Shown here: piece by piece, positions 1 through 64,000 of the stretch | How the letters are laid out: every line of letters begins with the position of its first letter | Numbering within the stretch: position 1 is the stretch's first letter | Source of the DNA: Macrostomum hystrix | Lineage: Eukaryota; Animalia; Platyhelminthes | Direction: 5' to 3' | NCBI GenBank assembly: GCA_950097015.1 | Contig: CATNEN010000007.1 | Coordinates: forward strand, 2,790,001-2,854,000 | DNA: 64,000 nucleotides | The notes under the pieces: generated by a model | Database searches by the model: none | What the model saw: only the letters and a program-made list of their open reading frames with translations | Told to the model about the DNA's origin: nothing | Program-made: the position numbers and the translations under genes

Positions 1-13
1 CGCACGTTCTGTA

Positions 14-612
<599 letters not shown>

Positions 613-715
613 TTTACAGGTTTCTTTTCTGTGTTTGATTTGCCATTTTGACTACTTGGCAAATTCAGAAGTGACTACTTTCATTACTGTTTATTCTATT
701 TCCTAGTTTATATTC

Positions 716-1092
716 TGGGTTAATAATAAATGATAAAAATAAATAATTGCGGGAGGGCTGCGGGCAATGACACATCATATGGTGACACTAGACCTGCTGC
801 AACCAGCGAGGAGGCAATTCTGCCCATTCCGCTGACTCCTGAGCACACACGCACACAGATACCGTACGCAGACACACACTCACACAGGTGTGTACATCTG
901 CCCTCATGGTCAGGCAGTGTAAACTCTCACTGTGCCTTGGAGGTTCCCCCTTAAGGGCGTAAATAGCACGACAAGCTCCCAAGACATCTCTCCGCGGCTG
1001 CGCCACAATTTAATGTGGCCTCGCCGCAGAGTCGAGCTCAGGTGGACTTGGGCGCGAGAGGCAACGCATTAACCGCTCCGCCACTGACCCCC
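716..1092 (-). mobile_element. tRNA-derived SINE family A, near full-length copy
   Basis: Minus strand begins GTCAGTGGCGGAGCGGTT (A box), has a GAGCTCGACTC B-box variant and ends CAGCCCTCCCGCAATTATT plus an ATT-rich tail. Colinear with 22455-22824; parts recur at 8666-8762 and 63042-63116. Confidence 0.75.
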
Positions 1093-1211
1093 CTATATTC
1101 TTGTTTTTTTATTTCTCTTTCTGTTGTTTGGAAGTGTATTCCTATTTACTTTGGGTTTCTGTTCTTATTACCTGTCTGATCAAATTTTCACGGTTTCACT
1201 TTTGGCCGCAG

Positions 1212-2336
1212 GTGAGCCCCGTGTTTCTCAACGTCGACGTTCGCCTATTCGTTGACATTGTCCGCGGCTCGGCCGATCTCTACCTGTCGGCCTCGGATCG
1301 CACCTTCATAGTGAATAACACTGTGGACTCCAAAGGATTCTGGTCCAATCTAGTTAGCATCGACCAAGCAGCCGCCACCGCCGCAGCCGCGTCAAATCGT
1401 CGTCTTAGACGTCGCCGAGATACGGCTGTGCTGAATCGGAGTCCCGGAGTCTCCGTGTTGGAGGTGCAGGCCAGCCCCTACCTGGCCTACGTAGCCATGT
1501 CCGAGCCGAATTCCATCATCGTCATTCGCAACGCCTCCAGCCGCGTGGTCGTGAGCATTCCCTACCAGAGTCACAAGTTCTCAACTGAGAAATTCTACCT
1601 AGTAGTGCAGGGCGTCTCACCCGACGACAACGTCTCCGGCACTGTGTTTTTCCGTCAGGACCAGAATCACATCAACCTGCTAGTGTTCTTCTCTATGTTC
1701 TTCTCCTGCTTCTTCCTGCTGTTCGGCATGGTGGTGATGGCCTGGAAGGCCCGCCAGGCGCACAGTCGCCGGCTTGCCCGACAGCGTCGGGAGCGGGAGC
1801 GTCAGACCATGGCGGCCAGGCCGTTTGGTCGGGTGCGCCTTGTGGTGGCGTCATCGCCGGAGGCGGAGTCGGCGGGGCCTGGCCTGGTGAATCCGGTCTG
1901 CCTGGAGCCATTGGTGAATAGCGCCGCTGGCAAGAGTCATCACGCCTCGGCATTGTGCACTGTGCTGGTCCAGCTGCCCTATCCACAGGCTGGAGCATTC
2001 TGCCTGGGCTCAGCTCTGGTGCTGACTCGCAGCATGGGACCTTTTCTACACGGCAAACCGCCTGCGCAGCAGCAGCAGCATCAGCAGCATCAGCAGCATC
2101 ATCAGCAGCAATCTTCAATCGCTCTGCCTCGCGTGGTGATCGCCGACTCCGCATCCGCTGCCGAAGCCGCTGCCAATGCCGAAGCTCTGGCTGATGACGC
2201 CGATGCAGACGCTGATGCAGTTGTTTATGCGGAATCTTTCCCGTCAGCCATGTCGTCTGCCGCTGGCACTGCCGCCGCTGCTTCTACTAGTCGCAGAAGC
2301 GAGCCTGGCCCACTGCAAGCAACGTCCACTTGTTGA
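1212..2336 (+). CDS. MEGF8: MEGF8 (attractin family), terminal coding exon: juxtamembrane, TM and cytoplasmic tail
   Basis: Acceptor ccgcag ends 1211. FFRQDQNHINLLVFFSMFFSCFFLL..WKARQ..MAARPFGRV matches MEGF8 FFRQDQAHIDLFVFFSVFFSCFFLF..MASRPFAKV, and PVCLEP..LVQLP..GSALV matches the attractin-family tail. Upstream exons lie outside the window. Confidence 0.88.
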   Translation: MSPVFLNVDVRLFVDIVRGSADLYLSASDRTFIVNNTVDSKGFWSNLVSIDQAAATAAAASNRRLRRRRDTAVLNRSPGVSVLEVQASPYLAYVAMSEPNSIIVIRNASSRVVVSIPYQSHKFSTEKFYLVVQGVSPDDNVSGTVFFRQDQNHINLLVFFSMFFSCFFLLFGMVVMAWKARQAHSRRLARQRRERERQTMAARPFGRVRLVVASSPEAESAGPGLVNPVCLEPLVNSAAGKSHHASALCTVLVQLPYPQAGAFCLGSALVLTRSMGPFLHGKPPAQQQQHQQHQQHHQQQSSIALPRVVIADSASAAEAAANAEALADDADADADAVVYAESFPSAMSSAAGTAAAASTSRRSEPGPLQATSTC

Positions 2337-3300
2337 TCAACTCTTTCAGTGTTGGCTTTTTCGTAGCGAAATACTTTCAATGCTAATTGTTTTGTAAGAT
2401 TCTGATAGATCTTTGATCCTCGTCCTAAAATGTCAATTGTGACTACTGATTCACGGGCTGTAACGTCACTGGTTCTCACACTACTTCTTTTTCTATGGTC
2501 TTAAAGAATACACCCGAAGATATTTTTCCTATTTTAATCGCAAACTGTCTTTCAAACCTTTGGAGGTCAGCGCTTGTTGTTGTTTCTGTAGCGGCTGCTG
2601 CTGCTGTTGCTAAGGTATTGCTGCTACAGTAACTGTTTAGTGCACTGTAATTACTTACTATCTGTATACGCTTGTATAAACTGGACCAGCACTGAGGCCT
2701 GTTCAATTTGTATTCCAGTTTTTCTTTGTTCTGTATTCGAAGCAATTCTCAACAATACATCTAGTCCAAATCGTGTTTTGAAAATTGATTTTTAATGCTT
2801 TGAGTTTCTATTTGGAAACAGAAAAGTATTTTAACAAATTCCAACCATTTGTTCTGGGACGAAACGCAACTATTGGAAATCTGCAAATTTTCCTCATTTT
2901 ATAGAAGTCCAAGATTTTTATGTCATTCTCAACCTACTAGCTTCTTCTCTACTGATTTTTGGCATGTACTCGAGGCTCAATGGGTCTGCTTTTACGCCTG
3001 AAATCAATGCTTTCCATTTGTTTTGATTTTTTAAATAATTTGTTGTCGCTCAGTCAAGTGTTGAGTTGCAGTGTTGTTGAGAACTTTGAAATTGGTATGA
3101 TTTTAATTGGCTAATATGCACTTGTTTCTTCTGTAAATCTAGCTTTTTAATTTATTTTCTGTTGTTTCGCTTCTTGTTATGTCGTAAAAAATGCACGAGT
3201 CTGCAAATAATTATTAAATTTCTATTTTTCTATTTAAAACTTAAACTCCCTGCGTGTTAGCATTAAATATTTTCAATTTGCTTTTCCAAGTAAAGTAAAA

Positions 3301-6300
3301 CGGATGTCTAAACTAAACTCTTATCCCCACTCCAAGAAGGGATGTCTAAACTAAACTCTTATCCCCACTCCAAGAAGGGATATCTAAACTAAACTCTTAT
3401 CCCCACTCCAAGAAGGGATATCTAAACTAAACTCTTATCCCCACTCCAAGAAGGGATGTCTAAACTAAACTCTTATCCCCACTCCAAGAAGGGATGTCTA
3501 AACTAAACTCTTATCCCCACTCCAAGAAGGGATGTCTAAACTAAACTCTTATCCCCACTCCAAGAAGGGATGTCTAAACTAAACTCTTATCCCCACTCCA
3601 AGAAGGGATATCTAAACTAAACTCTTATCCCCACTCCAAGAAGGGATATCTAAACTAAACTCTTATCCCCACTCCAAGAAGGGATATCTAAACTAAACTC
3701 TTATCCCAACTCCACAAAAGGGTGTCTAAACTCTTATCCCCACTCCAAGAAGGGATATCTAAACTAAACTCTTATCCCAACTCCACAAAAGGGTGTCTAA
3801 ACTCTTATCCCCACTCCAAGAAGGGATATCTAAACTAAACTCTTATCCCAACTCTACAAAAGGGTGTCTAAACTCTTATCCCAACTCCAAGAAGGGATAT
3901 CTAAACTAAACTCTTATCCCTACTCCACAAAAGGGTGTCTAAACTCTTATCCCTACTCCACGAGAGGGATATCTAAACTCTTATCCCAACTCCAAGAAGG
4001 GATATCTAAACTAAACTCTTATCCCTACTTCAAGAAAGGGATATCTAAACTAAACTCTTATCCCAACTCCACAAAAGGGTGTCTAAACTCTTATCCCCAC
4101 TCCAAGAAGGGATATCTAAACTAAACTCTTATCCCAACTTCACAAAAGGGTGTCTAAACTCTTATCCCCACTCCAAGAAGGGATATCTAAACTAAACTCT
4201 TATCCCAACTCCACAAAAGGGTGTCTAAACTCTTATCCCCACTCCAAGAAGGGATATCTAAACTAAACTCTTATCCCAACTCCAAGAAGGGATATCTAAA
4301 CTAAACTCTTATCCCTACTCCACAAAAGGGTGTCTAAACTCTTATCCCCACTCCAAGAAGGGATGTCTAAACTAAACTCTTATCCCCACTCCAAGAAGGG
4401 ATGTCTAAACTAAACTCTTATCCCCACTCCAAGAAGGGATATCTAAACTAAACTCTTATCCCCACTCCAAGAAGGGATGTCTAAACTAAACTCTTATCCC
4501 CACTCCAAGAAGGGATGTCTAAACTAAACTCTTATCCCCACTCCAAGAAGGGATATCTAAACTAAACTCTTATCCCCACTCCAAGAAGGGATATCTAAAC
4601 TAAACTCTTATCCCCACTCCAAGAAGGGATATCTAAACTAAACTCTTATCCCAACTCCACAAAAGGGTGTCTAAACTCTTATCCCCACTCCAAGAAGGGA
4701 TATCTAAACTAAACTCTTATCCCAACTCCACAAAAGGGTGTCTAAACTCTTATCCCCACTCCAAGAAGGGATATCTAAACTAAACTCTTATCCCAACTCT
4801 ACAAAAGGGTGTCTAAACTCTTATCCCAACTCCACGAGAGGGATATCTAAACTCTTATCCCAACTCCAAGAAGGGATATCTAAACTAAACTCTTATCCCT
4901 ACTTCAAGAAAGGGATATCTAAACTAAACTCTTATCCCAACTCCACAAAAGGGTGTCTAAACTCTTATCCCCACTCCAAGAAGGGATATCTAAACTAAAC
5001 TCTTATCCCAACTTCACAAAAGGGTGTCTTAACTCTTCTCCCCACTCCAAGAAGGGATATCTAAACTAAACTCTTATCCCAACTTCACAAAAGGGTGTCT
5101 AAACTCTTATCCCCACTCCAAGAAGGGATATCTAAACTAAACTCTTATCCCAACTCCACAAAAGGGTGTCTAAACTCTTATCCCCACTCCAAGAAGGGAT
5201 ATCTAAACTAAACTCTTATCCCAACTCCAAGAAGGGATATCTAAACTAAACTCTTATCCCTACTCCACAAAAGGGTGTCTAAACTCTTATCCCCACTCCA
5301 AGAAGGGATATCTAAACTAAACTCTTATCCCCACTCCAAGAAGGGATATCTAAACTAAACTCTTATCCCAACTCCACAAAAGGGTGTCTAAACTCTTATC
5401 CCCACTCCAAGAAGGGATATCTAAACTAAACTCTTATCCCAACTCCAAGAAGGGATATCTAAACTAAACTCTTATCCCTACTCCACAAAAGGGTGTCTAA
5501 ACTCTTATCCCCACTCCAAGAAGGGATATCTAAACTAAACTCTTATCCCCACTCCAAGAAGGGATATCTAAACTAAACTCTTATCCCAACTCCACAAAAG
5601 GGTGTCTAAACTCTTATCCCCACTCCAAGAAGGGATATCTAAACTAAACTCTTATCCCTACTCCAAGCAAAGGATATCTAAACTAAACTCTTATCCCTAC
5701 TCCAAGCAAAGGATATCTAAACTAAACTCTTATCCCTACTCCAAGCAAAGGATATCTAAACTAAACTCTTATCCCTACTCCAAGCAAAGGATATCTAATC
5801 TAAACTCTTATCCCAACTCCACAAAAGGGTGTCTTAACTCTTATCCCCACTCCAAGAAGGGATATCTAAACTAAACTCTTATCCCCACTCCAAGAAGGGA
5901 TATCTAAACTAAACTCTTATCCCTACTCCAAGCAAAGGATATCTAAACTAAACTCTTATCCCTACTCCACAAAAGGGTGTCTAAACTCTTATCCCCACTC
6001 CAAGAAGGGATATCTAAACTAAACTCTTATCCCCACTCCAAGAAGGGATATCTAAACTAAACTCTTATCCCTACTCCACAAAAGGGTGTCTAAACTCTTA
6101 TCCCCACTCCAAGAAGGGATATCTAAACTAAACTCTTATCCCCACTCCAAGAAGGGATATCTAAACTAAACTCTTATCCCTACTCCAAGCAAAGGATATC
6201 TAAACTAAACTCTTATCCCTACTCCAAGCAAAGGATATCTAAACTAAACTCTTATCCCTACTCCACGAGAGGGATGTCTAAACTCTTATCCCTACTCCAA

Positions 6301-6650
6301 GAAAGGATATCTAAACTAAACTCTTATCCCAACTCCACGAGAGGGATGTCTAAACTCTTATCCCTACTCCAAGAAAGGATATCTAAACTAAACTCTTATC
6401 CCTACTCCACGAGAGGGATGTCTAAACTCTTATCCCTACTCAAGGAAAGGATATCTAAACTAAACTCTTATCCCAACTCCACGAGAGGGATGTCTAAACT
6501 CTTATCCCAACTCCACGAGAGGGATATCTAAACTCTTATCCCTACTCAAAGAAAATAGTGTCTAAACTCTTATCCCTACTTCAAGAAAGGGAACTCTAAA
6601 CTCCTATCCCTACTCCGAGAAAGGGAACTCTAAACTCCTATCCCTACTCA
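3301..6650. repeat. 3.3-kb minisatellite of interleaved 39-bp and 34-bp units
   Basis: Units GGATATCTAAACTAAACTCTTATCCCCACTCCAAGAAG-like and AAAAGGGTGTCTAAACTCTTATCCCCACTCCAAG-like, between MEGF8 and WRAP73. Confidence 0.97.
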
Positions 6651-6780
6651 TAGAACATGCTCATTAGCAACATTAAATACCTCACAATTTGCAGTCCATT
6701 GATCAGCCAGTTGAGCACATACGAATGCCGGCAATGATCTGAACTTGGCACTACTAGCTCTACTCCCAGACTGCTGAGCA

Positions 6781-9700
6781 ATGAACTTCTCCGAGCTTAT
6801 ACCCTACTCGGGCGGCAGTCGGCTGGCCAGTTTCTCGCCGAGCGGTTTCTACCTGGCCGAGGCCGCCCAATTCCGCGCCAACGTGCGCGACAGCAAATCG
6901 CTGGAGCTGTTGCAGTCGTTCGCCTGCGCCGATCAGATCACGGACCTGGCCTGGTCCCCTGACAGCCTGTTCCTCATGTGCGTCATGAGGAAGCGCGCAC
7001 TTGTACAGGTAAGTTGGTTAGTTCTCAGTTGGTTAGGGAAATTCTCATTAACAGTAGAAAAAGCACAGTGGTATTTCAAATACCCACTGCCTACGTCACG
7101 ACAGCTCCCAAACTGAATGACCGATTTTCGTAAAAGTCCACAAAATTTTCGGCCCTTTACAATGCAATAGCTTTCAAAGCTTCAAATATTTCAAAGAAAT
7201 ATATGGGTATTTCAAATCCCCGTGGTCTTTGTACTGTTAGCAAAAGTCCATCTCGACGCCAGGGAAATTCCATGCAAAAGTACTTTTTTTGTGTTAGGGA
7301 AAACCAATTACACAAAAGTACATATTTAACTTACGGCGTCGGTGAAATTTTTTTGCGGGAATATTTACATCTAGAAATTCGTAAAGAAAAATACATAAAT
7401 TTGATGAATACGAAATTTCAAAATGATTTCAACTGTTCAGAGCTTGATTTTGCCCACCTCATTACCTCGTAATCCCATTGGGTGCCCAGGTGTGGTCTCT
7501 GGAGCATCCCGACTGGGCCTGCAAAATTGACGAGGGCGTGGCCGGCCTCGTGGCCGCCTGCTGGTCACCGGACAGTCGGCGCGTGCTGACCACGGCTGAC
7601 TTTCACCTGCGCATCACAGTCTGGTCTTTGTCCGACAAGACCGTGGCCTATCTCAAGCACCCGAAGGCTTGTGCCAGGAACATCGCTTTCAGGTCTGGCG
7701 TTACACAGATCCATCATAACACATGTTACACAGATCCATCATAACACATGTTACACAGATCCATCATAACACATGTTACACAGATCCATCATAACACATG
7801 TTACACAGATCCATCATAACACATGTTACACAGATCCATCATAACACATGTTACACAGATCCATCATAACACATGTTACACAGATCAATCATAACACATG
7901 TTACACAGATCCATCATAACACATGTTACACAGATCCATCATAACACATGTTACACAGATCCATCATAACACATGTTACACAGATCCATCATAACACATG
8001 TTACACAGATCCATCATAACACATGTTACACAGATCAATCATAACACATGTTACACAGATCAATCATAACACATGTTACACAGATCCATCATAACACATG
8101 TTACACAGATCCATCATAACACATGTTACACAGATCCATCATAGCACATGTTACACAGATCCATCATAACACATGTTACACAGATCAATCATAACACATG
8201 TTACACAGATCCATCATAACACATGTTACACAGATCAATCATAACACATGTTACACAGATCCATCATAACACATGTTACACAGATCCATCATAACACATG
8301 TTACACAGATCCATCATAACACATGTTACACAGATCCATCATAACACATGTTACAGTTATTTCGCGATTCGCATTTCCAGCTCCGATGGCTGTCTCATGG
8401 CTTTGGCTGAGCGTCGCGGCCTCAAAGACTGCGTATCCGTGTTTGACTGCGGCGGCAGCAGCGGCGACTCCGGCTGGCAGCTGATAGCTCATTTTGACGC
8501 CGGCACAGAAGATCTGGACGGCCTGGCCTGGTCGCCGGATGCCACAGCGCTGGCCTGCTGGGACGGCTGTCTGCGGAGTCGAGTTACCATCTTCTCGCCT
8601 ACAGGTTATTAGATTACCGATGCTTATTCACTGGATTGTGACTTCAGGAGGTTGGGAGTTAGAATCTCAGCCTGTGTTAGCGTGTGCCTGCGTACAGTAT
8701 ATGTGTGCTCAGGAATCAGCGAAATGGGCAGAACTGCCTCCTCGCTTGTTGCTGGTCTACGAAACCGAAATGCCACCAAAATGGCGGTCCGAAGACGCAG
8801 CGAGGAGGCGGAAGTCGCTCATCGCTAAAGACCCACTAAGGCTAAGGCGCGGAGCCCGCGTCACTGTCCTGAAAATTACTCGTTTTGTTAAGCTCATTTG
8901 AAGGTCACTTGCAATTCTTCTTCTTCTTCTTCTTCGGGCGTGCGCGGGCCAGGGCCCATGGCACCGGGAATCAGATGATGCCCGCCTTCCCAAGCAGGGC
9001 CAGCACGGAAGCACAGCATTCAAAGACCGCAGCGGGCTCCGGGCAGGGGCCCCAGAGGCGGCAGCGGTGGGCGGTCAGGGCGGGGCAGGCGAGGAGCACG
9101 TGGGCCGCCGTCTCGTCGCCCTCGCCACAGAGTCGACAGGTGGGGGCCACCGGGGCGCCAATCGTGGCCTGGAAGCCCCGGAGGGCATGGCAGCGGTCGG
9201 CGCGCAGCTGGCAGATCAGCCGCTCGTGCCGCCGCGAGAGGTCAGTCGGCGGAGGAGGCGGCAGGTGGCCCGAGGTGCAGGCGGCGTGCCAGGGCAGCGA
9301 GCTCGTGCCCGCAGCGTCGGCGGCCGCCGCGCGGTACAGCTGGTGCCAGCGGGCAAGGCAGTGGCGGCGAATGGCGGCCTGGGCCGCAGCCAGCGGGATG
9401 TGGGCCTCAGCCTGCGGCAGCGCGGAGCCGCGCTTGGCAATGGCATCGACCGCCTCGTTGCCAGGGATGCCCGCGTGGCCCGGGACCCACTGCAGGTGGA
9501 CAGCGACGCCTCCGGCTGCGAGGTGGGAGAGGCTGGCCCAGATGGCATCGGCAGTGGTGACGCCCGTCGAGCCGGGGCCGGACTCGAGCGCAGCCAGCGC
9601 ACTCAGGGAGTCCGAGCACACGTGGACCGGCGACAGCTCGGCCGGGTCCGGTGCCGCCAACACCCACTGGAGGGCCTCGGCGATGGCCACCAGCTCAGCG

Positions 9701-12700
9701 TGGAAGCTGGACGTCACGTGACCGGCTGGGACGCACAGTGCCGTGTCGGGCTCGACCAGGGCGCCGCTGCCGCCGGCCGAGACGCCATCCTTTGCCGCTC
9801 CGTCGGTCCAGATGGCCGTGCGGGCGGGCGGCAGGCCTGCCAGCGTTAGCTCAGCCGCCGCTCTCCGTGCCTCAGGCGGGTCGCACCGGGAGGAGGGGGC
9901 GGACAGCTGCAGACCAAAGGTGACGGTGTCCAGGTTGGCCCAGGGAGGCGTCGCGGGGACAGCGCAAACGGGCTCGCGCGGGTAGCCGCTCAGGCCCGCG
10001 TCGGTGCTGACTCTGGTCGCCGTTTCCCGCCAGCCTCGGGCGCTCTGGAGGCGGCGGCGTGGGCCCTCGGCGGCCGCGCAGGCGAGCAGCGGGTTGTCGG
10101 GCGGGAGCCTGAGGGCGCGCTCGAGGAGAAGGCCGGCGTGCATCTCGGCGCGGACCGCCATCGGGGGCAGGCCGGCCTCTCGTTCTAGCACCTCCGACCT
10201 GGTGTTCCGAGGGCACCCGGTGATGACGCGCGCGCACAGGCGCTGGGCTCGGTCCAGCTGCTCAATGGCCGTCTTGCAGGCCGACGGCATCCAGGCGCCG
10301 GCCGCGTACTCCAGCACCGGCCGCACGTAGGCAGTGTAGAGCCGGCGCACGTCGGTCTGCTTGGCGCCCCAGCTGCTACCGGAGAGCGCGGCCAGGACGC
10401 CGCACCGGGCGCGGGCGCGGCCTGCGACGTTGGCGGCGTGCGCGGTGAAGCTCAGCAGGCGGTCCAGGATGACGCCGAGAAACCGGGGCTGGCGGTCCGT
10501 CGCGAGGGGGGCGTCGTTCAGCTGCAGCCGCAGCTCCCGGCTGGCCTCACCTGCGGTGGTGGAAAACAGGGATGCGGCGCACTTCTCCGGCGCCAGCTGC
10601 AGCCGCCACTTGTTTGCCCACTCGGCCGTCGCATCGATGGCCCGCTGCGCTTTCGCCTCGGCCTCCTCCACAGTCAGGCCTTGCACTGCAATGGCCAGGT
10701 CGTCCGCGTAGAGGAGCGGCGTGCAGTCGGGCGGCAGCTGGTCCGGCAGGTCGTTAATGAAAAGCGCGAAGAGCAGCGGGGCAAGAACGCTCCCCTGTGG
10801 TAAGCCCTCGCGGAAGAGCCGCCAGCTGCTCGTCGCGCCGTCGACCCTGACGGCGGCCCTTCGGTCGGCCAGGAAGCTGCTGAGCCAGCGGACCCCGGCA
10901 GCCGGGATGCCCGCGGCGTGGAGCTTGTGCAGCAGGCCCTGCTTCCAGACGGTGTCGTACGCCCTGCGGAAGTCGAACAGAACGACGACAGTCCGCCGGG
11001 CAGGGCTGGCCTGGTGACCATCACTGATGAGCTGGGTGAGCCTGGCGATCTGGTCCTCGGTGCAGCGCCGCTTGCGGAAGCCGGCCTGAGCCGGGTGCAG
11101 CAGCTGCCGGGACTCGGCCCACCAGTAGAGCCGCGCTTGGACCAGGCGCTCGGCCAGCTTGGCCATGGCGGAGGTCAGGGCGATCGGCCGGTAGGAGCCA
11201 ATCACGTCGGCCGGCTTGCCCTTCTTCAGGATCGGCACGACGTGGGCGCGTCGCCACGCAGACGGGACCTCCCCCTTTGCCCAGGACTGGTTGATCACGT
11301 GCAGAGCCGCCCGGCGACCGGCGGGGCCGAGGTGCTGCAGGTGCTCGGCACAGATGCCGTCTGGTCCTGGGGCTTTCCTGGCCGGGAGGGAGCGAAGGAC
11401 TCTGTCCAGCTCGCGAGATGAGAATTGCTTGCTAAAGTCTCCTGCCTCCGGGCTGTCAGCTTGTGCGGCGGCGCGGCTGCGGTGGTTCTCGCGGCAGAGG
11501 ATGCGCGTCCTGCGGTCTTGCGGAAGGCGGCTCACGGCGGCGTACTCCTTGGCGTAAGCCTCGGCGATGTCCTTTGGTCGGACGTATAGCTTCTGGCCCA
11601 CACGGAGCGCTGCATCCCGCTGCAGGTTGTTGCTTCTGCCGTCAAGGGAGCGAACGACTCTCCAGATCTTGGAGTGGTCTGTGTCCGCTGCCACCTCGCC
11701 GGCGAAGGCCCTCCAGCTGTCGCGCTTGGCGTCGGCGATGATCTTCTTGGCGTCTGCGCTGGCCTTGTTCCAGGCCGGCCGCTCGTTCGGATCGGCAGCG
11801 GCGGCGGCCCGCGCGGCCCGACGGCTCTTCACGGCGTCCTCGACCTCCGGGGTCCACCAGGCCTTCGGGGACGGCCGGGCCCCTCGCGGGATGAACGCCT
11901 TGTCGGCCGTCATGATGGCCTCGGTCAGCAGCCGGTTGGCTTCGGTGGCCGTCGCGGGCGGCAGGGCGTCCCAGCCAGCCAGGGCCTCCTCGGTCTGCGC
12001 GCGGAAGCCGGCCCAGTCCGCTTTGGCCCAGGCCCGCCGGGCGGCGCCCGCTCTCTTGGCTGCGCCTCGGCTGCCATGAATGATGACGCTGATCGGCAGG
12101 TGGTCCGATCCGACGTCCCTCCGCACCTGCCACTCAGCCCGGCTGGCGAGCGACTTGTGGCACAGGCTGACGTCGGGCGCCGTCTGCCGAGCATCGGCGC
12201 GTCGCGGCATGTGGGTGTGGCTGCCGTCATTCAGGATGCGCATGCCGGAAATAACGGACCATTCAAAGGCGGCCGTGCCCAGGTCCGTCTCTTCCGATTC
12301 GGGGTCCCAGGCCGGGTGGTGCGCGTTGAGGTCCCCCAGGATCACCGTGCTGGCACCTGACGGGAGCCACTGGGGGTTGAAACGCTGCACGCGGTCGTCG
12401 CCTTCGGCGTTTCTGATGGGCGGCACGTACAGGCAGTGAATGTCCAGGCTCTCGACCGTCTTCTCAGATGGGAAAACCCGGATGCCGGCCCACTCGGTGG
12501 AGACGTCCTCGGGGGCGCAGGGCCGCTCATGCAGCACCTCGTAGCGCAGCCCCTCGCGGATAAGGATCGCGACCCCTCCGCCGCGGGTGGGGCCACCTGA
12601 GCGCCGGCCGCTCTGTCTGTGGCGCCAGACTGCATTGAAGCCCGGCAGACGTGGTTCCCTTCCTTCGGCGGTGTGGGTCTCTTGAAGACAGGCCACGTCA

Positions 12701-13803
12701 ACGCGCAGGTCCAGGAGCAGCTTGCACAGTTCGGGCGTCTTGGCAACGACGCCCTCTGCGTTGAGTTGCAGGAGGTGCAGGCTGCTGGGGGCCTGAGCGC
12801 GCGCGGACCGACAGTCGGGCTGGCGCTTCGCGCCGCCGGGGGCCCGCCGTTGAGGCTCGGCAGGCTGCGTCGGCAGTTGGTCAGTCATTTAGGACCGGTT
12901 CGGACCGCCAGATGCTTGTTGGGCGGTGAGAAAGGGCTGTGCTGTGCTGTGCTTTGCTGGGCTTTGGGAGGGCCCGTTTGATGGCCTGCATTTCGTAGGA
13001 CTTGCGTCCTCCGGGGGGCACCTCGTGGAGGCGCAGGCCATTGCCCCCCACTTGCAATTCTCGCAGGCTCGCAGCTGCACTCCTACTCTGCCTACCCTCT
13101 GGAACGCGGCCTCGGCACCAAATGCGTGGAGTGGGCGCCCTCCTCGCAGTTCCTCGCCGTCGGCTGCTACGACGGCTCGCTGCGCCTATTGAACAACATC
13201 ACCTGGGAGCCTCTGGCCGAGATGCGCTCGCTCACCTGCGTTGATCCGTCCTCCGCAAACTCGTCGTCTGGCATCACCGCTTATCGCGAAATCGAAGCTC
13301 CGTCCGGCCTGCCCCGGTACGAGGCCTCCTCGCCTGGCGATCCGCCAATCCCAGTGCCGGTGGTTAAGCCGGACCCCAGCAAGCCCAATCCGAGAGTTGG
13401 CATCGGCGCCGCGCAATTCTCGCCCTGCTCCCGCTACGTGGCATTTCGCGAGGACAGCCAACCCGGCGCCCTGTGGCTCTGGGAGCTCAGCCGGCTGAAG
13501 CCATGCGCCCTGCTGCTGCACAGGAACCCTGTCCGGTCATTCGCCTGGGATCCGGCTGCCTACAGTCCGCCTAGGCTCGCCATTGTCACTGGCACCCCGT
13601 GTGTGTACATGTGGTCAGCCACTGGCTGCCTGGCTGCCCAGGTGCCTCTGTTGGACCGCTGCGGCGCGTTTGTTGTTACCAGCGTTGCCTGGCACCCGTC
13701 CGGCGACGCCCTTTTGCTCACCTCGGACGCCGACGCCTGCGTTTGCTTCCTGGAGCCGGCCGAAATAGGCGGAGATGCCGGCACCGTCATTAGTAACGAT
13801 TAA
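6781..13803 (+). CDS. WRAP73: WD repeat protein WRAP73/WDR8; exons 6781-7008, 7490-7692, 8381-8604, 13067-13803 (463 aa)
   Basis: MNFSE..., [52 protein letters not shown] and NPRVGIG..FSP match human WRAP73 along its length. GT-AG introns have consistent phases (0, 2, 1). Intron 3 holds the retrotransposon. Confidence 0.93.
7052..7236. mobile_element. MITE family D (about 38-bp imperfect TIRs starting CAGTA, flanks TTAA/TTAG)
   Basis: Left end CAGTAGAAAAAGCACAGTGGTATTTCAAATACCCA; reverse complement of right end CAGTACAAAGACCACGGGGATTTGAAATACCCA. An internal part recurs at about 26590-26665 (-). Confidence 0.65.
7699..8356. repeat. 25-bp minisatellite filling WRAP73 intron 2
   Basis: GTTACACAGATCCATCATAACACAT, about 26 copies. 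Confidence 0.97.
8666..8762 (+). mobile_element. SINE family A, 5'-truncated fragment
   Basis: GTGTGCTCAGGAATCAGCGAAATGGGCAGAACTGCCTCCTCGCT is shared with the other family A copies. Confidence 0.7.
8919..13048 (-). mobile_element. Full-length non-LTR retrotransposon, Ingi-like (I group), single ORF
   Basis: 13-bp TSD CACTTGCAATTCT at 8906-8918 and 13049-13061. 3' tail is (GAA)7, seen as (TTC)n at 8915-8935. About 160-nt 5'UTR, intact ORF, and much higher GC than flanking intron DNA. Confidence 0.93.
8971..12888 (-). CDS. Retrotransposon polyprotein: APE endonuclease + reverse transcriptase + RNase H + C-terminal Cys/His finger (1305 aa)
   Basis: APE motifs [24 protein letters not shown] motifs [27 protein letters not shown]. 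RNase H motifs TDG..AEL..SDS..WVPGH..GNEAVD. C-terminal CRLCG...HVLLAC. ATG at 12888. Confidence 0.96.
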   Translation of the reverse strand: MTDQLPTQPAEPQRRAPGGAKRQPDCRSARAQAPSSLHLLQLNAEGVVAKTPELCKLLLDLRVDVACLQETHTAEGREPRLPGFNAVWRHRQSGRRSGGPTRGGGVAILIREGLRYEVLHERPCAPEDVSTEWAGIRVFPSEKTVESLDIHCLYVPPIRNAEGDDRVQRFNPQWLPSGASTVILGDLNAHHPAWDPESEETDLGTAAFEWSVISGMRILNDGSHTHMPRRADARQTAPDVSLCHKSLASRAEWQVRRDVGSDHLPISVIIHGSRGAAKRAGAARRAWAKADWAGFRAQTEEALAGWDALPPATATEANRLLTEAIMTADKAFIPRGARPSPKAWWTPEVEDAVKSRRAARAAAAADPNERPAWNKASADAKKIIADAKRDSWRAFAGEVAADTDHSKIWRVVRSLDGRSNNLQRDAALRVGQKLYVRPKDIAEAYAKEYAAVSRLPQDRRTRILCRENHRSRAAAQADSPEAGDFSKQFSSRELDRVLRSLPARKAPGPDGICAEHLQHLGPAGRRAALHVINQSWAKGEVPSAWRRAHVVPILKKGKPADVIGSYRPIALTSAMAKLAERLVQARLYWWAESRQLLHPAQAGFRKRRCTEDQIARLTQLISDGHQASPARRTVVVLFDFRRAYDTVWKQGLLHKLHAAGIPAAGVRWLSSFLADRRAAVRVDGATSSWRLFREGLPQGSVLAPLLFALFINDLPDQLPPDCTPLLYADDLAIAVQGLTVEEAEAKAQRAIDATAEWANKWRLQLAPEKCAASLFSTTAGEASRELRLQLNDAPLATDRQPRFLGVILDRLLSFTAHAANVAGRARARCGVLAALSGSSWGAKQTDVRRLYTAYVRPVLEYAAGAWMPSACKTAIEQLDRAQRLCARVITGCPRNTRSEVLEREAGLPPMAVRAEMHAGLLLERALRLPPDNPLLACAAAEGPRRRLQSARGWRETATRVSTDAGLSGYPREPVCAVPATPPWANLDTVTFGLQLSAPSSRCDPPEARRAAAELTLAGLPPARTAIWTDGAAKDGVSAGGSGALVEPDTALCVPAGHVTSSFHAELVAIAEALQWVLAAPDPAELSPVHVCSDSLSALAALESGPGSTGVTTADAIWASLSHLAAGGVAVHLQWVPGHAGIPGNEAVDAIAKRGSALPQAEAHIPLAAAQAAIRRHCLARWHQLYRAAAADAAGTSSLPWHAACTSGHLPPPPPTDLSRRHERLICQLRADRCHALRGFQATIGAPVAPTCRLCGEGDETAAHVLLACPALTAHRCRLWGPCPEPAAVFECCASVLALLGKAGII
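12982..13049 (-). ncRNA. HDV-like self-cleaving ribozyme at the retrotransposon 5' end
   Basis: GGGGGGC(P1) AA UGGCCUGC(P2) GCC(P3) UCCACGA(L3) GGU(P3') GCCCCCC(P1') GG(P1.1) AGGAC-GCAA-GUCCU(P4) ACGAAAU(J4/2) GCAGGCCA(P2'). Every helix of the nested double pseudoknot pairs. Confidence 0.85.
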
Positions 13804-13864
13804 CGCTTATAATGCGTTACTTTTCTTGTAGACTTGTGCCATTATCTACTTAATATATGAATTG

Positions 13865-14070
13865 ATGGTGAGACGCCAACTGTCTATGGTAGGAATCCTT
13901 TAGCTAGGATATGATTGGTCGGGGTGGTCAAATGTCTATGGTAGGAATCTTTTAGCCAGAATCTGATTGGTTGGGTTGTTCAGCTGTCTATGGCAGGAAT
14001 CTTTTGCTAGAATCGAATTGGCTGGGCGAGACCAACCGTCTATGGTAGAAGTCTGATTGGTCGGTTAGTT
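13865..14070. repeat. Degenerate 52-bp tandem repeat, 4 copies, 3' of WRAP73
   Basis: GTCTATGGYAGRA recurs at about 13881, 13933, 13985 and 14037, with ATTGG motifs. Confidence 0.75.
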
Positions 14071-14654
14071 GGTTAGGCTAATCTAGTTTTCCATGCTATT
14101 TTTTGCTTTTGTTGTCAGTTGTAAATCATTGTACTAATTAGTTTCTAATTTTACTCCTATCTCATTCCAATGGTTTGCGCGAAAATGTTTGCAGCTACAT
14201 ATTTTGACTTTCTTTTTTATATCCGCCTTACTAGCTACTAGTATGAGTAGTATTGATTTATTTGGCTTTCTAATTCCTTTAAGTTAGCTTCCATTGTGCA
14301 GTTTTACAACCAGTTTGCAAAAATCGATGCTTACATTTGTGTTTAAAAAAACACGACCAAGTTTATAATGATGCTGGGCATCATTTGACATTTTTAAGCG
14401 CTTGATTTTTGCAAGTTCTTTTATCCATTTTTTTCTAATATTTGTAGTGTAAAATGTGAGTTCTAACTGTTCAATATTTTTTGCTTTTCTGACATTAATT
14501 TTCTAATAAAATAAAATTCGTAAGATTAAAATAAATTGTAGCATTCCGTTTCAAACTAGTAGGTTTTTTGGATTTTAATATTTAATTTCGGTAATCTTCA
14601 TACTAGTCACTTGTGTTTGAAATAATTTATAACTGGTTACACCTGCCCCAATCG

Positions 14655-15222
14655 GGCCAGATGTGCAGCTGACAGCTACAGCCGCAGCTATTGCGCAGCG
14701 CATCCGGCTGCGTACGGCTGTTCAGTCCATGGACTGGGGGGACGCCACACCCACCCTCAGTTACCCCAGCTGATGCTGGTACCCAACACCCGGGCGAACT
14801 GAAGCAATGCAGAGTGATCGATATTTATTTTATTGCTAGATGTCATAATTTAGAGTCAGAAATCGAACCCCCGACCTTTAAGCTGTGAGTCCGATGAGGA
14901 ATCGAACCCCCGATCTTTAAGTTCTGAGTCCGATCGGGAATCGAACCCCCGACCTACAAGTTGTGAGTCCGATCAGGAATCGAACCCCCGACCTTCAATT
15001 TGTTAGTCCGATCGGGAGCGAACCCCCGACCTTCAAGTTGTGATTCCGATCGGGAACGAACCCCCGACCTTCAAGTTGTAAGTCCGATCGGGAATCGAAC
15101 CCCCGACCTTTAAGTTGTGAGTCCGATGATGAATCGAACCCCCAACATTTAAGCTGTGGGTCCGATGGGGAATCGAACCCCCGAACTTCGAGTTGTGAGT
15201 CCGACGCTCTAATCCCAAGGCT
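14655..15222 (-). mobile_element. tRNA-derived CORE-like SINE family C copy with 9 tandem copies of the B-box segment
   Basis: The 3' body (GGTACCAGCATCAGCTGGGGTAA..CCAGTCCATGGACTGAACAGCCGTACGCAGCC) is shared with 31925-32066 and 32903-33150. The head unit TCGGACTCACAACTTGAAGGTCGGGGGTTCGATTCC is repeated 9x at 14861-15205. Confidence 0.8.
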
Positions 15223-15304
15223 GCAAGAACTAAATTTTAAAATGAAATTTTCGTTTAGAAAGCTGCTTATTGTCTATTTTCCACCGTCGATTCCTTTCAG
15301 CACG

Positions 15305-16564
15305 ATGACAGCCTTGTACCTGCAGCGTCTGAGCAGTGTGATGCACTCGGCTGCGTACTCAAACACTACTGCCGCCGCCGCCGCCGCCGCCTCCACCGCT
15401 GCTGCGAACTGCCGCATCTGTCGCGAAGGTGCTGACGGATCCGAGCAGCTCTGCCAGCCCTGCCAGTGTCGGGGCACGCTGGCGCACATCCACCCCGCCT
15501 GCCTCCGGCGCTGGCTTCAGCTGAGCCGCAGCACCCGCTGCGAGATCTGTCGCCAACCCTTCCTTTGCGACGTCGCCTCGTCGACCAACTCGCCGTCGGC
15601 AGCTGGCTACGGCCGCTACTCGCCGATGCTTGACTTCGCCCTCAGATGCTGCCTCGCCGTTCTAGTTTTCCTCAGTTCCGGCTGGCTGGCTAGATCTGTT
15701 CTGTTTCCAAGCAAAGACAATTCTAGAATGATTCCAATTGATTTTATTCTAGGCTTGGCAACATCTACGCTGACTCTCGCCCTAGTCTGGTCAGTCGTAG
15801 CCGTTGGCAATCTTCACCAGAAGCGAGTCTACTGCTGCGGCGTGTCAGTGTTCGCCATTGTCGCCGAGCTGCTGGGCCTGCTGGCCACGCTGGAGGTCGA
15901 AATCGACGCCGACTCGGGCGTCTGGTTTCGTCTACTGCCTCGCCGTCTCAGCGGCCTCGCCCTGGCCAATTACCTCCTACTGATTGTGGGCTGCTATCTG
16001 CCGGTGCAGATTAGTCGCCAATTGATTGACATCATGCTGATTGACACATCTGTTCGCCTGTCTGATTTCCCAAGCTTTGCTGGCTATGCATTGCTGCTAA
16101 TTGGCCTGGTTGTACTTTTGTTCAGTTGTCAAGCAATTCGATCGTTTCTACTGCCGCCTCTGCTTATTTCTGCCGCTCCACTGGCTACCGGAGGAGCAGT
16201 TTTGGCTAGTATGAACTTTCTGAGCTGGAGTGCAGATTTCTCATTGGTTGCTACGGATTCCTACCTGATGAATTATTGGTTGCTAGGTGCCGTCTGTCTA
16301 CTATCGTCTCGCCATCTTGTCTGGCAGTTGCTATGGGCTAGAAACAACCAATCAAACGACGCGCTGCTCTACTCATTCTTCTGCTATTTTGATGTATTCT
16401 TTCGTCTGTCGGACGCCAATCTGACTGTGGCAATGCGCGCCGGCATGGAATTAGCTGGTCACGTGATCATTGGTGCAGCCTGCGGAACTCCAATTGTCTG
16501 TCTGGTGGCGTTTCTACGGGGCATCCTGAGCAGTCTTCTGCTGCAACTGTCCGCTTTTAACTAA
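15305..16564 (+). CDS. Intronless RING-CH (RINGv, MARCH-type) E3 ligase with multiple TM helices, 419 aa
   Basis: CRICREG..LCQPCQCRGTLAHIHPACLRRWL..RCEIC is a C4HC3 RING-CH, followed by several hydrophobic segments. ATG 15305 lies 4 nt after a strong acceptor (ttcctttcag); the ORF is open from 15242. Confidence 0.82.
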   Translation: MTALYLQRLSSVMHSAAYSNTTAAAAAAASTAAANCRICREGADGSEQLCQPCQCRGTLAHIHPACLRRWLQLSRSTRCEICRQPFLCDVASSTNSPSAAGYGRYSPMLDFALRCCLAVLVFLSSGWLARSVLFPSKDNSRMIPIDFILGLATSTLTLALVWSVVAVGNLHQKRVYCCGVSVFAIVAELLGLLATLEVEIDADSGVWFRLLPRRLSGLALANYLLLIVGCYLPVQISRQLIDIMLIDTSVRLSDFPSFAGYALLLIGLVVLLFSCQAIRSFLLPPLLISAAPLATGGAVLASMNFLSWSADFSLVATDSYLMNYWLLGAVCLLSSRHLVWQLLWARNNQSNDALLYSFFCYFDVFFRLSDANLTVAMRAGMELAGHVIIGAACGTPIVCLVAFLRGILSSLLLQLSAFN

Positions 16565-16889
16565 TATTCCATCTATGGGCAGATACACAGATTAGATTGA
16601 TTGATTGAAATTGGGTATTAAGTGGTTGTCGCCCGAGGCCACTAAATTTCCCACTCCCGTCTGAAGAGAGCATAGGAGCTACAGCCTAATTGCATATCTG
16701 AGCTATTCTGTTAAACAGCGTTGGTTGGTGACTGATTGGTTGACAGACTATGCGAGGGTGTCCTGTGGTTGAGCTGCGCCTAATATTCAGGCTTGATCAG
16801 TGAAATTACAGAAATTCGCGACAGGGTGTCCATAGTGGCCTAGCTCCACCTGTTGTAGCCCTTGAAGGTCCAGCAGTCCGTCCAGATAA

Positions 16890-17240
16890 CGGTAGGTGAC
16901 CACCGAAGACGGAGATGATGCAGAGCACATTCGGGTGACATGCTGATAGCATGACCTTCAACAGGGTGACAAGTTTGAAGGCCTGGCAAGGCCGCACTGA
17001 GGCGCAGTGCAAATTCGTGTATAGGGGTGTATGAAATACACTAGCGCTTACGGGAAAATCAGACCTTCGGCCAGAACCATTGAATATCTCGACGGTCTGA
17101 AGAGCTGGCGACTCGATTATTGTTTCAAAAGATGCGCAACAAAAAGTTGGCCCGTGTTCTTGAGTTTCGTGTGCTTGCGTTGCTCCGTTCGGGTGCAGCA
17201 CAAATTGTCAGGGGGGAATCTCCCCTTGGTAGTTCTACTG
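16890..17240. mobile_element. MITE family B copy
   Basis: Colinear with 44382-44681 (inverted). Right TIR CTTGGTAGTTCTACTG is followed by TTAA; the left TIR is degenerate. Confidence 0.75.
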
Positions 17241-17756
17241 TTAAGATTTGATCAGATTTCAACTACCTCCGTGCAGTTCTATCATGGTATTTTTCCAGTT
17301 TCAAATTTGTTTCTCAACTTTTCTTGCACAGCTTTTTCATTCAATGAAGTGTTTTTTGTTATTGAATTGTAGCTTATCATTGTTTTCAAGTGCCTGATTG
17401 TGATGATAAGCTCTGTGTCTAGTGCCTAGATGATAGCTGCTTTATTTGTGTTGCTGTTTGTCTTTCTTATCTATTGTCATTGTTTAGTTTAGTGCACTTT
17501 TATAACTTGTAACCTTATACAGATTAGAAGTTTGATTCAACTAAACTTCCTATTTTTATGCTTTTTTGCTAAGCATCATGTACTACTGACAATATTTAGT
17601 AGTGTTTCTTGGTGGTAGAGACACCACCGCATGATTTCAGGATATTCATTCTCATGTTTTCATTTATTTATTCTTTTTTGTAGCTATTATAGGAATAAGA
17701 AGCAATAAGAACCTATTACCCCACCACAAACCTTTTTATTATGAAGGACAAATTGT

Positions 17757-20120
17757 CCGTCTATTCTCTTCTCTCCTGCCCATTCACTTCTCTCCTGCCC
17801 ATTCACTTCTGTCCTGTCCATTCTCTTCTGTCCTGTCCATTCACTTATTTCCTGTCCATTCTCTTCTGTCCTGCCCATTCACTTCTCTCCTGCCCATTCA
17901 CTTCTGTCCTGCCCATTCTCTTCTCTCCTGCCCATTCACTTCTGTCCTGCCCATTCTCTTCTGTCCTGTCCATTCACTTCTCTCCTGCCCATTCACTTCT
18001 GTCCTGCCCATTCACTTCTCTCCTGCCCATTCACTTCTCTCCTGCCCATTCACTTCTCTCCTGCCCATTCACTTCTCTCCTGCCCATTCACTTTTCTCCT
18101 GCCCATTCACTTCTGTCCTGTCCATTCACTTCTCTCCTGCCCATTCACTTCTGTCCTGCCCATTCACTTCTGTCCTGCCCATTCACTTCTCTCCTGCCCA
18201 TTCACTTCTGTCCTGCCCATTCACTTCTGTCCTGCCCATTCACTTCTGTCCTGTCCATTCACTTCTGTCCTGTCCATTCACTTATTTCCTGCCCATTCAC
18301 TTCTGTCCTGCCCATTCACTTCTGTCCTGTCCATTCTCTTCTGTCCTGTCCATTCACTTCTGTCCTGCCCATTCACTTCTCTCCTGCCCATTCACTTCTG
18401 TCCTGCCCATTCACTTCTGTCCTGCCCATTCACTTCTCTCCTGCCCATTCACTTCTGTCCTGCCCATTCACTTCTGTCCTGTCCATTCACTTCTGTCCTG
18501 CCCATTCACTTCTCTCCTGCCCATTCTCTTCTGTCCTGTCCATTCACTTCTCTCCTGCCCATTCACTTCTGTCCTGCCCATTCACTTCTCTCCTGCCCAT
18601 TCACTTCTCTCCTGCCCATTCACTTCTGTCCTGTCCATTCTCTTCTGTCCTGTCCATTCACTTATTTCCTGTCCATTCTCTTCTGTCCTGCCCATTCACT
18701 TCTCTCCTGCCCATTCACTTCTGTCCTGCCCATTCTCTTCTCTCCTGCCCATTCACTTCTGTCCTGCCCATTCTCTTCTGTCCTGTCCATTCACTTCTCT
18801 CCTGCCCATTCACTTCTGTCCTGCCCATTCACTTCTGTCCTGCCCATTCACTTCTGTCCTGTCCATTCACTTCTGTCCTGCCCATTCACTTCTGTCCTGT
18901 CCATTCACTTCTCTCCTGCCCATTCACTTCTCTCCTGCCCATTCACTTCTGTCCTGTCCATTCTCTTCTGTCCTGCCCATTCACTTCTCTCCTGCCCATT
19001 CACTTCTGTCCTGCCCATTCTCTTCTGTCCTGTCCATTCACTTATTTCCTGCCCATTCACTTCTCTCCTGCCCATTCACTTCTCTCCTGCCCATTCACTT
19101 CTGTCCTGTCCATTCACTTCTCTCCTGCCCATTCACTTCTCTCCTGCCCATTCACTTCTGTCCTGTCCATTCTCTTCTGTCCTGCCCATTCACTTCTCTC
19201 CTGCCCATTCACTTCTGTCCTGCCCATTCTCTTCTGTCCTGTCCATTCACTTATTTCCTGCCCATTCACTTATTTCCTGCCCATTCTCTTCTGTCCTGCC
19301 CATTCTCTTCTCTCCTGCCCATTCACTTCTGTCCTGCCCATTCTCTTCTCTCCTGCCCATTCACTTCTCTCCTGCCCATTCACTTCTGTCCTGTCCATTC
19401 ACTTATTTCCTGTCCATTCTCTTCTGTCCTGCCCATTCACTTATTTCCTGTCCATTCTCTTCTGTCCTGCCCATTCTCTTCTCTCCTGCCCATTCACTTC
19501 TGTCCTGTCCATTCTCTTCTGTCCTGCCCATTCTCTTCTCTCCTGCCCATTCACTTCTCTCCTGCCCATTCACTTCTGTCCTGTCCATTCTCTTCTGTCC
19601 TGCCCATTCTCTTCTGTCCTGTCCATTCTCTTCTCTCCTGCCCATTCTTTTCTGTCCTGCCCATTCTCTTCTCTCCTGCCCATTCTCTTCTGTCCTGCCC
19701 ATTCTCTTCTGTCCTGCCCATTCTCTTCTGTCCTGTCCATTCTCTTCTGTCCTGCCCATTATCTTCTGTCCTGTCCATTCACTTATTTCCTGTCCATTCT
19801 CTTCTCTCCTGCCCATTCTCTTCTGTCCTGCCCATTCTCTTCTGTCCTGTCCATTCTCTTCTGTCCTGCCCATTATCTTCTGTCCTGTCCATTCACTTAT
19901 TTCCTGTCCATTCTCTTCTCTCCTGCCCATTCTCTTCTCTCCTGTCCATTCTGTTTTGTCCTGTCCATTCCGTTCTGCCCTGTCAATTCTGTTCTGTCCT
20001 GTCCATTCTGTTCTGTCCTGTCCATTCTGTTCTGTCCTGTCCATTCTGTTCTGTCCTGTCAATTCTGTTCTGTCCTGTCAATTCTGTTCTGTCCTGTCCA
20101 TTCCGTTCTGTCATGTCCAT
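17757..20120. repeat. 2.4-kb 19-bp minisatellite
   Basis: CATTCACTTCTGTCCTGCC and variants. The 800-aa ORF 17741..20143 is a repeat translation. Confidence 0.97.
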
Positions 20121-20306
20121 TTCAAACATTTCAGTTGATATAACACAGCTAGTATTATAAAAGTGCATTTTTTAGTTAGGCTAGCCTGCTCTATCTAACA
20201 ATCGCCATGTTCTCAAATTGCAGTCTCGGTTATCCTCAGCGGTGCCTGATTTTCCCTCCTGGTGAAGCTGCGGATCCCGCCTGTGGCCGGCAGCGGTGCT
20301 TCAGCT

Positions 20307-23300
20307 ATGAAACTCAGATTCCTGCTGTCTCGCATTCCCCGCGATGGCTGCTATTATTCTCGGTTCGCGTTTCGCGTTGCCTCGCTAGTGATTGGCCTGT
20401 TGTGCTTTGTTTTCATTGGTAGGTTGCTATTGGTAGTAATGGGATGAGATGTCTTCAGTGTTTTCATTCCACCCCCACCTAGTTTTAATTAGTCAGATTT
20501 GGCCTGAATGTCAAATCCGATGATTCTAAGATATGTTGAAGGCAATTACCAGTAATTTCGTATGCATTAATTTATTTAATTAGTAACTATTATAACTATT
20601 AGTAACAGACAAACCGAACTGATTTGCAGTTGTAGTCTAAAAATATTATATGCATATTCACTTCGTTGTTTATTGTTATTTGCTAGTTTCTGTTCTCAAC
20701 CAATCAGAGGGAGGGCATCGTTGTTTTAGAAATTGGGTTGTAAATTGGCTTCAGCCAATCAGAGATGGCCGCTGTCTGAACAAATCAGGAAGCACTGTTG
20801 ACGATGGCATGATGTGGTAAATTGGCTACAACCAATTAGAAATGACCTGGGGTACGGACTGCCGCAGTGGGTATGTTTGTGCGATGGCCCAGCCAATCAG
20901 AGATGGTTATAAGGTAGGCAGTTTGGGGTCGGGTGAAACTTGATGCAGCTAGAAGGTATTCCTACTTTTTGGTTACTGTTTAAACTTTTTAAACATTTTT
21001 CTTGTTTTTCCTTTGATTGCATGTTCTGCTATGATTCGTGTCAGACAGACACCTCCCAAGCGCTTTTCCCCACCAATTTTTATCCCTCCCCGCTAGTGAA
21101 TTCCCTGCTCAGGACGGCTACTCAGCTCTCGGGCAAGCTCAACCGCCAGGCTCATAGAGACTCGCTAGCGTTCGGGTCTGGCGAACACCGAGAGTCGCCT
21201 ACGCAGGAGCTTCAAAGGCTGGCCAAGCACCTGCAGTTGGTGTACGATGTCTCACAGAACACAGGTGGCAGCGCAGCCACCCAGACTGTTGTTATCTATC
21301 TAAAAAATCCCCTCAAAACGCCGCTTGGCGCCGGCATTCGATGGCGAATGTACTTCTCGCTGATGCACCCGGTGATGCAATATCAGGCTAGCCGGGGCTG
21401 CGGCGACAAGCTCGGGTTCATTGTGCGGCACGTGAATGGTTACCTGCACTACCTGCAGCTAGATGGCGAAGCGGCGGCTGCTGGCCTGCCGCCTGGCAAC
21501 GACTGCTTTATTGTGTATACGGGCGTTGGCAGCGTGATTTCCAGGTGAGCAGATTAAATTCTATGAGTATTATAGAATTAGTACAAAGTAGAGCTAATTT
21601 TTTCATTTATTAAAATGTGAAATAAATTCAAATTTATATGTGAATATCTGGACTATGCCGATGCTTTGTGATTCTGAAAGTTGCTTTATCTCATAGAGCT
21701 AGTGTTCTGGATTTTAACTGTGGTTGGTTGAATAATTTGGGAGATACACGAGGATATTTGAAATAGCTAAATTTGCGATGAAATTCCAGATACGACGCCT
21801 TCCCCAACTGGTACCTGGTGCCGCTGATGCCGCCAGACTACACCAGCGAGTCTCCGCAGGCGGTTGTAGTCGAATGCACAGCCGGCATTGATAATCAATT
21901 CGTGGCCCCGTTCCTGACGCCGGCCCAGTTTAAGCGCGGCTCATCGGACGCGCACTCGCCTTGGACACCGGAGGAGCGGGACAGGCGTCGGCTGGCTTAC
22001 CTGGGCGGCAGGTGAGCACTGATTTGCTGATTGTCTCTTATCATTTGTTCCATATCAAATCATCTTGGGCAAACAGATTTAAACTTTTTAGAATTTTTCC
22101 GAAGTGGCATTAGCAAATTCTCAAGCAGATTAGCGAATTCCGAAACGGATTAGCTAATCCCAAAGCAGATTAGCGAATTTCCAAGCGGATTAGCAAATTC
22201 CAAAGCAGATTAGCGGATTCTCAAGCGGATTAGCGATCGTCAATTATTTATGATGAATCGGCATTACGGCCTTCGTATGGGCCATCCCCATTGTCGAGTA
22301 CATGTGGGAATCTTCCTGATGCATTACGATTGTGGTGTTTTTCTGATCTTCAAATACCATTTAAAAATCCCGATTATCGATTTTCAGTGGGAATCTCGAT
22401 TATCGTATTTGTAAGGGGAAATCCCGATGATCTATTTTTCACGGGGAATCCCCGGTGTGTCAGTGGCAGAGCGGTTTAACGCGGTCGCCTCTTTCACCAA
22501 GGTCCCTGAGCTCGATTTCGTGGCGAGGCCTCATTCATTTCGGGCCAGCCGCATAGAGAAGTTTTGGGGGCTTGACGTGAAATTTACGCCCTTGAGGGTA
22601 AACCTCAGAGTAATTGAGAATGTACACTGCCTGAAGATGAGAAACTTAGGGCAGATGTACACACCTGTGTGAGCGTGTGCCTGCGTATGGTATCCAGGTG
22701 TGTTTTGTGTGCTCAGGAGTCAGCGAAATGGGCAGAATTGCCTCCTCGCTGGCTGCGGGTCTATTGTCACCAAATGATGTGCCATTGCCCGCAGCCCTCC
22801 TGCAATTATTACTATTTTTATTATGGGAAATCCCGATTATCGATTTTTTGGGAATCCCGAGTATCGCTTTTTTGGAAATCCCGAGTATCGATTTTTTGGG
22901 AAATCCCGATTATCGATTTTTTGGGAATTCCCGATTATTGGGTTTTTCAGAAATCCCGATTATTGATTTTTGGGAAATCCCGATTATCGATTTCTATTGG
23001 GAATATTGATTAACGATTGGTCAGTTTTTATGTCGTTTCCCTTTCCTATGCGTAACCCTATTATCGAAACAGAATGTAAAGAGCAAGTAGTAAAATCCCC
23101 TGTTATCCGATTCTCGACAGTGAGCCATCGCAGCAGCCCAGCTCCGCGAATCCCACGCCGGTGCGCCTAGTTCCCACCCCGGTGCTGGTCCGCCCGCTGT
23201 CGCGCGGCCAGTCGGCCCTGTCCACCGTCGGCCTGCTGTCGGCCGCCAGATTTCGCGGCGAGGTCGGCTGCGACCCGGCCGAGCCGACCTTGGCCTACCT

Positions 23301-26300
23301 GCAGGACCGGCAGAAGCTTCTGACACCGGCTTCGGCCAGCTCAGCCGCAGCCGACGCCTTGGATGTGTCGCTTTGCTCCAGGTCTGATGAAGCCACCCTG
23401 ACGGCTTCCCTGACTGACGCCAATCAGCCAGCTTTGAAGCCTTTCCAGCGCCGCGGGGCCTACCTGCTGAGGTTCCATCCCGACAGGCGGCGAGTCGATC
23501 TGCGCGCCTTCTCGCCCGAAGGTCTGTTCGCGGCGGCGCAGACTCTGCTGACTCTGCTTCACGATCCGGGGCCTCCGTTGGCCACCCGGCTGATTCTGGA
23601 TTATCCCAGATTCGATTATCGCGGCCTCATGATTGACGTGGCCAGAAATTTTCAACCTCTGCCTGTCCTATTGCGAATCGTTGATGTCATGGCCCTGTAC
23701 AAGATGAACAAACTGCACCTGCACCTGACTGATGACGAGGCCATCAGGCTGCCCATTACTGAGGCCTACAAGCTGGCTAGCAGGCGGTGCCACGATCCCA
23801 CGGCTAAGCTGTGTCTGCCGCCTCAGCTGGGCTCGCATCCCACCGATGGTAATGCGCCGGGATCTGGATATTACACGTCTACTGAGTATGCTCAGCTGTT
23901 GAAATACGCGGCCGATAGATTTATTGAGATTATTCCCGAGGTGAGTGGCTTGGGTTCGTTATCTTGGATTTTCTGATCGATTTTAAGAAAAAAACGTAAT
24001 GAAGAACGGTGTGTGAGATTTAGTCAGGGATAGAGGATTAGAGATAGGGGTAGAGGATTAGAGATAGGGATTGATGGTTATAGATAAGGGGTAGATGAAT
24101 CGAGATTGGGGTAAAGCTTTATAAATAGGGAGTAGGTGATAAAAGAATGGGGGTAGAGGATTAGAGATAGGGGGGTAGTTGATTAGAGATAGGGGGTAGA
24201 GGATTAAAGATAGGGGTAGAGGATTAGAGATAGGGGGTAGTTGATTAGAGATAGGGGGTAGAGGATTAAAGATAGGGGGTAGAGGACTAGAGATAGGGGG
24301 TAGTTGATTAGAGATAGGGGGTAGAGGATTAAAGATAGGGGGTAGAGGATTAGAGATAGGGGGTAGAGGATTAGAGATTAGGGGTAGAGGATTAAAGATA
24401 GGGGTAGAGGATTAGAGATAGGGGGTAGAGGATTAGAGATAGGGGTAGAGGATTAGAGATAGGGGGTAGAGGATTAGAGATAGGCGGTAGAGGATTAGAG
24501 ATAGGGGTAGAGGATTAGAGATAGGGGTAGAGGATTAGAGATTGGGGGTTGAGGATTAGAGATTGGGGGTAGAGGATTAGAGATAGGGGGTAGAGGATTA
24601 GAGATAGGCGGTAGAGGATTAGAGATAGGGGTAGAGGATTAGAGATAGGGGTAGAGGATTAGAGATTGGGGGTTGAGGATTAGAGATTGGGGGTTGAGGA
24701 TTAGAGATTGGGGGGTAGAGGATTAGAGATTGGGGGTAGAGGATTAGAGATTGGGGGGTAGAGGATTAGAGATTGGGGGTTGAGGATTAGAGATAGGGGG
24801 TTGAGGATTAGAGATAGGGGGTTGAGGATTAGAGATTGGGGGGTAGAGGATTAGAGATAGGGGTTGAGGATTAGAGATTGGGGGGGTAGAGGATTAGAGA
24901 TTGGGGGTTGAGGATTAGAGATTGGGGGGTAGAGGATTAGAGATTGGGGGGGGTAGAGGATTAGAGATAGGGGTTGAGGATTAGAGATTGGGGGGGTAGA
25001 GGATTAGAGATTGGGGGTAGAGGATTAGAGATTGGGGGTTGAGGATTAGAGATTGGGGGGTAGAGGATTAGAGATTGGGGGGGTAGAGGATTAGAGATAG
25101 GGACAGCAGAGAGTAGAGGAAGGAAAGTAGAGAAAATAACTTCACAGTGGTTTCTCGCTAATCTACGCTACATAAAAAGTAACTTTCCAATCAACTGCAG
25201 GTGGACATGCCCGCCCACGCGCACGCCTTGATCGCATCCCACCGAGGCCGGGCCCAGCTGACGGACCCGGCCGATCCCAGCCGGCCAGTCAGTGTGCAGA
25301 ATTTCCACAACAACAGCCTGAATCCGTGCATGCCGGACACCAGGCAGTTGATTCGCCGCATCATCTCAGACCTGGTCCGGCTGCACTCGCTGGCCAATAT
25401 TCCATTGGCCACCTTCAACTTTGGCGGAGACGAGCCGCCCGGCGAGGCGTGGCAATTCTCGCCGGCCTGCCTCAAGCTGGGGCTGAATACGCGCGATGCT
25501 ATAAATAGATTCTTCCTCGGCAGCGTGGTGGGCGAACAGGCTGGCCGGGACAAACTGGCCCTGATTGGCTGGGAGGACGGCTACGTTGTGAAAGACGCGG
25601 ACAAGAGGCCCTACAATTTGTCGGAGATTTTTTCACAACCGGCTGGCGCTCGGCCGAAGGACACCCTGGTGCTGTCCTGGCTCAATCAGATGGCCTGGGG
25701 CTCTGGCGACCTTGCCTACAAGTTTGCCAATACCGGCTATAAGGTGAGGCAATCGTGAGCCAGGTGGGAGAGGGGATCATTAGACAGCTAGTGGGAGAGG
25801 GGATCATTAGACAGCTAGTGGGAGAGGATCATGAGACATCTAGTGGGAGAGGGGATCATTAGACAGCTAGTGGGAGAGGATCATGAGACAGCTAGTGGGA
25901 GAGGGGATCATTAGACAGCTAGTGGGAGAGGGGATCATTAGACAGCTAGTGGGAGAGGGGATCATTAGAGAGCTAGTGGGAGAGGGGATCATGAGACAGC
26001 TAGTGGGAGAGGATCATGAGACATCTAGTGGGAGAGGGGATCATGAGACAGCTAGTGGGAGAGGATCATGAGACAGCTAGTGGGAGAGGATCATGAGACA
26101 GCTAGTGGGAGCGGATCATGAGACAGCTAGTGGGAGAGGATCATGAGACATCTAGTGGGAGAGGGGATCATGAGACAGCTAGTGGGAGAGGATCATGAGA
26201 CATCTAGTGGGAGAGGGGATCATGAGACATCTAGTGGGAGAGGGGATCATTAGACAGCTAGTGGGAGAGGATCATGAGACAGCTAGTGGGAGAGAGGATC

Positions 26301-27802
26301 ATGAGATTCCAACGCTATTAAATCGAGGTTCCCACAGTTATACTCCACCTGGTCAAACTCGCACAGGTGGTGCTGGCACACGCCACTCATCTGTACCTGG
26401 ACCATCAGCAGGAGCCGGATCCGGAGGAGCGCGGCCTCTACTGGGCCACTCGCTACATTGATCTGCGCAAGGCTTTCGAATTCGATGCGGTGGATATCTA
26501 CGCCAACATGCGCGAGGATATCATGGGCCAGCCGGTGAGACCACTTTCTGAAGACCACTTAGCTGACTAGATTCGATTTATTTTTAATTCAAATGGTGTG
26601 GAAATTCGCGAAAATCGGTCATTCGCTTTGGGAGCTGGCGTGAAGTAGGCAGCGGGTATTTGAAATAGCCCCGTAACCAACGCCGCACACTCCAGGTGGA
26701 CGTGGCGGCCACCTGCGCCGAACGCGGCGGTTGCGCGAGCCTGAACCAGCCGGACAACATCGTCGGCCTGACCGGCGCCCTGTGGGGCGAGACCCTCCTG
26801 GCCGATCGGCTGGTGTTTCCAATGCTGCTGCCGCGGCTGCTGGCCATCGCCGAGCGGGCCTGGCACCGCGGCCAGTGGGAAGGCCTAGCCAGTCAGCCGG
26901 AACTGCGGGACGGCCCGCTGGCCGCCGACTGGACCGAGTTTGTCAACGCAGTCAGCCAGCGCGAGCTGTCCAGACTGGCCCGGCTGGGCATTCGGTTTCA
27001 CCTGCCGCCGCCAGGAGCCAAGCTGAACCCTGTAACTAGGCGAGTCCGGCTCAGCCACCAGACTCCGCACAATGTCCGACTGTTCTACGCTTTCACTTCG
27101 AGCCTGACAAGCCGGGCGGGCGAGCACTGGGAGGAGGCCAAGCACGGAGATGATCTGGCTGTGCCTGGCAGCGCCGCTCTCATGTTGCTGAAGGCTGGGT
27201 GAGTACTGAGACTGGGATATGGGAGAATAGAGACAGGGTGAGATCAGAGAATAGAGACAGGGTGAGATGGGATAATAGAGACAGTGTGATGGGAGAATAG
27301 AGACTGGGTGATATGGGAGAATAGAGACTGGGTGAGATGGGAGAATAGAGACTGGGTGAGATGGGAGAATAGAGACTGGGTGAGATGGGAGAATAGATAC
27401 AGAGTGAGATGGGAGTATATAGACGGTGAGAAAGGAAATTAGAGACGGGGTAAGATTTTAGAGAAAATCGAATTGAGGCAAAGCGAATCCCAGTTAAACT
27501 TTCTCTGTTCCTCCAGTTTTGGTGACTCCACCAGCCGGCACGAAATCTATGTCGAGAGTCGCACGGTGAAGCTGCCGCTGACCGCCTCGGCGGCCGCCTT
27601 TGTACACGGCGCCGCCAAGTCAAATCCGCCAGCCAATGAGAGACCGGCGCGCGACTCGCCGCTCGGCGATGTGCCCGCTGCCGCCGCCGAGGCCGCTTCA
27701 ACTGCGATGCACTGGCTGCTGTTCGCCATATTTCTGGCAGCCGTCGTCTGCCTCACCTGCCTCACCTGCTGCTGGATCAACTTGCAACAGAAGGCCGGCT
27801 GA
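20307..27802 (+). CDS. GH20 beta-N-acetylhexosaminidase, bacterial chitobiase-like architecture, with signal peptide and C-terminal TM; exons 20307-20418, 21049-21544, 21790-22011, 23121-23940, 25201-25743, 26367-26534, 26696-27198, 27517-27802 (1049 aa)
   Basis: DYPRFDYRGLMIDVARNF, MNKLHLHLTDDE, IEIIPEVDMPAHA, FGGDE (catalytic pair), EPDPEERGLYWATR, GALWGET, RLLAIAERAWH and LPPPGA follow Serratia/Vibrio chitobiase order. All splice phases are consistent; exon 1 is the least certain. Confidence 0.88.
22455..22824 (+). mobile_element. SINE family A, full-length copy in hexosaminidase intron 3
   Basis: GTCAGTGGCAGAGCGGTTT A box, CTGAGCTCGATTTC B-box variant, and 3' end CAGCCCTCCTGCAATTATTACTATT. 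Confidence 0.75.
22824..23003. repeat. Degenerate about 24-bp tandem repeat abutting the SINE tail
   Basis: GGGAAATCCCGATTATCGATTTTTT repeats; related units also occur at about 22365-22450. Confidence 0.8.
24030..25102. repeat. G-rich 21-23-bp minisatellite in hexosaminidase intron 4
   Basis: GGGGGTAGAGGATTAGAGAT(A/T) units with a variable G-run. Confidence 0.95.
25763..26305. repeat. 25/27-bp minisatellite in hexosaminidase intron 5
   Basis: GTGGGAGAGG(GG)ATCATGAGACAGCTA units. Confidence 0.95.
27205..27428. repeat. 24-bp minisatellite in hexosaminidase intron 7
   Basis: GAGAATAGAGACTGGGTGAGATGG units. Confidence 0.9.
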
Positions 27803-27809
27803 CTCCCAG

Positions 27810-28336
27810 ACCCCCAGCTAGACCTACCTGACACCCTCAGCTAGACCTACCTGACACCCAGCTAGACCTACCTGACACCCAGCTAGACATACCTGACACC
27901 CGCAGCTAGACCTACCTGACACCCTCAGCTAGACCTACCTGACACCCTCAGCTAGACCTACCTGACACCCCCAGCTAGACCTACCTGACACCCGCAGCTA
28001 GACCTACCTGACACCCTCAGCTAGACCTACCTGACACCCCCAGCTAGACCTACCTGACACCCGCAGCTAGACCTACCTGACACCCTCAGCTAGACATACC
28101 TGACACCCTCAGCTAGACCTACCTGACACCCTCAGCTAGACCTACCTGACACCCCCAGCTAGACCTACCTGACACCCGCAGCTAGACCTACCTGACACCC
28201 TCAGCTAGACCTACCTGACACCCTCAGCTAGACCTACCTGACACCCTCAGCTAGACCTACCTGACACCCTCAGCTAGACCTACCTGACACCCTCAGCTAG
28301 ACCTACCTGACACCCTCAGCTAGACCTACCTGACCC
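27810..28336. repeat. 23-bp minisatellite starting just after the hexosaminidase stop codon
   Basis: CAGCTAGACCTACCTGACACCCT units. Confidence 0.95.
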
Positions 28337-28624
28337 TATCAGTGTTGCTGATGAAGCTTGTCAGATCTATTGTTCTGCAAGCTATTCTGTTTTCATTCCG
28401 AATTATCGTTTTTGCAGATTTTTTATGTGCTGATTTTAAATTTTAGCAGAGATTGAACTGGCCTTTGTTAGTCAGTGCACAGGGGTCTTGGCAAAAGTGT
28501 GTGGTTTTTCTTCACATTGAAATATGTGTGCATTTTTTTTATTTTATAAATCTTTCTGTTTGCTGTATAAAATGTTAAATATTGAAAATTTTATGAAAAA
28601 TAGAAAGCTTTCTATGTTTGTTTT

Positions 28625-29905
28625 CCACCTACCATATCCCATCCATTTCCTCTCATATCCATCCCATCCATTTCCTACCATATCCCATCCATTTCCTCTC
28701 ATATCCCATCCATTTCCTCTCATATCCATCCCATCCATTTCCTACCATATCCCATCCATTTCCTCTCATATCCCATCCATTTCCTACCATATCCCATCCA
28801 TTTCTTACCATACCCCATCCATTTCTTACCATATCCCATCCATTTCCTACCATACCCCATCCATTTCTTACCATATCCCATCCATTTCCTCTCATATGCC
28901 ATCCATTTCCTCTCATATCCCATCCATTTCCTACCATATCCCATCCAAATTTCCTCTCATATCCATCCCATCCATTTCCTACCATATCCCATCCATTTCC
29001 TCTCATATCCCATCCATTTCCTCTCATATCCATCCCATCCATTTCCTACCATATCCCATCCATTTCCTCTCATATCCCATCCATTTCCTCTCATATCCCA
29101 TCCATTTCCTACCATATCCCATCCATTTCTTACCATATCCCATCCATTTCCTACCATATCCTATCCATTTCCTACCATATCTCATCCATTTCCTACCATA
29201 TCCCATCCATTTCCTACCATATCCTATCCATTTCCTACCATATCCTATCCATTTCCTACCATATCTCATCCATTTCCTACCATATCCTATCCATTTCCTA
29301 CCATATCTCATCCATTTCCTACCATATCCCATCCATTTCCTACCATATCCTATCCATTTCCTACCATATCTCATCCATTTCCTACCATATCCTATCCATT
29401 TCCTACCATATCTCATCCATTTCCTACCATATCTCATCCATTTCCTACCATATCCTATCCATTTCCTACCATATCCCATCCATTTCCTACCATATCCCAT
29501 CCATTTCTTACCATATCCTATCCATTTCCTACCATATCCCATCCATTTCTTACCATATCCCATCCATTTCCTACCATATCCTATCCATTTCTTACCATAT
29601 CCCATCCATTTCCTACCATATCCCATCCATTTCTTACCATATCCTATCCATTTCCTACCATATCCCATCCATTTCTTACCATATCCCATCCATTTCCTAC
29701 CATATCCCATCCATTTTTTACCATATCCCATCCATTTCCTACCATATCCTATCCATTTCTTACCATATCCCATCCATTTCTTACCATATCCTATCCATTT
29801 CCTACCATATCCTATCCATTTCTTACCATATCCCATCCATTTCTTATCATGTCCCATCCATTTCTTACCATATCCCATTGATTTCCTCTCATATCTCATA
29901 TATCC
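28625..29905. repeat. 21-bp minisatellite
   Basis: CCATATCCCATCCATTTCCTA units. The multiple long ORFs here are repeat translations. Confidence 0.96.
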
Positions 29906-30685
29906 CCAATAGTTATCTATTTCCTTTCATATCTCATCGAGTCCTCTTACACCCCATCCATTACTTCCTAAATCTCAGCCAGTCCTCGAATATCCCCTCA
30001 AATTTTCCTGTCGCTTAGTGTTTTGTCTGTTCTAATATCTAAAGACTCGGATGTGTTTGAAGCAGTACTAATCATTTTAGTTTAACAATTTCAAGTTCTG
30101 ATATATATTCTCTTTTATCCCTAAAGGACAACGATGATTATTTAATTAATTTCAGTATTTGTTTTTGTTTACTCTCATTAAGAAAATTTAAGTCAGAAAT
30201 TATACTTTTTTCGTTTATTTCTTTTGTAAAAATACGCACAATAAAAGGTAATTTATAAGAATAATCTATCACAATAGCACAGCTGTCTTATATGTGATTA
30301 ATGTTATTCTAAATAAACTACGAGTATCATCTATTTTGGCATCAGAATATTGAATTTAGTTTAGTCTATTCGTCTTCTTGCAAATCTGTTTTGCAAGATA
30401 ATTTTTTTTACTTTTTATTTTTTGTGTCAAGTCTTTTCTTAGAAATGAAATATATAGTAAATGCATCGTTAGATAATTTCCTAAACTGTAAAATATATCT
30501 TACAAAAAAACTGGGGACTTTTTCATTTTTACTGACTGATGCTATTGGCTAGTTAGTTGGGTTTGAGATAACTGTTGAACTGAGTCCTTGTGTGGAGAGT
30601 TGTAAAATATGCCTTTGCTTAACGCGCTACTTAAAGTAATGTCACAAGGAAACCTCAGCCATAACGTTTAATCTATTATTAGGAA

Positions 30686-30862
30686 TGAGTCATGCGCTAT
30701 TTTCAGAAACAAGTCATGTGACATGAAACCGGAGAACTGGTTCTCGACAGCTGGATTTGCTTGAATTCCAAATATGGTAAAACAAACAATTATGACTCAT
30801 CGGTTTCTGCATCTGTATTTACACAATATTCCAAATATGGTAAAACTCACAATCATGACTCA
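30686..30862. promoter_or_regulatory. Duplicated CArG box + AP-1 module (candidate SRF enhancer/promoter)
   Basis: CCAAATATGG at 30768-30777 and 30831-30840; TGACTCA at 30793 and 30856; TGAGTCA at 30686; CAGCTG at 30748. Function is inferred from motifs only. Confidence 0.45.
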
Positions 30863-31682
30863 CTAAACAAATATGTGTGACCTAAGTAAACACCCGGTAG
30901 TAGAACCGGTTTTCCCCCAAAATTTTACTATACATACAAGCGAAAATCCGAGCTGAAAATTCAGACTCGGAGCGGTCCACCGGACTTCAAAACTGCTTAC
31001 GAAGAAGAGGACCCATCTCTGGGGGAAAGACAAGTGGCAAGCGCTTTACTAGACAGAGTTATTTATTGCTAGCAATACTTGTTGAATTGAACTAAGTTTA
31101 CGAGAGCCACATATCGTCGATACATTTGAGAAAGGCCTCCTCGTTTCCTAGGATACATTCCTAGAGGATTATTGATTTGATTTGAGTCATCCGTTATCTT
31201 TCGGAGGTAACGAAGAAGACGCCCTTCAGGAGGACCTATTAGAGAGACACAAGAGAGATTTCAATTGTTCACTAGGGCGCACGTTTCTATTGTGAATTCC
31301 GAGCTCGAGGAAACCGCGACAAGTAATCTGATTCGCTCTCGTCATTTATTGGCCAGCAGACAAACTCAAGCAACTGCCAAGAAGACAAAGAAGACAAGAC
31401 TACAAAGACTCAAGAAACACAGACTCGAAACCTCACGGTCGACCAGAACAAGGATAAGAAGAACCGCCGGCTGTCGAAGACCAAAGACTACGAACTACTC
31501 ACTACCAAGGAACAAGAAGCAACTGCAGTAAGTGTCACGTGACTGTTATAAATTCCTAGGCGATTGTTCCCCAGTCTAGAAGTGGGAGTTTCGTGTGTCT
31601 GATCAACACGCAAAACTCTTCACTTGGAGTCCTCGACACAGAGATTTGGCTGTTAGTGGTGGCCTGACCAGTCCACATTCTG

Positions 31683-31924
31683 GCACGTTCGGGTGACATG
31701 CTGATCAATTTTGAAGGCCTGGCAAGACCGCACTGAAGTGCAGTGCAAATTCGTCTATAGGAGTGTATGAAATACACTAGCGCTTATGGGAAAAATCTGA
31801 CCTTCGGCCAGAACCATTGAATATCTCGACGGTAACGACATGATTCTTGTTTCAGAATGTGTGCAACAAGAGGTTGGCTTGATTTTTGTGTTTAGGTAAT
31901 TCCCCCACCTTGGTTGCTCTACTG
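31683..31924. mobile_element. MITE family B copy, internally deleted, left end unclear
   Basis: GCACGTTCGGGTGACATGCTGAT..GAAATACACTAGCGCTT shared with the other copies. Right TIR CCTTGGTTGCTCTACTG followed by TTAA. Confidence 0.7.
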
Positions 31925-32066
31925 TTAAATGGGTGCCAGCATCAGCTGGGGTAATTGAGGGTGGATGTGGCGCCACGCCCTCCCCAGTCCATGGACTGAA
32001 CAGCCGTACGCAGCCTTCAGATGCGCCAAGCAATAGCTGCGGCTGTGCTGTCGGCTGCACATCTAG
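31925..32066 (+). mobile_element. SINE family C, 3' half
   Basis: ATGGGTGCCAGCATCAGCTGGGGTAATTGAGGGTGG..CATGGACTGAACAGCCGTACGCAGCC is shared with the other family C copies. Confidence 0.75.
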
Positions 32067-32098
32067 CGCAGTGAAATCAATTAATCTTGAAGGTCTTG

Positions 32099-32505
32099 AT
32101 TAAGCTGTCCTTGGGTCTTGATTAAGCAGTCCTTGGGTCTTGATTAAGCAGTCCTTGGGTCTTGATTAAGCAGTCCTTGGGTCTTGATTAAGCAGTCCTT
32201 GGGTCTTGATTAAGCAGTCCTTGGGTCTTGATTAAGCAGTCCTTGGGTCTTGATTAAGCAGTCCTTGGGTCTTGATTAAGCAGTCCTTGGGTCTTGATTA
32301 AGCAGTCCTTGGGTCTTGATTAAGCAGTCCTTGGGTCTTGATTAAGCAGTCCTTGGGTCTTGATTAAGCAGTCCTTGGGTCTTGATTAAGCAGTCCTTTG
32401 GTCTTGATTAAGCAGTCCTCGGGTCTTGATTAAGCAGTCCTCGGGTCTTGATTAAGCAGTCCTCGGGTCTTGATTAAGCAGTCCTTTGGTCTTGATTAAG
32501 CAGTA
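32099..32505. repeat. 22-bp minisatellite
   Basis: CTTGATTAAGCAGTCCTTGGGT, about 18 copies. Confidence 0.96.
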
Positions 32506-32822
32506 CTTAAGAATTCTAAAAATGGAATGTGTGTTTATTCGTCGTAGAGTCTGAGCCGTCCAGCTGCAATTATGGACTACTGTCTATGGGCTAAACCTGT
32601 CTACCATATAGAAAGTCTACGTTATTAAAATTCTTTAAAGCCCCGATGCTCTGTGCTATATTTTGCCAAACTTTTAGTTTTAACTTTTAATTTCCGTATA
32701 ATCGTTCCCTACACTGGCCATCAAAACACACTATAATACTGACTAGCGAAATTCTCAGTGTTAAACTGGCTCAGAAGGGCCTCCGCCAACACCAGCGACC
32801 GCCGACCACCGCATCGGTGAAT

Positions 32823-34601
32823 ATGGAAGCAATAGGTAAATATGAAAGACTGCAAATAGAACAGCTTTGAATTATTTTTTAAATAATTTTCACCTAGTTT
32901 TGACCAGCGGTTGTAGCCTAGTGGTTAGGGCGTCGGACTGATGACTTGAAGGTCGGGGGTTCGATTCCTGACTCCACAGGAACATTTTGTGTCCTTTAGC
33001 AAGTTGACTCTGAACTGCTTCAGTTCACCAAGCTGTTAGATGGGTACCAGCATTAGCTGGGGTAATTGAGGGTGGGTGTGGCGTCTACCCCAGTCCATGG
33101 ACTGAACAGACGTACGCAGCCTTCAGATGCGCCGCGCAATGATTACAGCTCAATTCAATTATATGCAGATCAATGTCTACAATTCTTTTGACAAAAATTT
33201 CCGACACAGACGCGTTCTCAAAGCCGCGAGCGAGCAGCGGCAGTTACAACCTGAAGCCGAGGCAGCAGGGTGGAATCGAGGGACAGCGCTTCGGCTCCGC
33301 GTCGCCAGAGCCGCAGCTCTCCTCAGCCAGTTGCGCCGTTCAGCTCGATCAGAGCGCCGCAGCTCGTCAGCTGATAGCCTCCCTGAGCGGCACCGTCGAG
33401 GCAGGTTGCACCGTCCTGGAAGAGGTTCGACGACGCCTACGGCCAGTAGCTGTTCGGCCAGCCACTGCCACAGCAGCTGCAGCCTCTGTTGGCGACTTTC
33501 GCGGCTGCCTCCGGCATCGAGATTGGGACAAAGGAGAGACCACGTCCTCTTCGTCAACCGATGGCGGCCAGGCGGACAACTTCGAGAGCGTGATTCGGCT
33601 GACAAGGCAGCGGCTGCGGCCCGCGGCCGAGAGTCGACAGCCGCCAAAGGCTGAAGCTGCCGCCGCGGCTGCTACTGCGGCCGCCGCAGCCGCCGATCCC
33701 GAAGACGAAGCGGCGCTCTGGGGCTCGCCGGACTTTGCTGAACTGCTGCGTCGCCGGCTGCGCAGCCTCCGACCGGCGCAGGAGGCTCCGCCATGGATGT
33801 CTCAGCTGGCTGCAGCCGCCGGGCGTCGGATGCTGACGCCAACAGCTGTAGAGAGCCAGTTGCCGCCGCCTCTGAAACCCGGCGACACCGACACCGACTC
33901 CCAGGCCGGCTCGGAAATTGTTAGTTTCGGTCGTACTCCGTCCACAACCACTGGCGATCTTCCACAGCACGACGAGGAGGCCTTCGATGACGACAAAGGC
34001 GTTGATCTCCAACATTGCGATCGTGCCGATGGGGTCGATGTCAGTGCAAACATCGGTGCGAACTTTGGTTCCACTGAGAATCATTCAGAACATTGTAGCG
34101 AATTTGCCCCGAGGACTGGAGCTGCAGCAGTGCCCGAGATGGCTACATCGCCATCGCCGGTACGTCGGGAGCTCACGGGGCCGCCGGAGGCCAAGGATAG
34201 CGCTGAGCACAGGTGAGGCTTTAAGTTTTATCAAATAAAACTATAGAGTGCCGCAGTGAGACTGGCCGCACCTGTTTCTTCCTCACAGACCAGTCAGCGT
34301 CCAGTCGGAACACGAGACCTCAAGGGACTCGGGGCCTCAGCCGTCTTTGACGTCCCTGCCGCAGTTTGAAGTACCTCCGGCTTCGCAAAATACCGCGTCC
34401 AAGTACCTCGCAACCGTCGCGGCGGCACACTTTGAGCGCCTCGGTCTGGCCTCGGAGCGGCAGCAACAGCGGCGGCGGCTGCGGCTCCTGCAGCGACTGG
34501 GGCCTCAAAGCAAGTTGGGCCTCGTTGAAGCTGGGGGATCCGCGGCCGAGAGGCTGAGCGGCAGCTCCTCTCAGGATGATGAGGTGCCGCAGCTGAGTTG
34601 A
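32823..34601 (+). CDS. Unknown low-complexity protein with WH2-like and DFRxxL-like motifs; exons 32823-32835 (tentative start), 33210-34212, 34289-34601
   Basis: GC-rich ORF with good acceptors (33209, 34288) and donors (32836, 34213) in consistent phases. The start is uncertain and upstream exons may exist. No family recognised. Confidence 0.6.
32903..33150 (+). mobile_element. SINE family C, full-length copy (tRNA head + CORE-like domain)
   Basis: A box TAGCCTAGTGG at 32914, B box GGTTCGATTCC at 32958. TGTGTCCTTTAGCAAGTT..TTCAGTTCACCAAGCTGTTAGATGGG resembles the MIR CORE sequence TGTGACCTTGGGCAAGTT..CTCAGTTTCCTCATCTGTAAAATGGG. Confidence 0.78.
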
Positions 34602-35076
34602 TTGAAAATGTGCTCATTGATTTTAAATGACAACTGCTTGGGCATTTATGACACGGTACCTGAGTCACCCCTCTATTTCATTTCTAATCTTCATTTGCAC
34701 TCTTTATTACCCAAACTTTCCATCCATTTTATTTACACTTAGAGGCGTTTCCCGCTTAGCTTTTTGACTAATTGAGGGATTTTATTTCTCTGTAATGAAA
34801 TGATCCAAGGGACATCCGTTTTGGCGAGAATAAAGCGTTGCAACGTACTGTGCAAATTCTCTGCTGATTTTAGGCAGCGAGTGGTGCTAAATTTGACTCG
34901 ACAATCAGTTAAAAGACAGCAGTATACGAATTGCATAATTTCGGATGCTGCTAATGATAGAGATACCTGTGAAATTCCACTCGCCACAACGTCCTAGCTG
35001 CAATGGACGCACCCAGTGTCTTGACACGCACGGACTATTGTCTGAGATAATCTCTTAGATAAGATTGTGAGATCTT

Positions 35077-35918
35077 AATGTGACTCTCTGAAGGTGACTT
35101 CTTGGATTCTCTCTGAAGGTGACTTCTTGGAGCTTCTCTGGATGTGACTTCTTGGAGCCTCTCTGAAGGTGACTTCTTGGAGTCTCTCTGAAGGTGACTT
35201 CTTGGAGCCTCTCTGAAGGTGACTTCTTGGAGTCTCTCTGAATGTGACTTCTTGGAGTCTCTCTGAAGGTGACTTCTTGGAGCCTCTCTGAAGGTGACTT
35301 CTTGGAGCCTCTCTGAAGGTGACTTCTTGGAGCCTCTCTGAAGGTGACTTCTTGGAGTCTCTCTGAAGGTGACTTCTTGGAGCCTCTCTGAAGGTGACTT
35401 CTTGGAGTCTCTCTAAAGGTGACTTCTTGGAGTCTCTCTGAAGGTGACTTCTTGGAGCCTCTCTGAAGGTGACTTCTTGGAGTCTCTCTGAAGGTGACTT
35501 CTTGGAGCCTCTCTGAAGGTGACTTCTTGGAGTCTCTCTGAAGGTGACTTCTTGGAGCCTCTCTGAAGGTGACTTCTTGGAGCTTCTCTGAAGGTGACTT
35601 CTTGGAGCCTCTCTGAAGGTGACTTCTTGGAGTCTCTCTGAAGGTGACTTCTTGGAGTCTCTCTGAAGGTGACTTCTTGGAGCCTCTCTGAAGGTGACTT
35701 CTTGGAGCTTCTCTGAAGGTGACTTCTTGGAGCCTCTCTGAAGGTGACTTCTTGGAGCTTCTCTGAAGGTGACTTCTTGGAGCCTCTCTGAAGGTGACTT
35801 CTTGGAGTCTCTCTGAAGGTGACTTCTTGGAGCCTCTCTGAATGTGACTTCTTGGAGCCTCTCTGAAGGTGACTTCTTGGAGCCTCTCTGAAGGTGACTT
35901 CTTGGAGCCTCTCTGAAG
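35077..35918. repeat. 24-bp minisatellite
   Basis: CTCTGAAGGTGACTTCTTGGAGYY units. ORFs 35055..35948 and 35413..35961 are repeat translations. Confidence 0.96.
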
Positions 35919-36268
35919 GCAGCCTTTTGTCGTCAAATGAATAAGCATAAGAAGAGTGCACAGTCCTGCCCTGGCCTTGTGTTGATAGCGGTGTGAAGGA
36001 TTCAGTACCTTAGCTGTTTTGAAATTTTCCCGCCGAAAAATAGTAACTTGTCACGATATGTTCCTCATTTATTCGCCTTTTTTGTTGATTTTATGAATTA
36101 GATCGCTTATAGTACTTAAAGTAGAACGGCCTGTATCGAAAACGAAGTAACGAAGAAAAATGCTCCCATTGTTAAATGAGCTTCTGATGTAATTTTTTAA
36201 TTAATAAATACAAAAAATATTAATGTTTTGATAATACTCGTAATTGCACAATACAAACAGTCAGTCAG

Positions 36269-36910
36269 TCAGTTCCGGACAACTCCCACAATGTTGGCAT
36301 AGACCACGTCAGCAGCAGGACCAGAACTTCTGTCGCCGCGCAAAACCAGAGTCGCCGAAGCGGCGCAGCCATCGACAGTGCCAGGAGCAGCAGCGGAGCG
36401 ACTTGCCGACGACGGCTCACTCAGGGCCTCCTTGTCGATGTCTGCGTACACGGTGGCTCTTTGACCGCTGCCGCCTCCACCGGCGCCACTGCCACCTTCA
36501 ACACGGCCTCGAACAGCCTCCGTACGATCACCTTCTGCAGCGTCATCCTCGACTGGAGCAGCCGACGCCGCCGCGGACCTTCTCTGGCGCAGGAAGTTGT
36601 TGAGCTGAGTTTGAGCTCGCTCCCACTCACGAATGTCCTCGGCGAATGCGGCGCTGCCGGAGTAGTTCACCGAGCTCCCGCCAGAGACTGGGGCCTGCGG
36701 TAGTCGGGGTGTTATGCAGAAAGGCAAGATGTTATGCAGGAAGACAAGATGTTATGCAGAAATGCATGTTACGCAGATAGCAAAGATGTTATTTCAACAA
36801 CTATCGTGTTAGACAAAAAACTTCTACTATCAAAAGCTAGAAACCGGCAGCAAACTTACCGCATCACCTGGTCGCTTTTTGGGTGTTATGGAGCGAAAGC
36901 AGCAGAACAT
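36269..36910 (-). CDS. Putative small adaptor protein, 158 aa; exons 36910-36860 and 36694-36269; N-terminal MFCCF plus two Tyr motifs
   Basis: ATG TTC TGC TGC TTT..GAT GCG|GTAAGT donor, then acceptor accgcag|GCC in phase 0. Exon 2 is GC-rich and contains TVYADI and VVYANI. The 5' structure has an alternative model. Confidence 0.5.
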
Positions 36911-37534
36911 GTTTTATTGTTAATCGTCACAATTGCACTTTTTAATTAGTTGACATAAATATAAAAATATTCGCTGCAATCGTCACTCGAAACGATGCAA
37001 TCGGAATGCCTGCTATATAGATACAATGAGAATAATATCTGGGGCTAATGTGAGGTTGTGAAACAATTTATCGCATTGTAAACATTTTCAGAATGTGCTT
37101 AGGACTAAGTAGAGACTGTTATTGCTGCAGCCCAATGTAACATTTTAGCCGAGATATTTGTACATTTGCTTAGATATACTTGAGACACTAGCGATCCATT
37201 GCAAAGGACGGAAATTCTAATTGAACTTACTTGTTTCACTGTACCTGTTTGCCTGGCCTGTGCGTACAACGCTAAGCGATAGGCAATTTGGAGAAGTCAG
37301 AAATGCAATTTGTTCGGCCAGGCTGTAGAAACCAGAGCTAATTAAAATATTCCTAATACGAATTTTAACCTGTGGTAGAGCCGTTTAAAGTAAAACTGTT
37401 CTGAAATGTATCTTTCATGCCTATTTAGCCTTGTTCTGCATTTGCACTGCCTGGATAGACTGCCAGAAAAACTGAATCCGCGCTTAAACACCCAATTGAA
37501 CATGTGGAACAGCTTAGCCGAAATGGTTGAGCAT

Positions 37535-38150
37535 TGGGTAGATGGATGGGTGAGTGGGTGAATGGATGGGTGAGTGGATGAATGGATGGGTGAGTGGGTG
37601 AATGGATGGGTGAGTGGGTGAATGGATGGGTGAGTGGGTAAATGGATGGGTGAGTGGGTGAATGGATGGGTGAGTGGATGAATGGATGGGTGAGTGGGTG
37701 AATGGATGGGTGAGTGGGTGAATGGATTGGTGAGTGGGTTAATGGATGGGTGAGTGGGTGAATGGATTGGTGAGTGGGTGAATGGGTGAGTAAGTTGGTG
37801 AATCGATGGAAGAGTGGGTGAATGGATGAGTGAGTTGGTGAATGGATGGAAGAGATGGTGAATGGATGGGTGAGTGGGTAAATGGATGGGTGAGAGGGTG
37901 AATGGATGAGTGAGTTGGTGAATGGATGGAAGAGTGGGTGAGTGGGTGAATGGATGGGTGAGTGGGTGAATGGATGGGTGAGAGGGTGAATGGATGAGTG
38001 AGTTGGTGAATGGATGGAAGAGTGGGTGAGTGGGTGAATGGATGGGTGAGTGAGTGGGTAAATGGATGGGTAAGTGGGTGAATGGATGCGTGAGTGGGTG
38101 AATGGATGGGTGAGAGGGTGAATGGATGAGTGAGTGGGTGAATAGATGAG
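37535..38150. repeat. 20-bp purine-rich minisatellite
   Basis: AATGGATGGGTGAGTGGGTG units. Confidence 0.95.
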
Positions 38151-38768
38151 CAGGCATGTGAATTCATGGTTGTTTGAGGAAGTCAACTGGGTGCTGAGAA
38201 AAGTATTTTAAGAAAAACAGTTGACCATAGTTCTGTAATCAAATTGTCCTCAATTTTCAAACAGACCGGAGATAAAAATTAAACCGGTACAAAGGCTGAA
38301 ACCGCACAAAGAGATGTCAATTAATTTATTTCTCAAATAGTTTCTCTTGCATTGAACAACTTGGCAACCAATCACCAGTCTAATTTAAACTGGAAAAATC
38401 TTAAGATTTATATTACTGTCAAGAGTTTGGTCTAAGTAGTATATAGAATAGCCACAACTAAAGCGAGCGAATAAATATAGGTAAATACTATTTTAATTCT
38501 TAGGGATTTGGGAAATTTGTGGGTAGAAAAATCTGAACAGAAGGAAAAATTCACCGTAAAATGGCTTGAAAATTTGCCAGATAAAGAAAATATGAAACTG
38601 GTAGGCGCTGAAGCTTATTACTAATAGTAGGAATGAAGCCTAGTAAAGGTCTAGAATAATCTTACTAATGTAGTTTAAATATTGTTTTTTGCTAAACTAA
38701 TCGAGATAAAAAACACGATTTGAAAATTTGAATTCTTTGTCTTCAAGGTTAATTAAGAAATTCATTAT

Positions 38769-41700
38769 TTAAGCCTTCAGAATTTCTAGAGCAGCCTTCA
38801 CAATGGCATCCGAGTCGATGTTGAACATTGCCAGCAGCTCCTGCGGCTTGCCACTGCGCGGCACAGCGTTCACCGCCAGGCGACGCACCGGCACACCTGG
38901 TAGGGCGGCGGCTACAGCTTCGCCAAGGCCGCCTTCGGGATAATGGTCCTCGACTGTGAGCACCCGATTGGCTGTGGCGTTGGCGCAGGAGCGCAACAGC
39001 TCGGCGTCGATTGGTTTCAGAGTGAACGGATCAACAATCCTGGCCGAGATGCCGTGCTGATTGGCCAGCTTGTCGGCTGCGGCGAGGGCCTCCGTCAGGG
39101 TCACACCGGCGCCAACGATGGTGATCTGCGGTGGGGGACGGACGGCAGCCATTGATATCCCGCTTTGTTTCTCTGACATCCTAGTAAATCTCTGACACCC
39201 TTAGTAAATCTCTGACTCCCTTAGTAAATCTCTGACACCCTTAGTAAATCTCTGACACCCTTAGTAAATCTCTGACTCCCTTAGTAAATCTCTGACACCC
39301 TTAGTAAATCTCTTACACCCTTAGTAAATGTCTGACTCCCTTAGTAAATCTCTGACTCCCTTAGTAAATCTCTGACACCCTTAGTAAATCTCTTACACCC
39401 TTAGTAAATGTCTGACTCCCTTAGTAAATCTCTGACACCCTCAGTAAATCTCTGACTCCCTTAGTAAATCTCTGACACCCTTAGTAAATCTCTTACACCC
39501 TTAGTAAATGTCTGACTCCCTTAGTAAATCTCTGACTCCCTTAGTAAATCTCTGACACCCTTAGTAAATGTCTGACACCCTTAGTAAATCTCTGACACCC
39601 TTAGTAAATCTCTGACTACCTTAGTAAATCTCTGACACCCTTAGTAAATCTCTGACACCCTTAGTAAATCTCTGACACCCTTAGTAAATGTCTGACACCC
39701 TTAGTAAATCTCTGACACCCTTAGTAAATCTCTGACTCCCTTAGTAAATCTCTGACACCCTTAGTAAATGTCTGACACCCTTAGTAAATCTCTGACACCC
39801 TTAGTAAATCTCTGACACCCTTAGTAAATCTCTGACTCCCTTAGTAAATCTCTGACACCCTTAGTAAATCTCTGACACCCTTAGTAAATGTCTGACACCC
39901 TTAGTAAATCTCTGACACGATTAACAAATATATGACAACTTTAATAATTTTTTTACACCTTAAATAATCTGACACCCATAAATAATCGTTGACATCCACA
40001 ATAAATCTTCGACAGTCTTAATACCTCTGACAGCCATTAAAATATGACACTCTTAAAATATACTTGACACCCCTGATAATCCGTGACACTTAATTCCAGT
40101 CTCACCTTATCAGCATCCGACTGGCGCACAATGTGCCCTTTGCCAACTTGAAAAGCGGTCTCATCGCCATAGAGAATGGCCTGATTTGGTCGCGAGGTGC
40201 GAATGAAACAGATGCCGCGGGTGTTGGCGGCCAGTTCAACGGCCCGCTCGGCGCTGACAGCGTCAGACGGATAGAAGACGGTGGAGCCGGGCAGGGCTCG
40301 AAACATGGCCAGATCTTCCAGTGCCATCTGGCTGGGGCCGTCCTCGCCGATGCTGATGCCAGCGTGGCTGCCAACGAAATTGGCGTCAGTCTGGCTGATG
40401 GCCGCCATGCGCAGCTGGTCGAAGGTGCGAGTCAGGAAGGCGGCGAATGTCGACGCGAAGACAATGTGACGCCGGCGACAGGCGATGCCGACGGCTACGC
40501 CGACCATGTTCTGCTCGGCGATGTAGCACTCGACGAATCTCTGGGGGAATTTCTGCAAGAGAAATGAGGGCGACTTTGTTGGAAACATCTGCGAGTAGCC
40601 TAATCGAATTAAAATACTGGATTGCAAGTCGCGCCTCAGTCAGAGAAACAGTCATAGAGAGAGACTCAGTCATAGAGAAACAGTCATTGAGAATCAGTCA
40701 TAGAGAATCAGTCATAGGGAATCAGTCATAGGGAATCAGTCATAGAGACTCAGTCATAGAGAATCAGTCATAGAGAATCAGTCATAGAGAATCAGTCATA
40801 GAGAATCAGTCATAGAGAATCAGTCATAGAGAAACAGTCAAAGAGACTCAGTCATAGAGACTCAGTCATAGAGACTCAGTCATAGAGACTCAGTCATAGA
40901 GAATCAGTCATAGAGAATCAGTCATAGAGAAACAGTCAAAGAGACTCAGTCAAAGAGACTCAGTCATAGAGACTCAGTCATAGAGACTCAGTCATAGAGA
41001 ATCAGTCATAGAGAATCAGTCATTGAGACTCAGTCATAGAGAATCAGTCATTGAGAATCAGTCATAGAGAATCAGTCATTGAGAATCAGTCATAGAGAAT
41101 CAGTCATAGAGAATCAGTCATAGAGAATCAATCATAGAAAATCAGTCATAGAAAAACAGTCATGTTACAGTGGAGCGACATCCAAATGTTACAGCGGAGT
41201 GACATCCAAATGTTACAGCGGAGTGACATCCAAATGTTACAGCAAATGACAGAACTTCAACAAATGACAGAACTCTAGCTCACCTGAGCAAACTTCAAGC
41301 TGAAGGTGGAATTCTTTGTATCGCCGTCCAGAGCTACAATCCGCTGATTGGCCTCGCCCAGTTTGACCAGCGCGTTGCCATAGGCCAGCCGCGTGGCCAC
41401 CTGCTCGGTCGAAGCATAGCCGGGCGGTCGAGACAGGCGAACAGGCGAGTCGACGCTGTCGCCATCGAGCGGAGCGGGCGCCGGTTCCGCCGGCAAGGTC
41501 GGGCAGAGTCCCGGAGCCGGGCCGGACAGAACGTCGCGAATGTTGACCAGAGCGGAATTAGATTTATCGCCTAGCGGCTTGCCGTGAAAGTCCAGCTGGT
41601 CCTCCACACCGACGAAGCCTTTGCCCTGTTGTGGGTTTCAGCGAGACACGAACATTGAGGCTTTGACACTACTATGAGCGATGGTCATAGTTCTGAATAA

Positions 41701-44700
41701 GGAGCTTGTGATCTTGCAATCTTGCGATGGTCATAATTCTGAATAAGGAGGTTGTGATCTTGCAATACTATGAGTGATGGTCATAGTTCTGAATAAGGAG
41801 TTTGTGATCTTGCAATACTATGAGTGATGGTCATAGTTCTGAATAAGGAGTTTGTGATCTAACAATACTATGAGCGATGGTCATAGTTCTGAATAAGGAG
41901 TTTGTGATCTTGCAATACTATGAGCGATGGTCATAGTTCTGAATAAGGAGCTTGTGATCTTGCAATACTATGAGCGATGGTCATAGTTCTGAATAAGGAG
42001 CTTGTGATCTAACAATACTATGAGTGATGGTCATAGTTCTGAATAAGGAGCTTGTGATCTAACAATACTATGAGCGATGGTCATAGTTCTGAATAAGGAG
42101 CTTGTGATCTTGCAATACTATGAGCGATGGTCATAATTCTGAATAAGGAGGTTGTGATCTTGCAATACTATGAGTGATGGTCATAGTTCTGAATAAGGAG
42201 TTTGTGATCTTGCAATACTATGAGTGATGGTCATAGTTCTGAATAAGGAGTTTGTGATCTAACAATACTATGAGCGATGGTCATAGTTCTGAATAAGGAG
42301 TTTGTGATCTTGCAATACTATGAGCGATGGTCATAGTTCTGAATAAGGAGCTTGTGATCTTGCAATACTATGAGCGATGGTCATAGTTCTGAATAAGGAG
42401 CTTGTGATCTAACAATACTATGAGTGATGGTCATAGTTCTGAATAAGGAGCTTGTGATCTAACAATACTATGAGCGATGGTCATAGTTCTGAATAAGGAG
42501 CTTGTGATCTAACAATACTATGAGTGATGGTCATAGTTCTGAATAAGGAGCTTGTGATCTTGCAATACTATGAGTGATGGTCATAGTTCTGAATAAGGAG
42601 TTTGTGATCTAACAATACTATGAGCGATGGTCATAGTTCTGAATAAGGAGTTTGTGATCTTGCAATACTATGAGTGATGGTCATAGTTCTGAATAAGGAG
42701 TTTGTGATCTTGCAATACTATGAGTGATGGTCATAGTTCTGAATAAGGAGCTTGTGATCTAACAATACTATGAGCGATGGTCATAGTTCTGAATAAGGAG
42801 CTTGTGATCTAACAATACTATGAGTGATGGTCATAGTTCTGAATAAGGAGCTTGTGATCTTGCAATACTATGAGTGATGGTCATAGTTCTGAATAAGGAG
42901 CTTGTGATCTAACAATACTATGAGTGATGGTCATAGTTCTGAATAAGGAGTTTGTGATCTTGCAATACTATGAGCGATGGTCATAGTTCTGAATAAGGAG
43001 CTTGTGATCTTGCAATACTATGAGCGATGGTCATAGTTCTGAATAAGGAGCTTGTGATCTAACAATACTATGAGTGATGGTCATAGTTCTGAATAAGGAG
43101 CTTGTGATCTAACAATACTATGAGCGATGGTCATAGTTCTGAATAAGGAGCTTGTGATCTTGCAATACTATGAGCGATGGTCATAATTCTGAATAAGGAG
43201 GTTGTGATCTTGCAATACTATGAGTGATGGTCATAGTTCTGAATAAGGAGTTTGTGATCTTGCAATACTATGAGTGATGGTCATAGTTCTGAATAAGGAG
43301 TTTGTGATCTAACAATACTATGAGCGATGGTCATAGTTCTGAATAAGGAGTTTGTGATCTTGCAATACTATGAGCGATGGTCATAGTTCTGAATAAGGAG
43401 CTTGTGATCTTGCAATACTATGAGCGATGGTCATAGTTCTGAATAAGGAGCTTGTGATCTAACAATACTATGAGTGATGGTCATAGTTCTGAATAAGGAG
43501 CTTGTGATCTAACAATACTATGAGCGATGGTCATAGTTCTGAATAAGGAGCTTGTGATCTAACAATACTATGAGTGATGGTCATAGTTCTGAATAAGGAG
43601 CTTGTGATCTTGCAATACTATGAGTGATGGTCATAGTTCTGAATAAGGAGTTTGTGATCTAACAATACTATGAGCGATGGTCATAGTTCTGAATAAGGAG
43701 TTTGTGATCTTGCAATACTATGAGTGATGGTCATAGTTCTGAATAAGGAGTTTGTGATCTTGCAATACTATGAGTGATGGTCATAGTTCTGAATAAGGAG
43801 CTTGTGATCTAACAATACTATGAGCGATGGTCATAGTTCTGAATAAGGAGCTTGTGATCTAACAATACTATGAGTGATGGTCATAGTTCTGAATAAGGAG
43901 CTTGTGATCTTGCAATACTATGAGTGATGGTCATAGTTCTGAATAAGGAGCTTGTGATCTAACAATACTATGAGCGATGGTCATAGTTCTGAATAAGGAG
44001 TTTGTGATCTTGCAATACTATGAGTGATGGTCATAGTTCTGAATAAGGAGCTTGTGATCTTGCAATACTATGAGTGATGGTCATAGTTCTGAATAAGGAG
44101 TTTGTGATCTTGCAATACTATGAGCGATGGTCATAGTTCTGAATAAGGAGCTTGTGATCTAACAATACTATGAGCGATGGTCATAGTTCTGAATAAGGAG
44201 TTTGTGATCTTGCAATACTATGAGTGATGGTCATAGTTCTGAATAAGGAGTTTGTGATCTTGCAATACTATGAGTGATGGTCATAGTTCTGAATAAGGAG
44301 CTTGTGATCCTGCAATACTATGAGCGATGGTCATAATTCTGAATAAGGAGGTTGTGATCTGGCAATACTTAAATATGTTAACAGTAGAACTACCAAGGGA
44401 GGTTTCCCCCTGACCATTTTTTGTGCTGCACCCGAACGGAGCAACGCAAGCACACGAAACTCAAGAACACGGGCCAACTTTTTGTTGCGCATCTTCTGAA
44501 ACAAGAATCGAGTCACCAGCTCTTCACTGGGAATATCTCGATCAGAGCTAATCGAGATATTAAATGGTTCAAACACGAATTAGCACTGCGCCTCAGTGCG
44601 GCCTTGCCAGGCCTTTAAAATTGATTAGCATGTCACCCGAATGTGCCTGCATCATCTCCGTATGGCTTGGTAGTCCTACTGTTAACAAGCGTTTGTTAGG

Positions 44701-47177
44701 TACAAAGTGTTTAAGATTAGTTGTAGTTCTAATAAGCAACGCAATCACTAGAAATAACATTTCGCTTAGCTATACGAATTAAACAGTCAGATTTTCAGAG
44801 ATCCTTCACAGACTCACCTTGTAGGTCACAGCCACAATGCAAGTTGGCTTATCCTTCACTCTGGCTGCCTCGTCAAATCCGGCAGCCAGTTGTTCAACAT
44901 TGTGTCCGTCTAGTACAATGGCGTGCCAGCCGAATGCCTCCATGCGAGCCTTGTACACATCGGCCGAGTGCTGCAACGGCGTTGGATCCGATTGGCCCAG
45001 CCGGTTCACGTCGATGATGGCTACCAGATTGTCTAGCCGATAATGCGACGAGAACGCGGCCGCCTCCCAGATGCTGCCTTCGGCTGATTCGCCGTCACCG
45101 ATGACGCAATAGACGCGGTAGGTTAGCTTGTCCAGATGCTTGCCAGCATGAGCCATGCCAGCTGCGAAGCTTAGGCCCTGAATAATATTAACAATAGATT
45201 TTTAGACTGTATGACCGTTCCGTCTGACCAGTCTCTGTGACCTCTGAATATAGATTGCTGTACTTAAAATGACTCAGTCACAAAAATGGTCACATTGATC
45301 AGCCACATGCTGGCCAAAAAATGACCTTTTTTGTGACCGTTACCGTTCCGTTTAATACGGGTAATTAGATGACGTGGCATCTGACTATGAAACTGAGGGC
45401 ATTGTTACTCCTACTGTTTACTGGGGCGATAATTAGTAAGTCTTTGGCCATCGAACCTGTCCAAGCGATCCAGTGGCCACATCGATGAAGTTCAACCGAG
45501 GAGTCGGGTGGCCCTCCAGGTCGCTAGTGAGCTTGCGCAGGTTCAACAAATCGCTGGCCGGAAATAGGCCGGCCTCGGCCCAGGCCGAATAGAGGATTGG
45601 GGCGGCGTGGCCCTGCAATTAGAAGTTAGGGGCCTTAATCGAATGAGTAACAAGTGGCACAGCCGCAGCTATAGCTCATTCATATATAATCTTACCTTGG
45701 ACAGAATGAATCTATCATTGGTGTACAATTTTGGCTCCTTCACTGAGTACTTCATAGTGTGAAAGAATAATACAGACATAATCTCTGCCATGGAGGCGCA
45801 TGATGTTGGGTGCCTGAAATGCAATGCTTAGAGAGTAATTTATTCGCTTAAATGTTTTCATTTTGATATAAATTAATTAAACTGCATTGCTGCTAATAGA
45901 TGGTCTAAATAAAACGGTATAGAAAATTGAAAACAAGAAAAGACATGACACTTGATATATCTAGCTAGATCATATGAAACCAGATCTTGTGAAATATTAT
46001 TCTTTTAAATTTTCTAAAATAGTCTTTATTATTTTTGTGCCAACCTAATGTATATTCAGGCTATGGCTAGGGCTTATGCTTGAACATGCAGGTAATGATA
46101 CAAAGGGGACAATAAATATATGGTTTTTAAGACTCCAAACTTTAGCTACTCTTGAAGCCAGGGGTTCAAAATGAGGCTTGCAAAGCATGCTAAGGTTCTG
46201 CACACTATGTTATATCTACACTCTTACTTTTCTGACTATTTTGGCAATCTGAAAAATAACTATCCATTATCTCTTAGTCTTAATACTAACAGCAAGAATA
46301 GACCCAAGCTAAATTTGAAAACCAATCAAATTAGGTCACTTTTGACTCCTAGTTCCTTAGCATCCTAGAATAAGCATTTTAGCTATCTAAAACCTGAAAA
46401 TTTTGGCCATTCTTTTGGAATTGTTCATTAAAAACTGTCCTTCTGAAAAGTTTTTTTTCAAATTGATGTGACAACTTGGAATTTTGATCATGACGGTTGC
46501 TTTTTTTGTATTTAGTGACCTTGGGCTGCTTCTGGGGTTCCGGGGAACTTGTCTGTGGCAAATGTTCAGTGTGGGGGGGATAAAAGCAAAATGGTCAACA
46601 CTATTGGGAGTGTCTATGACCAAAAGGGATGGGCTGGTTAGTGAGAGAAGTATTAACACATTTGCTAACATACTCTACTATTTTTCTACCATTCACTAAT
46701 TCATAAGCAAACAAATGGTTGTGGTAGCTAGCTAGGTAGCAAGCATAAATTAAAGTGGAAGATGCATTGATATGCTTAAAGTGACAAAGGTTAAGCAATT
46801 CTATCATGCATGACTAGGTTTGATAGCTTTTACATAGCCAGCTATACTTACGGCTATATTGAATTAAATGTTGGATAGCTAGCTAGTTATTAGCTAACTG
46901 TTCGCACTTATTAGAAGCCACCTATTTTAAGCCTTTTGTAGACTGTATTCGTAATACAACACTTCTTAATATCTATAATGAATATATAAAAGAGAGGCCA
47001 GTACACTTAATTACATCAGGAAGAGCCAAAACTACAAACGCAACATTTTTTTTTGTTATTTAGGCCTTTGCAGCTTTTTTAAACTCACCCGCTGTTCGAT
47101 GCATTTGTAGCATTCACACTATGGACGCGAAGACGATCGGCCATAAGACGCAGTTTGTTAGCTCGTTCAACATCCAT
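38769..47177 (-). CDS. TKT: Transketolase; exons 47177-47089, 45813-45696, 45612-45457, 45177-44818, 41625-41284, 40552-40106, 39125-38769 (622 aa)
   Basis: [45 protein letters not shown] (TPP motif), [33 protein letters not shown] and TVEDHY match animal TKT. All splice phases are consistent and the length is near human TKT. Confidence 0.96.
39177..39918. repeat. 20-bp minisatellite in TKT intron 6
   Basis: CCTTAGTAAATCTCTGACAC units. Confidence 0.96.
40637..41160. repeat. 14-bp minisatellite in TKT intron 5
   Basis: CAGTCATAGAGAAT units. Confidence 0.95.
41670..44370. repeat. 2.7-kb 50-bp satellite in TKT intron 4
   Basis: TCATAGTTCTGAATAAGGAGYTTGTGATCTTGCAATACTATGAGYGATGG, about 54 copies. 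Confidence 0.97.
44382..44681. mobile_element. MITE family B, complete copy with TTAA at both ends
   Basis: TTAA(44378-81) CAGTAGAACTACCAAG ... CTTGGTAGTCCTACTG TTAA(44682-85). The 16-bp TIR has one mismatch. Confidence 0.85.
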
Positions 47178-47659
47178 TTCGAGTCACAAGGGAGAATGAT
47201 TTTAACCAACAACGAAAAAATCTCAGACAATATGCTAATAGGCCTACTTCTTCCTCTTACTGCACTTATTATATAGATCAGGACTTGCGGCGTAAAAACC
47301 CAAACGATAAATTTGAATTCGTGCAGGAAATGGATAGGCTATAATTTCGTCCTACACGCATAGACGTGATTTGATGCTTGGGTGTAAAAAACTTATACGT
47401 TCTCGACTCGTTCTAGTGAATAGCACCACTAGAAGTAGAACAGGATGTAGAACAGAAATATACTCATAGTGGTCCCTGGTGAATAAGTAGATTAAAGCGG
47501 TATTGTCTATTAGAAACCTAGTTTTCAAATGAAACATTTTTGGGGAATTTGGGGCCATGTTTCACAGTGAAAATAAAAGCTTCTTAGAGAGTGTGGACGA
47601 CAGGTACGCCGGGATTCATTGTCGTCCACCTTCTTGGCAGATCCCACTCTCGATTTTCG

Positions 47660-47952
47660 CTCATCCTGGATCCTACACGCTTGGGTGATGAAAATTTTCG
47701 GCTTTGCCAAACCTTCGAGTTTGACCTTCCCTCCATCGCTTTCCCAAGATACAGCCCAAGCTTTCCGAGGCTCCGATCGCGCACAGTAGGAAGGCGTCAA
47801 AGCGTTCGTAGGCTCCCAACTTGCATTCGTGCGTCAGCATGCTGATTGTCAAAAGGGGCTTCCAGGTGGATCTTCACGTGGAAGCCTAACTTACAAAATG
47901 CATCGTACAAACCATTCTCACTCAAGTCATTCATAGCACCGTCGTGACGCTT
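47660..47952 (-). pseudogene. Degenerate caspase p20 fragment with two frameshifts
   Basis: Minus-strand frames give RHDGAMND..LYDAFCKLGFHVKIH, then AYERFDAFLLCAIG..GCILG, then SDGGKVKLEGLAKPKIFITQACR. Order and motifs follow the caspase large subunit (KPKxFIxQACR). Confidence 0.65.
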
Positions 47953-48065
47953 CTGCTTATCAGGAAGTCAACGGACGATTAATCAACATGGCAACACACC
48001 GATAAGGGTATCGGTTTCGCATCGGGTATCGATCCCCCCGATAGATATCGCCGCCGCAATATTTC

Positions 48066-48301
48066 AAGCCTTTTGTAGACTGTATTCGTGATACAACACT
48101 TCTTAATAGCTATAATGAATATATAAAAGAGAGGCCAGTACATGTAATTACACCAGGAAGAGCCAAAACTACAAACGCAACATATTTTTGTTATTTAGGC
48201 CTTTGCAGCTTTTTTAAACTCACCCGCTGTTCGATGCATTTGTAGCATTCACACTATGGACGCGAAGACGATCGGCCATAAGACGCAGTTTGTTAGCTCG
48301 T
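48066..48301 (-). other. Local duplicate of most of TKT exon 1 plus the start of intron 1 (copy of 46929-47166)
   Basis: Near-identical sequence read directly. It retains the GTGAGT donor but lacks the first ATG and first codons. Confidence 0.92.
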
Positions 48302-49481
48302 TTGTTAGCTTAATTAATTGATATCATGCCGCCTTTGCTTGTCGGATTTGGGCTTTAGCATTTAGCGAAATTAAACAAACTTACTTTTTTTAATCGAATC
48401 TGTTTGCGCTTAGTTCTAGTATGTGACATGTTTGGATGTTTGTGAACGTTATAATCTAGGTGAGTAGCTTTCTTTGTTATTTGATGCGTTTTTTATTTTC
48501 GTAGTTGCAAATATTGCTTACAACACAATTCAAATTGAAATGATCAATTATCGCACGTGAACCGTTTACTGTTGTAGAATATTGTAATCGGGGCTTGAAA
48601 ATATTATTTTTATATAGATTCAGTTTTTATCAATTATGTCTTGCTAGTAACTGCAACAAAACTGTCAAAAGTATTTCTTTTATAAAAGTTTTAAATATTT
48701 ACTCAATGTGTCACTGTGTGACTATAAAGGAAAGGTGGAACAATAAGTTTTATGTGTTTGATATTTTAATGTCTAAACGAATATATTAGGCCCTAGCTAT
48801 TTTAGTTATTAATATATTTTTATGTCGTATTTGAAAAAACTGACATAGTCGTAGATGTTAATCGTCTACAAATTTTCCTCTTACTGGGACTAACAACCTG
48901 AGAATTCAGAGAAAATCTGAGCAATTTTTTTGTGACAAGAATTCTCTAATGAGGATTTTTCTGAGTTTTTACAGCTTTTTGTCATACTAGATGCTTATAG
49001 GTGTTAAGAGTCAAAGTAATAGAAGTCATTTGGATATTTTTATACATAGTTTTTTATTAGTTCACTTACAGTTAAGTTTGTTAATGGTAGGTTTTTAGTA
49101 TTGAATTTATGTATTGATTCATAGTGTAATTAAAAATAAGTTATGTAAAAATCTATGATTTTTGGGAAACGGTAGTACTTTAATTGTAATTAAATATTTA
49201 AATTATAATGTAAGCTAAGTTGTAAGCATATATAGGTTTGGAGATGGAAAATGCTGATAAAATGAAAAGCCTTAACTTTATACTATAATTTAAAATATAT
49301 TTAATCGAAAACCGATTCGCACAAGTTTTTTTTATTTAAAGTTCCAGCTTGAGTTAGCGAGTCTTTCCAATCTCCTGGCGATTGGAGAGCGAGAATAGAC
49401 AGCAGCAGCAGCAGCAGCAACAGCAGCGTAAGAGAGCAACTGGCAGTAAAATAGAAAGTAAATTATATTTATTGTTTAATC

Positions 49482-52400
49482 ATGTGGCAAAAGTTTTCGC
49501 CGGCGCCACAGCTGTCACTCCTGCTGTGGGCAACATTAGGCTGCATTGGCGCTGCAGCGGCCCTATCTGGCGATGCGGCTGCTTCGGCAGCCTGTCCGGA
49601 GCCCGGCCGTCCTGGCATCTTGAACTCGGACCAGCCCAGGCAGCCGTACGTCGGCGACCGCCTGATCCTGCGATGCTGCCTGCAGCGACCAGCCGCTAAC
49701 GCTGAAGATTCGAGCATCGGCGGAGTCGTCTGGTTCACGCCGACCGGAGTTCGCGTCGGCTACCTGGGCGTGAACTCACCACAGCAGGGCGCCTTCATCC
49801 TGTCCGAGTCCGCCGGCTCCCTGCACTCGGCCGTGCTGGTCCTGACCAGCGTCGAGCGTCAGCAGCACAATGGCGACTTCGTCTGCAGGGACGCCGACTC
49901 GTTGTCTTCGTCCGGTGGCGGAGCCTCGGCCACGGTGCGGGTGATTGTGCGGGACCGGCTGCAACTCGCAGCGCCGTCTGTGCAGTGGCTGCGCGCTGGC
50001 TCGCCGGGTCAGCTGCTCTGCCGCGCCAGTCCGGCAACAGCCAGCGTCGCCTGGTACCGCGGCCGGGAGCGACTGCCGGCTGACGGTGAGAACACCGGAG
50101 CCACCGCTGGCTTTATTATGGCCAGCGGCCTTTCTCTCTCTTTCAGATAGAAATCCTCAATTTAATTGAAAGTTAAGAGAAAAAATCACATTAAGTGAAT
50201 ATGATTGTGTCATTTTGCCATTATTTGATTAAAAGCTTGCAGCCCAGTGGTTGAGTTGTTAGAGCTCCGGAATTATGATTGAGAGGTCGGGAGTTCGATT
50301 CTCATCTCAGGGGAAGAAATTTGTCTTTGAAGAAGTCAGCTTTGTATTAGGGACTTGAGAAGAAATCCACGGGACTTTGACTTTCTAAAAAAGCCTTGCC
50401 ACTAAATGCAGGCGAAAGCAGCAGCCCTTTGCTCAGTCGAGTTCGCTTAGCAGACGCCGGTGCGTACGCTTGCAAAGGCGAACTTTCGACCTCAACTATC
50501 GACGGAGTCGACGTCGGCGAATCCAGCATCGACGTAGCTGTTGTTGAAGTCCGAGTCTACCAGACTCCCAGCGTCACTCTGGGCCCGACGACCGTCGGCG
50601 GCGTCAAAGCTTTGCAAGGCCGGGTTGGCGAGTTCGAATGCGTGGCCGAGTCCTGGCCGGCGCCTCGCATCGACTGGCTGATTGACAATCGCAGCATCGA
50701 CGCCTCGGACCCCGCCACCGTGGCTCGGTTCGCCTACGCCAGCCGGCCGGTCAACTACAGCGGCGGCAACGTCGGCGGAATCGGCAGCGTCGCGAATCAG
50801 CCAGTGCGCATGCGGTCGCTATTGAAGGCGTTTAATTTTCTAGGCGACAATCCGGAGGCTGACGATCGCAGCGCCGGCCAACTGCCCAGCTGGCAGCGGC
50901 GAGTGCCCGATTTCACCTGCCAGGCCGTGCTGTCAGTGCCCGATGTGGTCATTGAGACAGCCAGGCAGAGGTGGGTTGTTAGCTGCTATGCAACTGTTAT
51001 TTGGATTATTTATTGCGGAACAAGAGTCTGGAGGAAAGGACAGTGGATTCGCCGGATTAGCGGTTGCGGATTAAGTATCTGGAGGAAGGGAACAGTGAAT
51101 TGTTTGGATTAGCAGTTGCGGATTAAGTATCTGGAGGAAGGGAACAGTGAATTGTTTGGATTAGCAGTTGCGGATTAAGTATCTGGAGGAAGGGAACCGT
51201 GAATTGGTTGGATTAGCAGTTGCGGATTAAGTATCTGGAGGAAGGGGACAGTGAATTGGTTGGATTAGCAGTTGCGGATTAAGTATCTGGAAGAAGGGAA
51301 CAGTGAATTGGTTGGATTAGCAGTTGCGGATTAAGTATCTGGAGGAAGGGAACAGTGAATTGGTTGGATTAGCAGTTGCGGATTAAGTATCTGGAGGAAG
51401 GGAACAGTGAATTGGTTGGATTAGCAGTTGCGGATTAAGTATCTGGAGGAAAGGAACAGTGAATTGGTTGGATTAGCAGTTGCGGATTAAGTATCTGGAG
51501 GAAAGGAACAGTGAATTGGTTGGATTAGCAGTTGCGGATTAAGTATCTGGAAGAAGGGAACAGTGAATTTGTTGGATTATCAGTTGCGGATTAAGTATCT
51601 GGAGGAAGGGAACTGTGAATTGGTTGGATTAGTAGTTGCGGATTAAGTATCTGGAGAAAGAGAACAGTGAATTGGTTGGATTAGCAGTTGCGGATTAAGT
51701 ATCTGGAGGAAGGGAACAGTGAATTAGTTGGATTAGCAGTTGCGGATTAAGTATCTGGAGGAAAGGAACAGGAACAGTTGGATTAGCAGTATCGGAGTAG
51801 GATTCAACGTTAACATAATAATTATGATTATGTTTATAGGACATGATAGATTCTAGATAATTTCCATTAAATGTGAGTAGGCACTTTTAAACTGATCACA
51901 AATGATATCAAGTACCTAGGAAAACATGCTATGTACTCAGAACTTGAATGCGTGGGATCACAATCGTACATGCTGACCTGAGTAGACTGGGTAGACTGCG
52001 GAAGTGAGACTTAAACGTAGGAGGGAGGGGAACAACAGAGTCGGGCTTGTGAGCTGGTTGCTGATGAGAGTGGACTTTTCCAAGTTCCTCATCGATTCCT
52101 CCTTATCCTCATGAGTTGCCGCATGCCCCCCTCACTCCGCACTGACCGCGGAGCTCAAGGCGGAGGCTGGGGAGGATGAGACCTCTCACGGAAACGGCAA
52201 ACTCTCGCCCGCCATAGTCGTCTTGCCTCGCCTCCTCGCCGGCCTACCCACCCCAACCTCCACCCTGGTCAGGGGAATAGGATTTGAGTTGAGTTGTCCC
52301 TTCTGCTACTCGGGCGGGCCGTCTTCAAACAGGAGTCAGTGCGAGTCCTGCTAGTCTGTCTGTCAGCTTGTCCAGGGTCTCCGCCAATTTGCTATGTACT

Positions 52401-55400
52401 TTTATGAGTACTTCTGCCCTATCTAGCAGATTGAAGATGCTGACAATGTTAACAGTTCGGCAGCACTTGACTGCACCCAGTCTTGTCATGTTGACCGACC
52501 TGTTGAATATGAGCGTTTGGAATGATCACCTAGGATGGAACGGAGTGGGTAATGCACCACTGTAGGATGGAAGAGGGTGGGTAAAGACTCACTGTAGGAT
52601 AGAAGAGGGTGAGTAAATACCCACTGATGGATGAGTGAGAGGGAGTGGGTAATGACCCACTGTATAATGAGTGAGAGGGAGTGGGTAATGACCCACTGTA
52701 TAATGAGTGAGAGGGAGTGGGTAATGATCCAATGTATAATGAGTGAGAGGTGGGTAATGACCCACTGTATAATGAGTGAGAGGGAGTGGTTAATGACCCA
52801 CCGTAGGGTAGGAGGGTGAGGGCAATGACCCACTGTAGGGTGAGAGGGAGTGGGTAATGACCCACTGTAGGGTGAGAGGGAGTGGGTAATGACTCACTGT
52901 AGGATGGGTGAGAGGGAGTGGGTAATGACCCACCGTAGGATGGGAGGGAGAGGGTAATGACCCACTCAAGAATAGGCGAGAGTGAAAAACGATAGTACGA
53001 GAAAAATGCCATTATCTATTTTACTTCTTTGGCTTTGGCCGTTGGACAAGTACTTTACAAGGAGGCAGACCTGCGGCACATTGTGGTGTACTTTCCATCC
53101 CGCGCCCCATCTCTCTGCTTCATCATGCCGAAAAAATCATGTTTCCTATCAATTCGCATCGAAAGAATGGCACCCGTTTGTTTGGCCCCAGCCCCACCTA
53201 CGCCGCCCTGTCTCACCATTGAGCCGTCAACAGGGGCTGAGGGGTTGGAGATTATCCCAAAGCTGCTTCTGTCTGCTCTTCCCTTGGGAAATGCAGAAAA
53301 ATAGATGGGATTGAGACTGGCTGAGAGGGGCTGCAGTTTCTGAGGATATGGAGAGGTGTTTTCCTTGCTGTTACCCGGGCTCAAAATAAAATCAAGGCAT
53401 GCAACGCAGCTAGGAAATTTTCAATTCAAACTAATTTTGAACAGGACTGAGCTGTCACATTCGCGAAAATTTGATTCCTTTAAATTAATTTTTGCACTCC
53501 ATGCTTACAGAAAGGCATTATGGACTGTCTTAAATCTACTTTCATCTGCATAAAATCTCATGTCTATACGAATTTCACGAAGTGTTCCGAAATTCAAAAA
53601 ATCTCATCTTTTTTATCAAGTCACGAGATTATGTAATATTCCAATAAATCACGCGAAATTTCTGAAGATCGTTTAATATTCCAAGAATTTTTTTCGAAGT
53701 TCCTGCAAATTTAAAAAAATTCCTGGAAAATTTCTATAGTTTTAGAAAGTATTTAAAAATTCCTAGGATATTTTGAAGTTCCATGAAATATTTTAAAATT
53801 CCAGGAAATCTTAAAAAATGCCAGGAAATATTTTTAATTTTCAAGGAATTCCAGGAAAAAATTGTTAAAAGTTCTAAAAATGTCCAGTAAAAAGTCCCTG
53901 AAATTTCAAATATCTCCGATGCTCACAAATTGTTAACTTTTTCTGAAAAATTTTATTTTCGTTTGATTTTTATATCCAGAAAAACATTTTTTTTGAATAC
54001 TATCAAATTATCTGAAGGCTGTGCTGGGTTGCCAAAAATATTTCAGTATTAATAACAAATGCTCAAACGAAGAACAGCCCTTGAGCATGTCAGAATCTGA
54101 TTAATGACTGATGCCCCATCGATAAGTGGGGATTTTTTGATTGCCATGTAAACCAAGCTAAATATAACAGACCGGTGATGAGTTCCCAGGACTCGAGTCG
54201 ACTATGCACAACAAGTCACAGCCGCAGCCCTGGATGCCTTTGCTCCACCTCTCTTTGCCTTCTCATTATCTCTTCTTCCTCCTCGCTGACTTACTGACTG
54301 TTTTTCCTTCTCCCAGGCTCCAGGAATCACCCCGCGAGTGTTACCTTTAAGGAGAAAAGAGAAAATTGGTGACTGGATTTTTATGAAATAGAGAGAGACG
54401 AGCTGAGGATAATTGAACAAGAGAACAACGAATTTTCTTTCAGTGAGGGAGTGTAACATGTGTCTATTGTTTTAACAAAGTGCAAACAATCAAGACCAAT
54501 AAAGTTTCAATTTATCCAAAAATTTGCAGAAATGTCAAATTGCATGAAATTTAAAATTCTTAGAAATATGAGATTCTAAGAAATGTTCGATTCGTATTTT
54601 TTTTGTCTGAGGTATTTTAATTGTGCAAAATTTATTTTCTTCTAAAACATCAAATTCTCGGAAATTGACGGATCTCCAAGAGTTTGCACGCGGTTGTCGC
54701 CAGCCTATTTATTCTATAAGCGTGCAGCAATTAGGAATTATAGAGAAAGTTTTCCGCATCCAGATTAATGTGGGCAGTGAAATCCTATGGAAACCTGATC
54801 CCAGCCAATTCTTTAGCGAGATCTCGGCTCAGTTTTATTACCTGACCAGGCTCATGCGCCTCATCTCCCCATCTCCCCCTGTCTCGTCTTGAGCACAATC
54901 TCAACTACCTGGAATGAATCGCATGCCAATATCGATTAGCACTTGTCCATCAACAGCCTTTCAATCATGCACGCCCTGCTAACTGCGGACCTCCCATTGC
55001 GGCGATGAGGAAACTGGGGCCTGGGCTGTCCTGAGCTGCCCTGGGTTCTCACAGCATACACAAAAGCTTAGATCAGTTTTCACACGCACACACAGTGCAT
55101 GGACTGCTTCGATTATTGTTGCTCAACTTATTCAAGCCAGCCCAGCGCATTAGTTGTTGTCACGGCTTAGAGATGCTTCTGGGGCATGGGCTTTGGGTTT
55201 CAATGAGTATATATGCTTCAAGGTGGGCGCACAGCTTATTTTACGGAATTAATTCACTGGAATTGAGCAAACATAGTTGCGTGTCCTTAAAACCAAATTG
55301 AGACACTAGTCTTTACTCGTAATTTTTTGGCAAGCTACCCATGTGTCAATATTTAAAGTTCAAAGCCAGAATTCATACTACTTATCTTTGCCCGTTTTCG

Positions 55401-58400
55401 TCCATCTCCGTCGGTTTTCGTCCCTTCCTAGATAGATAATTTACACCACACCCCAAACCCTCTTCGTCGGTTTTCGTCCCTCCCTAGATAGATAATGTAC
55501 ACCCACCCCAAACCCTCTTCGTCGGCTTTCGTCCCTCCCTAGATAGATAATGTACACCCACCCCAAACCCTCTTCGTCGGTTTTCGTCCCTCCCTAGATA
55601 GATAATGTACACCCACCCCAAACCCTCTTCGTCGGATTTCGTCCCTCTCTAGATAGATAATGTACACCCACCCCAAGCCCTTTTCTTCCGGTTTTCTTCC
55701 CCCCCTTAATAGAAAATGTAAAGTAATGTACGTCCCTGTGAAAACGAATGTACATTCCTACAAACCCGATTCCCAAAGAATTGTACACACAGAGCGACAT
55801 CGCCCACCCCATCTCTGGTCGCCAGTTTCGTGCCCCAGGTGGTGTACAAGCCGCAGATATCACCAACCTGGCAGCAGGACCTGTTCGCCACTGGCACAGT
55901 TGGCGGCAGCGCAAGTCTAGTCTGCCAGGCGGACGGCCCGGATCCGGCGGAGATTCAGCTGCGCTTCATGCGCGGCAATTTGGCCGTTGGCAACAATGGA
56001 CTGTCGGGGCGAGTCACGCTAACAGAAGAGCGAGGCCCCAACTTTGCCAGACTGAAGATGCAGCTTGTCGGTGAGAGCCCGACCTCCGCCTGGCATTGCT
56101 AATTAACGAATGCACAAATCTAATTTCCTCCCAGCCTTCTAAAAATACTCTCTTATTTATTGCTCCTAGTAGAAGAATCAAGTATCAATATCGCTCCTTC
56201 TCTGCGATGCCGGGAACATATTTTTTATTTGACTCATAAAGGAAGAGAATGAGTGTGCTCAGCAGAATCCAGCTACTCCGACCGTTCCATTTCGGCTTTA
56301 CGGCGAGTGTGTTTTACCGTCTCCTTTATTCCTCATCTTTCTCTCTCTCTCTCCTCTCCTCTCCATCTGCTCCTTTCTCATTTGCCAAACTGACTGTGAG
56401 CAAAACCGAGCTGAGTACGAGAGGTGGGCAGATGATAGGTAGCGAGCGAGCGAGTTTCGGCTCACGGTTTGAATTTGAGCCGAATTTCCGATACACTTAC
56501 TTTCCACTGAGTAAGGGAAGAGAGAAAATGAGCGAGTGAGCACAGGTGAGCACAGGCTTGAGCAGCGGCGGTGGAAGCGAGGCAGGCTAATTTTGCCTAA
56601 TAGCTGTTAGTAGCTGGCCTTGGCTGGCGAGAGTTAAGCTGCGGTCCAATGAATACTGAGATGAGACTGTGCTCACCCTTTTAGTTCTACTGAGACTGTG
56701 CTCACCCTTTTAGTTCTACTGAGACTGTGCTCACCCTTTTAGTTCTACTGAGACTGTGCTGGCTGGAATTTCACTTCATTGTCCTGCAGCGGAAATGATA
56801 GTCATTGCGGATCGAGTCAACTCACTATTTCTCCTTCTCATCTCCATATTTCCCATCTCCATATTTCCCATCTTCATATTTCCCATCTCCCTCGTTCCCA
56901 TCTCCCTCCTTCCCATTTCCCTACATCCATCTCCCTCCTTCCCATCTCCATCCATCCCATCTCCCTCCTTCCCATCTCCCTCCTTCCCATCTCCCTCCAT
57001 CCCATCTCCCTCCATCCCATCTCCCTCCTTCCCATCTCCCTCCATCCCATCTCCCTCCATCCCATCTCCATCCATCCCATCTCCCTCCTTCCCATCTCCC
57101 TCCTTCCCATCTCCCTCCTTCCCATCTCCCTCCATCCCATCTCCCTCCATCCCATCTCCCTCCATCCCATCTCCCTCCTTCCCATCTCCCTCCTTCCCAT
57201 CTCCATCCTTCCCATCTCCCTCCACCCATCTCCCTCCATCCATCTCCCTCCATCCATCTCCCTCCATCCCATCTCCCTCCTTCCCACCTTCCTTTTCTCT
57301 CCTTCCCTCTCCCTGTCCTTCCATGTCTCCCCTACCCCACCCTCTCTGTGCACGCACTTCCTTCCCAAAGATGGGCTAGTGGAAGTTTGCAGGCTGCATC
57401 CATCTGTCTTAAATACGCTACTCTTCCCTTCCTAATCAATCATGGACGCCTAAACTAATCTAAATAAAGTGAGGCTCATCACTTGTCTATTACGTTTTAT
57501 TGCGAAATTCTTATCGCAAAAAGTCAATCAATCAATCGAGAAAATGTAGGTTCGAAAAATATTATTGATTAAAATTGCATGGAACTGAAATTGTGTTTAT
57601 TTAGCAAGCATTACAGAATTAAACGCAATCTTTAAGACTTCAATCAAGACCTTCATCGACCTTTCATGACCCTCACCGACCCTTCAAGACCTTTACCAAC
57701 CCTTCAAGACCTTCAACAACCCTTCAAGATATTCTGCAGTCCTTCACCGACCCTTCAAGACCTTCAACGACCCTTCAAGAACTCAACCAACCGTTTAAGA
57801 CCCGTCATAATATTCGCACAATCCATCCAGATCTTCGCCGAACAGACGCCGGTGAATTCGTCTGTGTCGCCGCCACAGCTGCCGGCTCCGTCACCCGAGT
57901 CGGCCGTCTGGACGTTCAATACGCGCCGAGAATATTGGAGCCAAGGGCTCCAGTCCGTGTGTACACCTGGCATCAGCACCCGACTGAGATTACCTGTACG
58001 GCTAGCGGCCGACCTTCGCCTGAGTTCACCTGGGAGCTGAACGGACTGCCGCTGTCGATGTCAGCGCAACCGACCTACCGAGCCACCAGCCGACGCCTGG
58101 CCAGCAACGGCGATGAAAACGGCGAGGAAGTTTTTATCGCCGAGCTGAGCTTCTCGCCGACCGTCTCGAGCGGCTACGGCAGCTACGCCTGCCGGGTAGC
58201 CAACAATGTCGGCTGGGTCAGGTCGCCGCCAATCGACGTGTTTGAAGCTCGACGACCCGGTACGCCGGACATTGTGATCGATACCGGCCGGTCGTCGCCG
58301 ACCTCGCTAGTGTTCAGCCTGATCCCGCCGGCTGACACTGGCGGAGCCCCGCTGTCCGGCTATGAGATCGCCTACCGCGTTAACGACGGGCCCGAGATTG

Positions 58401-59721
58401 GACCGGCCGCGTTCTCATTGGACAGGGAGATTCGACTCAAGTATCTGCAGCCAAGGACCAACTATAAGGTGCTTGGGACAATGGAGTACTAAGTCTGTGA
58501 AGATAAGGGACAGACAGGAGTGCCAAGTTCGTAGAGTGAGGGCAGTGCCAAGTCCAGAGAGTGAGGGGAGTGCCAAGTTCGTAGAGTGAGGGGAGTGCCA
58601 AGTTCGTAGAGTGAGGGGAGTGCCAAGTCCAGAGAGTGAGGGGAGTGCCAAGTTCGTAGAGTGAGGGGAGTGCCAAGTTCGTAGAGTGAGGGGAGTGCCA
58701 AGTCCAGAGAGTGAGGGGAGTGCCAAGTCCAGAGAGTGAGGGGAGTGCCAAGTCCAGAGAGTGAGGGGAGTGCCAAGTCCAGAGAGTGAGGGAGTGCCAA
58801 GTCCAGAGAGTGAGGGGAGTGCCAAGTTCGTAGAGTGAGGGGAGTGCCAAGTCCAGAGAGTGAGGGCAGTGCCAAGTCCAGAGAGTGAGGGGAGTGCCAA
58901 GTCCAGAGAGTGAGGGGAGTGCCAAGTCCAGAGAGTGAGGGGAGTGCCAAGTCCAGAGAGTGAGGGGAGTGCCAAGTCCAGAGAGTGAGGGCAGTGCCAA
59001 GTCCAGACAGTGAGGGGAGTGCCAAGTTGTAAATAATCCAATAAGTCCCCGAAGAATAACCAAAAGCGGCTTAAAATAGCGAATCTAGCAGAAAAAAAGC
59101 ACTCGCACTCTTAACATCCTACTCACAGTAGAGACGAATGCGTGTCCCCTTTGTTGAATTCCCGCACAAAACTCGCGGCAGGTGTTCATCGTGGCCCGCA
59201 ATTTGGTGGGTAGCGGCGGTCGAGCAGAGATTAACTACACTACCGGTGACCTGGCACCGCCCGGCGACTTAAAGCTAGATGCGAAGTTTCTTAGCGACGA
59301 TCCAGACGGTCTGCTGATGCGGCTCAGCGTGCTGAACGACGGCGGCCTGCCCGTTGATCGCTACCGGGTCCGCCTGCGTCGGGTACGCGGCGACATCGAC
59401 CCGGACGGCCGACCGCGCGTTGTCGCCGCCCTGACCGGCTGGACCCCGCTGAATCCGTCAGCAGCCGCGGCGGCCGTCTCTACCGGGCGGCTGCGGCTGG
59501 ACAAACTGCAGCCGGGCACCTTCTACGAGGTGGAGATTCATGTGGGCAACCCGCTAGGCATGGCGGACAGGCCGAAGGTGCACGTGTTCCGCACAGCTGG
59601 CGAACCGCATCAGGTTAATGTGCTGGGAGTGCGGAATGCAGCCTGTTGTGGCTCCAGCTTTTACTGGCCAGTTGCTACGGCTTTGCTCTCTGCTCTGCTG
59701 ACTCATTTCACTCTCATTTAG
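49482..59721 (+). CDS. NCAM/Fasciclin-II-like adhesion protein: signal peptide, 5 Ig, 2 FN3, hydrophobic C-terminus (GPI-type); exons 49482-50085, 50412-50970, 55826-56070, 57831-58468, 59182-59721 (861 aa)
   Basis: Ig motifs [41 protein letters not shown] and [25 protein letters not shown]3 motifs [24 protein letters not shown] and [18 protein letters not shown]. Splice phases are consistent. Confidence 0.85.
50236..50312 (+). mobile_element. Degenerate SINE family C tRNA head
   Basis: TTGCAGCCCAGTGGTT..GAGGTCGGGAGTTCGATTCTC resembles the heads at 15222 (-) and 32910. Confidence 0.55.
51050..51790. repeat. 52-bp minisatellite in intron 2 of the Ig gene
   Basis: ATTAGCAGTTGCGGATTAAGTATCTGGAGGAAGGGAACAGTGAATTGGTTGG units. 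Confidence 0.95.
52545..52975. repeat. Degenerate about 35-bp minisatellite
   Basis: GAGTGAGAGGGAGTGGGTAATGACCCACTGTA units. Confidence 0.88.
55395..55690. repeat. 55-bp tandem repeat, about 5 copies
   Basis: TTTCGTCCCTCCCTAGATAGATAATGTACACCCACCCCAAACCCTCTTCGTCGG-like units. Confidence 0.92.
56835..57290. repeat. 15-bp pyrimidine-rich minisatellite
   Basis: CCATCTCCCTCCWTC units. The six-frame ORFs here are repeat translations. Confidence 0.94.
58515..59028. repeat. 25-bp minisatellite in intron 4 of the Ig gene
   Basis: GTGCCAAGTCCAGAGAGTGAGGGGA units. Confidence 0.95.
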
Positions 59722-59754
59722 TAAAGGTGTTTGTCTCGTAAAGCAGCGCTGATA

Positions 59755-60212
59755 GCCTGTTAGACCGGGCCTGTAACCTATTTAACCGGGTCTGGAACCT
59801 GATAGACCGGGTCTGTAACCTGATAGACCGGGTCTGTAACATGTTAGAGAGGGTCTGGAACCTGTTAGACCGGGTCTGTAACCTGTTAGACAGTGTTTGT
59901 AACCTGTTAGACCGGGTTTGTAACCTGTTAGACCGGGTCTAAAACCTGTTAGACCGGGTCTGTAACCTGTTAGACAGTGTTTGTAACCTGTTAGACCGGG
60001 TCTGTAACCTGTTAGACCGGGTCTGTAACCTGTTAGACAGGGTCTGTAACCTGTTAGACCGGGTCTGTAACCTGTTAGACCGGGTCTGTAACCTGTTAGA
60101 CCGGGTCTGTAACCTGTTAGACCGGGTCTGTAACCTGTTAGACCGGGTCTGTAACCTGTTAGACAGGATCAGTAACCTTTTATTTAAGGTCAGGGTCTGT
60201 AACCTGTTAAAC
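59755..60212. repeat. 21-bp minisatellite starting about 35 nt after the Ig gene stop
   Basis: GTAACCTGTTAGACCGGGTCT units. Confidence 0.95.
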
Positions 60213-60689
60213 AAGCAGCCACAGATATTTGCACACACTGTTCCATCACCCAAAGAATTGTTTTTTGAATAAGCTTCATTTAAACTAATCTTGATTATAA
60301 AACAGACTTTTTGTTATCTAAGAACATCGTTAAATTCCATTTCTGATACGTACGAGAGGGTGAACTGAGTTAAAAAGTTACAGTACACTCGTAAATCAAC
60401 TTGATAATTAGAAATCGTCTACATCACTTGACTTTTTCTAACTCACATCTAAAACATCCCCAGGTTCTGATATTCCAAAGCTTGATTGAGCAGTTCTTGT
60501 CAGCTTTTTTTCCTTACTTATTAGCAATAAGCCGCTTGTAATGTCTTCTATTAGCTATATTCTACTTTGCTATGGGTGTCTGTAAGAGATTTCCGCTCAC
60601 GAAATGAATTACTGAAGCACAGCAAACAATTTTTTCATTTTTGTGCATGTTCGTGACATGTTTAGTTCGTATTAAAAAGATACCAACGA

Positions 60690-61270
60690 AATAGACAAGT
60701 CACCAACCTGTTAGACAAGTCACGAACCTGTTAGACAAGTCACCAACCTGTTAGACAAGTCACCAACCTGTTAGACAAGTCACCAACCTGTCAGACAAGT
60801 CACCAACCTGTTAGACAAGTCACCAACCTGTTAGACAAGTCACCAACCTGTTAGACAAGTCACCAACCTGTCAGACAAGTCACCAACCTGTCAGACAAGT
60901 CACCAACCTGTTAGACAAGTCACCAACCTGTTAGACAAGTCACCAACCTGTTAGACAAGTCACCAACCTGTTAGACAAGTCACCAACCTGTCAGACAAGT
61001 CACCAACCTGTTAGACAAGTCACCAACCTGTCAGACAAGTCACCAACCTGTCAGACAAGTCACCAACCTGTTAGACAAGTCACCAACCTGTCAGACAAGT
61101 CACCAACCTGTTAGACAAGTCACCAACCTGTCAGACAAGTCACCAACCTGTCAGACAAGTCACCAACCTGTTAGACAAGTCACCAACCTGTTAGACAAGT
61201 CACCAACCTGTTAGACAAGTCACCAACCTGTTAGACAAGTCACCAACCTGTCAGACAAGTCACTCACCTG
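60690..61270. repeat. 20-bp minisatellite
   Basis: AGACAAGTCACCAACCTGTT units. Confidence 0.96.
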
Positions 61271-61969
61271 TTGTATCTATCTATTTTTTGTATCTATCAT
61301 ATTATTCAACTCATAGGCATAATTCAGTCGATCAACGAACTAAATGTGCATTTTACAAAAATGTTTAACAATCTAGTCACTCTACTGATAGTTTTTTTTA
61401 TCATAATTTCGCCATGATGAGGACAATATAAGCATATAAGCATATTGTATTAAGTGTTGTGCTTCGTGATAAATAACTAAAACATTTTAGTTATTTAAAC
61501 TTGCATTATTTTAATTTAGCTCTGCTCCTAGTTGTTTAAATTTTGCTTTTAGAATTCTATAATATTCCGCTATATTGCTACAGGTTGTTCTATACAGTAT
61601 ATTTTCATTGTCAGTAACTTATTCGAGACTTAAAACCCATTGTTACTCCAATCAACCAGTAATTTGTACTATTAAAGTGTAGTTAAAATTGCACATAACT
61701 GTTTCCATTTTGCTGTTTGCTAAATTTCTCAGCATAAAAATCTCATTGACACAACTTGCGAATCACGCCTGCACCAATGCATGCGGACACACTTGCTAAC
61801 ATGCTTTTCCTACACTTTTGTTAAGAAACAATTTCTAAAACTAGAGTTGAAACTAGCAAAATACAGGCTTGTCGTCATTTAGGTAAATCAAATTCATTTA
61901 TGATTAAACTATTTATAGTTTCTCTTGTGTTAAATTGACTTCATTCTTTAATAAGCATCTGAAATATGG

Positions 61970-62615
61970 CATCACAGCTGGATAGAACTAACTGACATAT
62001 CACAGATGGATAGAACTAACTGACCAATCACAGCTGGATAGAACTAACTGACCAATCACAGCTGGATAGAACTAACTGACCAATCACAGCTGGATAGAAC
62101 TAACTGACATATCACAGATGGATAGAACTAACTGAAATATCACAGATGGATAGAACTAACTGACCAATCACAGCTGGATAGAACCAACTGACCAATCACA
62201 GCTGGATAGAACTAACTGACCAATCACAGCTGGATAGAACTAACTGACCAATCACAGCTGGATAGAACTAACTGACCAATCACAGCTGGATATAACTAAC
62301 TGACCAATCACAGCTGGATAGAACTAACTGACCAATCACAGCTGGATAGAACTAACTGACATATCACAGATGGATAGAACTAACTGACCAATCACAGCTG
62401 GATAGAACCAACTGACCAATCACAGCTGGATAGAATTAACTGACCAATCACAGCTGGATAGAAATAATGACCAATCACAGCTGGATAGAAGTAACTGACC
62501 AATCACAGGAGAGAGAACTTACTGACCAATCACAGCTGGATATAACTTTCTGACCAATCATAGGAGAGAGAAGTGATCGACAAATCCCAACTGGGTAGAG
62601 CTAACTGACCAATCA
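61970..62615. repeat. 28-bp minisatellite carrying CCAAT and E-box motifs
   Basis: GATAGAACTAACTGACCAATCACAGCTG, about 22 copies. Confidence 0.95.
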
Positions 62616-63041
62616 CAGTTGAAATAAATTATAGATAACATACAGTCACTGGCATTTTAACATACAGTATTTGATAAAATACGTTTTTGAAGGAAAAATA
62701 AAAACATCTTTCTACTTATATTATGCTCTACTTTGAGTAGACCCAATGCGACACGTAACAAACAAGAGCTAAGAAAATGTTAATATCCATGAGGGGTATG
62801 TCTACTAGAGGCAATTAATTAAGTTTGCATTTTTCCTACCGCAGATGCCAATCGATTTTTTGGCTGTATTAGGAGAGCTATCGGACTGGCATTGCGGAAA
62901 GCTGCCCCCAGAGAGACACGAAGCACAGGGTGTATGAGAACTGGCTGTCACAGAATCGACAAAAATGGAGTTAAATGAGACAGCTCGGAACAGTGCAAGT
63001 TACTTGACAGCTGCATGTTGCACTTATAGTTGTGCCTGGAC

Positions 63042-63116
63042 TGCCTAAATTGCTCGTGACAAGCCGCGGATGCCCCAGATGAACGTGGCCTCGCCGCGGA
63101 ATCGAACTCACGGACT
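63042..63116 (-). mobile_element. SINE family A head fragment
   Basis: GTGAGTTCGATTCCGCGGCGAGGCCAC..CCGCGG..CTTGTCACGAGCAATTTAGGC aligns to the family A head and has an intact B box. Confidence 0.55.
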
Positions 63117-64000
63117 CTCCTGTTGTGTAAAAGCAGAGTTCCAGTTCAGAATACACCAAGAAACCAGCTTCAATACTAAAATGCTAGTTTATTCTTTTCG
63201 CAGGACATGGGAACTCACAGAAGTCCCGAGTCCCAATCCATGACAAGCAGGAAAAAACTTGTAAGTATCAAATTAGTCCGCGATATTACTCCTATAACAG
63301 TGTTTACTCGTAAAAGTAAATCAGTAGGACTAAATTGGAGTTAACGACAATGCAATTCCGCAAGCAGCCAGTTCTTTAATCTAGCCGCGGCTTATTGAGC
63401 AAATCGAGTTCAAAACTGAGATTGAGCATGAGCACTCTGAGCCGCTTGAGCAGTTTCTGAAAATTTTCTTCGCTCCGGTGACAATTATTTCAAATCGATT
63501 GTCAGTTTAATTCCAAAAACTGTAATCAAATTTATGAGCAGTTTAATTAGTCACCGACAAAAATTTTTCTGATGAATGTTCAAGGTCAACTTAATGACTT
63601 AGGACCGGAAACGAGCCAATTCATGGCGAAAAAAGCATATGAGGCTCGTTTAAAAGCATTGTTCTATGGCCAATCCGTATGCGCATGCTTTCAGTTGCCA
63701 ATGTATACTCGTATCATATTTGACTTTTTGATAGGCAGTCAGAAGGCGGGTGCAGGGTCGGTTTTCTTAAATGTTGAATAGTTTTATTACATAAAGTAAA
63801 CGCGGTGAAAATACACAATGGGAAAGCTGTACATGCAGCACATGTATAAGGGCGAAGGAGCGGTCTTTGTTCCTCGTTGAACATAACCCTTGAAGAAACA
63901 GTTGGTGAGGCGCACGCAGCAATCCCAGAACATCTGCTTCAGGGAAGTAAAACTCGCCAACGGCAGCAAATAATTTCCGCACTCGCAAAGCACAGGACGG

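Follow-up and report, generated by a model that had tools for sequence, protein, structure and literature searches.

The window, the whole 64,000-nucleotide stretch of flatworm (Macrostomum hystrix) DNA analyzed here, contains a 4.1-kb non-LTR retrotransposon (LINE) with one main open reading frame (ORF) on the minus strand. The locus raises the question of whether the first bases of this element encode a self-cleaving ribozyme that sets the 5' end of the element RNA. As read from the sequence, the first 68 to 69 nucleotides (nt) of this RNA probably (at an estimated ∼0.85) form an HDV-like nested double pseudoknot that would cleave 5' of G1.

The element lies antisense within a host intron

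8605..13066, plus strand: host intron (GT..AG) with the whole element inside in antisense, defined by spliced contigs
8907..8917, minus strand: target-site duplication, 3' copy
8915..8935, minus strand: (GAA)7 3' tail
8971..12888, minus strand: intact 1305-aa ORF with APE endonuclease, reverse transcriptase, RNase H, and a weak zf-RVT match
12889..13041, minus strand: upstream ORF of 50 codons, its AUG inside the ribozyme (nt 9 to 11) and in frame with the main ORF
13050..13060, minus strand: target-site duplication, 5' copy GAATTGCAAGT, of which TTGCAAGT is the certain part

The 5' flank reads GCGAG-AATTGCAAGT and the 3' junction (GAA)7-TTGCAAGT, giving a duplication of 8 to 11 bp, which places base 1 of the element at 13049. 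The motif CGAG is present at 13060-13063, just upstream of the duplication. The main ORF begins 161 nt into the element, with its ATG at 12888 directly preceded by the TAA that closes the upstream ORF.

Spliced contigs in three sequence runs connect 8601 with 13064, the cut being displaced by +3. The type of the runs is unrecorded, with two presumed to be RNA; all are assembled contigs that give neither strand nor 5' ends, so that the lack of a listed contig end at 13049 does not count against cleavage. The downstream exon codes for WD40 sequence, and protein features group the host gene with WRAP73 family clusters. The acceptor AG of the host (13065-13066) lies 16 nt beyond the 5' end of the element. 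As the host gene is on the plus strand and its intron contains the element in antisense, the host pre-mRNA includes only the complement of the ribozyme. The splice joint and the WRAP73-like features are thus in agreement with the first-pass annotation, which had placed the element antisense to WRAP73 and the pre-mRNA out of reach of cleavage. The element itself was covered at low depth by contigs from runs in which spliced host mRNA is also present.

Independent copies start at the same base

In the whole genome, 19 matches to the element were found, and ∼12 independent, unrelated flanks end exactly before GGGGGGC. Together with the duplication, which sets base 1 at 13049, this common first G bears out the earlier proposal that the predicted scissile bond, 5' of G13049, coincides with the junction between duplication and element. 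In nearly all independent copies CGAG was present 8 to 12 nt upstream of the junction, and the copies are flanked by a 10- to 12-bp duplication with this conserved motif upstream. Full-length copies of the window's family (family A) differ within the ribozyme by the point changes C33U, C13U, and G18A, every one of which preserves pairing. At least three copies have an intact 1305-aa ORF of identical length with 99 to 100% identity, and the family is young and appears to be recently or currently active.

A complete HDV-like fold begins at base 1

12981..13049, minus strand: HDV-like ribozyme, element nt 1 to 69, from sequence, descriptor, Rfam register, and covariation
13043..13049, minus strand: P1 5' strand GGGGGGC, nt 1 to 7, forming seven Watson-Crick pairs with 13013-13019 (nt 31 to 37)
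13033..13040, minus strand: P2 5' strand, nt 10 to 17, forming eight pairs with 12982-12989 (nt 61 to 68)
13020..13032, minus strand: P3 GCC/GGU, nt 18 to 20 with nt 28 to 30, around L3 UCCACGA (nt 21 to 27)
13011-13012, minus strand: G38 and G39 of the two-pair P1.1, in which C22 and C23 are paired with G39 and G38
12997..13010, minus strand: P4 hairpin AGGAC/GCAA/GUCCU, nt 40 to 53, with the GNRA loop GCAA
12990..12996, minus strand: J4/2 ACGAAAU, in which C55 (read as G at 12995 on the plus strand) is the putative catalytic residue

Reading the minus strand from 13049 to 12982, all helices and core nucleotides fitted the nested double pseudoknot, exactly as the first-pass annotation had assigned P1, P2, P3, L3, P1.1, P4, and J4/2. 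The helix order is canonical: the P2 5' strand directly precedes the P3 5' strand, and the P1 3' strand directly follows the P3 3' strand. P2 can be extended by an A9-U69 pair, which would move the ribozyme end from 12982 to 12981. The partner of G1 is C37 in family A; in subfamilies B and D it is U37. A G1-U wobble closing P1 is the usual form and is seen in HDV and CPEB3. Both the putative catalytic C in J4/2 and the U and G of L3 placed for a reverse wobble are present. The ribozyme is a minimal, very G+C-rich, all-Watson-Crick example of the fold. Separately, the host flank of the window copy contains GCCUGC; pairing of this motif with the P2 3' strand is possible and could delay folding.

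No ribozyme was reported in the window by Rfam at gathering thresholds, the only match being one tRNA elsewhere in it. Below threshold, the HDV model (RF00094) gave 26 bits against a cutoff of 50 (local E value, 0.047), RF01787 gave 11.9 bits against a cutoff of 37, and the CPEB3 model (RF00622) had no match among those listed at E values up to 10. The RF00094 alignment had the same start and brought P1, P3, and L3 into the correct register. In the proposed Rfam comparison, start and register agreed with the HDV model, but no HDV-like family reached its gathering score. Rfam models of HDV-like ribozymes are narrow, and the known ones have mostly been found via structural descriptors.

Helices covary while the core is constant

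Among nine aligned variants from this one genome, several of which are decayed copies, 89.6% of the paired cells were paired, compared to at most 47% with partners slid. Both-sided changes occurred in six pairs, three of them in P1 (subfamilies B and D). Subfamily B1 has P1 GGAGAGC/GCUCUCU, P1.1 UC/GA, and P3 GCC/GGC, and subfamily D has P1 GGGAAGC/GCUUCAU. The outer pair of P1.1 was C-G in four variants and U-A in five, with no breaks, and that of P3 was G-U, A-U, or G-C. P4 differed in sequence yet stayed paired (AGGGCC/GGCCCU in B, AGGAUC/GAUCCU in C, and also in E and F), and the P4 mismatch of B1 was repaired in subfamily B2. In P2, 94% of the cells were paired, with few unpaired cells at three pairs, and the pair-preserving changes were one-sided only (G-C to G-U type). 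The CGAAAU of J4/2, which includes C55, was invariant in all nine variants, as were U21, C23, C25, and G26 of L3. Covariation across genomic copies, suggested earlier as a check on the fold, was thus found as compensatory changes in P1, P1.1, P3, and P4 of diverged subfamilies.

A covariance-model search of the whole genome yielded 29 matches at E values of <1e-5, and every one that was placed is the 5' end of a copy of this lineage. Beyond those placed, the search listed C39:659047, C5:3876850, and C7:3744098. Four others had equal scores of 22.7 bits; three of these (C1:18845368, C1:23285285, and C14:764391) lie ∼0.8 kb upstream of APE matches at ∼28% identity, and for the fourth (C39:195238) a match at 30% identity lies ∼3 kb upstream.

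Distant relatives carry an interrupted P1

The core recurs at the 5' ends of more remote families in the clade (35 to 41% protein identity) and in contigs of other organisms. Two hairpins break up the P1 5' strand of families E, F, and G from this genome and of two metagenome elements: the first 2 to 4 nt of the element are followed by an insert of 32 to 77 nt and then by 2 to 5 nt directly ahead of J1/2, which together are complementary to a single continuous P1 3' strand. The related metagenome element L074, which has the same type of 3' tail as the window's element, shares the P1 3' strand GCCCCCC with family A, and its partner is GGG-insert-GGGC versus GGGGGGC in A. In metagenome contigs L075 to L078 and L081 no convincing ribozyme core was found. 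In L080 and L082, whose 5' ends are undefined, visual inspection showed only incomplete and uncertain cores. There is about an even chance that the HDV-like ribozyme across the clade has a discontinuous P1 5' strand and that the compact 68-nt version of the window, which lacks the insert, is derived from it.

L1Tc carries an N-terminal 2A peptide. Such peptides were likewise found in families E, F, and G and in L074, in contrast to the window's family, from which a 2A peptide is absent. The element is plausibly Ingi-like (Ingi/L1Tc-like, Vingi), as hinted by its single APE-RT-RNase H ORF, the 2A peptides of its relatives, and the 10- to 12-bp duplication with an upstream motif. The automatic names of homologs (such as "jockey" and "BS") are unreliable for the clade.

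Possible alternatives: chance, structure without catalysis, and an internal promoter

In a descriptor scan of both strands of the window, the ribozyme was the sole high-scoring HDV-like fold (score, 21; next best, 15), and the top score in 25 dinucleotide shuffles of the window was 18. G+C-rich sequence might nevertheless resemble the fold by chance: shuffles with the composition of the element gave any descriptor match about once per 19 kb and a score of at least 21 about once per 420 kb, with 6 of 300 reaching 21 somewhere in 8.4 kb (∼2e-6 per position). The nested folding energy was also unremarkable (z = -0.8), a value that is uninformative because the pseudoknot cannot be modeled by nested folding. 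By itself the fold is not unique genome-wide; its placement exactly at base 1 of the element is far beyond chance. Against a fortuitous match also stand the compensatory changes in four helices and the recurrence of the core in families with 35 to 41% protein identity and in other organisms. The start shared by independent copies and the subfamily compensatory changes effectively refute this explanation.

A conserved 5' structure could also serve without catalysis, as a binding site for the element protein or as an IRES-like fold resembling HDV. In R2, the element protein binds a pseudoknot located within the ribozyme sequence, and an IRES-like role has been proposed for the fold (PMC6765202). 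Yet the residues needed for catalysis only (C55, the L3 U and G, and the two-pair P1.1) are invariant while the helices covary, and the base of P1 is base 1 of every full-length copy, which a binding site would not need; we therefore consider this improbable. An appreciable, if minor, chance is left to a real ribozyme in an element whose RNA is made by a promoter of its own within these first bases, as with Pr77/L1TcRz of L1Tc, where promoter and ribozyme share the first 77 nt (PMC3383444). In that case cleavage would be of secondary use, for read-through RNAs, or would contribute to 5'-end stability and cap-independent translation, instead of being the main source of the RNA. The copies occupy many unrelated sites, and that of the window is antisense to its host, so read-through is not guaranteed; the position of the AUG inside the fold also fits this alternative. 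Even so, the ribozyme would still set the 5' end of read-through RNAs.

Self-cleavage of read-through RNA is the reading we prefer. A transcript entering the element from upstream would be cut cotranscriptionally, if the fold is catalytic and read-through is its source, leaving a unit-length element RNA with a 5'-OH that starts at base 1. This RNA would then be translated, possibly with some help from the fold that encloses the AUG, and copied by target-primed reverse transcription into new sites, presumably targets with CGAG ∼10 nt upstream.

Significance and comparison with known systems

Definition of the 5' end by an HDV-like ribozyme is a well-known mechanism (R2, L1Tc, and also RTE elements, which are headed by such ribozymes as well), and the present family is very probably one more case. 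The set of retrotransposons with an HDV-like 5' ribozyme is thereby enlarged by a family of APE-RT-RNase H type from a free-living flatworm; no paper that mentions both Macrostomum and HDV-like ribozymes turned up in our literature search. In annotation, the ribozyme flags full-length copies of a family that appears to be currently active, and their exact first base. The compact, all-Watson-Crick form is convenient for biochemistry. The main added value is comparative, since compact and split forms allow a side-by-side test of whether a domain inserted in the substrate strand is compatible with the HDV fold. Should the split-P1 forms cleave at base 1, the HDV fold would have a novel topology in them, for which the compact A and B forms would be natural deletion controls.

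CPEB3 and HDV have the same nested double pseudoknot at a similar size (67 to 68 nt in CPEB3) and the same J4/2 C followed by GAA. For CPEB3 the first-pass annotation gives the L3 UUCACGU, a sequence that family E also has; subfamily B has UUCACGA and the window UCCACGA. Unlike CPEB3 and HDV, the window's family has G1-C37 instead of the G1-U wobble, and its ribozyme is located at a retrotransposon 5' end rather than in a mammalian intron or a viral genome.

Cleavage at +1 by a 5' ribozyme of the HDV type has been described for L1Tc (PMC3185411) and R2 (PMC3774820). L1TcRz, the HDV-like ribozyme formed by the first 77 nt of trypanosomatid L1Tc/ingi elements (PMC3185411, PMC3383444, PMC4035085), resembles the present case in that it opens a single-ORF APE-RT-RNase H element and cleaves at +1, as is predicted here. 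L1Tc also has an 11- to 12-nt duplication and a conserved motif upstream of its insertion site (compare PMC3383444). In contrast, L1TcRz has C1 and a single-pair P1.1, whereas the ribozyme described here has G1, a two-pair P1.1, a GNRA-capped P4, and an L3 resembling those of CPEB3 and HDV; moreover, its host is an animal.

R2 (PMC3774820, PMC6765202) likewise has a 5' HDV-like fold that releases its RNA from a cotranscript, as would be the case here, and this fold may also help translation of the uncapped RNA (PMC6765202). R2 is, however, specific for a 28S rDNA site, uses a restriction-like endonuclease, and is cotranscribed by Pol I, whereas the window's element is APE type and dispersed over the genome; the R2 ribozyme has ∼184 nt with a large J1/2, compared to a minimal 68 nt here. 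Among flatworms, non-LTR elements of Schistosoma mansoni have twister variants at the 5' end (PMC8501958). As predicted for the present family, these flatworm elements start with a small self-cleaving ribozyme, but it is of the twister class and the flatworm lineage is another one.

A ribozyme fold begins at the first base of the retrotransposon

Read helix by helix, the minus-strand RNA starting at window position 13049 matches the fold of HDV-like ribozymes, and everything that the first-pass annotation had stated about its sequence was correct. The following parts were assigned.

Parts of the ribozyme (minus strand; nt 1 = window position 13049, counted downward)
nt 1-7: P1 5' strand, GGGGGGC
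nt 8-9: J1/2, AA
nt 10-17: P2 5' strand, UGGCCUGC
nt 18-20: P3 5' strand, GCC
nt 21-27: L3, UCCACGA
nt 28-30: P3 3' strand, GGU
nt 31-37: P1 3' strand, GCCCCCC
nt 38-39: P1.1 3' strand, GG, with partners C23 and C22
nt 40-53: P4, AGGAC-GCAA-GUCCU
nt 54-60: J4/2, ACGAAAU, including the putative catalytic C55 (plus-strand 12995)
nt 61-68: P2 3' strand, GCAGGCCA

A ninth P2 pair, A9-U69, is possible, in which case the ribozyme reaches 12981. Nested folding, which cannot represent the pseudoknot, was uninformative for the ribozyme; in the nested fold of the window copy, GCCUGC in the host flank can pair with the P2 3' strand and might compete with P2.

The ribozyme heads a non-LTR retrotransposon of ∼4.13 kb, whose features are listed below.

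Features of the element and its insertion site (window positions)
8971-12888, minus strand: intact ORF of 1305 aa, downstream of the ribozyme
12889-13041, minus strand: 50-codon upstream frame
8915-8935, minus strand: (GAA)7, the element 3' end
13050-13060 and 8907-8917: target duplication GAATTGCAAGT, its GAA part ambiguous with the tail
13060-13063, minus strand: CGAG motif

The ORF encodes APE endonuclease, reverse transcriptase, and RNase H domains, with a weak zf-RVT match, and its closest protein relative is from Macrostomum lignano (79% identity). Since the duplication flanking the element places base 1 at G13049, the ribozyme starts at the junction of duplication and element, as had been claimed. 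An AUG at nt 9-11, within J1/2 and P2, opens the 50-codon frame, which shares the phase of the main ORF; a single TAA immediately ahead of the ATG at 12888 ends it.

The fold was scored with our own structural descriptor (G at +1, P1 of 6 to 7 bp, P3, two-pair P1.1, P2 abutting P3, P4, and a C opening J4/2). On both strands of the 64-kb window the ribozyme site was the sole strong match (score 21; runner-up, 15), and 25 dinucleotide shuffles of the window reached at most 18. In 300 shuffles of the G+C-rich element, each covering 8.4 kb, a score of 21 was reached six times (∼2e-6 per position), so that the fold alone is expected by chance in a 220-Mb genome; its significance lies in starting at base 1 of the element. 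At gathering thresholds, Rfam gave no ribozyme match in the window. In the search with Rfam HDV-like models that had been proposed, a local scan with RF00094 (HDV ribozyme) found the same start, with P1, P3, and L3 in register, at 26 bits (E = 0.047), below the cutoff of 50, and RF01787 scored 11.9 bits.

A first, permissive descriptor also matched a tandem repeat at 7580-7925 (minus strand; 25-nt unit, about 7640-7925) and a low-complexity (CTGG/CTGT)n tract at 450-620 (plus strand); both matches were rejected as false. Separately, a tRNA-like sequence with a defective T arm lies at 32907-32976 (plus strand; 29.6 bits versus the Rfam tRNA cutoff of 29).

Genomic copies share the start, and related subfamilies covary

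When the first 150 nt of the element were searched against the assembly that contains the window, 19 DNA matches were found, most at 97 to 100% identity. About 12 of them had unrelated upstream flanks, and every one of these started at the same G; two copies lacked the first 5 to 6 nt, and a few other matches were fragments or tandem duplicates. The intact 1305-aa ORF is kept in at least three copies, indicating that this family (family A) is young. All point differences within the ribozymes of full-length copies preserved pairing (C33U giving G-U, C13U giving U-G, and G18A changing G-U to A-U).

In nearly all independent copies of family A and the related subfamilies B, CGAG was found 8 to 12 nt upstream of the 5' junction (loci L002-L012, L018, L050, L052, and L056, besides the window copy), a strong target-site preference accompanied by a duplication of ∼10 to 12 bp. 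Copies of family A (L002) and subfamily B3 (L053/L055/L056) share an insertion position within one repeated target sequence, GCCTCGCCGCGGAAnCGAGCTCAGGGACnT, which may itself be a repeat. Elsewhere (L012-L015; 17.53-17.55 Mb of contig C1 of the same assembly, G000), a 129-nt 5' fragment including the ribozyme occurs in four copies with identical flanks, arranged as two pairs (∼1.35 kb and ∼2.45 kb within pairs, ∼20 kb between them); this is a truncated copy that was duplicated locally and repeatedly.

A protein search with the N-terminal 400 residues revealed many related families in the assembly, among them the following near subfamilies.

Near subfamilies of the element
B1 (L050; about 65% protein identity): P1 GGAGAGC/GCUCUCU, L3 UUCACGA, P1.1 UC/GA, P3 GCC/GGC, different P4
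B2 (L052): G-G mismatch of the B1 P4 restored to C-G
B3 and B4 (L056 and L058): decayed copies
C (L070): 5' truncated, P4 AGGAUC/GAUCCU
D (L019): P1 GGGAAGC/GCUUCAU

Nine ribozyme variants of 65 to 71 nt were aligned on the full pseudoknotted structure. Standard pairs occupied 89.6% of cells, versus 33 to 47% with partners slid by 1 to 3 columns, and six pairs, three of them in P1, changed on both sides; none of 500 shuffles had as many doubly changed cells. The outer P1.1 pair was C-G in four of the nine variants, U-A in five, and broken in none. CGAAAU, including the putative catalytic C, and L3 positions U21, C23, C25, and G26 were invariant. The covariation that the first-pass annotation had proposed as a check was found, with the helices kept. 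Seven of the variants were used to build a covariance model, which gave 29 genome-wide matches at E <1e-5, and every match that could be placed was the 5' end of a copy of the element's lineage. In one decayed B copy (L058/L051/L073; G000 C7:13316216-13316321), 35 nt making up the first half of the ribozyme, from the P1 5' through the P1 3' strand, are duplicated in tandem.

More distant relatives appear to carry a split P1

The same core (P2, P3, P1.1, P4, and a J4/2 opening with C) was present in families of the same genome at 35 to 41% protein identity and in two metagenome contigs, lying 40 to 100 nt inside the element. Their L3 reads UUCACGN, UUCUCGN, or UCCUCGCU(G); UCCUCGCU is our own reading, for which a scan gives a 9-nt L3 instead. 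The continuous P1 3' strand is complemented by three pieces: the first 2 to 4 nt of the element, a hairpin insert, and the 2 to 5 nt before J1/2. The P1 5' strand appears to be interrupted, after nt 2 to 4, by a hairpin insert of 32 to 77 nt.

Relatives with an apparent split P1 (outer piece / inner piece; P1 3' strand)
Family E (L034-L036; seen at L035:1237-1341, plus strand): GG(U) / (U)CCC; GGGACC
Family F (L039-L041, L047; seen on the minus strand of L040): GGUC / CC; GGGACC
Family G (L044, L046; seen on the minus strand of L046): GC / UGGUC; GACCGGC
Metagenome contig L074 (seen at 127-275): GGG / GGGC; GCCCCCC
Metagenome contig L079 (seen at 97-207): GGG / GGGC; GCCCCUC

The 5' ends of families E, F, and G were set by two to four copies with unrelated flanks, and those of the metagenome contigs solely by the shift from an A+T-rich flank to the G+C-rich element. 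To be inherited by progeny copies, a ribozyme has to cleave at base 1 or upstream of it, and a split P1 is consistent with this.

In these relatives the frame crossing the ribozyme stays open into the polyprotein, and L035, L040, L046, L074, and L079 encode a 2A peptide, D[VI]ExNPGP, 60 to 95 codons into it, within the first ∼300 nt of each element. Family F has an AUG in J1/2-P2, and family E is without an in-frame AUG ahead of the 2A peptide. Family A has neither insert nor 2A peptide and therefore looks like a compact form; its 50-codon upstream ORF appears to be what is left of the longer leader frame of the relatives. It is mainly through these relatives that the window ribozyme gains interest.

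The host intron and release of the element RNA

In three runs there are contigs that connect 8601 directly to 13064; moved by 3, this junction has GT..AG borders on the plus strand, which defines the host intron as 8605-13066. The entire element lies antisense within it, base 1 being 16 nt before the acceptor AG (13065-13066). The exon that follows codes for WD40 repeats; by protein-language features it groups with WRAP73 family clusters, a lead rather than proof of identity. Since the element is antisense in an intron, the host pre-mRNA bears only the complement of the ribozyme, in line with the earlier claim that the WRAP73 pre-mRNA is spared. The insertion parts the acceptor AG from its former upstream intron sequence (13050-13066, plus strand), and the spliced contigs could derive from an insertion-free allele. 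Low-depth contigs from the same three runs cover the element; they carry neither strand nor ends.

By analogy, release of the kind described for R2 and L1Tc is the best-supported reading. A transcript running in from upstream would be cut 5' of G1, yielding a unit-length element RNA with a 5'-OH end that would serve as both mRNA and template. What was observed is the fold, its position, and its covariation; that the RNA is catalytic, where its transcription begins, and whether the ribozyme acts in translation we infer. The same mechanism was reportedly described for RTE and Baggins by Ruminski et al. in 2011. In R2, a 5' ribozyme releases the element RNA from a transcript entering from upstream (PMC3774820), and the 5' ribozyme of L1Tc acts by the same established mechanism (PMC3185411). 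Transcription could instead start from an internal promoter within the same first bases, as in L1Tc (PMC3383444), which we consider rather unlikely. The ribozyme observation of the first-pass annotation is confirmed and its interpretation, with catalysis presumed, is supported.

The duplication length and CGAG motif found here are comparable to those of the ingi/L1Tc clade, whose elements have an 11- to 12-nt duplication together with a conserved motif upstream (PMC3383444). A P1 interruption of the kind proposed for the relatives was described in no paper found in our literature search. Where peripheral domains are known in HDV-like ribozymes, P1 is complete and the domain follows it, in J1/2 (PMC4908430), whereas the insert of the relatives would lie within the P1 5' strand itself.
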